From positions 1 to 44,243 of the forward strand of contig JAADVB010000159.1 in NCBI GenBank assembly GCA_023334545.1: a stretch of DNA of 44,243 nt, written 5' to 3'. A program made the position numbers and the translations under genes. This document shows positions 1 through 44,243 of the stretch, in pieces; positions within the stretch are counted from its first letter, which is position 1, and the number at the start of each line of letters is the position of its first letter. A model generated the notes under the pieces. That model saw only the letters and a program-made list of their open reading frames with translations. It had not been told where the DNA came from and ran no database searches. The DNA is from Salisapilia sapeloensis CBS 127946 (Eukaryota > Protista > Oomycota).

Positions 1-24
1 CTTGTGTTTCATCTTCCTTACAAG

Positions 25-226
25 TGCGGCAAACGCTGTAAACTTTAAAACTCAAGTCGAGCAAGGGGAGTGGGATAAAGTGGTCGCGGACGATGTGAAC
101 CCGACGGCTAAACCCGCGTCATCGCCTTCGGAGGAAAATCGTTTAAATTTAAATCCCTTGAATTTTATCCTCTATGGACCGCTGAATGAAAAACACAAGA
201 ATGATAAGAAGACATCGTGGTTTTAA
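25..226 (+). CDS. Possible terminal exon of a gene entering from the left edge (unknown product)
   Basis: Pyrimidine-rich tract ending in AG at 23-24 (ttcatcttccttacaag), followed by an open frame AANAVNFKTQVEQGEWDK...KKTSWF* ending at 226. No recognisable domain. Confidence 0.3.
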
Positions 227-705
227 AACTAAGCGAAACCAAATCGAGTAATAACCTTGAGTCCAGGAAGTTGCGATTTCGGACTGGTTGTCAGCGATGA
301 CTTCCTCATCCAGACTCAACTATTCCAGTACTCCTGATCATTACTTGGTAGAATCTAGCATCAGAGGATTTAATGGAACAACTTTATTTCTTACTTTTTT
401 GTTTCATGCTTTTTACTTTTGGATTCATCTTCCATTTAACTTTATGTGGAGGGTGAGCGCATGCACTATTCTACCCACTTCGTAGGCTCAGCAATTGCCT
501 AGTAGACCGTTAACTTCTTCACACATATTATGAGAGAACCATGGAGCTGGAAACATGACTGCGCTCTAACATTAACATACTACTCACAGCAAATGAATGA
601 AGAACATTAATACACCATCGAACGCTTTGACAGCAAAAAATTTACTCCTGCATTGGTGCACTTCAGAAAGCATATTAGTATATATTTACTTTATGCTTCG
701 TTTGG

Positions 706-3700
706 TCATGTAGTCCCTCTACCCTTCCTTTGCAGAAATATCCATTCCTTCTGGTTCCTCTCTCGGTACTCTGGGAAGCTTTGGAGAATCTCTTCGTACT
801 TTTCCACCGTCAAGCGCAGCATCGTACACGTTCCGAGCGCAACACATGTGGCCGTCCGAGGAATATCAAAGAGCAACGACTTCTCTCCGAGGAAGTCGCA
901 CCGGCCTCGAATAAACTCTACGGTTTTCTCTTCCATGTCTTCGTTTCCAGCAGCATCGTCCATATCATCCGCTTGAGTTTGTTTAGTTACGATTGCACTT
1001 ATTCGTCTCCTGTTCCTCACTCCTGATACTACCGACCCTGAGTTCATCTTACGCACTCTCTTCGTTATCCTCACAGACACAGCTCCGTTTTCGATGACGA
1101 ACAAACTCTTGCATGTTTCGCCTTGACGGATGATCACGTCGCCTTGAACATACAACTCCTGCTCAAACGCAGCTAAGACGGCTCGGATGAAACCTTCGTC
1201 GCAGTGGGAAAACAGTGGCATGCCTCTGATCAAGTCTCGTAGGACGAAAAACGTAACGTCCTGAGTTCCAGCCATCGTTAGTCCGCGAAGTTGTTCCGCC
1301 TCATTCATACCCTTACTCTGCTGCCAATGAACGGCAAAATAGAGGCGGAGTTGCTTCCAGATTTCCGCGTCGAAGTTGTGTCGCTGCAAGTAGCTTGCCA
1401 CCCGAGCGACGCGCTCCTCATAGTCTGCTCGTTGTCCGAGCTCAGCTTCGTATACTTGGAAGAAGCTACCGGATAGCATGCCGAAGAAACCGATCGACAA
1501 AATAATGATGATCGTTGTCACGAGAGTCTCAATACCATTCTTCGGGGCAATGTCTCCGTAGGAGATGGTCGTAATGGCTCCTAAGCTAAAGTGCAAGGAT
1601 CTTGTTATCCGTCCTGAAATCGGAACAGAGTAGACACCATCAATTCCTGATATCGGAGTGAACGATAGCATTCCTGGTGTCGTCAGCCATGACGAAATAT
1701 CAGGGTATTCACGTAGCACACGGAACGAGATACCATAAAAGATGCAGGCGATCCAGTAGGCACCAAGTAGAAACCCAAACACGCTATGAGTGAAAGCGAT
1801 CATTGTAGGCGATGACGACCAAATGCGCAGATCATAGACGAGTGACTGATGAACCCGATCACCTAGACTTCGCAAGTGGATGAATCGCAGCATCTTGTTC
1901 AGTCTCAGAACGGAAATGTAGTACCAGGTCGGTGTTGACAATGTCCAAGAATCATTTTTACTGGTTGGGGCTGTGATGTAGCCAAGCAATTCTAGAGGTA
2001 ATAGAGTGAATAGATCAACCAAGTAAGATCCTTTGTAAAAGTAATGATCTCTAATCTCTTCGCTGTTCGTGACAATCTCACCTCGATGCATAAACGAAAA
2101 GTAGCTGCGATGAAGAATAAAGTCGATAGCACAGAGGACATCACCGACATATTCGCAGGAAAACCATATAGTAGTTGCCAATGGGACTGATACTACCTCC
2201 AGTGCATCAAAATCGAAGCTAACTCGAAATGGAATAACAATGACATAGTAGATGCAGACGATAAGCATGATGGCATCCCAAAGCCGACGGAAAGTGGATT
2301 GGTCCACAGAAAATGTTGCAGATTCAGATTTATCGATCCATGAATCGTACGACGATAAGATAGCACTAGCTCTACGCTTTGTCTCCGGTTGATGTGTAAT
2401 CGCTGATGGTGTCGGCTGCTCGACTACAGGAGCCACAGCTCGCTTATTATTAAGCTTATTCTTTAAAAGTCTTTTTAATTGGAAAGTTGCCATCAGGGTT
2501 TTCAATCCGTTCTCCGAAGAGGCTTCGGTCTTTGCTTTGACCGACGGTGCGTTGGTGCCACTTTCTAAATTTCTAGCTGTCTTCGTGCGAGTAGCATCCA
2601 TTCTTAGTCTAAAATCACGAATACACTCGATATTTTGCGATCGACCAAGCGATGTTACTCGTATCCCCGTCAAGAAAGCATGAGTTTTTAAATCCGATTG
2701 TCTTTGCGTCCCTGCATCTATTGTCATTTTCGCTACTTCCTGAGCATATTTCTTTTCATTCTGTTCAACAGTTGACAGGCCTTGATCGTTTAGACTGGGT
2801 ACTATACTCATGCTAGCACGTCGCGATTCATCTCGTCTTAAGCTTGTAGAAGATAATGGGCGCTGTCCATTACCATTCATATTAGCTTGTCGGCTTACCT
2901 GCTCACCGTTGGCATGATTGTAATGTTCCAGTGATTTCAGCAATCGTAAGTTTTCTGCATGGCGTTGCCAAAGCATGCTCTTAGCTGTCATTCCTGCAGA
3001 TACTACTGTCAAAGATGCCCGCCGCCCCGTCGATACGATTGAATGGCGAAGACTTTCACGGAGACTACGCTGGACAGAGGGATACTTTTCGTTTTTACTT
3101 GCACTCGGTGATACTTTAGCTGTGTTCCTGATCTTTGTCATGAAGGACATTGCGCTATTAGCCGATTTTGGTGATGTAGCTCCTACCGCGGTGGTAGATC
3201 TGACAGCGTTTGATATTAAGGTCAGTGATGGTCCCCGTTTGATGCCTGCTTTTGTAGGCCCAGCCGAATTAAAACCACTTTGACCTTTATAGGACTCGAA
3301 CAGCATACGCTTAAGCTTGTTATTGGAGCGTGCGAAAGTCCTCGTTTGACCGGTCTTGCTGGTTTGATTAATAAGAGATCCTATCATGTCACCAACTCGT
3401 GATTTTGACCGATTTCGCTTGTAATCTGTTTGGCTTTCCTGCTTTTTACCACTTTTTATCTCTGTCTGTCGGTTCTGTTGAGATGATTGACTTTCAGGCT
3501 TTAGATTCTTCAAAACATTCGCGTAAACCCAAACAGTTCGTCGATATTTGCGCTTCATAGCTATCATTAATTGCATTTCCAGTGCATTACGAACTTTTGC
3601 TGGCCATAACGTATTCCACTTCTGTCGACTTAGCTCTAGTATTTGACAACTCCGAATCGCTCGTGCAGTTGCAAGATGCGTCGTACCATGGAGAAAGAAA

Positions 3701-6700
3701 GCGAGATCTCCTATCATTGCCCCTTCGTACACCGTAGCATACACCATGCCTGAATTTGCGGACATCATTTCTCCCTGACCATCTTTTATAAAGAAGAGTT
3801 TCGATCCTATTCGACCTTCTTGAAAGATAATGTCTTTCCGGAGATACAAGGTCATCTCAAGCGCGTTCACGATAGCTTCGAGTTGAGATCGAGAACAAGC
3901 ATCTTTTAACTCGGGTACTTGGGAGGGAATATCGACGTATAAACACTCGAAAAACTGTGCACGTAGTATATCAGGCAAATCGGCAAAGATAGCTCGAGCC
4001 TGCGTTTCAACCAAAGATCTGGCACTAAACTCGATTCCTTCCTGCGCTCTCTTCGTCAAATGTCCCGGCAGCGCTCGGCGCTTGGCGTATTCTTTGAAGT
4101 CGTTCATAAGTTCTGCTAGTATTTTTGCATCCTATTCAGAGACGTCAATGTTAGCATATCGATCATGCTTCGATGGCAAAGAGATTGCGTACGAGATCCA
4201 TTTTCTGCATAACCGTTGTCATTTCCATAATGACCTACACAAGAAAACAACATAGAATATCATCAATTGGAGCGAAAGGATAAGTTTGACAAAGCGGATA
4301 ATTTACCTGTCCGATAAATATCCATCCAAGCAAACAGATAAGACTACAAAAGATTGTCTCGATTGGATTCTGAGCGACGATATCTCCAAAACAGACGACC
4401 GTGAACTACATATGACAAGAATTACGCTACTGGGTATGGTTGTGTCGGATAGTATGGGAAGTTACCGTCTCAAGAGACCAATAGATGGACCGAAGATATG
4501 CTATGCCAACGTCATTCGGGTTTTCGTTCAAAACAGGGTCTATCGTCATCCAACTCCTCGTCGCATATCCACTTTGTACCGACAACCTTCCAATCAAGAA
4601 GAAGGCGCTTCCAATCTGGTGAGCTGCTGACAAGAAGAAAATGAGGAACCGGACGAGATCAAACATACTTAAAAAAACGAGGCTTTTGCTGAGGAACTTT
4701 TCTTGCAGCACATCCTCAACCCCACGCAGGAATTCGAGCAACTGAGGACTTTTGATCATACGTGGTAATCGGCCTACAGACCTCAAGAAGAATGACTCTC
4801 CGAGGTAATCCAATGGTAACAAGCTTGCTGCATCGTATCGTAGCCGTCGTGTCTTGTATCGGGCGCGAATAAGTGGCCGGTTTAAGACACTTCCATTACC
4901 AAATTGCTTGTATCCAATGTGATTCCAAGCTAGATAAGCGTCCAAGAGAAGAATGACATCACTTGCAATATCCGATACCACGAACATCGACTCCATTTCT
5001 TCTGACGGTTCATGCAAAAAAGCAAGCCTTATTGGCGTCATGTAAAAGTTATATGCTAGAACAAGGTACATGAGCCAAGACCAGACCTTCGCAGTCCAAC
5101 CGAATGGATCGAGGATATAGTCTGAAGTTTCGCCTAAAGCACTCTGCTGACGTGTCTTTACAAAGGGCGCGATGCCACTCAGTAGTCTGTTCGTCTTCCC
5201 CAGTACTTTAAACAACTTTTTCTTGGAAGTAAGATTACTTTTAATGCGAACGAGCATATTCTCGTCAAACGTACGCTGAAGCTCAATAGTTTCAACAACA
5301 GGCTTCATTTCTTCCGGAAACCGCTGCACCATAGTAAGAAATTCCTCCCGAGGCAGCACTATTATCCGTGCGTTCTCCACAGCTACGGCATTAAGTTCAT
5401 ATGTCACCGATTCCTTTGTTGCTAAGCTTTCTTCACCAAACCACTGGTGCTCGACCACTCGTCGAACTGGGAGCTGGCTAAGCCACTGCGATTCCAAAAG
5501 CTTTTCCTTGGCGGTACTTAAGCGCCTGAGTTGACGTAGACGAGATATCGTGCTTCCGGATCTTTCGCTTTTAACTAAAGGTGGTGAAGGTCTATTTTGC
5601 GGTGGATATGTAAAGGATACAGGAGACAACAATTGATCAGAATTTCGCTTTGATGGCTTGTTCTGCTGAGCAAGTTCGAGCTGTGTCGATAGTTCAACAA
5701 CTCCAGCTTGAACGACAAACATGTCACTCGCAAGGTGACCAGCGGACGTGATGGGCATGCCTTTTAGGTAGACTTCGCAATGGACACAAGTGGATAATTC
5801 AAAAAGCAGTATGTGACGCCTCGGTGCTTCATTGAACATAGCGCACCGACCGAGTAGCTCATAATAAAGGTTCTTTTGCACCTCCTTTCGTAGAGATTGA
5901 GGTAGTTGAGCTAATATTTCATCTTCATTGACGCAACTTCCATTGATCGTCCACTTGGCAGAGTAGTATCTCCCAATCATACCTGCCACATCAGATGGGA
6001 TGCTCCCAGACGACATTAACGCTCGGTTTATTTGGAGAAGACGGTCTTTCTTTAGTCTATTTAAGGCATTCCATTGTGCCAGAACACTTGATATGGCACC
6101 TGCGGCTGTGTAACAAAGCAGTGCCCCAATGTAGATCCAGATAAAAGCCAGTAAGCACTCTTCTTGTGTCAATGGTATAATGTCTCCATAACCGACGGTA
6201 GAGATCATGACGACACTCCAGTGCATTGCTCGAATAAATGGAGAATCGATTTGGTACACAAATTTATCCCGGATAAACCATGTGCAGTTGTTGTGAAGAC
6301 TTGCAAGCGCAAGGCATTCCGTGTTAATATCAGACAAACTTCCAAAAGATGCAAGCGAGCGAATGGCTTCCTGACCTTCAGGAGTGGCTGGAATGCCGTC
6401 AACATAGCCATCTCGATCCGACATGATGTAAAAGATGGCTCCAGCACCATTGAGTAAAATTAGACACAGAATAAATAAACGCAGAAGCAACCGTGTCGAT
6501 GCACCAAGTTTCTTCTCCACCATTATTCGACGGAGAGCAAATGGGAGCCGATTCGTTCTTAGTAGGCGAAATAGGCGAAACAAGCCCATGAATCGAATAA
6601 CTCTGTCCGACATACCAATTTTGTTGACAAAATCCCAGCAAAGGGCAATCGGTAGATGCGAGATAATGTCTAATATGTATCTGTCATTCTCCAAGTAGTG

Positions 6701-9269
6701 CTGAATAATAGCTTTCCGTTTGTAAATGAGGTTTTGCGATTGAGATGTTGATTGTGATGCATCGACCGAGCCATTCATCGACCGAACGAACCACAATGCT
6801 CGCAGAGCCCAGTTAACGTATGAAAACATCTCCACGAGAACTGTAAGGCACATTAAGACAAATGCAAGCGTACCTGGATTGTGCTGAGATGTGTTCGGAG
6901 TCCCAATCGGTGCGAAGAGGTTAAATCCACGAAGGAAAGCAATCTGGTAAGGTACTTCAATGGCAGTGTACAGCAGCGCGAGGCAGTCCAACAATCTCCA
7001 GGTAGTGGCAAACTTGGAGTTGGGGAACCGCCATGGATGCACACTTTTCAGAGCATTCATGCTATCCTGTTCTAGGTTCTCCATCAATTTTCGCAGCGCT
7101 AATCCTTGTTTGGCATTGCAGCTAACACTTCCTGCGTTCGATTTGTTGCTTTTATTCCTCCCTTTTCCCGACTTTGGTTTGCCAGCAACTACCTGACTGT
7201 CATGCTCGTCTCCGTTATTTGCTCGATAGTGTGCTCGAAGTCGAACCATGCTAGTACGAGGGAAGTACTTGCGTAACATAAGATCAAAATTGCGTTTGGA
7301 CATCCACCAGCACTCGCAAGCGGCCTCGGCGATGATCTGGGAAGTAGAATAAGTGTAGCTAAATAAAGCGTCTTCGCCGAAAGAGCTGCCTGCTAGCAAC
7401 TGAGCAACGAATTCCCCCTTTGAGCTTGTCACTCGAAGCTCACCCTTTGTTACCATAAGCAGACGCTGTATTGAACCAAGTGCAAGAGCTGTCTGTTTCG
7501 GGGAAAAGAAGTCAACTTCCATAGTGTCCATGACGACATGGAGGAATGGTCCTGATTGCTTGCGGAACATTGGCACCTACGAACAACTACAGTGAGCAAT
7601 TGCATGATAAATACGTTATGTAGTAACTAACTCGCTTAATGATATTGTACTTGATATGATTATTGCACTTGAGATGATAGCGAGCTGGTAAGTCGTCCAA
7701 AACACGTTTTTCATCAAAGCCCTGACGAGCTGTCTGAATATACTGAAAATAATACCGCACATGTGCCGCGATATCCTTTGGGACGTCTCGAGCTATCATG
7801 AACTGCCCAGACACTATTTTAAAAAAAATTGATCGAAGTTACCATCAAAGTCGTCTTACCTTTACAGATTGGTCAAGATGCGTGCTAACGCTTGAGCTGA
7901 GATTTGGATTGCGTCGACTGAAGTAGAACCCACATGCTGATAGCATAGCTGTCGTCCAAAGGCCACTGCATAGCTGGACAAATAAACAATACACTGTCTC
8001 GAGTTGGTTAGCTGGAACGAGATCCCCTTGACCAAGCGTGGTAATTGTCTTGGCAGCCCAGTAAATAGTTCGAATGTATTTGCGCCACGGAGAACCATAG
8101 TGAAGTTGGTCTTTAGTGACCCAAGATCCATGTATCGCATCGTCCGCATTGTTGCATATCGCAAAATCAATTCCGCATTCAAAGTGAGCGATAAACATAT
8201 ACCCACTCGCGGCGATATGACATAAGTAGATACCAATCCAAACAAGGTTGACAAGTAACGCCGTTGTGCTGAATGACATGGCATGCACCAATTTCGTTCC
8301 TCGGTAAGCCTGTAAGAAGCCTACGTGATAGAAGTATGGCAAAAAATGAGTTGCCATTACCAGGCGAAAGAATCCTGCGACGTGAGTCAAATTATATTCT
8401 TGCATGAGTATGAAGAGCAAATCGAACGGTACGCAGGAGAGAAAACTGCCTAGAACCACTTTCGTGCTCGGCTGTTGCATCGAACTACGGAGAGAAGTCC
8501 GTTGTTTCGCGACATTTAACGGCGCAGTAAACTGTCGTTTCGCAACTTCTTCATTCGACGAACGTCTGCCAATACTTGAGCGAACTCGACGCTCACTTGC
8601 AGGCTGGACTTTCCTTGACATGTTTCTCTTTGAGCTGAAAACAGAACGTACCAAGAACAGAGGATGGTTTTGCTGGTAACTTTGCAGTAAAATCACGAAG
8701 TTCCATACTCGGAATGGCCACAATAGTAACTCGATCGCAGTGAGTATGGAGACATCCATCGTAAAGTCTATCCTTGCTGCGTCTGATTGCCATGGATCAA
8801 AACCAAAACCGAGTCTACCAGGTACAACAACGAGTGAAACGATCGCGTCTATCAAGCCGCCAAAATACCGACGATCTTCCCACTTTCTACTTCTTTTATC
8901 TGCATCACTCTCTTTATCCTTCTTTTTTCCTTCTGCTTCCCCCTCCGGATTGATCGCATTGCTCTGTTTTCTCCTCTCCTTAAACTTGTCATACGGAAAG
9001 AAGAGCATGCGTGGGAATAGGGACACAGTTTTCTGCTTTCGAAGCTTATCGCCAAGACGCCAAGTCGAACCTTGCCTTCCCAATTTTAAGTTAACAAGGC
9101 CGAAACTTGCGTTTTCAACTGCATCATTTGCCTTTGCTTTTTCCTCCTGGATACCCCGAAGTGTTTCTTTCTGAGCAATTTGATCGGCATAAGCGTTTTG
9201 AGTATTGGCAAAATCACGTCGTGTCGGACCAGTGTCTCCGTTCGGGAAGTCCGCCATGCCACTCGACAT
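706..9269 (-). CDS. Four-repeat (4x 6TM-pore-C-linker-CNBD) cyclic-nucleotide-binding-domain cation channel, CNGK/tetraKCNG-like architecture, ~2752 aa, 6 exons
   Basis: Hand-spliced exons 9269-7860, 7802-7632, 7576-4466, 4405-4307, 4234-4193 and 4131-706 are joined by five GT-AG phase-0 introns (57, 55, 60, 72, 61 nt) into one open frame. Four pore loops: WAAKTITTLGQGDL, WSVVMISTVGYGDI, WSLET|FTVVCFGDI, FSLGAITTISYGDI. Each is followed by a C-linker and CNBD (SFGEDAL, WFGEESL, MIGDLAF, FLGEKSLLFDIPRTAT). S4-like segments include LFRLFRLLRTNR and VLRLNKMLRFIHLR. Confidence 0.9.
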
Positions 9270-9523
9270 ATTTGATATATCCGCTTGGACTCTTTGTGTG
9301 AAGGTTGGCAGCCGTCGTGACGTCGGTTAGTTAGACTTAAATAGAAACGGAGAATGAAGAAACGAAACTCCTCTCTGTACGTTGCACATGAAACCTTAAT
9401 CTGCGCAAGGTCATGTTGTTCGTTTCTACGACAACATGAACGTATATTGATGTGCATCCGAGCAAACTGTTTTCGTACGAAGCAAAGAAAGAAAGAGTGA
9501 AAGGTTTGTATTAATTGCTTCCC

Positions 9524-12484
9524 TTACTCCACTTTCATCTCCCATGCCGCAGCGACTTTCATGCCCGGCTTGCGCACCACAGCAACGTCCTTGCTTTCAT
9601 CGTAAGTGACTTCCTTTTCCTCTCCGTTTACCACTGCTTTCTGTGGAATCTCTTTACCTGCCTGTCCCAGTCCGATGATTTCCACTCGCTCAATCCAGTT
9701 CTCAGCGTCGTACCCCACACGCTCAACGTTGCTGACCAAGCCACCGTCCCATCCGTACTTGACTACTGTGTACTCTTCCTTACTGATATGATCGAAGGAC
9801 GCTTCGTCATCGAGGTAGAGCACTCCTTCCGCCTTGCCGTCCTTGTCGACGCACACGACCAGCGTCAGCGGATCCTTGTGCATCAAGGACGCCGTCCGTC
9901 GCACTCGCTTCTTCGTCGGCAAAATACTACCACCTCGTTGGAAGACAGGAACATACTCTAGTGGTGCATCGACCTCTTGTTGTCCTCCTTCCAGCCGCTT
10001 GTAGCTGTCAAAGACATTGTACCAGACATCGTCAGTAGGGAGTTGGACAGTGGTCTTCCGCACGTTCTTCTCGACAATTGGTTTCATAAGCAAATCCTTT
10101 CCTAAGAGTACTTGATCCTCTACTTCAAACATATCTTGATACTCCATCCAGAGACTACGCAAGACTGGGAAGCCTGTCTTTTGATTCTCCCAGAACGTCG
10201 TGTAAATGTACGGCAGGAGCGAGTATCGGAAGCGAATCCAGTCGCGAAGAATGTCCGAGTACGGCTTATCCGCCAAATAAGGCTCTCGTCGAGCGGAATC
10301 GTGATGTGCATGGTTACGGAAGAATGGGTGGAACGTCGCGCTCTGGTGCCATCTGACCTGGAGCTCAGCTTCAGGTGACCCGAAGAACCCTCCGACGTCC
10401 GTCCCGACGAACGGAAGGCCGGCAGTGCTCAGAGATAGGAGCATCTTGGTGCCGTAGCTCAAGTGATCCCACTTGGCAGTATTGTCTCCCGTCCAGACAG
10501 CCCCGTAGCGTTGGGAGCCACTGAAGAAGGCTCGAGACAGGAGGAAGGGACGCTGGAGATCATCGGAGGAAGCGATGTATCCGCCCATAGTCATGTCAGC
10601 GTCTTCAATCTCATTTTGAGGTTTACGCAGTTGCCGAGTGATCTGACCGAGCACCGTCGCCATCTGCATGTAGATCCCATACATGTTATGCCACTCCCGA
10701 TGCTCGACGCCATCGAGAGACAGCATGTGCTTGGGCATAGACACTTCTGGTCCATTGAAGACGGACGGTTCGTTCATGTCGTTCCAAGTGAACAAGGACG
10801 GCGTGCTGCCAACGTACTTTTCGAAATTGAATAACGAAGCCCACCACTTTCGAGCTTTTGCGTTCGTAAAGTCGACGTAGGAGCTCGATCCAGGCCAGCA
10901 CCAGCCATCGAAAGCAGCGTCTTTCGATCCATCCAGGACGTACATACCTTTTCTTGCTGCTTCTTCATGGACAAAATAGTCTTTCTTCCCGTTCTTAATG
11001 TGTGGGTCGATGATCGTCACCATCTTCCGCTGGACACGGTTGACGTACTCTTGCATGCCGACAGGATCAGGGAACGCGTGGGGGTCCCACGTGAAGTACA
11101 TGCGTTCGATCAAGTGGTCAATGTCGAGCCATAGGACGTCACACGGAATGAGCTGTTCGTCGAACGTGTCGCTGACAGTCTTGATATCGTCTTCTCCCTT
11201 ATAGTTCCAACGAGACTGGTGGTAACCTAGAGAGAAGAGAGGTGGCAGATAAGGATACCCTGTGAGCTCAGCATACTGCCGATAGAAATCTCGAGAAGTA
11301 GGTCCGAGCAAAAGGAAGAGATCTAGTACGCCTGATTCACTACTAAAGAAAGCTGTCTTGTCTTCCTTGTCGGACGTGAAGAGGTCTACGAACGTCTCGG
11401 ACGGATTGTGGTGGAAGGCGCCGACGGTCGAATGGCCATTGGGAGCCACTAGCAGAGGGATACTGCCGTACAACGCCATGGGTTCATCTAGTTCGTACTC
11501 AAAGACATCTAGATTGTACAGTCGGTACGGATCGGTCGTTTGCTCGTATGCAGAGGACTCGGTGTTCCATTCGAGCGTGTCCTTGAGCAAGTAGTCTGTC
11601 GCGTGTTCTGGGATACCATATAGTTTCCGGTGGTTGTGGAAAGTAATGTCGAGACCGACGGACGACGGACCGAACTTTTTCACGTCCGTATGACCGCCAA
11701 ACTTTTCTTCCCACACGAGATCTTCCGTTGCGGGCGTCTTATCCGTTTCAGATGCGACTGACTTCTCTTGGATCGTCCCATCTTCGTAAATCGCTAGGCC
11801 GTCTTCACCGTAGTCGACAATCTTCTTGCCGTCATGAACGTCCGCCTCGACGGTAACCTCGGCAATATCCGCACTAGCTTCCTTCCTTTGGAGCAAACGA
11901 GGCTCAAAGTAAAAGTGGCTGTTGGAATTGGCAGACACGACTTTCTCCACCCCATTGTACACTTCAAAGACAAAGGACGCGAGGTACAGGACGACTGTGA
12001 TATCTGGATACGACTGGGGAGAGTATAGTCGGATTTCTTCATTCGGATTGAATCCTGCGATCGAAACCGACGATATATCTACTTCCTGGAGAGGGAAGCG
12101 AGTCAATGCAGGTTCCTGTAGCACATCCGGGTTCTCCCATCTCGTGCGAGGATCATTCGCATCGGCAAAGTCCTCCGTGACGTGCATACGTACGGCTGGC
12201 GTCTGGTCATGATGGTTCAAAACGAACGATAGCTGACCTTGCAGAGGCGTAGTGGAGTCAGGAGAGGTTAGATGGAAGGAAACGACATCGTCCGAGTGCT
12301 GGATCGAGTCTGCTTGGACTTGGTAGTTATGATACGGACGAGCCGACTGGTCGCTCGTAGCACGATGGACTCGGCAAAATGACGTTTGGTCGCAAGTACG
12401 GAACTTGCTCCTATCGACTGCATCTACTGCACTCAGTTGAAGCAAAAGGAGTGCGATCGGAAGCAACAGCGCCACCGCTCGCAT
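9524..12484 (-). CDS. GANAB: Glucosidase II alpha subunit (neutral alpha-glucosidase AB, GH31), 986 aa, intronless
   Basis: Signal peptide followed by AVDRSKFRTCDQTSFCRVHR, the typical GII-alpha N-terminus. Also YRLYNLDVFEY, GYHQSRWNY, catalytic nucleophile motif WNDMNEPSVFNGPE, acid/base motif VWTGDN, and FFRNHAHHDSARREP. Confidence 0.95.
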   Translation of the reverse strand: MRAVALLLPIALLLLQLSAVDAVDRSKFRTCDQTSFCRVHRATSDQSARPYHNYQVQADSIQHSDDVVSFHLTSPDSTTPLQGQLSFVLNHHDQTPAVRMHVTEDFADANDPRTRWENPDVLQEPALTRFPLQEVDISSVSIAGFNPNEEIRLYSPQSYPDITVVLYLASFVFEVYNGVEKVVSANSNSHFYFEPRLLQRKEASADIAEVTVEADVHDGKKIVDYGEDGLAIYEDGTIQEKSVASETDKTPATEDLVWEEKFGGHTDVKKFGPSSVGLDITFHNHRKLYGIPEHATDYLLKDTLEWNTESSAYEQTTDPYRLYNLDVFEYELDEPMALYGSIPLLVAPNGHSTVGAFHHNPSETFVDLFTSDKEDKTAFFSSESGVLDLFLLLGPTSRDFYRQYAELTGYPYLPPLFSLGYHQSRWNYKGEDDIKTVSDTFDEQLIPCDVLWLDIDHLIERMYFTWDPHAFPDPVGMQEYVNRVQRKMVTIIDPHIKNGKKDYFVHEEAARKGMYVLDGSKDAAFDGWCWPGSSSYVDFTNAKARKWWASLFNFEKYVGSTPSLFTWNDMNEPSVFNGPEVSMPKHMLSLDGVEHREWHNMYGIYMQMATVLGQITRQLRKPQNEIEDADMTMGGYIASSDDLQRPFLLSRAFFSGSQRYGAVWTGDNTAKWDHLSYGTKMLLSLSTAGLPFVGTDVGGFFGSPEAELQVRWHQSATFHPFFRNHAHHDSARREPYLADKPYSDILRDWIRFRYSLLPYIYTTFWENQKTGFPVLRSLWMEYQDMFEVEDQVLLGKDLLMKPIVEKNVRKTTVQLPTDDVWYNVFDSYKRLEGGQQEVDAPLEYVPVFQRGGSILPTKKRVRRTASLMHKDPLTLVVCVDKDGKAEGVLYLDDEASFDHISKEEYTVVKYGWDGGLVSNVERVGYDAENWIERVEIIGLGQAGKEIPQKAVVNGEEKEVTYDESKDVAVVRKPGMKVAAAWEMKVE

Positions 12485-12715
12485 CGTGGCACCACAGACG
12501 ATCTTTAGCTAGCTCCGAGCTGATTGTTTAGTAGCGAATTAGTGTCGGACGAATGCATTTTACTGTTTCTCAACTATCTGGACACTTTGGATATGTTTAT
12601 ATGGGGTGGTGTCCAGAAGACAGGGTATTGGAGACGGACGTGATTGCCAATGTACATTATGGTTTGTGGTATTCCCTATCTGTGCATCTAAGTGGATAGA
12701 AAGGTAGTCGAGAGC

Positions 12716-14106
12716 TCAAAAGACAATTACAATGGCTGTAATGTCATCGACGTTTTCATCCTCGGATTCCCACCGCGTCAAGGCTGCTTCAACCAGCTGA
12801 TCGCATGCTTCCTGGGGTGAACGTCGGTCGTCTAGGAGCCATTGGCCAACGAGACGCATTACCTCTTCATTCGAAAGGAACTCCCACACACCATCACTTG
12901 CCAAGACGATAAATCCGTTCATGTCTGTGTCATCTGCCGCCTTGGATATGTCTTGAATAGGCAAGTCGGTTAGCAGCGTCACGTCTGGATCGCACGTGAC
13001 GCCGATGGACTTGGCTACACTGTCGCCTAGAGACCGGGACATGGCTAGACCTGGGACATCCATGTCCTGCAGCCAGACTCTCGAGCATCCATAGGAAAAT
13101 ACTCGTCCACCATGCTCTTCAATCCGACGTCTTTCATCGAATTTATCAGGTTTATGATCTTCCGTTGCAGCATGTAATTGAAATCGATTGGACTTCTTTG
13201 GAGTATAATGCACGACGATCGCTCGACTATCTCCGACATTGGTCAAAAGTAACTTGGTATCGGATACCAAGCAACTGACAAACGTCGTTCCGGACACGCT
13301 GATGTCCATGCTACTATTCCGAGACAGCCAGACATCCATTTGGGACGACAGAAGAGGTAGAAGATTGGAGAGACGAGTGACATTAGTTTTGAAAGGTTTG
13401 CATGAAGTTTCAGAGGGAGATGCTGGACTGGAGGTATTGGAGATGGCCTCTTTCAGGATATGGAGATACTCCTCCCGAACGGCTTGGCTGATGAACGCTC
13501 CTTTCGGACCATGGCCGTCCATGACTGCGAAATACGTTGTCGAAGTATCATTGTTGACGCAATCGCATATGCACAAAGAGTCTTGGTTTTCCTTTCGGCG
13601 ACGCATAAAGTCACTTCCGGCCCTACATCTCGATCCCCATTGCAAACTACCATTCCTCGACTACACACCACGCCGATAGAGTTAGTACGTTCATCGGTAT
13701 GATGCAGGATGAAAGAAACTGAGGTCGACCATCCCAATTTTATAACGATAAGAGAAGAGAATGCAGAGTTTCGTACCTTGGAATGTAAAGGTTGACTAGC
13801 AGTGTACTCTGGAAGATCTGCCTTGTCGTCCGAGAGCGCTTTTCCGGGGATACCTCCACCGTAATAAATAAATTCTGTCGAGTCACTTGGAAGAAGGCCC
13901 GTGTAACTAGGTCCAAAATCCTCCTGCTTGAGCGGACTAGTGGGTTTGCTGTTGTCATGCACCCGCGGTCGCTCTAAAGTCGTAACAACTCGCGGGCGTC
14001 GTGTCGGCGGCGTGATCGTCGAGTCGCTTCCATATAGTTTTTCATACCGATGGTCTGTATGCTGGAAAAAGTGCTCCGGGCAGAACTTTGTCACGAGACA
14101 ACCCAT
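12716..14106 (-). CDS. PP2C (PPM-family) protein phosphatase with predicted N-terminal myristoylation/palmitoylation (MGC), 2 exons
   Basis: Exon 1 14106-13777 (MGCLVTKF...LHSK), intron 13776-13661 (GTACGA...GTGTAG), exon 2 13660-12716. PP2C motifs ENQD, VMDGHG, SGTT, NVGDSR, DHKPD, GLAMSRSLGD, LASDGVWE, DDITA. Confidence 0.88.
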
Positions 14107-14374
14107 ACTCTCTCTTGAAGGGTATGGCTGCAAGAACGCGAAGAGAGTATAACCCAGACGACCGACGCAGCTTCGACTGATCGCAATATCGCTTTAATGG
14201 GTTCGTGCCTTGTGTTTGAACCTGGGTTTCTTAGAGATACACCCTCGAAGGTATATATGTACTATAGTAGTTAATCGAAAACGGGACACTATTCACTCAA
14301 ATTATCACTCCATATATGTGTCTATATCCGACAAGAAATTGGAACACGAAAGGTGCATAAGGTCGTCGAGGGCG
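14107..14374. promoter_or_regulatory. Putative bidirectional promoter between the two divergent PP2C-containing genes
   Basis: 268-nt non-coding spacer between the inferred ATGs at 14106 (-) and 14375 (+). Positional inference only; no motif assigned. Confidence 0.5.
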
Positions 14375-17114
14375 ATGGAAACGATATCCAGAGCTCTCGT
14401 TGCTGTGTCGATACCAATATTCGATGTTTATCGTGCTATACTTCTTTGCGTTGCGCTTGAGTGCCTACTGACTGCATCCTCTTATCCATTGATCGCAGAT
14501 GTGCCGTACAATTCCGCTCTTCCTTTGGAAGACGAGTCGGTTTTGGCGATTACAATTCCGCAATTGTCACCAGGCATGCATGTCAATGGGTATGAACTGG
14601 TTGAAAATGCTGGTTTTCTAGGGGTCTGTCACTATGACGATGCTCCTACTAGCTATGTGGATTCAACTCAATCTCTCGTTGCGATTGATCCTGAAACCCA
14701 CTTTTCGCTACAGCGATTCGACACGTATGATCTCGAGGATTTAACGTGTCCAAACGATTTCGTTGACAGAGCAGAGAGTAATAGTTATAACTTGGCTTTA
14801 ATTCCCAAAGTGCAGCCTACTATCGAACATCAAGTACGTGTCACTAAAATGAACTACGTATATTAAGTAACTTCTTTTTGTGTTATAGTGTCTATTACAG
14901 GCATCCGCAGCGTCCGAATCAGATCATGTTCCTCCCAACTACTCTCTCCATTCAAAATTCGCAGCCGGAGCACATGGTGAGCTCTGGCGAGCTGTGCACA
15001 AAGAGCTTGGTTTCCAAATCGTATTGAAACGACTCTTTCCAACGCTGTCTTCTAAAGTCGAAATGGGTCTACGAGAAGCCTACTTTGGTCACTTGCTACA
15101 AAACCATAGCTTACATATTGCACGCTTCATCGAGTATTTTACCTATCCCAGTACATCCGACATGGACAGTCGAGAGATATGGCTGGCATTCAAGGATGAA
15201 GGCTCATCGTTACGTGAGTACCTTTATACTGCTCCATCCATGCCAAGTGCTGGAACGAACCAGCCGATGATGTACGAGCCGTCCTCATTCTGGCACTCCC
15301 TTCGATCGTCCGAAGCAGGGGAAGTGGTATTGAAAGACATCTTGCGACAGGTTTTAGAATCCTTGTGTGTCCTCCACAAGCATAACGTTACGCATCGTGA
15401 TTTAAAACCTTCCAATCTCCTTGTGCATGTAGAAGCGTCCGATTCATCGGACCGACCGCGTCGGCCTCCAATCGTCAAACTAGCTGATTTCGGATCCGCC
15501 ATCGACTCGTACACGTTACAGCATCTCTATACAAACGGCCCATCCGAGAAAGAAGAGACAGTTGAGTATCAACCTCCAGAAGTTTTATTCAGCTCTGTTC
15601 AACAACCTTTCTATCCGTTTCGCCCAGAGTCCTATGACCTATGGTCTATGGGCGTTCTGATGCTCGAACTCCTCTTTGGCTCGCCATCCGTTTTCCAGCC
15701 AGTAGCAGAGCACAAGCGTAGGAAGACAGGTCAGCATAGTGCAAACACTGTGCACGACGTCATCACGCAAGAGTTCTGTCTCCAAGGCTTGTACTACACG
15801 CCGCCGTCGTCACAGAAGGAAGCTCTCGTTGCCATGTCCTGCTCCTTTGCAGATTTCCACGCCAGTGTCAAGCGCCGAGACCCGTACCATCGTGGGTTTT
15901 GGGACGAATGGGGAGTCGATCTGATCTACCGACTGCTGCAGTGGGACCCGATGCATCGTATCTCGGCAAAGCAGGCGCTGCAACACGCCTTCTTCCAAGG
16001 TGCATTTGTGTGTCCTACGACCGGTAGACGCTTTGCCACCAAATCGGAGATGGAGACACATCAGAGGTACCTTCAAATTCAACGACAGCGCGGGAGTGGT
16101 CGTGTGGACGAGTCAGGAGAAGAGATAGGAGAAGCGTTCCTGCAGGTGGACATGCATCTGGTAGAAGTGGACAATATAACCTGTCCTCATTGTGGAAGGA
16201 AGTTCAGTACGGTCGATGGGTGCGAACGACACTTGAGTAGTAGACGCCATGCACATTCGTTCTGTTCGTTTCACTATGCACAGGATCTGGAGGAAGCGAT
16301 CGATGCCCAAACGTCCCATGTGAGCTTAAAGACTGCAGCTGATATGTCCATTTATCAAAACCAGAAAAAGTATATGGAAGACTACGTCTCGACAGAGTAC
16401 ATTCAAGGTCCAAAGGATAACTTTATGCTGTACGTAATTGCGGATGGACACATGGGGAGTCTCGTGGCTGAGTACGTCGTCCAGCATGCATCCGACGTGT
16501 TGCTGGCGGAACTTGCAGACGCCGACTATGAAGTCGCTTTGTATCGGACATTCTACCACTTGCAGCAGCAGGTCACGCACGCTTTACTCGCGTCTAAGGA
16601 CGAACAGGAGCAATTTGCTGGGTCGACACTGACGCTAGTCCTTCACTTGGAAGACCAAGATCGTTTTCTGGCCGCGAATGTTGGTGACTCGACGGCAATA
16701 GTCATGACCTACGATGATGGTAAGGATATGGAGTGGCTACAGCTGACGCAAGACCACTGGCCCCAGTTTGAACGCGAGCGGATTGAGAAGAATGGCGGTT
16801 TCGTTGCGTTGAAAGGACGATGGCGTGTACAAGGACAGTTGGCAGTCTCGAGAAGCCTAGGAGACCTCTACTTGCGCCAATTTCTCACATCTGAACCATT
16901 TGTGCGAGATGTCAAGTTGGAAGGAGGAAAGTCATGGATGCTGGTGGCGGCGTCAGATGGATTATGGGAAGCCATGGAACCCAACATTGTGGCTGCGTAT
17001 GCGAAAGAAAAAGTTCAAGCAGGACAAAGGATGCGTGCAAAGGACTTGGTGATGCAGAGTTGTGTGCGAGGCAGTCGTGACAATGTCGTTGTCGTAGTGG
17101 ATTATGGTGGATGA
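14375..17114 (+). CDS. Fusion protein: N-terminal hydrophobic segment + Ser/Thr kinase + C2H2 zinc finger + PP2C phosphatase, ~890 aa, 2 exons
   Basis: Exon 1 14375-14833, intron 14834-14900 (GTACGT...TTACAG), exon 2 14901-17114. Splicing restores kinase subdomain I (FAAGAHGELWRA) ahead of IVLKR, HRDLKPSN, LADFG, EYQPPE, DLWSMG and RISAKQALQHAFF. Finger CPHC-x12-H-x5-H. PP2C motifs YMED, IADGHMG, GSTL, NVGDS, LAVSRSLGD, ASDGLWE, DNVVV. Confidence 0.88.
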
Positions 17115-17928
17115 GCCTTTGGCCTGCGTATAAAGATACTAATTAGTCATTTGCATCTTTTACATGGTATAATACGAGTAATGAGCCTCGTTGAATGCAA
17201 GTAAGCTTCTCTTGTAGGCTCGTTGTGACAATGTAAGAGCAGTGTAGATTTGGTAACTATCTGTCGTATGTATACGGCTCAAGGATAGCTATCCTTTTGA
17301 TTATTTAGCTGAGTTGTAAAGATGAAGTAGAGATAGTCATGAATGCGTTCCTGCTTTTCAATTCAAGTCTTACTTTGACCAATTGCGGACATGTCCTGGA
17401 TCACAACGGGATGGAAGCTTTCAGTAGTTGAGTTACTGTTATGGCTCGAAGGATAAAATCCACTCCTAACTATTAAGGCCTAGACGTAAGAAGCATTAAC
17501 GAAGCACTACCCTATGAATAAAAGCAGAGTGCCACTTTCAATGTGTTTACCTAGGTTACCATACTTTTCTGTTACACGATGGATATTGTAATCTCGCAAC
17601 GCTTTCTTTACTTTCATGGACATGATACAATTTAAAACTTTTTTCTTTGCTTCCGTCTTGATTGTTAACTACCTGATCATGCTCATACATATCCCTTCCC
17701 AGTCTTGTGAAGAGCAAATTGTTCAGTGCCACTCGTTTCACCACGCATAAGATTGCCATTTACTTTCCATCTACCTCAATTTCTAAAAACACCTTGAATA
17801 CTTACATCTAACACTAAAAGAAGCAAACAGGAAAGTTTTTACAAGCACTACAATTGATCAGAAAGCTTGCATGTTTTGCTTTTTACATCTAAAAGAAAAA
17901 GAAAACCCTTTGGCTAAATGAATGACAT

Positions 17929-19497
17929 CTAGTTAAGGAAAACGGCAGCGGCCACGAGAGCAGCAGCAAGACTCATGGATGCAGCAGCAGCTCCGTCGTT
18001 GCCCTCACTGTCACTGCCGTTCTTAGAGCTGTCACCACCACTTCCGTTGATGTCAGCACCTTCAGCATCCGGATCACCAGAACCTCCGTCCGAGCCAACG
18101 GCACGCTCCAACTCCGGGAACTTGAAGCCATCTTCAGCAACTTCGCACTTGTCAGATTTTTCATCGCAAACCTTGCAAATCATGCTGTATAGATCACGCA
18201 TGCAGCCATTGGCCGCATCAGCGCACTTCGGAACATTTTTGTAGCAAGGAGGGTTCACTTCACGCAGCTGGTCAACAGAAGGAAGCGGCAAAAAGTTTGC
18301 GGGCGCGTCCTTCGCGATAAGACCCGACGTAAATTCACCGCTCGTCAGGTTTTTGTAAGCTTCAATAAGCTTCTCAAATCGAGCAACGTTTGCTTCCTCA
18401 TCAAGCGGCTTCTCCCAGAATGGAATACTTTCTTCAACCGTCGAAAAGTCACCACGCGGAGCCTTAAACTCAACATTTCCATCTTCGCAGAACTCCGTGA
18501 AGTTATTGTAAGTGTTGCCAGTTGACTCATTCTTCATCGAGGTAATACCAACAAGGTCATCAATGGCAACGTATCCAAGAATCTGATAGTTGTACGTGCA
18601 CTCAATGCCATCCGGCAAGACGCCAATAGGGCACACACCTTTACGAGTTTCTTCACGGCAGTCGTCTTCACTTCCCCACTTTTTGAAAGGGCACGTGTTG
18701 GGGAAGGAGAACCAGTAGTTGTTCGGGTAAGGAGCACGAACATCGGTGGCCTTTGACGTGCCACCAACAAACGGACCGACATTAGGCTCGCCATCGACGC
18801 CGTTAAAGTACTTGCACGGAAGCGGATAGACTTCTTCTCCATCTTTGCTATCTTCTGGTGTGCATGCACCGCCGTCCATTGCAACCATTTTACCATACTC
18901 TGGTGTTTCCCAGTCATCCTGGTAAAGAGCAATGGTTTCGTTCGTCTGAACAATGACGTACTCGTAAAAGACGACCCACTGCATGTTGGTTTTGCGCTCG
19001 CAACGAGTGTCACGTGCACCTTCGTTAATGCCTTCAGCCTGAACGTACATAAGAGCACCTTCGACAGAGGCGGTATTTACATTGTCCGTTGCAGAATTGT
19101 GACCACTCTCAAGGTCGTCGCCGAAGGACGAGACAAAGTATCCGTTGCCGTTGCCATCTTCCATCCAAACCGGTTCATCGGATTGAACACGAGCTTGAAT
19201 GACGGTGATCGGCGAAAAGTGGTAGTCGTCGTTCTGAGCTTTCGAGTCTTTAGAAGGCTTAAGGGTATCGATGAACTTCAGCACCTTAGTAACATCGCCA
19301 CCACCAGCCGCGTTACTGCCGGCCTGAGCTTCACTGCTACTTCCACTGGCAGGAGTAACGCTGTCACCAGCAGGAGCACTGGCGGTGCTATCGGTAGTTG
19401 AGGGACTAGACGAAGGGGCATTCGAGGCGGAGCTATCTTGGGCGCTAACGACAGCAAGGACAGACGCCGCTGAGAGAAGGAGATTAGCGATCTTCAT
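17929..19497 (-). CDS. Secreted, probably GPI-anchored Cys-rich cell-surface protein of oomycete type, unknown function, 522 aa
   Basis: Signal peptide MKIANLLLSAASVLAVVSA, Ser/Ala-rich linker, a Cys-rich globular core (GPFVGG, APYPNNYWFSFPNTCP), Gly/Ser/Asp linker, and a hydrophobic C-terminal tail (AAAASMSLAAALVAAAVFLN) with no cytosolic residues. Confidence 0.85.
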   Translation of the reverse strand: MKIANLLLSAASVLAVVSAQDSSASNAPSSSPSTTDSTASAPAGDSVTPASGSSSEAQAGSNAAGGGDVTKVLKFIDTLKPSKDSKAQNDDYHFSPITVIQARVQSDEPVWMEDGNGNGYFVSSFGDDLESGHNSATDNVNTASVEGALMYVQAEGINEGARDTRCERKTNMQWVVFYEYVIVQTNETIALYQDDWETPEYGKMVAMDGGACTPEDSKDGEEVYPLPCKYFNGVDGEPNVGPFVGGTSKATDVRAPYPNNYWFSFPNTCPFKKWGSEDDCREETRKGVCPIGVLPDGIECTYNYQILGYVAIDDLVGITSMKNESTGNTYNNFTEFCEDGNVEFKAPRGDFSTVEESIPFWEKPLDEEANVARFEKLIEAYKNLTSGEFTSGLIAKDAPANFLPLPSVDQLREVNPPCYKNVPKCADAANGCMRDLYSMICKVCDEKSDKCEVAEDGFKFPELERAVGSDGGSGDPDAEGADINGSGGDSSKNGSDSEGNDGAAAASMSLAAALVAAAVFLN

Positions 19498-20151
19498 CAG
19501 TTCGCGAGGTAGTACGAAATTCCCGAAAGGTAAGTGGACTTGGGGGGTTCGTGGAGAAAGCTCGAATGAACTGCTCTTGGCATTCCAACGCGCGGAAAGA
19601 AAACGTGCGTTTGCAAGGCACCAACGGCAACTTGCTGTCGTGCGAAATCATTGGATGTTTGTTGAAAGGTTGAAAGGTATGGACCATGCGATTTGCGGAG
19701 AGCATGGATTTGAGTCGACTTTTCAGGTAGTCGAGGACGAGAGACAAGATTAGAGAGCAAGCGGACGACGTGACCTATCGGATTCACTGCTCTCTGCGCA
19801 CGCGATGAAACGACTATCGTGCGTAATGACTGGTCCCATCAAATTCATTGGCGAAAAAGCTTCGGGATTAGATTCGACGACGTCATCTATTAATAAGCAG
19901 AGTTATGATCTAACCCAGATATAGGAGCTCCCGTAGGGCAGCGGCAACACGAGTCTTTAAGCTAACCCAGATCATCGACTGGGTTCACCCTCAAGCCTTC
20001 CGTTTCCTTTTCGTGAAGAAAGGGGAGATAGATTGCAGCTTGTCGTCAGATCGAAACGGATGAGTTGCAGACAGGGTGGAAAGTCGCACTGCAATGCAAC
20101 ACAAAGATACTTCTTCAAGTGTCAACAAAGTATCATGTTGCTGTGACAAAT

Positions 20152-21201
20152 CTAGTCGTAGTGGAAAGGATCCAAGTCGCCCGCTGGAGCCATGATCTCG
20201 TCCAAGTCGTTTCCGTCCGCGGCAACGAACGTCGGGTATGGTAGATCAGATGCAACCTTCTTACGCGCGTCCGTCACGCGAACGATACCACCGTTGTTGC
20301 CAGGGACGCTGCCTTTCAAGTACAGCAAGTTGCGCTGCGGATCCACCTTGACGACCCACAGGTTGTCGCGTGTCACACGCTCGCCGCCCAGACGTCCAGC
20401 CATCTTCTTACCCTTAAACACGCGTCCTGGGTCTTGGCACTGACCAGTCGAACCAGGCGCTCGGTGCGTCTTCGAGTTACCGTGCGTCGCAGGCTGTCCC
20501 GCGAAATTGTGCTTCTTCATCGTACCTTGGAAACCCTTTCCTTTACTATACATCGGATCAATCCTCAAGATACCACTTCGTACGAAAAAGATGTAGATAC
20601 CTCGTGCCGCACACATCTACGTACTGACCAGCAGCAAAGTGCTGCGCATTTAGCGTCATACCTACTCGACTTGTTAGTGGACATAATTGGAGAATATGAA
20701 GCTTCAATAGAAACCTAGAGGAAGGAGGGCATCATCTGACACTCGAAACTCCTGGAGCTGGCGCTTCGGACCCACGTTTGCCTTCTGCAAGTGACCTTTC
20801 ACCGGCTTCTTGACGTTGCTGGCCTTGCGGATGCCAACACCAAGCTGCAACGAGCTAAAGCCGTGCACGTCGGACGTCTTGACTTGCGTCACTTGGCAGT
20901 CCTCAACCTGCATTCATCGTTACCACGCTTGTAATAAAGATCATTTATCTAGAGTATGTACGTGTAAGACGGTGCAGTTGTGTCGGTCTCCATAGTGATC
21001 CCATACTGGCATCATGCCGATTTTGACAGCTAAAAGACCAGTACGCTTCTTGTCCGGAGAATAGTCCTTCGGCTCAAATAAGACGCTCGCATCAGCTCCA
21101 ACAGCAGCCTCAGTGGCTGGTGCGAGAGTGGAAAGTGAATTAGGCTTGTTTGCCTTGGCGACTTGCCGCAGCCCACGAGCTCCGCGGAGTAGTTTGCTCA
21201 T
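20152..21201 (-). CDS. MRPL3: Mitochondrial ribosomal protein uL3m (L3), 4 exons
   Basis: Exons 21201-20962, 20907-20715, 20661-20601, 20545-20152 (introns 54, 53, 55 nt). Basic transit-peptide-like N-terminus. L3 motifs [73 protein letters not shown]. Confidence 0.95.
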
Positions 21202-21389
21202 GTTGGTCTGCGTTGGCGTTTAGCGTGCTCCACAAATTTTTATCTTGAATTGAGTATACCACCTGAAATTACATCGAGTTTTTCTGAGACGATGCCAACT
21301 GCGTACGCTACAAGTGGGGTATACCTTAACCAAGTGAAATTGCTTGGTGGCAGACACAAAAGGGTACATCTAAAGTCGAATTGCTCAAG

Positions 21390-23002
21390 ATGGAGCGTCA
21401 GGCCCATGAATTCATCGTGAAGTTTGCACCAAGAGCATTCGATGCGTGGAAAGTACGCAAAGGTGACTTGGAATCCGTTGACGAAAGCGAATTGTTCTGG
21501 AAAGATGCACAGGCGACACAATCCGTGCTGAACCAAGCGGTGAAGTCTCTGCCCACTTCGAGTGCTTTGAAAACATACTTGGCATCCCAGCAATCCATCA
21601 ATGAGCTCGTGCAAGCATTGCAAACGGAGCTTAAAGCTTGTTACGAGAAGGCAAAAGACATCGACGCAAGTGAATCAGATGCCGCAGGATTGTTTAGTGA
21701 AGTGGATGTCGAGGGACAGCTCTCCAAAGGAAGCGACCAGGACCTGGAAAAGGTCCTTGGTACAGACAATGACCTTGCTGATCTGTGCGAAAATGCTGCT
21801 GTTGAGTCTTTGGATGGAAATGTTGCTATAGCGGAAGAACTATTGGCGAGATTCATGCTGGTGAGTGCAAGAGCAGAAAAGGTTGATGACGAAAAGCACA
21901 AAAACGCTTGCATCTTGACTGCTATAGGCGACTGCGCTATTGCTATGGTACAAAACCTCTGGAAAATGCTATCCGCAGACTTTATGGACAAGAAATCGGC
22001 AGAAACGACAGTGGAAAAAATGTTGCGTGTGGTATTTGCTGTCCTTCGCAACGACCTCATGAACGATTCGAAACTCAAGACTGAAAGTGAAGGTTTGTCT
22101 GCCTTTTACACCCCCTCGCTCCATCCTGTTTTTGCATCGGCCGACTATGAGAGTTCCCTTGCTCAATTGTACGCTGTCCAGCTCTTGCTCACGGGCATTC
22201 GTCCACAGTTGCGGAGTGCAGAGACCAGGAGAAAGCGTTCTTCATCTTCCGACTCGGATGTGTCGGATAGCGACACACTGGCTGAAGTGGATCCATACGA
22301 TGCCGCTCTGCGAATGCTGCTGATGGCGTCGACTAAACGATCCAAGTCGTTTGTTCCGGTTGTTTGGAGCCGTCTGCTTCAACTAGTGGAAGACACTGCG
22401 ATCAAGAAAGTCCAACAGATCGGTAGGCAACGCGTGGTCGATTTAGCAGCAACACAACAATCTGTTCTAAGTGCATGGCAGAGCACTTCGAACGACGTAG
22501 CTGCTCTCTTTACCAAAGCTTTGATTAGTTCACTGTCGGATGTGGATGAAATGGATAAACTAGAAGCGCTTGCTTGCGTGAAACGTGCGGTGGAACTATC
22601 ATCTGTGACGGTAAACAAGACCAGCGGGAAGTCTCGTAGCGCTGATGTAGATGCTGCTGTGTCCGCCATTGCGCAATGGGCAACCCCGCCAGCGTTTGTC
22701 ACCTTTGTACAGCAATCGTCGGATGCTCGCAATATCCAGGGTATCATTCGCAAGAACAAGAGAAACACCTTGCTCCTAGGCAGTTTTCTCTCTGCTTCGG
22801 GCGTTACGTCGGTTGAGCTGACCGACGCCATCCAGGTGCGTTGTAACTATCTATTTTCTTCTAATCGATGCTTACTTGTATCTTGCAGGCGTACAAAAAG
22901 GAGGCAAGTGATGAGCAAGACGGCAATGGTCATAATCTTTTCTTTATTGATGACTCGGGTGGGGATACACAAGCGAAGAAACAAAAGACGACGCAAGTAT
23001 AG
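21390..23002 (+). CDS. Uncharacterised alpha-helical protein (~520 aa) with C-terminal LFFIDD motif, 2 exons
   Basis: Long ORF from ATG 21390; the start is uncertain. Intron 22836-22888 (GTGCGT...TTGCAG). Terminal exon AYKKEASDEQDGNGHNLFFIDDSGGDTQAKKQKTTQV* ends at 23002. Divergent from MRPL3 across ~190 nt. Confidence 0.75.
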
Positions 23003-23260
23003 ATCACACGATACGTCCAGTAGTGGCTTTCATTTCATTTCCGTCCTTGATTGTTCTGTTATTTCGTCTCATAAAATATCGGTTGTTTAGTACTACGATT
23101 TGTATCCTGCTTGAGCACACGGTCCGTAGCCAAATTTGGCTCAAAGTCTGTCAGCTTAAAGTCGCGAGTACCACGTCACTCGTGCCTGTCTTTGACGGAA
23201 ACTTGATTCTTCTTCGCGACGACTTGCGTCGACTCGCGTCGACTATATCCCCCACACGTA

Positions 23261-26200
23261 TTGGATCTATGTCTTGAGCATACACTGATGATGGATCAAA
23301 CTAATTATAACGTAGGGATGATGAGCAAGATAGCGGCAGGGAGCAGCATTGCCGCTTGCATTATGGGGGTGCTCCTGACCTCCCAGCCCTCTATAGTATT
23401 GACCCCGTTCTTTGCAAGCTGCTCTTTGGTCTCTGCGTTGCTCATTGCAACTGCACAGTTGATTTTATTGACCATTGGCAGCACTAGCATCTTTCTGATC
23501 CTCCGGTTCTATCAGCTAGAGTATGAACGAGAGGTGACAAGACAGCAAGCAATTGCGCAGCGATATTACCGGCGGTATCGCTCTTCCAAGAAAGTTGCCA
23601 AGCGACCGAGTGGAAAGCAAGTGCCTATCCCGGCCTACATCCATTCGACCTTTGATCTGGAGCCTCCTTTGAATGACGCCATCTCCACCTTTGTCAGCCA
23701 GCTGACGACCGACTATATCGATTACTGGTTTCTTCCATTGTCCCATGGTAATCCAGAGTTCTCGAATGACGTGAAACTCGTTCTAGCCGAGGTATTTAGC
23801 TCTCTCGTGCGTACAATTTGCATGCAAGAGTCAGATTTTGTACTCCAATTCATTACGCGAGCCCTAGAGCTGTTGCAATTGCACCTCGGATGGTTCCGTG
23901 AGACGTATGAGAAACTATCTGAAAGCCATCCAGAGCTATTCGCAGCAGAGCAAACAGAGGAAAACTTGACGCAAAGGCAACGTCTAGTTGCCACTTATGC
24001 CCAGGACGCTCAGTTCTTGCACCCTGGATGCACATCCAAGACGATAGAAACGGACCCCAGTGAGGAAATACCAGAGTCGCAGCAAAAGTACCTTCGCCAT
24101 GTCTCTCGCCAACTCCTGGAACAACTTGCACCCAAGCTGCGTCAGAATCGAGGCCAGTTCTCTGACATGGCATCGCATTTGTTACAGGAAGTCGTTGCCT
24201 TCCAAGTCTTGCAGCCTTTGGCCGAGTACACTCAGCCAAAGTATGCGAACCAATTGGTCGTGGACATTGTGCACGCTTACTTTCCTCCGACGGTGCAGGA
24301 AACTACAAATGTACAAACGAATCTAATGTCGTCGTCGTATCAACTGACGAAATCGTTTCTGTACAAGGCGAGTAAACGTGGTTTGAATACTGTCTACGTG
24401 GACAATTCGCTTCCATCCGGTGTAGATTCTTCGAACGAACTAGAGCTAGACGATGGCGTGATGCTGTCATCTCCAGATAGTGGCTCTTGTGGACGATCGT
24501 CGGATCTGATGGACAATTACGACGATGAAGAGTACGGTCAAGTGGACTCGCCTACTGCGAACGTCAAGCGTCCATCGAAAGAGTCAATGAGTAGACTGAA
24601 GGCGGCTTCTGTGGACGACAGCCGACCGCTGTCAGCACAAAAGGCCGGTCGGTTCATTATGACTCCAATGCACAATTCCATGGCACTCGGTGTCAAAGCA
24701 TCGTCCCAAGCAGCCCGTATGATGAAGCGACCTGGGATGTTCCTTTCGAATGCATTGAAACGAGGGAGTGGAAACGATTCCCATGGACAGTATGTGGACG
24801 AAAGTGATGGGCCTCCTCTATCTGCGTTGCTGGCTATTGAGGCGTTTGTGGACAATTCGAATGGTCCTCCGCCGTTTGTGAAGGATGAAAGGGACAAACC
24901 GACTGTGCCGACGCCACAACCAGAACCATCGACATCATCTGAGCTGCAGGATCGAGTGCTGTCTACATTAGGCAAAGCAGTGGACGAATACGTCCACATG
25001 TACGAGAACAAGGTCGAACTCCGAACGTCTCCAAGGACAAAGGAGTTGTATGCTCTATTGTCCGCATTAGAAGATTTACTCTTGCTAGGATTCCGTGCTC
25101 CTACATCGGAGGATGGTAGTATGTCTCCCAAGCGCCCACCAGAGGACTTATTTGGTGAAATGGAGGTTGAGAATCCGACGCCTTCCGTCTCCTACTGGCG
25201 CTTTTTATCTGCTGAACGACCGTCTAGTCAGATTTTAAACGCCCACTCGTCGTTTGTGGACGCCAAGTGTCCACCTTGTGCCACTTCGGAAGTGTTTGTG
25301 TGTGTCCGAGGCATCCAGTGGCTTTTAGTCGCTTTGGAAAGAGGACGTTTGGCGGAACTTTTTGCCGAGCTACCGTCGGATGAGACGATATGTGAACGTT
25401 ATTACATGCCGGAATTGTCCATTTGGCAAGTATCTGATCGATGCAAGACAGTAGTCGAGTCGTTAAGCAAACTAAGTACGTTGCGAGTCATGTTGGACAT
25501 TCCGACCGCCCTCGGGAGGCCGAAGAAAGCGTTTGTGGAAAGTGAAAGCAACTCGTTTAGCGTTGACAACCTTATCACACGTACCACTCGAGCTCGAACG
25601 CGGACCAATTCCGGGAATAGTATCTCATCCGCTGCATCTTCGAACTTTACGAATATGCACTCGACGTCGTCTGGCGTATCGTCCAGTAGTAACGGACAGG
25701 ACCAACATGCTTATAGAGTTGTCGATAGTGTCGCGGAAGTCGACAGGTACGTACCGATACAAGGGTGGGCATTTATGGGTTTAAAAACATACCCGACGCT
25801 CCCGACGTCCGAGTGGGTGTGGGAAACCGAATGGACGTTAGAGACAGATGACGATAGTGCCGACAGTAGTGGCTATGAATATGCCAAGGCAGCAGATGAC
25901 AAGTACCACCCGCCTCCTGTCACGAAGAAGGATATGTTCAGACGCCGCAAGTGGCTACGTCGGCGTCGACTACTTCCTCTAGTCCTCACGCCAGCTCCGT
26001 CGACGAGTGTCCCCGAGTCACCGAATGGAAGTTCGAACTTGATGGCGTCATCTATGCGGAATGGGTGGAATCGTGCCAAGAACTTGAATCTCAAGACACG
26101 CTTCACATCGTTATCAACAGACTTGGATACCTCTTCACCGAAGAGCAGCGGGAAGAAAAGTTTCGATAAGAACAGCAAGATGGAGAAAGAGCCGCAGTCT

Positions 26201-27412
26201 CCACCATCAGGAAGCAAGGGCGTTGGAACGCCAAAGAGTGTCGGAGGGAACTTTAAATTCGTTCCGTCGTTGAAACTGGGCGATCGAAATGTTATGCAGA
26301 AGATGAGGAGTACGATGAGCACACCGTCGATGATTAGTAGCGGACAGTCAGTGTCGAGTGATGTGCTCAGTCCAGGAAAGAAGGACGAGGAGGAACCGTT
26401 TGTGAGTGACGATGAAGACGGTGTCGAGAATGTCGTGGACATTCACGTTACGTGCACAAATGCGCATGATGAGATGACGTTGGACGACATGATGTTGGAA
26501 GTGGACGTGAATGTCCAGGAGGACATGTTGGAGAAACAAGTGGAACCGCTGTACATGTCTTACATGCTCGAGAAAACGTTTGAGGATTTTATGCGATTGG
26601 AAGTGGACGTTGTCAATCTGTCCTACAAGCCTGAGATGGACACTATGCTACAGGAAATGGACACTATTCCGTCCTCTTGTTGGCCGTCGAATGTCCAGAA
26701 TAGCGACTTGGACCTCGCGGATGTTCCTGCTATGCTCACTCAACTGCTTGCGTTCATGGTCCAGCATTGTCCACATCTCAAGTCCAGCAGTGCCTTCCAG
26801 CACTTTGTTCGATCCGGGCAGAAATTGGTGGAAGACCCATCGTCTCTGACCACGCCAACGAACAAAAGGTCCAAGTGGCGGTCGTTCAACATGAAGGCTC
26901 CGTCCATTAGTGCGCCCAGTGTCCGCATGGCCGCAAAACCTCGACGCGTGCAGGAGTTGGAAGTGAGTCTCGTTTCGACATTGAACGAATTATTTGAACT
27001 AGATGGCATTGGTTTGGTTCGTCGCCAGCTCTTCAGTATGCTCCGATCGTTCATCCGAGCGTTTTTGAGCGCCAGTCACGTCCGGACGCTGGAGAAACAG
27101 TGGGCACACATGCTGCTACCTGCTCAGGCAGCAGAAATCATCGAAAGTCTTCGCACTGCAGTGGTAGCGACAGAGAAGAGTCCAGAGGTCAACCCGAAAG
27201 AAGCGAGAGAAGCGAGTATTCAAGCTCTACTACAATGCGTTCCGTCGGCTCTGTCGTCGCTCTTTGGCGAAGGCACGTGCGACAATGGAGCGCTCAAGCT
27301 GCATGAGATGCTGCAGCATGAAGTGTTTGTAAAGAACTTGGGCTTTACCCTGCTGGACGAACTGCTCAGCAGTTTGTTTCCGCAGATGGAGCAATATACC
27401 AAGGAGAATTAA
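23261..27412 (+). CDS. PXA-family sorting nexin (SNX13/14/25/Mdm1-like) with architecture TM-PXA-RUN-DysF-PX(degenerate)-PXC/Nexin_C, ~1370 aa
   Basis: N-terminal hydrophobic helices. PXA-like segment (ISTFVSQLTTDYIDYWFLPLS...LLQEVVAFQVLQPL). RUN-like segment (LLSALEDLLLLG...QWLLVALERGRL...RYY). DysF-like segment (EWVWETEWTL...GYEYA...RRRKWLRRRR). PX-like EKTFEDFMRLE. Nexin_C-like LHEMLQHEVFVKNLGFTLLDELLSSLFP. The true start may be a later Met (23288-23321). Confidence 0.85.
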   Translation: MDLCLEHTLMMDQTNYNVGMMSKIAAGSSIAACIMGVLLTSQPSIVLTPFFASCSLVSALLIATAQLILLTIGSTSIFLILRFYQLEYEREVTRQQAIAQRYYRRYRSSKKVAKRPSGKQVPIPAYIHSTFDLEPPLNDAISTFVSQLTTDYIDYWFLPLSHGNPEFSNDVKLVLAEVFSSLVRTICMQESDFVLQFITRALELLQLHLGWFRETYEKLSESHPELFAAEQTEENLTQRQRLVATYAQDAQFLHPGCTSKTIETDPSEEIPESQQKYLRHVSRQLLEQLAPKLRQNRGQFSDMASHLLQEVVAFQVLQPLAEYTQPKYANQLVVDIVHAYFPPTVQETTNVQTNLMSSSYQLTKSFLYKASKRGLNTVYVDNSLPSGVDSSNELELDDGVMLSSPDSGSCGRSSDLMDNYDDEEYGQVDSPTANVKRPSKESMSRLKAASVDDSRPLSAQKAGRFIMTPMHNSMALGVKASSQAARMMKRPGMFLSNALKRGSGNDSHGQYVDESDGPPLSALLAIEAFVDNSNGPPPFVKDERDKPTVPTPQPEPSTSSELQDRVLSTLGKAVDEYVHMYENKVELRTSPRTKELYALLSALEDLLLLGFRAPTSEDGSMSPKRPPEDLFGEMEVENPTPSVSYWRFLSAERPSSQILNAHSSFVDAKCPPCATSEVFVCVRGIQWLLVALERGRLAELFAELPSDETICERYYMPELSIWQVSDRCKTVVESLSKLSTLRVMLDIPTALGRPKKAFVESESNSFSVDNLITRTTRARTRTNSGNSISSAASSNFTNMHSTSSGVSSSSNGQDQHAYRVVDSVAEVDRYVPIQGWAFMGLKTYPTLPTSEWVWETEWTLETDDDSADSSGYEYAKAADDKYHPPPVTKKDMFRRRKWLRRRRLLPLVLTPAPSTSVPESPNGSSNLMASSMRNGWNRAKNLNLKTRFTSLSTDLDTSSPKSSGKKSFDKNSKMEKEPQSPPSGSKGVGTPKSVGGNFKFVPSLKLGDRNVMQKMRSTMSTPSMISSGQSVSSDVLSPGKKDEEEPFVSDDEDGVENVVDIHVTCTNAHDEMTLDDMMLEVDVNVQEDMLEKQVEPLYMSYMLEKTFEDFMRLEVDVVNLSYKPEMDTMLQEMDTIPSSCWPSNVQNSDLDLADVPAMLTQLLAFMVQHCPHLKSSSAFQHFVRSGQKLVEDPSSLTTPTNKRSKWRSFNMKAPSISAPSVRMAAKPRRVQELEVSLVSTLNELFELDGIGLVRRQLFSMLRSFIRAFLSASHVRTLEKQWAHMLLPAQAAEIIESLRTAVVATEKSPEVNPKEAREASIQALLQCVPSALSSLFGEGTCDNGALKLHEMLQHEVFVKNLGFTLLDELLSSLFPQMEQYTKEN

Positions 27413-27431
27413 TCAAGATACATTTCTTTTT

Positions 27432-27911
27432 TTATTGAACTTGTTTCTTCTGACCACGATGGCTACTTGCACCTTCTTCATTATCCTTGATGGCTCTCTC
27501 CAAGTTGTTCAGTTTCTGCTCAATGCGCGTCTTTTGTTTCTTCCGGACGACCTGGTTGACTTCCTTTAGCCGGTCCTTGCCACTCGCATAGACATCTTTC
27601 AACCCTAGCGATTCCCCACTGCGCACGACACGACTGGCGACCACTTCCTCAATGTTCCGGTTAATGGCTGAAGTGACGGACTTGTCACCCGACTTTTTAT
27701 ATAAACTGAGATTGCGCCGAATTTCTGTTGTCGGGTCTGGACAGACATGGAAAATTAAAATGTGGACTGGACAATCGAAAAACGAACTGTACGTACTTCC
27801 TTTGCGCGTGTACTTGGCCGAGTTCTTCTTGTGCGAGTACGAAGGCTTGGCCTTCTTCGTCACGTTCTTCTTCCCGCTCTTCTTGCTCAAATAGTTCTTG
27901 CCTTGAGCCAT
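27432..27911 (-). CDS. Small basic DUF2462/UPF0390 (C19orf53-like) protein, 2 exons
   Basis: MAQGK start at 27911, Lys-rich. In-frame 60-nt intron 27796-27737 (GTACGT...GTCCAG) gives YTRKGNPTTEIRR. Contains VTSAINRNIEEVVASR, resembling the DUF2462 core as recalled. Confidence 0.7.
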   Translation of the reverse strand: MAQGKNYLSKKSGKKNVTKKAKPSYSHKKNSAKYTRKGSTYSSFFDCPVHILIFHVCPDPTTEIRRNLSLYKKSGDKSVTSAINRNIEEVVASRVVRSGESLGLKDVYASGKDRLKEVNQVVRKKQKTRIEQKLNNLERAIKDNEEGASSHRGQKKQVQ

Positions 27912-29087
27912 GACTAGGACGTTGGTGTGTGTCTTCGGTTGGTGTGGGAGGTGGCTCACTGAATAGATGCTAGTTGAAGTTATTGCAGGCCACTTTGGGA
28001 AAACGTTCAGTGCGAATAAAATGGAACGAGGTAGCCGGTCGGTTTAATGGACGAAGAGCAAGATGAAGATGATCGGATTAGTGTCACGTCGTTGTTTGGG
28101 GGATATGCTAGCGGGCAATTAGCCAGGAGGTATACCAGCTACATGATGGGACAGTGCGAGACTGGATATCCTCAGACAGGATCTTTGCTTGTCTTCAGGT
28201 CGATGCAGCATCGCAGTCTGAGATTGTGGGCTCGAAAGGATATCACATCGTGAGTACCACGGAAACGGAAAGGAGGGTACGTTTCGCCGATCGCCGATCG
28301 TAGCTCTGTCGTGTTGATAGCGTCTACTATCTCGCCCAGATCACCCAAGCAAACTTTGTGACGTGGAAACCTGGCCCGTCCGTAATACAGTCTGTTTTGG
28401 CGTGACCGAATGTACATCCGATAATGGTATTTTTCTAGATCATATAAAACTCATGCAAAGGATCTATGGAAAGATAGTTGAACTAGAATTAGACATCTAT
28501 CCGGTGGCAGGAAGGCACTGAATGGAAACTTTAAAATTTAGATCTAGCAACAAAGCACTGGCGATATCGACACGAGATGCTTCAGCTCCTTGCTCCAGGG
28601 TAGCCTCGTGTGTCCAACGTACTCTTACGACTGCCATCCTCGAGTCGGATTTTCGAAACGCACACGTGAAGATCAAGGGGATCCTCAACAGCCGTTGCTC
28701 CGGTTTCACGTCGGCAAATCCGGTCCTGCGGAACGATGGAAGGCATAATTTTCTTTTTCCTCGACTGCACACTCCAGCGTCCTCTACCACAAGAAGGCGC
28801 GGTATACTTTCAAGGAGTCTAATCTCGGCAGCTGGTCGCATTGGACGTTGTTAGGGTTTTTTGCAATCAACGAGCGAGAGAGGAGAGCCCAGACAGACAG
28901 ACTCGAGTGGGCAGAGATTGCCCCCAGATTGCCTTTCACTTTTTATTTGACAAGACACCTCCGTCGAGGCTCGTATCAGGAAACACAGACACGCTAAGAT
29001 TGCCTTCTAGTTCTTGTCTCTGCTACCTCACCTCGTGGCTCGTCCTTGTTGTTGCTACAGAAACGGAGAGCCGTGCCTTTCCACAAC

Positions 29088-30458
29088 ATGCCGCACACAC
29101 CCATTCCAACAGATATGATGACAGCCGCGCACATACGATCGCAGGATGCCGAGACGCCGCATCTGCCCTTCAAGTCTGGCGGCGAACAGTCGCCGTCGAC
29201 AACCACGGAGCACGTCGAGGATTTCCCACCTGCAAACCGCTGCAACCGGTCGCAATCACTAGGCACGCCGCCCATCGTTGCTGTTGCCCCGCCAGAACCT
29301 CAATCGACGCCTCCGCCTGCCACTGCCATGTTGCAGCAATGCACGCCGCAGAGAGCCCACTCATCCTGCAGTCAACAGGACAGTCTCCGTCGCACCATGT
29401 CGGCGGAATTCAAACTGTCGCTGCTGCAAGAGGAACTCGGGTATCCTCGACGGAAACTATCGCGACCGCGTCGTTCGTCCATCGAAAGTGACGCGAACTC
29501 GTCCCACCGACCGCCACGAGCTAGTCGCCATCGCTTGTCCAGTAAGAGCCGAGGCCAGTCGGCGGACACGTCCGATGACGACAGCAGTGGGCATGCCAGG
29601 TCCCTGCGACGTAGCAGCGTTGGGAGCATGATGAACACACCGCCGAGCAGCCGGCACGGCTTGCGACTGACCAACAGGAGTGAGCCTGACCCGGAGCAAG
29701 ACCAGTCGAACGAGCAAACATTCAGCGACGATGAGTTGATCGATACTCGAGTCGACTCGGAGGACGAGAAGGAGAATAGGCCACGTGTGCAAATCAACAA
29801 GGGCTTGACGCAGGAAGAAGAGGAGCACTTCCTCGATCGACGCGTCGCCCACGTCTCGGGGTACACTCGCGATACTGACGGAGTCGTGTACTATGAGATT
29901 ATGGTCCAGTCGGAAGCGTACGGTCCGCTGTCAACGTACAAGGTTCGTCGCCGGTATTCGGAGTTCCGGGACTTGTACCGTGGTTTGAGTCAGATGATGT
30001 CCCGGTGCTCCAGTCGGGCGGAGAGTCAGGCGCAGCTGCAGTCGATAGACGAAATGAGCAGTGAGGAGATGAGCTCCGAGTCGACCGTGGCACTGCCTCC
30101 GCTCCCAGATAAAGGGGGCATGTGGGCGTACCTTCAATTCGATCACGTTTCGCTCTTGGACCGAAGAGCAGAGTATTTTAACCTTTTGCTCAAGGCGGCG
30201 CAGAAGCACAAGGAGGCGAAGCGCAGCTGGCTCTTGAGTGAGTTCCTCGGCATGCCTCCGGATGCTATCGCTCGACACATGAGTGTCGAGAACAGTTATG
30301 TGAGTTTAAATCGTTTTTCGGCGCCGCAGCTCGGCCTGCAAGTGGAGCTGCAGGAGCGTCGGCAGATGGCGAAGCATATAAGTATGAAGCGCAGTTCGTT
30401 AGGCGAGATTTTTGCTCCGTTGGAGAGTACGAAAGAAGACGAGCGACTGTCGCGTTGA
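29088..30458 (+). CDS. PX-domain protein with long disordered Ser/Arg/acidic N-terminus
   Basis: PX motifs VVYYEIMV, YKVRRRYSEFRDLY, LPPLPDK, LLDRRAEYFNLLL, LLSEFLG. First ATG at 29088 lies just downstream of a probable 5'-UTR acceptor (ttgctacag, 29060). Confidence 0.85.
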   Translation: MPHTPIPTDMMTAAHIRSQDAETPHLPFKSGGEQSPSTTTEHVEDFPPANRCNRSQSLGTPPIVAVAPPEPQSTPPPATAMLQQCTPQRAHSSCSQQDSLRRTMSAEFKLSLLQEELGYPRRKLSRPRRSSIESDANSSHRPPRASRHRLSSKSRGQSADTSDDDSSGHARSLRRSSVGSMMNTPPSSRHGLRLTNRSEPDPEQDQSNEQTFSDDELIDTRVDSEDEKENRPRVQINKGLTQEEEEHFLDRRVAHVSGYTRDTDGVVYYEIMVQSEAYGPLSTYKVRRRYSEFRDLYRGLSQMMSRCSSRAESQAQLQSIDEMSSEEMSSESTVALPPLPDKGGMWAYLQFDHVSLLDRRAEYFNLLLKAAQKHKEAKRSWLLSEFLGMPPDAIARHMSVENSYVSLNRFSAPQLGLQVELQERRQMAKHISMKRSSLGEIFAPLESTKEDERLSR

Positions 30459-31832
30459 TGTCACCTTGCCGTGTGCTTTGTTCAAGTGTATACGTACGAG
30501 AAAAGGAGATAAGGAAAAAAGAAATGCATACTTGTATTATTGCCGCTGATGGAGGTTCGTTGGAAAGTTTCGACTGCATGGTAGCGGATATACGCACGCA
30601 TGGATGATGAAAAGAATTTGGCTCTAGGCTATTTATGGTATTAGAAAAGATGCGTCGGAGGAATGGGTACTAGGGACGTTGATACTAGGGAATGGCAGTC
30701 TACTAGTCGATTATATCGGTTGTATAAGTGTTAAGGACGTGTAGAGTAGGCTGACTGTTGTGAGTTATGGTATCGTTGATATAGAGCTGCTTGTGATCCT
30801 GGTTCCATCTATGTACGTTGGGATGATAAGAATATCCATTGCTCTTTGCTGATCATGAAGTTGCGACTTCCGGTCCACTTTGTTGACCATGGTCTACTGA
30901 ATGTCTAGGCGCAATATCCATCAGCCGCATGGAGGATAAGGATGCGAGCAAGGTGCTGATCCGGTCAGACTCCACCTGCAGGCTGATACATGGAATAGAA
31001 CAAAAGGAGATTACCATTAGTTTTGGAGCCATAATGTTCGAAGCTTGACTAGAAGGGAAGTGGCTAGTCCGACCAGAGCCCATTTAACAGTTCAGGAATG
31101 ACAGCAGGCATATGCAATTGAGGAGCAGAGGAATTAAGTGGAAGACATGTGCACATTTAGATGGCTGATGACGAAGGGAGCTGAGTATGGTCTGGAAAGC
31201 AAGTAAAATGAAAAAAGATGCGGAAAAGAGAATAGATCTTCAACCTGGATCTTCCAGTAATCTAGGATATAGGAGGTACATGTAAAATGGAAGATGTAGC
31301 TTCTGGTCGACGGAGACGTGCGTATGAAAGACGCCGGATCTTTCGTTTCAGCACTTTGTCATCGAGATACTGTATAATTGAAGCTTTCACCTATGGCATT
31401 GTCTACATTGATGGTGCCGATCAGAGCTTGCTAGATAGAAAGGATAGAGGTGATTAAAAGCAAGCAAACCATGCGCTTTTGAGAAAGATACGAGGGCAAT
31501 GAGAGCATCAAGGGCGTCTACTTATTATTCGTGCACCTCGTAACTATTGCTAATGAGGGAAATGCACGCCAGATAAAGTTGTGTGCTGATGAGAAGCATC
31601 CATAGCATCTATCGTAGGCTAGTACTGATCCAACGGTTGGCATTGAGATTGGAAACAACAATATGCGTTCTATATTTTGATAAGTCTGTTGAAAGGCGGA
31701 GGGGTCACCATGTAACCGAACAACGGAAACCTAGAACGGTAACCCTGACAAGAACAACCGACACAAGAGCTGAGTATGCATGACTGCGTCTATATTGCTT
31801 TACATCTGCTAGACCGTGTACGTAGTGAACGA

Positions 31833-32741
31833 TTATGGTCTATCCTTGGTGGACACGGCTTCCAAATCCTCTAACTCGAAACGGTGGGCTTGCTGGCCAT
31901 ACTGGAACAGGACCTTGACAACTCGGCTGACGGACGGCACGAGAACGTCCGCATCAGAGGCCAGATCTTCCAGGTTGGACGCACCTCCGATGACACCAAT
32001 GGAGAGACCGACGCCAGCGTTTCGGCCGAGACGCATGTCCGTCGACGTGTCACCGACCATGACCGAGTTGTGCGGTTCGACGCCCAATTGATGACACAAG
32101 GTCCACACTTGCTCGGCAGCAGGCTTCGCCGGCAGTCCATCGTCTCCGCAGGAGATAGCATCGACCATCGAGTCTAGCTTGAGATGCTGCAACGTTTCTT
32201 CCGTCGCCTTTCGGTCGTCCGTGGTGCACACGGCGATCTTAATACCCATCTGCTTGACCGTCCGGAATAGGCCTTGGATGTCGCCGATTGGACGGCTCGT
32301 CGTCACTGGGTCCGGCATAACCCAGCACTTCCTAATGACCTCGTTGGCCTCCGCGCTAGAGAGTCCTTCGTCAACCAAGAGTTTTGTGGCGATCTTGTAC
32401 AATTCGCCCATGGGCGTGCAGCAGAGCGCTCCTTGGCTCCGAATGGCACGACGGATCCAGTCATAGCCCATGGCGTCAAAGAGCTTCTCGCGCACAGGCA
32501 GCCCGGTCATCATCTCGACTCGCCAGGCTTGGGACTCGACCCATCCGCCCCACATGAGGTTAAAGTCGATGAGCGTGCCGTCCTTGTCGAAGATGACGAG
32601 CGCCGGGTTGCATCGTCGGATGCTGGATAGGCTTCGAGCCGAAGAAGACAGAGGCGTCGAGGGTGTCTGCTGGGCAGCGAGTGAGAAGGATCGCGACAGG
32701 TGCGAGCTTTTCGTCGATGCGCGCTTGAGAAGAGATAGCAT
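31833..32741 (-). CDS. HAD-superfamily hydrolase (class IA, phosphoglycolate-phosphatase-like) with probable mitochondrial transit peptide, 302 aa
   Basis: Motif I VIFDKDGTL, motif II VCTTD, motif III KP, motif IV MVGDTSTD. N-terminal ~40 aa are Ser/Arg/Leu-rich with no acidic residues. Confidence 0.88.
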   Translation of the reverse strand: MLSLLKRASTKSSHLSRSFSLAAQQTPSTPLSSSARSLSSIRRCNPALVIFDKDGTLIDFNLMWGGWVESQAWRVEMMTGLPVREKLFDAMGYDWIRRAIRSQGALCCTPMGELYKIATKLLVDEGLSSAEANEVIRKCWVMPDPVTTSRPIGDIQGLFRTVKQMGIKIAVCTTDDRKATEETLQHLKLDSMVDAISCGDDGLPAKPAAEQVWTLCHQLGVEPHNSVMVGDTSTDMRLGRNAGVGLSIGVIGGASNLEDLASDADVLVPSVSRVVKVLFQYGQQAHRFELEDLEAVSTKDRP

Positions 32742-35700
32742 GGTAGATGTGCGGGCGAGCGGGCGTTTTAAATTATGAAGTAGTAGGATGGAGCGAAACG
32801 TCGTGTTTCGCAGTCACGTGGCCACTGGTACCTGCACTTTGTATGGAATCTTGGCTGCAAGCGATCCCAGAGGGTTGCGTTGCGAGTATTTATAGGAAGA
32901 AGGTATATAAATTGCAGTCGGCGGCATGATAGAATCTTGGACGCATGCTTATCGCAGCGCAAAAACTTGGTGTTTGCAGTGGGTAACTGTCGAGGTCGCT
33001 AGACTAATCGCGCTTGGATCGTGCAAACGTGGCATTGTAGCCAATCAACGCTGCTGTACTCGATGTACTCTTCCAGCTAGGGTCGATTGGAACACTCTAC
33101 TAAGCGTTTGAAGGGCTTTAGCGGATCATTTGGGAAAGACGATAGCAGTTGGCATACCTCTTATCCACAAAATGTCGCTTTGTATCATAGCAACTAGCCG
33201 ACGACATGTCATGGCCTAGTGGGTGACTTGTACAAGTACGGCAACCCATACCTAGCTTGCCGGTATAGTCTCGTGGATTTCGAGTACATGCGCATAAGTT
33301 CCCTGGGCTATTCCAGGAAATTCACACTAGACATTGCTCATCCTTCTGGTCCATTTTTTCTACCAGCAAATATTTCGTGAGGATTGTAGGAGGAGACTAA
33401 ACCTGCCCCAGGCGAGAGAACAAGCATCCTGTCAAAGCAGGAGGTGTAGCACTCATCTGCGTGTTTCCATCGGAAGTTCTCTGATTACCAAGTGAGTTTC
33501 GAGTGGACATGACTTTTTCGTAGATATTTCCACTCTTGATGGCAAATAATTGATACAATTGGCAAGTATGCCTAGCTCATTCGATTTAGTAATGTCTACC
33601 TACTTGACCATACACTTGGATCGGATCGCTTTCCATGTGCACCTAGAATGGCTTTGTTGAAAAATGAATGACCAAAGTGCTCGTCATCGCTGTCAAAAGA
33701 AAAGAACATGACGAATAATCTTGCGATGTCAACAAATCTTGGGTATAAATGCATAAACAAACGAATAAATGCATAATATTGCTACGACGACCTTGGTAGG
33801 ACAAATTACCACAAGTCCAAAGTTGTGTTTTGCAAGGTCGATACAAGTTTCCGAGACATGCTCGCAGTCAATCTCACGACGGTCTCATCTTTTAGGTAGA
33901 ATATTTGGTGAATCCTCGCACGAATCCGTCAGGACTACCCATCTTAGAGGAAGCCCATCATTTTCAAAACGAGGTATCCATCAGCAACGACGAAGCGCAA
34001 CGTATTCGTAACTTGCGTGGCAAAGGAATCATGCTATGCAAGGTCTTCCATGCGCATGACAAGACTGAAAAGGTATTGGTGCCTTACAAGGCGATGAGCG
34101 AGTTACGTGGCCACGTAGTCGGACGAGCTACGAAGCTGGTGGCGGGAAGCAGTCGTTGCATTTGCGTAGCAGTGGGATCCACGTATGGTCAAAGTGGAGT
34201 AGTCAACAAGCGTAAGCTTGGAAAAGTATACGCTCACCCTCGGTATACATTTTTCGAACGAGAAAAAAGGTACAAAGTATCTTGGTTGTGGAAGGTTTTG
34301 ACTAGATCTTCGATGCCTTGCTCTAGTGCAGAAGCAATGCCCTTTCTGTGGGTTTTGGATTGAAAATCCATGGCGAACTAGGATGAAAGAATATCTAGGG
34401 ATACGAATTGAATGTGATTAAAGAAAAATCCTTTCGAGAATGGTTTTCCAACGGATTATCGAACAGCCAGCTCGCGTACAATCCTGTCGAGAGAAAGAGG
34501 AAGGATTAACCTAGGTAGACCATGTTGGGATGGGAACTTGATTTGACGCGTTTTTTGATCTAAGTCATGATCTGATAAACTGGATGTACTTTGTCCGTTT
34601 ACGAAAGCTTCTTGTTGCATGGACTTTGGATAAAGCATCAGTAGAGTAGTATCTTTCGAACAAATTTCCTTCCTTCCGACTCATACGCTGTGCGCGGAGA
34701 AACAGTACGCTTTAGTCGAAACGTTAGAGAAATTTCGTTCGCATCAGTCATACATGCTTGCTCCATCCATTTCAAGCGTTTGTGCCTTTTCTCTCGACAA
34801 AGTTGATGCTACGAGTACTGCTGCCATGCCTGAGCGAGCATGGGAGCCAGCTGCATGGCTTTGTAAGATAAAATGGGAAGATTTTCTGTGTTGAAACGTG
34901 CGTTTCTTCCAAACATCGTGTAAGAGCGAGATGTAGTGCGCCTTTGTGGGAGTGAATCTGGATGCAACGAGTCGACAGTGGAATTTTACAAGCGCCTCCA
35001 TACATATCGAGTTGGAATTGACCGGCATAACTCATCCAGGTTGTGTCCAGTGTATGTTTGCACTGGGAATTTCATGATGTCATTTCGGACCAAATGGTCG
35101 GATCGTAGCATACCGTAGGAGCTGCAAGAGAGTATAGAAGAGAGCGAGGAAGCTGCACGTGTATTGCAGTTACCTACAAAACGCATCCAATCTTCGTTCC
35201 ATCTACTTATCCAGAAATAGCCTGCCGGGATACACCATGCCCCATCTAGCGTTGTCTCAAGAGTTAATCTTCCGCGTCACCTCTTATGTAAAACGGCTCC
35301 TTACGGTTTCTACGTAGTGTACTTTCCGAATGATACGAGAGGGGCGAAGACTAGATGAAAAACTCTTCTCTGTCGCACGCGAGGTTAAAAATTCCTCGTG
35401 GTTGACTGAACAAATGTGACCAGGTCGTGCATCCTCGTCGACCCTTTTCTCTCCGTATTCGAAGGTGCGAATCGTGGGTACGAGTGCTATGCCCACATGT
35501 CCGATACTTTCCTGTTCGATGGATATTGATCTGGCCAGGCCTGGCTGATTTGACCTGAAGCCAACCAGACGGTGGGGTGGGGATGCACCGAGTGATTGCA
35601 AGCGACGAGCGTTATCAGGGCCTTTCTGCACTTTTAGGCGCATGTTCGATTGGAAGGTGGGTTCAACGCACGACGTGCGAAACCAATTCAAAGGAGACGT

Positions 35701-36103
35701 GGCAGTCATACTGACTGTTGTCCTTTTCATGCATTACTACCCATTGCCAACGACACGCTCGGTCTCTGCCAAGAACAGCCCAACTATCTTCCATAGAACG
35801 AGCCCCGGCATTGCGCCACGAGACCTCCAACTTGATCCGTTTCGAACCCTTTCGGCCAAAGTCCTCGTATCCTCTCTCTCCTCGGCCTCAATCTGTGCAG
35901 AAACTGCATTCGAAGGCGCAAGAAAAAGCCTGGTGCCGAGTTCTGATCTGAAAGTAGCTCTCAAGTACAGGCGGTTTTCCTTGTCGTTCCCTTTCCTTGC
36001 GACAGCGATCCAGAGCCGTTGAAAAAGAGAGCATGACGCCTTCGCCGGTCGTGACTGTCCAACTGTATCTTGCAAAAGGCCAGGGAAAGAAACGAAGGAA
36101 GAA

Positions 36104-36119
36104 GTGTGTGTGTGTGTGT
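36104..36119 (+). repeat. (GT)8 microsatellite
   Basis: gtgtgtgtgtgtgtgt, ~145 nt upstream of the ATG at 36263. Confidence 0.9.
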
Positions 36120-36262
36120 ATGGCGCCAGGTGTAATGGGTAACCTGCCCTTAAAAAAAACAAACGACCTGAGCCAAACGATCGACAGCACATCAATCCAC
36201 CCGCCATGCTCTACTCTTCCTTCATTCTGCGATCTGTCGCCTACCCAGCAAGTCAAACGAAA

Positions 36263-36649
36263 ATGCAGTTACGTTCCTCCAAGCGACCGTCCCTCCCGTC
36301 CTCACCTTCGCTTAAGCGCAAGCGCCCGAGCGACGAAGACGAGCAAAGCGACACCTCGCCCATGTCCCCTACCAACCCAGAGGAAAGTGTCATTTCACCG
36401 ACCATGCACAAGAGCGCCCGCAAAGGCGCACTCGAGGAAAGCGATGCGTTCACCAAGTGGCAATCCGCGATCCGGCGGTCTGCGCTCGACATGGACCAGA
36501 CCTCGGATACGGAATCTGACGGCAAGATCGAGGACGCGGATGCATGCGAGAAAGTCTTGGCAAACTACACGCCTGTGAGTTGGCACGCAACGCCGGCCAC
36601 ACCGCTTTCGCAAGACGAACTGGACATGCTGGAATTTTTCCTCTCGTAA
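36263..36649 (+). CDS. Small disordered protein (128 aa) with basic NLS-like motif and C-terminal acidic amphipathic helix, unknown function
   Basis: GC-rich, coding-like ORF MQLRSSKRPSLPSSPSLKRKRP...PLSQDELDMLEFFLS*, convergent with pantothenate kinase. No recognised domain. Confidence 0.65.
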   Translation: MQLRSSKRPSLPSSPSLKRKRPSDEDEQSDTSPMSPTNPEESVISPTMHKSARKGALEESDAFTKWQSAIRRSALDMDQTSDTESDGKIEDADACEKVLANYTPVSWHATPATPLSQDELDMLEFFLS

Positions 36650-36801
36650 TTCGAATCAAACTAGTATTTATTGCCGTTCTTACTTGCTCGTACTCGTTCG
36701 CCTTCCTCCATCAGTTTCTCCATGCGCTTGAAGTTGCGAATCTTGAAAAGACACATCTGATAATACTGAACAAGACGAGCGGAACGGGTACATTTGCGAC
36801 A

Positions 36802-38268
36802 TTACTTGCCCGTCTCTTGCTTGCTCTTCTGCTTGCGCTTGCTCTCGTACTGCTCGAGGAACGACCCGAGGGCGCCGAAGAAGCCTTCATGTCGAAAGAA
36901 CTGCGCCTGCATCTTGGAATCGGACCAAAAGTGGATCGCGTGCGAAAGCTGGCGGGCCGCTACCTCGTTCTTGCGTAGAAAGTTGCCGCAAAAGTAGATT
37001 CTCGACGTTTCAAATCGCCGAGCATTCAAGTAAGCCACTTGGCCTAGATTCTGTGTAATCATGAAGAGAAGTGCTCGAGCCTTATCGCTGTCACTGCTGT
37101 AACTGTGGGGCTGGGCGCCAGCCTTGCCAAAGCTGCTGGCGACCGTCGTTGGCTTCAAGTGAAACTGCTTCTTGCCAGGATACGCTCGATTCGTACCGTA
37201 GATATCGCCCACCGACATGTCGACCTCGGTCGAGTCGCCGTCGATGGCGGCATCCATGGCCTCGTCAAACGAGTGCAGATGAGACAGGCTGCGGCAGAGT
37301 CCCCAGAACGTGCCACCTCCAAGACTCGTCCCAGACACCCGCTTGTAGTCACTTGGCGAAGATACTTTCAGGATACTGACGCCAGAGCCGATGTTGACGA
37401 GAAGGAATGGGTAGAGAGTATCCTGGTCGATCGGCATCGTCTGGTACGTGGCGGTACCGAGGCCACTTGTACCCAGCTCCACATCCTGGATTGGTAGATT
37501 AGAAAAATGATCCGTTCGGGTCAAGAGAGGATGCGTACCGTGTACGTGTAGCATTCATCGGGAGCGTATTGGAGGACAAAGTTGAGACCCTTGATGAGTG
37601 CATCCATCTCATCTTTTTTTTCGATCGAAATGCCAAGTTTCTCATCGAACAGGCGGGCAAACTGCAGCGTTGTCGTAAGTGGGAAACACTGTCGTGCATA
37701 TGTGAGCAGGGAAAGATACCTTGAAGGCGCCTCCGCCGGTGCAAGCGAGGCTTTTTATGTAGCGATGGAAATAGTGATCTCGCGCGTGGTTTGTGAGAAC
37801 TTCCATTTTGGCGGTTTGGAAACTAGGAATAGAAACTAGGTAGAACGTTTGGGTTACAAGGGATAGTTCGTAAGGAAAATACCTGCAAAAATGCAAAGTG
37901 CCTCCGTAATGAGGCACGTAGAGCGTCAGCTGATCGTCTCGTACGGCGCTCCGGTCGCCCTTCTCGTTGCCGACGCTCGAAGGCAAGATACGCAGTAGAA
38001 AGTCTTGGATGTGTGTGAGGCACCCCTGCTGATGCGGATGACTAGCATCCTGCAAGTGCGTCGCCATGGACCCGACGTCCGGCTGGAAGTAGACGAGTTT
38101 GGCGAGCGTGCCGCCAATATCGATGCCGAAGAACCGTCCAAAGTCATGGCTCTTGGACGACAGGATGTGGGCGTGGAAGCGATGTAGCTGTCGCTTGCGC
38201 GCGAGGAGCAGTCCTAGCAGACAAGTAGCGCCAAAGACAAAGCCTCTCGTCCACATCTGGTTGTCCAT
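36802..38268 (-). CDS. PANK: Type II (eukaryotic) pantothenate kinase, 4 exons
   Basis: Exons 38268-37883, 37822-37720, 37661-37539, 37485-36802. Motifs FGIDIGGTLAKLVYF, ACTGGGAFK, KDEMDALIKG, YPFLLVNIGSGVS, SGTSLGGGTFWGL, DMSVGDIYG, HEGFFGALG. Confidence 0.93.
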
Positions 38269-38346
38269 GTCGTAAGAAAAGAATTTCGAAATGCAAAAAG
38301 ATTTTCCCATGATTTTGTCTTTTTTCCTTTTCATCTACAAACAAAT

Positions 38347-40636
38347 CTACTCCCGAGCCTCTTCGCTGTCTTCGTCCGACAGCACCACGTCGAGCTCCGT
38401 GCCGCCGAGGGACCCGCCATTCGTACTTAGTCGCAGCATCTGGTCCTCCATGCCTCCTTCGACGTCCTCCTCGTCGACCTTCATCTGTCCCACTTCACTT
38501 GTGTTGTCGAGACTGCCCACCCGGTCTCGCTCCTCCTCCTCCTCACCATTGTCGTACCCCATATTGTAGTACACGAGGTACGTCTCCTGTGCCTTTTGCT
38601 GGATGAGCGCATTCCAATGGCCTTTCCGAGCTTCGTTTAAAAACGGCTTGAGACCGTTGAACATGGTCTGTCCGAGAATCTCGTACTCGTTCATAATGCG
38701 CAGACACGCCGCGCTGTTCCAGACCGCCAGCGCGCGCTCGCTAACCTGGAACTGGTCGCTCACGACGCACTTGCCCAGCCGACGCGACAGTCGAACTCCC
38801 AACCCGTCAAAGTCCGACTCGGACAGGACGTGCTCCAGCAGCTCTTCCAGCTCCACGAGGAAGATAACTTCCTTGAAGGACGACCCGACCGGCCAGTACT
38901 TGAGCAGACCCTTGGCCACAGCGTTAAAGAGCGCATGGTCCTTGCCGACGTACTGGATCATGCAGTAGGCCAGTTGCTGGTGGTAGCTGACAAAGGCCGG
39001 GACGCTATGCAGCGGGATGAGCGCCTTGGTCAGCAGCGTAATGTGCTCCTGCTTGATGGGGCAGGCAAACCCGTTGACAATGCTGCCGAGGATCTCTAGC
39101 AGCTCTGCGACGCCATAGTGCGGACTGTTCTCGTAAATGTACGCGTAGAAGGTGTTGGCAATCTCCCGTCGGATGGCCGATCTCCGTTGCGTCAGTTTGT
39201 AGTAGAGTCGATGGAGGACGCCCTTGAGCACCTGTCGCTCTCGGAACGACGGCGTCTGGAAGAGATCCACCAGCTGCGCAATGAACCGAGTGCTGTAGAA
39301 CTGTTTCCGAACGGGCTTCTCGAGCTTATCAATGTGTTCAATAGCTCGGAGCAACAGGTCGTAGCACGCGGATAGGAGGCCCCAGTGCTGTTCGTCTAAA
39401 GTGTAGTCGGACGACGTGTCCAACGGATTCGAAAGGTCTTCGTTGTTCGGACCGAGCGTAGAGTTCATGGCCCCTAGTTCGTCCGGCGTCGGCTCCTCGA
39501 CGTAGATGTTGCCTGGAGAAGACGACCGGACAAAGTTAAACGGACGAAAGATGTAGCAACCGACGACATGCAACAGTTCCATGTACAACTGGGGGTCCTG
39601 CAGCACCGACGGCGTAGACTCGCAGTATGTGTTTAGCTCCGACAGGACAGTCAGTCGCTTTTCATCCAGTTCGAATTTATCTGTTCGAGCGAGAGACTTG
39701 TCGGACGCTCGCGGGAGCGTAAAGGCTAGTTTCTTCCTAAAGTAAAGCGGACGGAGATATGGAAGCGTTTCTTCTAGAGATGGCGTGGCAAATAGAGCTT
39801 CGAGCGTCTCAGATGTCTCGAGCTCCCGACGATCGGGCGTTGTCGGAACACTTGCAGACGTGAGAGCACTCATCCAGTCGCTCAGTGCCGCCTCAGACTT
39901 GGCCATGAGATATATCGGTCGGTAGCCCTGTCGCATTTTGTTATTAGCATCGTAGTGGTTGTAAGATAGTAGATACAAATAGTACGTGATGAAGCAGCTC
40001 AAAGCAGTTCTGGCGTTTGAACCGTGCTGCGTCGATGGGGGTGATCTGGACGTTGAGCAGCGGGATGACTCCTCTCGGATAGCTGTCCTCTCCACTCTAT
40101 ATTATCCAACTGTTAGATCCTGTTATAACCTAGGTCCAGAGACGAGCATGTACGCTTCCAGAGACGTAGTAGAAGAGGGAGTGTCCTTTTAAGACCATCA
40201 GACGCTTCTTCCATGTCTTTAAGTGGTTTCCCTGTTTCACGAGGACGCCGGATTTGGACGTCGGAGCCTGAAAGTCCTCGAGGTAGTTGTGCCAGTCGCC
40301 GTCGTGTGTAGCTGGAGTGGAATTGGGGGCGAACGGGATCATGAGCGACGGTCGTCGCGATAGAATGCCAGCTAGCGGAGCAGACAAATCAGATGAGGCC
40401 GTCGAGGTGGATAATAAGGAGGATATACATTGATTGGGGTCTTCTGAAGGGGAGCTCTTTTCCTTCGAGAACGGGAGGTGGCCGCTGAAGCTGTTGTTCT
40501 TACTATGCGGGGCCTCCGTGCTGCTGCTCGTGGGCGTCGAGACGGTCGGGCCGTTCTTGAGGCCCTTGTCGACGGACAAGTGTCTCTGCAGCGATCGAAA
40601 GAAGCCCTTCTCATTGCCACTCTTGTGCTTGTCCAT
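38347..40636 (-). CDS. PH domain fused to PP2A regulatory subunit B' (B56/PR61 family), 3 exons
   Basis: Exon 1 from ATG 40636 (donor at 40165 or 40153), exon 2 40096-39986, exon 3 39927-38347. Splicing builds a complete PH domain (KSGVLVKQGNHLKTWKKRLMVL...LFYY...PRGVIPL...CFELLHH|GYRPIYLMAKSEAALSDWMSAL). B56 motifs RERQVLKGVLHRLYYK, GVAELLEILGSIVNGFA, YHQQLAYC, LLKYWP, FQVSERAL. Confidence 0.9.
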
Positions 40637-43309
40637 GACTGAGGAGCACGTAGAGGAGGAGGGAAGGCAGATAAAGAGAGCGGAGGCCGTACGAAGCGGC
40701 TGACGGTATGGTACTGCTGGACCTTTGTAAGGTTTCGGTCGTACTTTCGTGTCGGCTTCTTCGAGTACCGACGCAGTATAGCCAGATCGAGTGAGTGACA
40801 AATCCGGGCCTTTTCACGTAACACTTTTGGCGAGACTTTTGCCCAATCACAGGCGAGGATCGGGGTGGACCTGGTGAGTAACTTGGCTTCTGGTGCGAGC
40901 AACCAAGCCTTCGTTGGCGACGGAGGTCGAGTTGTGATTGACAAGTAGACGGAGGCTGGTCTTGATGACTAGATCCTACTCGACTAGTCGAACGAGCTAC
41001 ACTGGACGAGACGTGCGATGCCAACGAGTCGGTGGCAAAATCCCGAAATGAAACTGGCGTTTTCCACATAGATTTTTCAAGTTCGAACGAGTCAGACCGT
41101 TCGAAATACTTTCGACGGAGCTTTGATGGTCGCATGCACATCCGCGCATCCGGCGTCCCGCAGCATCTTCCAGTAAAGTTGTCGAGGACGGGATTACCTC
41201 TCAGGGTAGGTGAGGTCAGCCACCCTGTACCAAGATACTCGTCCTACTAGTGTACCCATACCTCGGATGCCGATTCATCGATTCGCACCTAAACGGAGGA
41301 AATGAGCAGGATCGCTTGGCGACGATCCGTCAAATACGAAAAGCTAGTGTCATCGAAAGTGGCACGGATATGCTCGCATACGTTGCGCGATGCGATAAGT
41401 CGTTTCATCCTTCGTGACACATTTCACAACGCTGTTTACAGAATCACCAATCGATCCGGATAGCCAGTATCGGTCTGCTCCAGATTGTCTTTGAAAACGT
41501 GAACAGAATGTGTACCAATTAATGCAGGCAGTGACAGCATGGCTGTGAGACGAAACCATATGCGTACTAGTACTAATAAGCTGAATATTACACGAGCATA
41601 AACTTAGGTTTGTCTCCACGGCAATGCATGCCCAGTACTTTCGTATCAGCTTCATAAATATTCGATTTGCAATGCACATCTTCATCGGCGATTGTCTGGA
41701 TCTATCCTGACCGAATTAAACCCTTAATTCTAATGTTCCTTTCGTCCTTGCTCATGACTAGGCTTTAAACATGGATATCCACGTTGACTGCTTAGTAACT
41801 GAAAGGCTTTTTTGTCGCTCCACGAAAATTTCATGTACTAGATCGTTTCACTGTACCTGTCAACTGCTTGTGAAGAGATATCTTTTACCAGCTTAGAGTG
41901 CCATGTTTCAATGAGCTTACAGCAGCTTGTTCGTCAGCATGTAATGCTTGGTTATACATGCTACTACAGGACATGCAGTCACGGTGATCCGAGGCGACTG
42001 TCGTGAGATTAAGAGGCAACATCGATGCACAAAGCGGCACGGACATCCTGCGCAACGTAATGTCACTTTGACGAACATCTACGAGTCATGTTGATGCTCT
42101 CTTTGGAATTTCTGATCAGCGTTTTCACTACACGACAAATTATTTTCATCGGATCTACAAAGAAGCAATCGGTATTCAAAAAGCTGCATAATTTTTCCAG
42201 ATCAAATTTCTTTTCTGTTTAGTCTTTGATATGGCTATCGGGAGTATTAATGCGTTTGACGAGATAGCTTTGCTATCTTTGTCCAAATACCCTCTTGCCT
42301 GTTCGATACATTTCCCTGCTATTGGTCTCTCAGTCAAGGTAAAGCAATGGTCCGTAGAAACGTAGGATTGATTTTACGTGAGCTATGCAGAAACCATAAA
42401 CGGTCCACTTTGCTATCCACTGCGAAAGCATGCTCCTCCAATATGCAGAAACCCTGTTGATGTTGTCCATCATCCACATCAAATGTATATTGTGAAGTAA
42501 AAAGGTATACAGTCTGGTGTTCAAGCACGGTGTAGGACAATAATGGTGCTCGCAGCGCCGCATGCACACAAATCCTTACTTTATTTCTTGTCTATACTAT
42601 TTTAGTCCTACCTTTATCGACAATGTGTCGTGTCTGGACTACCATTCATATCTGCTATGTTGAACTCTACTCAAAACGTTAAAGGTCAGTCTGTTGGATG
42701 GCAACATTGAAGCAAGACGATTAAGCATGAAGAAGTATTCTTATGAGCGCTTAAGAAATAGAAATGTGCCCAATAGCGCTTGGGTCGATTCATTAAAAGC
42801 TATACACTTGTTCCAAGCTTCGGATGACTGTTTTTCTGACGAAAATGTTGAATCGTCGTTCAGCTTAGCTACGGCTTTGCTAACCTTCAGCTAGAAAATT
42901 ATGAAGTTGCACGAGCTGAAGGTCTTGGGAAGTAAAAATACATTAAACAGACCACATTCGATAGGTATTCAGCTTTCACAGGTGTGCCGATCTGGGCTCT
43001 GACTTTAATATATACACTCAGTCATACCACCCTTGTACCCTAAAGACGTCCAGTAAACGCAGCCTATACGCCTCTCATGCACGCAAAGATACATATAATA
43101 TTATTTTCGACCACGCATAGGTCAATGCAGTATATGGCGTAAATATCAAATCAAGATCATCGTTCTTTTCAGCGCGAATAATATTTTACGTAAATCCACT
43201 ATCGTCGCGGAGCTCCATTCTTGCTGAGTTCTTGAATGTACACATAGTCACTTCCGGTCCACTTCAGACAAGAAGTAATATCCACACGCCTCAAATAAGC
43301 CAGAGGAAG

Positions 43310-44243
43310 TTACTGCTTGAATGATCCATCCTCATTGACGGTGTCCTTGTAGCTCGCGCCATTGTGACGATGCGAGTAGCGGTTCGAGACACGGGTAAGA
43401 GCAGAGTTCATGCTCTCTCGATCTTCTTCCGTAAACTCGGTCTCGCCAACCCAGTGCGCAACAATCCGGGAGACGCATGCGTCACCAGTGATATTCGTGG
43501 CCGTGGCAAAGCGGTCGAGCAGCCAATCGGTCGCAACGATGAAGGTGAAGGAGGGTGGAAGGGGCACTGAGGAGAAGACACTCGTCCAGACAGTCATCGT
43601 GATGACGATGGATGCAGAAGGTACTGGGCCCGCACCAATCGCTCCGAGTGTCGATACGAGGATGATAAGGAAGTACTCTACATTTCCAACGAGATAGCCC
43701 ATGCCTGCCGCCTCAGCCATGAAGACGACAGCGATCGGGTAGCAGATACCAGATCCGTCCATGTTGATAGTGGCACCGAGCGAAAGAACGAAGCGAGAGA
43801 CCGTCTTGGACACTTGCTTTGTTGAATCGACGCAACGCATCGTGACAGGCAACGTGGCCATGGAAGATGCACAAGAGACTGCGAACACCTGCGCTGGGAA
43901 GATGTTGCTCATGTACTTATAGGGGTTGATGCGCGTGAAGGCAAACACGAGCGTAGGGTAGACGACCCACATGTGGAACACCATGCCGACGATGGAAGCA
44001 CCGACAAAAGCAGCAACGTCGGTGACGAGGATCTTCAAGTCTTCCTGCTCAGCGATGGTTTCCGCTAGTAGAGAGATGAGCGCGACAGGTGTGCAAGCGA
44101 TGACCCACTGGATGATCTTCATAAAGACCTCGTTGACTTCCTGGAAAAAGTTGGCCAGAAGCGTCATGTCTTCTGGTAGGAGGGAGATGGCGACACCGAA
44201 CGGCACGGCGAACGCAATGATAGAGAGCAAATTCGCTTCGGCA
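43310..44243 (-). CDS. Dicarboxylate/amino-acid:cation symporter (DAACS/SLC1-like), 3' portion; 5' end lies outside the window
   Basis: HP1 AVSCASSMATLP, TM7 GATINMDGS, HP2 LGAIGAGPVPSA, TM8 DWLLDRFATATNITGD. The frame stays open to the window edge. Confidence 0.92.
   Translation of the reverse strand, partial: AEANLLSIIAFAVPFGVAISLLPEDMTLLANFFQEVNEVFMKIIQWVIACTPVALISLLAETIAEQEDLKILVTDVAAFVGASIVGMVFHMWVVYPTLVFAFTRINPYKYMSNIFPAQVFAVSCASSMATLPVTMRCVDSTKQVSKTVSRFVLSLGATINMDGSGICYPIAVVFMAEAAGMGYLVGNVEYFLIILVSTLGAIGAGPVPSASIVITMTVWTSVFSSVPLPPSFTFIVATDWLLDRFATATNITGDACVSRIVAHWVGETEFTEEDRESMNSALTRVSNRYSHRHNGASYKDTVNEDGSFKQ

What the first reader, a model, noticed from the sequence alone, without database searches (positions are those of the whole stretch)
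706..9269. Single-chain four-repeat cyclic-nucleotide-gated-type channel hidden across split ORFs
Seen: the ORF track shows separate fragments, but five clean phase-0 GT-AG introns join six exons into ~2752 aa carrying four complete S1-S6/pore/C-linker/CNBD units. Two tiny exons (4405-4307, 4234-4193) are absent from the ORF track yet supply the third pore and S6. Established: most CNBD channels (CNG, HCN, EAG, plant AKT) are tetramers of single-repeat subunits, while concatenated four-repeat forms are best known as CNGK in animal sperm chemotaxis. Inference: this is a pseudo-tetrameric channel that could act in flagellated-cell (zoospore) signalling. I cannot verify whether this stramenopile form has been described.
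Basis: partly seen in the sequence, partly recalled or inferred. Interest (0 to 1): 0.85.

Follow-up and report, generated by a model that had tools for sequence, protein, structure and literature searches.

The report
Four-repeat cyclic-nucleotide channel gene, oomycete
One minus-strand gene of an oomycete-like organism encodes a 2752-residue ion channel in which all four pore-forming units, each with its own cyclic-nucleotide-binding domain, sit in a single chain; it belongs to an old stramenopile family that is in the databases but that I could not find described, and that seems to have arisen separately from the similar sperm channel (CNGK) of animals.

Summary
Exons 9269-7860, 7802-7632, 7576-4466, 4405-4307, 4234-4193 and 4131-706 (minus strand) are joined by five phase-0 GT..AG introns of 55-72 nt. 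They give one 2752-aa ORF with four units, each of S1-S6, pore, C-linker and CNBD.

Support comes from homology, not RNA:
- All five junctions align without gaps to 2461-2900-aa proteins of Lagenidium, Aphanomyces and Platysulcus.
- Three introns sit at the same codons in the Lagenidium ortholog.
- GH31 and PP2C neighbours are shared with Lagenidium.

Public RNA runs hardly cover the gene, so no junction is confirmed by reads.

Repeats cluster by position across stramenopiles. The four repeats of an amphioxus four-repeat protein (presumed CNGK) cluster with each other, and AU tests reject positional orthology (p 0.018 and 0.005). It is CNGK-like in design but probably not a CNGK family member.

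The pore is fixed as asymmetric (TLGQG, TVGYG, VVCFG, TISYG), and only CNBD4 keeps the canonical PRTAT cassette. A zoospore role is inferred, not shown.

Other first-stage notes in this scan report further four-repeat paralogs elsewhere in this genome; I did not check them. Novelty: new variant of a known kind.

The parts
7860..9269 (-). Exon 1 (aa 1-470): ATG at 9269, N-terminal cytoplasmic stretch of about 120 aa, then repeat 1 S1-S6 with pore filter TLGQGD (8022-8039). The S4 region (8343-8378) is almost uncharged.
   Evidence: An AlphaFold2 model of aa 121-470 has pLDDT 79 and pTM 0.75. Its best PDB matches over the whole length are GORK, SKOR, AKT1, HCN1 and CNGA1.
7803..7859 (-). Intron 1, 57 nt, GT..AG, phase 0
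   Evidence: The Lagenidium ortholog P0005 has an intron at the same codon position (...AVR|FVIARD).
7632..7802 (-). Exon 2 (aa 471-527): C-linker of repeat 1
   Evidence: Aligns without gaps to homologs across both junctions.
7577..7631 (-). Intron 2, 55 nt, GT..AG, phase 0
   Evidence: This intron is absent from the Lagenidium ortholog, where the sequence is continuous.
4466..7576 (-). Exon 3 (aa 528-1564), one uninterrupted ORF. It holds CNBD1 (cassette 7328-7384, no Arg) and all of repeat 2: S4 RFMGLFRLFRLLRTNR at 6548-6595, filter TVGYGD at 6182-6199, and CNBD2 cassette at 5381-5443 with no Arg and an inserted loop. It also holds the repeat 2-3 linker and repeat 3 from S1 to the pore helix.
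   Evidence: Links repeats 1, 2 and 3 without needing any splice.
4406..4465 (-). Intron 3, 60 nt, GT..AG, phase 0, inside the pore loop of repeat 3
   Evidence: Same position in Lagenidium (...WCLET|FTVVCFGD).
4307..4405 (-). Exon 4 (aa 1565-1597, 33 aa): repeat 3 selectivity filter VVCFGD (4382-4399) and most of S6
   Evidence: The VVCFGD filter is conserved in Lagenidium P0005, in Platysulcus and in two unnamed relatives.
4235..4306 (-). Intron 4, 72 nt, GT..AG, phase 0. It carries an in-frame stop, so it must be removed.
   Evidence: Absent from Lagenidium, where exons 4 and 5 form one exon.
4193..4234 (-). Exon 5 (aa 1598-1611, 14 aa): end of S6 of repeat 3
4132..4192 (-). Intron 5, 61 nt, GT..AG, phase 0
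   Evidence: Same position in Lagenidium (...NMDQ|DAHEL). One RNA contig (X3) starts exactly at 4131, the first base of exon 6.
706..4131 (-). Exon 6 (aa 1612-2752 plus stop at 708-706). It holds C-linker 3 and CNBD3 (cassette 3658-3717, key Arg replaced by His). Next comes a Ser/Arg/Lys-rich linker of about 400 aa (2326-3507) with several RRxS motifs. Repeat 4 follows (721-2325): S4 at 1870-1905, filter TISYGD at 1552-1569, and CNBD4 with the canonical cassette FLGEKSLLFDIPRTAT (838-894).

Best explanation
Shown: the minus strand at 9269-706 carries one gene for a 2752-aa pseudo-tetrameric channel of the CNBD-channel superfamily. It has four non-identical units (about 20% identity to each other), each with six transmembrane segments, a P-loop, a C-linker and a CNBD. 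It belongs to a family of 2200-2900-aa proteins found in oomycetes (Lagenidium, Pythium, Phytophthora, Achlya, Aphanomyces) and in the stramenopiles Platysulcus and Cantina. In that family repeat n is orthologous to repeat n, so the four-repeat chain appears to predate the divergence of those lineages. The closest full-length relative is Lagenidium N0F65_010407, which shares three intron positions and GH31/PP2C neighbours.

Inferred from the tree: repeats pair as (1,3) and (2,4), which fits a 1-to-2-to-4 duplication. The concatenation is independent of the one that gave animal CNGK.

Inferred mechanism: one chain folds round a single pore lined by four different filters (TLGQG, TVGYG, VVCFG, TISYG). 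It is built on a K+ channel scaffold, but K+ selectivity is probably weakened or altered. Only CNBD4 keeps the Arg/Thr cassette that binds the cyclic phosphate. The channel is therefore most likely opened or modulated by one cAMP or cGMP molecule at repeat 4, with the other three CNBDs acting as structural parts of the gating ring. This would be the same one-site logic as sea-urchin CNGK. Repeat 2 keeps a regular Arg-rich S4, so voltage probably modulates gating. RRxS motifs in the CNBD2 and CNBD4 loops and in the repeat 3-4 linker suggest phosphorylation control.

Biological role (inferred, weakest step): signalling in the flagellated zoospore stage.
For: - Gene model.
- Domains. PDB sequence matches run from S1 through the CNBD of HCN1, KCNH2, SthK and CNGA1. 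The R1 fold model matches 6TM CNBD-clade channels.
- Single chain: exon 3 alone runs from CNBD1 through repeat 2 into repeat 3. All junctions align gaplessly to the 2461-2900-aa homologs, including a complete 2900-aa ORF from a Platysulcus transcript.
- Introns: three of five positions are shared with the independently annotated Lagenidium gene.
- Synteny: channel, PP2C and GH31 lie within 20 kb both in the window and in Lagenidium.
- Positional orthology: the core positional clades (11-12 stramenopile proteins for each repeat) have SH-aLRT 97-99, except R1 in the second tree (83). The R1+R3 and R2+R4 pairings have 87 and 92.
- Independence from CNGK: the four amphioxus P0307 repeats group together (93). 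Forcing R1 with R1 costs 36.6 lnL (p-AU 0.018), and forcing R3 with R3 costs 49.1 lnL (p-AU 0.005).
- Selection on the odd residues: TLGQGD is identical in window, three Lagenidium paralogs and P. nicotianae. VVCFGD is shared with Platysulcus. PR[TS]A is kept in CNBD4 across most of the family.
- Stage: cyclic-nucleotide-gated channel genes as a class are expressed mostly in sporangia and zoospores of P. infestans (PMC5322657). Here the gene is near-silent (depth 2-5) while the neighbouring GH31 gene has depth about 100-220.
Against: - No RNA read or contig spans a predicted junction.
- Two low-depth contigs run unspliced into introns 3 and 4 (4256-4448 and 4422-4513). The only joint seen (4434-4484) has GT..AG on the opposite strand.
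- Ion selectivity, ligand and gating are read from motifs only. KCNH channels and zebrafish CNGK show that a CNBD need not confer nucleotide gating (PMC7576140 and PMC4749565).
- The independence claim rests on one animal sequence whose identity as CNGK is presumed, on a quick-search tree with long branches, and on groups named after the tree was seen.
- The organism's life cycle is not known to me, so a zoospore stage is assumed from its oomycete affinity.
Confidence: 0.72

Rival explanations
1. It is a true member of the CNGK family: the four-repeat chain was assembled once, before stramenopiles and animals diverged or with later transfer, and the tree fails to show this because of saturation.
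For: The architecture is the same, and the same (1,3)/(2,4) repeat pairing is reported for CNGK (PMC7576140; here). Both have one dominant ligand site (PMC4749565). Identities between repeats are only about 20-25%, so deep signal is weak.
Against: The four amphioxus repeats group together and sit next to single-repeat channels. AU tests reject the R1 and R3 positional constraints. Another unnamed four-repeat protein (P0047) also has its four repeats as one clade, which shows that concatenation recurs. The filters are not the all-GYG/GFG set of CNGK.
Confidence: 0.15
2. The four-repeat chain is real, but the CNBDs are not ligand sensors. The channel would be gated by voltage, pH or phosphorylation, as in KCNH channels or zebrafish CNGK, with the CNBDs acting only as a structural ring.
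For: Three of four cassettes lack the key arginine. Repeat 2 has a regular Arg-rich S4. There are many RRxS motifs. Zebrafish CNGK is pH-gated and not nucleotide-gated.
Against: CNBD4 keeps the full FGE...PRTAT cassette, and this is conserved in most family members back to Platysulcus. That conservation is hard to explain without ligand binding.
Confidence: 0.2
3. The locus is two or more separate genes or a decaying pseudogene, and the long ORF is an artefact of choosing convenient splice sites.
For: There is no junction-spanning RNA. Unspliced low-depth contigs cover introns 3 and 4. Expression is very low. Filters and three CNBDs are degenerate.
Against: The 2752-aa frame is intact, including about 400 aa of low-complexity linker. 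Exon 3 alone bridges three repeats. The alignment is collinear with full-length homologs and with a complete transcript ORF. Introns are conserved. The 'degenerate' residues are themselves conserved among orthologs.
Confidence: 0.04

Closest known systems
CNGK (tetraKCNG), the K+-selective cyclic-nucleotide-gated channel of animal sperm and choanoflagellates
   Same: One chain of four 6TM-pore-C-linker-CNBD repeats. Repeats pair (1,3) and (2,4). Only one CNBD is expected to be functional (the third in sea urchin, the fourth here). Linked to flagellated cells (PMC4749565 and PMC7576140).
   Different: Filters are TLGQG/TVGYG/VVCFG/TISYG instead of GYG or GFG in all four repeats. The repeats are not positionally orthologous to those of the amphioxus four-repeat protein. 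The protein is longer (2752 aa), with a linker of about 400 aa before repeat 4 and inserted loops in CNBD2 and CNBD4. No functional data exist.
Unnamed oomycete and stramenopile four-repeat CNBD proteins, e.g. Lagenidium giganteum N0F65_010407 (DAZ97245.1), Pythium brassicae PybrP1_008099, P. infestans 'Ion transport protein' (2533 aa) and the Platysulcus tardus 2900-aa transcript
   Same: Collinear over the full length (23-36% identity to those aligned in full). Each repeat falls in the matching positional clade. Three introns and the GH31/PP2C neighbourhood are shared with Lagenidium. Same filter pattern within the subclade.
   Different: The window protein is a divergent ortholog from a lineage whose glucosidase II is only 47-55% identical to that of any sequenced oomycete. 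It has two extra introns, and CNBD3 has lost its arginine, as in N0F65_010407.
[quoted passage not shown] 2020, PMC7576140)
   Same: Concatenated CNBD-channel repeats in the same organisms, with repeats specialised by position.
   Different: Two repeats, not four. The Aphanomyces pair 4712/4713 are near-identical tandem paralogs and not halves of one four-repeat gene.
Single-repeat CNBD channels with solved structures: SthK, LliK, HCN1/4, KCNH2, CNGA1, SKOR/GORK
   Same: These are the best sequence and fold matches for individual repeats, from S1 through the CNBD.
   Different: They assemble from four separate subunits and their filters are symmetric.
BeCNG1 of the chytrid Blastocladiella emersonii
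   Same: A candidate cGMP-gated K+ channel proposed to act in zoospore phototaxis and flagellar control (PMC4046227). It is a functional analogy for a zoospore role.
   Different: It is from a fungus, has a GYGD filter, and its repeat number was not verified here. It was not compared by sequence.

Membership tests
CNBD-channel superfamily (HCN/CNG/KCNH/plant Shaker-type/SthK) | 6TM unit with S4, P-loop and S6, followed by a C-linker and a cyclic-nucleotide-binding domain | tested here: met
   Four cNMP_binding hits above cut-off and four Ion_trans or Ion_trans_2 modules. R4 aligns to HCN1 residues 139-531 and R2 to SKOR 139-449. The R1 model matches GORK, HCN1 and CNGA1.
CNGK | Four 6TM-CNBD repeats in one polypeptide | tested here: met
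   Supported by collinear homologs and conserved introns. Not yet supported by RNA.
CNGK | GYG or GFG K+ signature in the pore loops (PMC4749565) | tested here: not met
   R1 GQG, R2 GYG, R3 CFG, R4 SYG.
CNGK | Repeats orthologous position by position to CNGK repeats (common origin of the concatenation) | tested here: not met
   The amphioxus P0307 repeats form one clade. AU tests give p 0.018 for R1 and 0.005 for R3. Caveat: one presumed CNGK sequence and a quick-search tree.
CNGK | Activation by cGMP and K+ selectivity, measured | not testable with these tools
   Needs electrophysiology.
Stramenopile four-repeat CNBD channels (unnamed) | Full-length collinearity, with each repeat in its positional clade | tested here: met
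Stramenopile four-repeat CNBD channels (unnamed) | Shared gene structure and neighbourhood with an oomycete ortholog | tested here: met
   Three of five intron positions are identical. The trio of channel, PP2C and GH31 is present in both loci, in rearranged order.
Two-repeat tandem CNBD channels (PMC7576140) | Exactly two repeats per chain | tested here: not met
   Four full units.

The most novel reading that the evidence does not exclude
Stramenopiles assembled their own single-chain four-repeat CNBD channel before oomycetes, Platysulcus and Cantina diverged, independently of animal CNGK. In the oomycete subclade it was fixed as an obligatorily asymmetric pore (GQG/GYG/CFG/SYG) driven by a single ligand site. 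That would make it a natural hetero-filter channel whose selectivity (possibly not K+) and one-molecule gating control zoospore behaviour, and which animals and plants lack.
Probability: 0.35. Interest if true: 0.7.

Novelty: new variant of a known kind. Interest (0 to 1): 0.55.

Why it matters
Concatenation into one chain lets each quarter of a channel evolve on its own. Known cases are Nav and Cav channels and, among cyclic-nucleotide channels, animal CNGK.

A second, apparently independent and very old four-repeat CNBD family would show that this route is recurrent. It again shows (1,3)/(2,4) pairing and reduction to one intact ligand site, which suggests convergence on the same design.

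The conserved odd filters offer a natural test of how much asymmetry a K+-type pore tolerates.

For oomycete biology it adds a candidate link between cAMP/cGMP and membrane potential in swimming spores. The published survey of these channels lists only two-repeat forms in oomycetes, so this family appears to have been overlooked, although its proteins are in public databases.

Tried and rejected
- RNA support. Six public RNA runs (X1-X6) were laid on 4000-8000 and 4000-9600. The gene is covered only by a few contigs at depth 2-5, and none spans a junction, so splicing is untested by reads.
- Halves-of-one-gene idea. I asked whether the published 'two-repeat' oomycete channels are halves of mis-split four-repeat genes. 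This was rejected for Aphanomyces 4712/4713, whose N-terminal parts are near-identical paralogs. It was not checked for P. infestans XP_002907851.
- Word-indexed search with Lagenidium P0005 alone returned only oomycete relatives. A 19-sequence profile was needed to reach one animal protein. No named choanoflagellate, sea-urchin or fungal CNGK/BeCNG1 sequence could be brought into the tree.
- The ESM Atlas look-up gave only generic CNBD-channel clusters.
- I had recalled BeCNG1 as four-repeat. The paper read does not say so, and the claim is dropped.
- Literature searches pairing CNGK or pseudo-tetrameric terms with stramenopile or oomycete terms found nothing beyond PMC7576140.
- A pseudogene reading was rejected because the unusual residues are conserved among orthologs.


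Full report
**Observation**

The minus strand between 9269 and 706 shows four long ORF fragments. Each exon length is a multiple of three. The five introns are 57, 55, 60, 72 and 61 nt, and all are GT..AG and phase 0. The product is 2752 aa with one terminal stop. The 33-aa and 14-aa micro-exons are too short for the ORF list. Intron 4 carries an in-frame stop, so it cannot be read through.

**Domains**

- Pfam finds four cNMP_binding domains above the curated cut-off and four channel modules.
- A repeat HMM built from the aligned family finds four complete units at aa 121-652, 705-1307, 1344-1819 and 2214-2748. They are only 18-24% identical to each other.
- Individual repeats match solved CNBD channels from S1 to the CNBD. 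The matches include SthK, LliK, HCN1, KCNH2, CNGA1 and SKOR.
- Repeat 1 has the weakest Pfam score. Folded with a 17-sequence alignment (pLDDT 79, pTM 0.75), it matches GORK, SKOR, AKT1, HCN1 and CNGA1 over its whole length.

**Is it one gene?**

- Exon 3 alone is a continuous ORF from CNBD1 through all of repeat 2 into S1-S5 of repeat 3.
- An exhaustive HMMER search with exon 3 found proteins of 2461-2900 aa that are collinear with the model. By their database names these are three Lagenidium giganteum proteins, Phytophthora cinnamomi, Aphanomyces stellatus and a complete 2900-aa ORF from a Platysulcus tardus transcript.
- All five junctions align to the full-length ones among these without gaps. 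The micro-exon residues are highly conserved.
- In the Lagenidium gene for P0005, the annotated introns fall at the same codons as window introns 1, 3 and 5. Window exons 4 and 5 are a single exon there.
- That Lagenidium locus also carries PP2C and GH31 genes within 20 kb. In the window, PP2C (12716-13645), GH31 (9527-12484) and the channel follow one another on the minus strand.

**RNA**

Six small public RNA runs of 'organism A' were laid on the region. The GH31 neighbour is covered by 3-kb contigs at depth about 100-220, ending near 9425-9568. The channel has only a few contigs at depth 2-5.

- None of those contigs spans a junction.
- Two run unspliced into introns 3 and 4.
- One starts exactly at 4131, the first base of exon 6.
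- One ends at 9278, nine bases upstream of the ATG.
- The single joint seen (skips 4434-4484) has GT..AG on the plus strand, so it belongs to an antisense RNA.

The splice model therefore rests on homology, not on reads.

**Organism**

The GH31 protein is 47-55% identical to glucosidase II of every oomycete order and 41-48% identical to that of diatoms and brown algae. No near-identical protein is in the database. This points to an oomycete-like stramenopile outside the well-sampled groups.

**Family and history**

Further named members of 2200-2900 aa occur in these taxa:

- Achlya hypogyna
- Pythium oligandrum and P. brassicae
- Phytophthora lilii, oleae, citrophthora, cactorum, nicotianae, pseudosyringae, ramorum and infestans
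- Cantina marsupialis

In repeat-level maximum-likelihood trees, stramenopile repeats cluster by position. The core clades of 11-12 proteins per repeat have SH-aLRT 97-99, apart from R1 in the second tree (83). The pairings are R1+R3 (87) and R2+R4 (92). The chain therefore appears to have been assembled before these lineages diverged, probably by a 1-to-2-to-4 duplication.

The only animal four-repeat protein I could retrieve is Branchiostoma belcheri P0307 (2225 aa), presumed to be the amphioxus CNGK. Its four repeats form one clade next to single-repeat channels. Forcing its R1 or R3 into the stramenopile positional clades is rejected (p-AU 0.018 and 0.005). An unnamed protein, P0047, behaves the same way. 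Concatenation has therefore probably happened more than once. Caveats: one animal sequence, quick searches, long branches, and groups named after seeing the tree.

**Functional reading**

- Filters: TLGQGD, TVGYGD, VVCFGD and TISYGD. The same pattern recurs in three Lagenidium paralogs and P. nicotianae. VVCFGD in repeat 3 reaches back to Platysulcus, where the other three filters are canonical. The asymmetry is therefore selected, not decay.
- CNBDs: only CNBD4 has the FGE...PRTAT cassette, and PR[TS]A is kept there in most of the family. CNBD3 has an Arg in many relatives but His here and Gln in the Lagenidium ortholog. CNBD1 and CNBD2 lack it throughout.
- S4: Arg-rich and regular in repeat 2, nearly uncharged in repeat 1.
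- Loops and linker: loops inserted in CNBD2 and CNBD4, and the Ser/Arg/Lys-rich linker before repeat 4, carry RRxS motifs in several members.

The most likely mechanism is a single-pore cation channel on a K+ scaffold, gated or modulated by one cyclic nucleotide at repeat 4. Voltage and phosphorylation would act as modifiers. None of this has been measured.

**Literature**

The survey of CNBD channels in eukaryotes reports four-repeat CNGK only in animals and choanoflagellates, and 'for the first time' two-repeat tandems in oomycetes (PMC7576140). CNGK properties are taken from PMC4749565. Cyclic-nucleotide-gated channel genes as a class are spore-induced in P. infestans (PMC5322657). I found no paper describing the stramenopile four-repeat family.

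**Verdict**

The gene is a new variant of a known kind. It is a member of a family that is present in databases and that I did not find described.

Noticed in passing
window 4434-4484 (+ strand): One RNA contig (run X2, 80 nt, depth 2.9) skips 51 nt whose ends are GT..AG on the plus strand, antisense to the channel gene and overlapping its pore-3 region. This suggests a spliced antisense transcript.
   Followed up: partly
window 9524-12484 (-): A glucosidase II alpha (GH31) gene of 986 aa in one ORF. It is well expressed (contig depth about 100-220), and its transcript contigs end at about 9425-9568. Since one channel contig ends at 9278, about 150 nt are left for the channel promoter.
   Followed up: partly
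window 12716-13645 (-) and 14994-17114 (+): A PP2C gene and a kinase / C2H2-finger / PP2C fusion lie head to head. A PP2C gene also lies next to the channel ortholog in Lagenidium.
   Followed up: partly
L001 1-18256 (Lagenidium giganteum NSDO01000224.1): Three four-repeat CNBD channel genes (2619, 2575 and 2461 aa) lie side by side. The locus tag of a fourth (N0F65_010408, 2755 aa), on the same contig, is adjacent to that of the 2461-aa gene. This is a local paralog cluster.
   Followed up: partly
P0047 and relatives P0043, P0046, P0121 (unnamed ENA proteins, about 2100-2400 aa): The four repeats of P0047 form one clade (SH-aLRT 99) beside single-repeat channels. This hints at yet another independent concatenation, in an organism I could not identify.
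   Followed up: no
window 2326-3507 (-), aa 1820-2213: A linker of about 400 aa, rich in Ser, Arg and Lys, lies between repeats 3 and 4 and has three RRAS motifs. The linkers of the relatives differ in sequence but carry up to about ten R[RK]x[ST] motifs.
   Followed up: partly

What the first reader, a model, noticed from the sequence alone, without database searches (positions are those of the whole stretch)
1552..8042. Asymmetric selectivity filter: only one of four pore loops keeps GYG
Seen: the aligned filters are I TTLGQGD (8022-8042), II STVGYGD (6182-6202), III TVVCFGD (4382-4402, formed only after splicing) and IV TTISYGD (1552-1572). Established: the symmetric TxGYG signature underlies K+ selectivity, and changes at the first Gly or the aromatic position usually abolish it. 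Inference: concatenation let each quadrant diverge, giving a built-in heterotypic filter (GQG/GYG/CFG/SYG) with likely non-K+-selective or otherwise novel ion selectivity.
Basis: partly seen in the sequence, partly recalled or inferred. Interest (0 to 1): 0.8.

Follow-up and report, generated by a model that had tools for sequence, protein, structure and literature searches.

The report
Four-repeat oomycete channel, conserved lopsided pore
One oomycete gene encodes a complete four-part cyclic-nucleotide-type ion channel whose four pore loops all differ (GQG, GYG, CFG, SYG), and the same lopsided pattern is kept in distant relatives, so it is a working design of unknown ion preference, not decay.

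Summary
On the minus strand, 706-9269, six exons and five 55-72 nt GT..AG introns give a 2752-aa protein. It has four 6TM + cyclic-nucleotide-binding repeats, with pore loops TTLGQGD, STVGYGD, TVVCFGD and TTISYGD at the stated coordinates.

The third loop does need splicing. RNA contigs did not show that junction. However, the same intron position and the same downstream FTVVCFGD exon occur in two fetched relatives' loci, and ORF fragments from nine other assemblies break at that point.

Full-length oomycete orthologues (Lagenidium, Pythium brassicae, Phytophthora) are only 32-39% identical overall. They still keep GQG / G(Y/F)G / CFG / (S/C)YG, repeat by repeat.

A CFG third loop is also present in the deep stramenopile Platysulcus. 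Of 51 four-repeat relatives surveyed, 39 have at least one non-canonical loop.

The architecture resembles animal CNGK, but the all-GYG/GFG pore that defines CNGK is not met. The one survey found reports only two-repeat oomycete channels and lists neither odd motif.

Reduced K+ selectivity is plausible by analogy (weaver GIRK2 GYG to SYG; HKT SGGG) but untested. Other notes of this scan on the same stretch agree.

The parts
706..9269 (-). Whole gene: six exons, 2752 aa, four 6TM + C-linker + CNBD repeats in one chain
   Evidence: ORFs, junction sequences, spliced model with no internal stop, Pfam Ion_trans / Ion_trans_2 / cNMP_binding
7860..9269 (-). Exon 1: N-terminus and repeat I S1-S6
7632..7802 (-). 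Exon 2: C-linker of repeat I (57 codons)
   Evidence: phase-0 GT..AG introns of 57 and 55 nt on either side
4466..7576 (-). Exon 3: CNBD I, repeat II with CNBD II, and repeat III S1 to the pore helix
4406..4465 (-). Intron 3 (60 nt, GTAAC..TAG, phase 0), lying between the pore helix and the filter of repeat III
   Evidence: same position in relatives
4307..4405 (-). Exon 4 (33 codons): filter III and the first half of S6 III
4193..4234 (-). Exon 5 (14 codons): end of S6 III
706..4131 (-). Exon 6: C-linker and CNBD III, a long low-complexity linker, repeat IV and CNBD IV, stop codon
   Evidence: an RNA-library contig ends exactly at 4131
8022..8042 (-). Pore loop I, TTLGQGD (Gln at the aromatic position)
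   Evidence: TLGQGD invariant in 11 full-length proteins
6182..6202 (-). Pore loop II, STVGYGD (the only canonical loop)
4382..4402 (-). Pore loop III, TVVCFGD (Cys for the first Gly, Val for the filter Thr)
1552..1572 (-). Pore loop IV, TTISYGD (Ser for the first Gly, the 'weaver' configuration)
6524..6604 (-). S4 of repeat II, the most highly charged (10 R+K in a 32-residue window, against 3, 6 and 5 in I, III and IV)
832..891 (-). Phosphate-binding cassette of CNBD IV, the only one with the canonical GE...PRTA arginine
   Evidence: alignment of the four repeats, coordinates

Best explanation
The gene encodes a pseudotetrameric CNBD-type cation channel. Four K-channel-like 6TM modules, each followed by a C-linker and a cyclic-nucleotide-binding domain, lie in one polypeptide and should fold around a single pore (shown: architecture; inferred: folding and conduction). 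Because the four quadrants are covalently fixed, each pore loop evolved on its own, and the result has been held by selection: I GQG, II GYG, III CFG, IV SYG. Two adjacent loops (III and IV) lack the first filter glycine, loop III also lacks the filter threonine, and loop I lacks the aromatic residue. The classical four-fold carbonyl cage for K+ therefore cannot form in full. The most likely outcome is a cation pore with weak or no K+ over Na+ discrimination, possibly with some divalent permeation. It would be gated mainly through the charged S4 of repeat II and the one canonical cyclic-nucleotide site in repeat IV (inference). A role in zoospore electrical or cyclic-nucleotide signalling is a guess from the biology of CNGK in sperm.
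For: The peptides and the gene model are confirmed. Domains: Pfam. The nearest solved relatives are CNGA1/CNGB1, LliK, SthK, HCN and KAT1, at E 1e-20 to 1e-13. Full-length four-repeat orthologues of 2440-2901 aa exist in Lagenidium, Pythium brassicae and Phytophthora, with repeat-specific filters I (T/V)TLGQGD, II (mostly S/T)-V-G(Y/F)GD, III mostly FTV(V/D)CFGD, IV ITTV(S/C)YGD. The same pattern and the same intron occur in loci L001 and L002. Repeats group by position, not by species. Overall identity is 32-39% with 8.6% invariant residues, yet the filters are nearly invariant. The neighbouring glucosidase II gene lies on the same contig as the channel genes in Lagenidium and P. brassicae, which supports orthology. 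A transcript-derived complete 2900-aa ORF from Platysulcus shows that four-repeat mRNAs exist and already carry CFG in loop III. For the selectivity inference: GIRK2 weaver GYG to SYG loses K+ selectivity (PMC9001731), and HKT SGGG versus GGGG differ in Na+/K+ transport (PMC7918770).
Against: No electrophysiology exists. Selectivity cannot be read from sequence: HCN has GYG yet is weakly selective, as noted in PMC7576140. RNA evidence in this organism is thin. Depth is 3-5 across the exons, the intron 3 region is seen unspliced, and the only joint there is GT..AG on the opposite strand. Expression and sense splicing are therefore not shown directly. The weaver and HKT analogies change all four loops or a different scaffold, not one loop of a CNBD channel. 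A full-length structure could not be modelled because of the 1200-aa limit.
Confidence: 0.6

Rival explanations
1. The channel is still K+-selective. Loop II and the backbone carbonyls of the other loops, together with the retained pore helices and the GD ring, would preserve enough of the K+ sites. The odd residues would then tune conductance, rectification or block rather than selectivity.
For: All four loops keep the pore-helix pattern and the terminal G-D. Loops I and II keep the first glycine. GFG and GLG at the aromatic position are tolerated in known K+ channels (own knowledge). CNGK, the nearest architecture, is K+-selective, and pore-loop Thr/Val changes there alter rectification only (PMC4749565).
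Against: Two loops lack the first glycine. In GIRK2 that substitution abolishes K+ selectivity. Loop III also replaces the filter threonine with valine. Gln at the aromatic position has no precedent known to me.
Confidence: 0.2
2. The central pore does not conduct. The protein would work as a voltage or cyclic-nucleotide sensor, or conduct through a voltage-sensor domain as HCNL1 does for protons.
For: HCNL1 is a CNBD-family channel that conducts protons through its VSD (PMC11700363, abstract). More degenerate relatives exist in Saprolegniales, for example Achlya VVVGYGF / VTIQFGS / SSFDYID / TSQSLGD.
Against: The filters are among the most conserved stretches of the protein. That is expected if ions pass there and hard to explain for a dead pore. 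S5, the pore helix and S6 are intact in all four repeats.
Confidence: 0.12
3. Decaying gene or annotation artefact. Either the odd loops are drift in a pseudogene, or the locus is really two or more genes and loop III is never assembled.
For: RNA contigs show no sense-strand splice at intron 3, and depth is low. The published oomycete tandem CNBD channels are two-repeat (PMC7576140).
Against: A 2752-codon frame runs without a stop through five clean phase-0 GT..AG introns. One uninterrupted exon joins CNBD I, repeat II and repeat III. The identical filters and intron position recur in many species. Orthologues are annotated at full length.
Confidence: 0.04

Closest known systems
CNGK / tetraKCNG, the cyclic-nucleotide-gated K+ channel of sea urchin and zebrafish sperm and of choanoflagellates
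   Same: Four 6TM-CNBD repeats in one chain. There are signs of a 1-to-2-to-4 duplication history: I with III and II with IV, the pattern reported for CNGK in PMC7576140. The binding domains are functionally unequal. ApCNGK is gated by one cGMP at repeat 3 (PMC4749565); here only CNBD IV has a canonical cassette.
   Different: CNGK carries GYG or GFG in all four loops and is K+-selective. Here only one loop is canonical. CNGK is reported only from animals and choanoflagellates, whereas this family is in stramenopiles. Common descent with CNGK was not tested because no CNGK sequence could be fetched.
[quoted passage not shown] 2020, PMC7576140)
   Same: Same superfamily, same organisms, and the same idea of internal concatenation with repeat-specific evolution.
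   Different: Those have two repeats with TVGYG-like filters. The paper's supplementary files contain neither TLGQG nor VCFG. This protein has four repeats and three non-canonical loops.
Plant HKT and bacterial Trk/Ktr four-loop-per-subunit transporters
   Same: Four K-channel-type P-loops in one chain, where one loop's Gly-to-Ser change (SGGG versus GGGG) goes with Na+ rather than K+ transport (PMC7918770). This is the best precedent for a selectivity code of one residue per quadrant.
   Different: HKT has no S1-S4 voltage-sensor modules, no CNBDs, and only one conserved glycine per loop. It is not homologous at the level of the whole repeat.
GIRK2 weaver mutant (G156S, GYG to SYG)
   Same: The same substitution as natural loop IV. 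It causes loss of K+ selectivity (PMC9001731).
   Different: It is a pathological mutation present in all mutant subunits of a Kir channel, not a conserved state of one quadrant of a CNBD channel.
Native heteromeric CNG channels (CNGA1:CNGB1) and four-domain Nav/Cav/NALCN
   Same: Working pores built from non-identical quadrants. CNGA1/CNGB1 are the top solved sequence matches.
   Different: CNG filters lack the GYG-type loop: metazoan CNG has TIGE. Nav/Cav have no CNBDs and use side-chain rings (DEKA, EEEE), which are absent here.

Membership tests
CNBD-containing voltage-gated-like channel superfamily (HCN/CNG/KCNH/KAT type) | 6TM Ion_trans module followed by a C-linker and a cyclic-nucleotide-binding domain | tested here: met
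   Pfam Ion_trans, Ion_trans_2 and cNMP_binding in all pieces. phmmer matches to CNGA1/B1, LliK, SthK, HCN and KAT1 at E 1e-20 to 1e-13.
CNGK / tetraKCNG | Four 6TM-CNBD repeats in a single polypeptide | tested here: met
   Gene model of 2752 aa with four pore loops and four CNBD-like regions.
CNGK / tetraKCNG | Canonical GYG or GFG K+ motif in every repeat (PMC4749565) | tested here: not met
   GQG, GYG, CFG, SYG.
CNGK / tetraKCNG | Falls inside the metazoan and choanoflagellate CNGK clade, repeat by repeat | not tested
   No CNGK sequence could be obtained through the tools. All-GYG four-repeat hits turned out to be intronless metagenome ORFs of unknown protists.
CNGK / tetraKCNG | K+-selective current opened by cGMP | not testable with these tools
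   Needs electrophysiology.
K+-selective channel (TxGYG signature in four-fold symmetry) | T-x-G-[YF]-G in all four pore-lining loops | tested here: not met
   Only loop II qualifies.
Oomycete two-repeat tandem CNBD channels (PMC7576140) | Two 6TM-CNBD repeats per chain with TVGYG-like filters | tested here: not met
   Four repeats here. Motifs TLGQG and VCFG are absent from that paper's data.
Oomycete GQG-type four-repeat CNBD channel group (defined here: the A/B paralogue groups) | Repeat-specific loops I TLGQGD, II VG(Y/F)GD, III C(F)GD, IV (S/C)YGD, and position-specific clades | tested here: met
   The window protein sits in group A with Lagenidium P0005 and P0153, P. brassicae P0151 and P0154.
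Four-domain Nav/Cav/NALCN | Side-chain selectivity ring (DEKA, EEEE, EEKE) and no CNBDs | tested here: not met
   The loops are of K-channel type with a GD ending, and each repeat carries a CNBD.

The most novel reading that the evidence does not exclude
Oomycetes, and stramenopiles more widely, carry an undescribed class of pseudotetrameric CNBD channels. In these a K+-channel filter has been converted, under selection, into a fixed asymmetric filter with one defining residue per quadrant: G/G/C/S at the first-glycine level and Q/Y/F/Y at the aromatic level. That could give a selectivity not seen in symmetric channels, such as Na+- or Ca2+-permeable or otherwise unusual. It would be a living intermediate of the route by which symmetric pores became Nav/Cav-like asymmetric ones, and a target absent from plant and animal hosts.
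Probability: 0.35. Interest if true: 0.85.

Novelty: new variant of a known kind. Interest (0 to 1): 0.66.

Why it matters
Ion-channel biophysics has studied asymmetric K+-type filters mostly through artificial concatemers and disease mutants. Here nature supplies a conserved one, and relatives give graded variants. Examples are Platysulcus GFG/GYG/CFG/GYG, oomycete group B with an Asp in loop III and Cys in loop IV, and a third oomycete group with GY(Y/D)D / GYG / GSRE / (F/W)(F/Y)GD. This makes it directly testable how many canonical loops a pore needs for K+ selectivity and what the odd loops add.

It also extends the four-repeat CNBD architecture, so far described for animals and choanoflagellates, to stramenopiles. 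It suggests that published counts of 'two-repeat' oomycete channels miss a larger class. Oomycetes include major crop and fish pathogens whose zoospores rely on ionic signalling, so a channel type absent from their hosts is of practical interest.

Tried and rejected
1. Direct cDNA support for the exon 3/4 junction. Only three small RNA-library runs of this organism exist. Their contigs cover the gene patchily at depth 3-5, cross intron 3 unspliced, and show one joint that is GT..AG on the opposite strand. This is not decisive, so I relied on comparative evidence.

2. AlphaFold model of the pore. This was not run. The tool takes at most 1200 aa of unaltered sequence, and the four pore modules span 2752 aa. 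A single repeat would say nothing about the heterotypic filter.

3. Placing animal CNGK in the repeat tree. No CNGK sequence could be fetched. The word-indexed search with the Platysulcus protein returned only itself and one Allomyces protein. The all-GYG four-repeat hits are unnamed metagenome ORFs.

4. Pseudogene or decay reading. Rejected on the intact frame and on conservation.

5. Close relatives of the window's own species. None found. The best channel hit is 39% identical and the best glucosidase II hit 55%.

6. The ESM Atlas look-up gave only generic CNBD-channel clusters.
Full report
**Observation**

Translating the minus strand at the four stated intervals gives TTLGQGD (8022-8042), STVGYGD (6182-6202), TVVCFGD (4382-4402) and TTISYGD (1552-1572). 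The region holds three very long minus-strand ORFs: 7845-9269, 4427-7576 and 706-4107. Pfam finds Ion_trans, Ion_trans_2 and cNMP_binding in them.

**Gene model**

Reading the gaps between the ORFs gives five short introns of 57, 55, 60, 72 and 61 nt. All are GT..AG and all phase 0. Joining exons 9269-7860, 7802-7632, 7576-4466, 4405-4307, 4234-4193 and 4131-706 yields one 8259-nt frame of 2752 codons without an internal stop.

The protein is four times [S1-S6, C-linker, CNBD]. One uninterrupted exon runs from CNBD I through repeat II into repeat III, and another from CNBD III through repeat IV. The four repeats therefore cannot be separate genes unless there are internal promoters.

**The spliced third loop**

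The long ORF ends ...IAYLRSIYWSLET and is followed by GTAAC. After 60 nt...TGTAG is followed by FTVVCFGDIVAQ..., which is a normal filter plus S6.

Direct RNA proof was not obtained. The only three RNA-library runs of this organism cover the gene at word depth 3-5. They contain contigs that cross intron 3 unspliced (4256-4448 and 4422-4513). Their only joint there skips 4434-4484, which is GT..AG on the plus strand, that is, antisense to the channel. One contig ends exactly at 4131, the acceptor of intron 5, which is suggestive only.

The comparative evidence is strong:
- ORF fragments from nine other assemblies all run ...YWCL(E/S)T and then V plus unrelated residues. This is what a GT donor at the same codon boundary produces.
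- Two fetched loci, L001 and L002, show the pore helix, a gap of about 60 nt and then FTVVCFGD.
- Annotated orthologues read LETFTVVCFGD.

**Who has it**

An exhaustive profile-free search with the 1049-aa middle piece found 4682 relatives. The best are only 30-39% identical. Named ones are oomycetes: Lagenidium giganteum, Nothophytophthora, Phytophthora cinnamomi and Globisporangium ultimum. A second search added full-length proteins of 2440-2901 aa from Pythium brassicae and several Phytophthora species.

The neighbouring gene at 9524-12484 is glucosidase II alpha. It is 50-55% identical to Pythium, Lagenidium and Phytophthora, and 47-49% identical to Saprolegniales and Albugo. The window therefore comes from an oomycete without a close sequenced relative.

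In Lagenidium the glucosidase gene (N0F65_010404) lies on the same contig as the channel genes (N0F65_010407, 010391, 010392). The same holds in P. brassicae (008092 against 008098 and 008099). This supports orthology.

**Conservation of the asymmetry**

Scanning all fetched proteins with the pore HMM and the two loci gives the following for the oomycete orthologues.

| Loop | Sequence in oomycete orthologues |
|---|---|
| I | (T/V)TLGQGD in every one |
| II | V-G(Y/F)GD, usually preceded by S or T |
| III | FTV(V/D)CFGD, with single exceptions (FTLVCNGD, FTADCFGD) and a few broken gene models |
| IV | ITTV(S/C)YGD |

Two paralogue groups appear.
- Group A has V-CFG in loop III and SYG in loop IV. 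It holds the window, P0005, P0153, P0151, P0154, L001 and L002.
- Group B has D-CFG in loop III and CYG in loop IV. It holds P0155 to P0158, P0004 and P0002.
- The two groups sit side by side in relatives.

Against ten full-length orthologues the window protein is 32-39% identical, and only 8.6% of its residues are invariant in all eleven. Yet TLGQGD of loop I is wholly invariant. In loop II everything from V to GD is invariant except Y/F. Loop III keeps FT, the C and the GD invariant, with the F nearly so. Loop IV keeps ITT and YGD invariant.

**Origin of the repeats**

A maximum-likelihood tree was built from 102 S5-P-S6 segments: 24 four-repeat proteins cut into repeats, plus six single-repeat channels.
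- Each window repeat falls inside an 11-member oomycete clade of the same repeat number, with SH-aLRT 99, 99, 99 and 97.
- Each of these lies inside a 19-member position-specific clade that also holds Platysulcus tardus, a deep-branching stramenopile, and unnamed protists.
- The deepest split is (II+IV) against (I+III), with support 90.
- The concatenation is therefore old, consistent with two rounds of duplication, and each quadrant has since evolved separately.

The alignment has few columns (138), so the deep nodes are soft.

Platysulcus has GFG/GYG/CFG/GYG. The Cys in loop III thus predates the oomycetes, and the losses in loops I and IV came later.

A third oomycete group (Phytophthora lilii, Albugo candida, Pythium oligandrum) has GY(Y/D)D-like / GYG / GSRE-like / (F/W)(F/Y)GD. 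Again only loop II is canonical.

Of 51 cluster representatives with four detectable loops, 12 are canonical in all four and 39 are not. Loop III is the one most often altered.

**Other asymmetries**

The four repeats are only 18-23% identical to each other. R+K counts in a 32-residue window at S4 are 3, 10, 6 and 5 for repeats I to IV. Only CNBD IV has the canonical GE...PR(T/S)A cassette. This agrees with other notes of this scan on the same stretch.

**How it probably works**

- **Shown:** the architecture and the conserved heterotypic loops.
- **Established knowledge:** the K+ filter needs the first glycine's unusual backbone conformation in all four subunits.
- **Precedents:** GIRK2 weaver (G156S, GYG to SYG) loses K+ selectivity (PMC9001731). 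In four-loop HKT transporters, Ser in place of Gly in one loop goes with Na+ transport (PMC7918770).
- **Inferred:** with Cys and Ser at that position in adjacent loops III and IV, Val for the filter Thr in III and Gln for the aromatic in I, the pore likely keeps fewer K+ sites. It would then be a weakly selective cation pathway, opened through the charged S4 of repeat II and the single good cyclic-nucleotide site.

As PMC7576140 stresses, selectivity cannot be read from sequence. I give this reading about 0.6.

The rivals are:
- retained K+ selectivity (0.2);
- a silent central pore with sensing or voltage-sensor conduction, as in HCNL1 (PMC11700363; 0.12);
- artefact or decay (0.04).

**Comparison with what is known**

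The nearest described system is CNGK. It has four 6TM-CNBD repeats, GYG or GFG in all loops, is K+-selective, and is gated by one cGMP at repeat 3 (PMC4749565). It is reported from animals and choanoflagellates.

The broad survey PMC7576140 reports only two-repeat tandem CNBD channels in oomycetes, with TVGYG-like filters. Its supplementary files contain neither TLGQG nor VCFG. Further full-text searches found no description of four-repeat CNBD channels in stramenopiles.

The proteins do exist in databases, as hypothetical proteins. I therefore class this as a new variant of a known kind: CNGK-like in build, but failing CNGK's defining pore feature. Whether it shares ancestry with CNGK was not tested.

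**Limits**

- There is no functional data.
- Expression in this organism is barely detectable.
- The full-length structure was not modelled.
- Organism names are missing for most metagenomic relatives.

Noticed in passing
window 4434-4484 (+ strand): An RNA-library contig joins 4432/4433 to 4484/4485, skipping 51 nt that read GT..AG on the plus strand, antisense to the channel gene. In the channel's frame it would create a stop. Two other contigs begin exactly at 4484. This may be a spliced antisense transcript over the pore-loop III exon junction.
   Followed up: partly
L001 8542-11062; L002 13257-15120 and its minus strand: In relatives a second four-repeat channel gene (TTLGQGD first loop) follows the first in tandem. 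Lagenidium (N0F65_010391/010392) and P. brassicae (008098/008099) also have adjacent paralogues. The window is cut about 700 nt beyond the gene's 3' end, so a tandem partner here cannot be seen.
   Followed up: partly
proteins P0024, P0029, P0037, P0040, P0042, P0058 (Phytophthora lilii, Pythium oligandrum, Albugo candida): A third oomycete four-repeat group has loops GY(Y/D)D-like / GYG / GSRE-like / (F/W)(F/Y)GD. A bulky aromatic residue replaces the first filter glycine in loop IV, and again only loop II is canonical.
   Followed up: partly
proteins P0019 (Aphanomyces stellatus), P0028 (Achlya hypogyna): The saprolegnian four-repeat relatives have even more degenerate loops, for example VVVGYGF / VTIQFGS / SSFDYID / TSQSLGD. 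These are candidates for non-conducting or very different pores.
   Followed up: no
window 832-891, 3652-3714, 5375-5440, 7322-7381: Only the fourth CNBD keeps the canonical phosphate-binding-cassette arginine. CNBD II and CNBD IV carry long inserts before the cassette.
   Followed up: partly
window 1-145: A much more highly expressed neighbour (word depth 27-46 against 3-5 for the channel) ends at a splice-like break at 145 in all three RNA runs.
   Followed up: no
literature, PMC7576140: The 'two-repeat' oomycete CNBD channels in that survey came from RefSeq gene models. Several database models of the present family are clearly truncated (P0009 at 1589 aa, P0012 at 2217 aa, P0015 at 1487 aa), so some two-repeat reports may be halves of four-repeat genes.
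   Followed up: no
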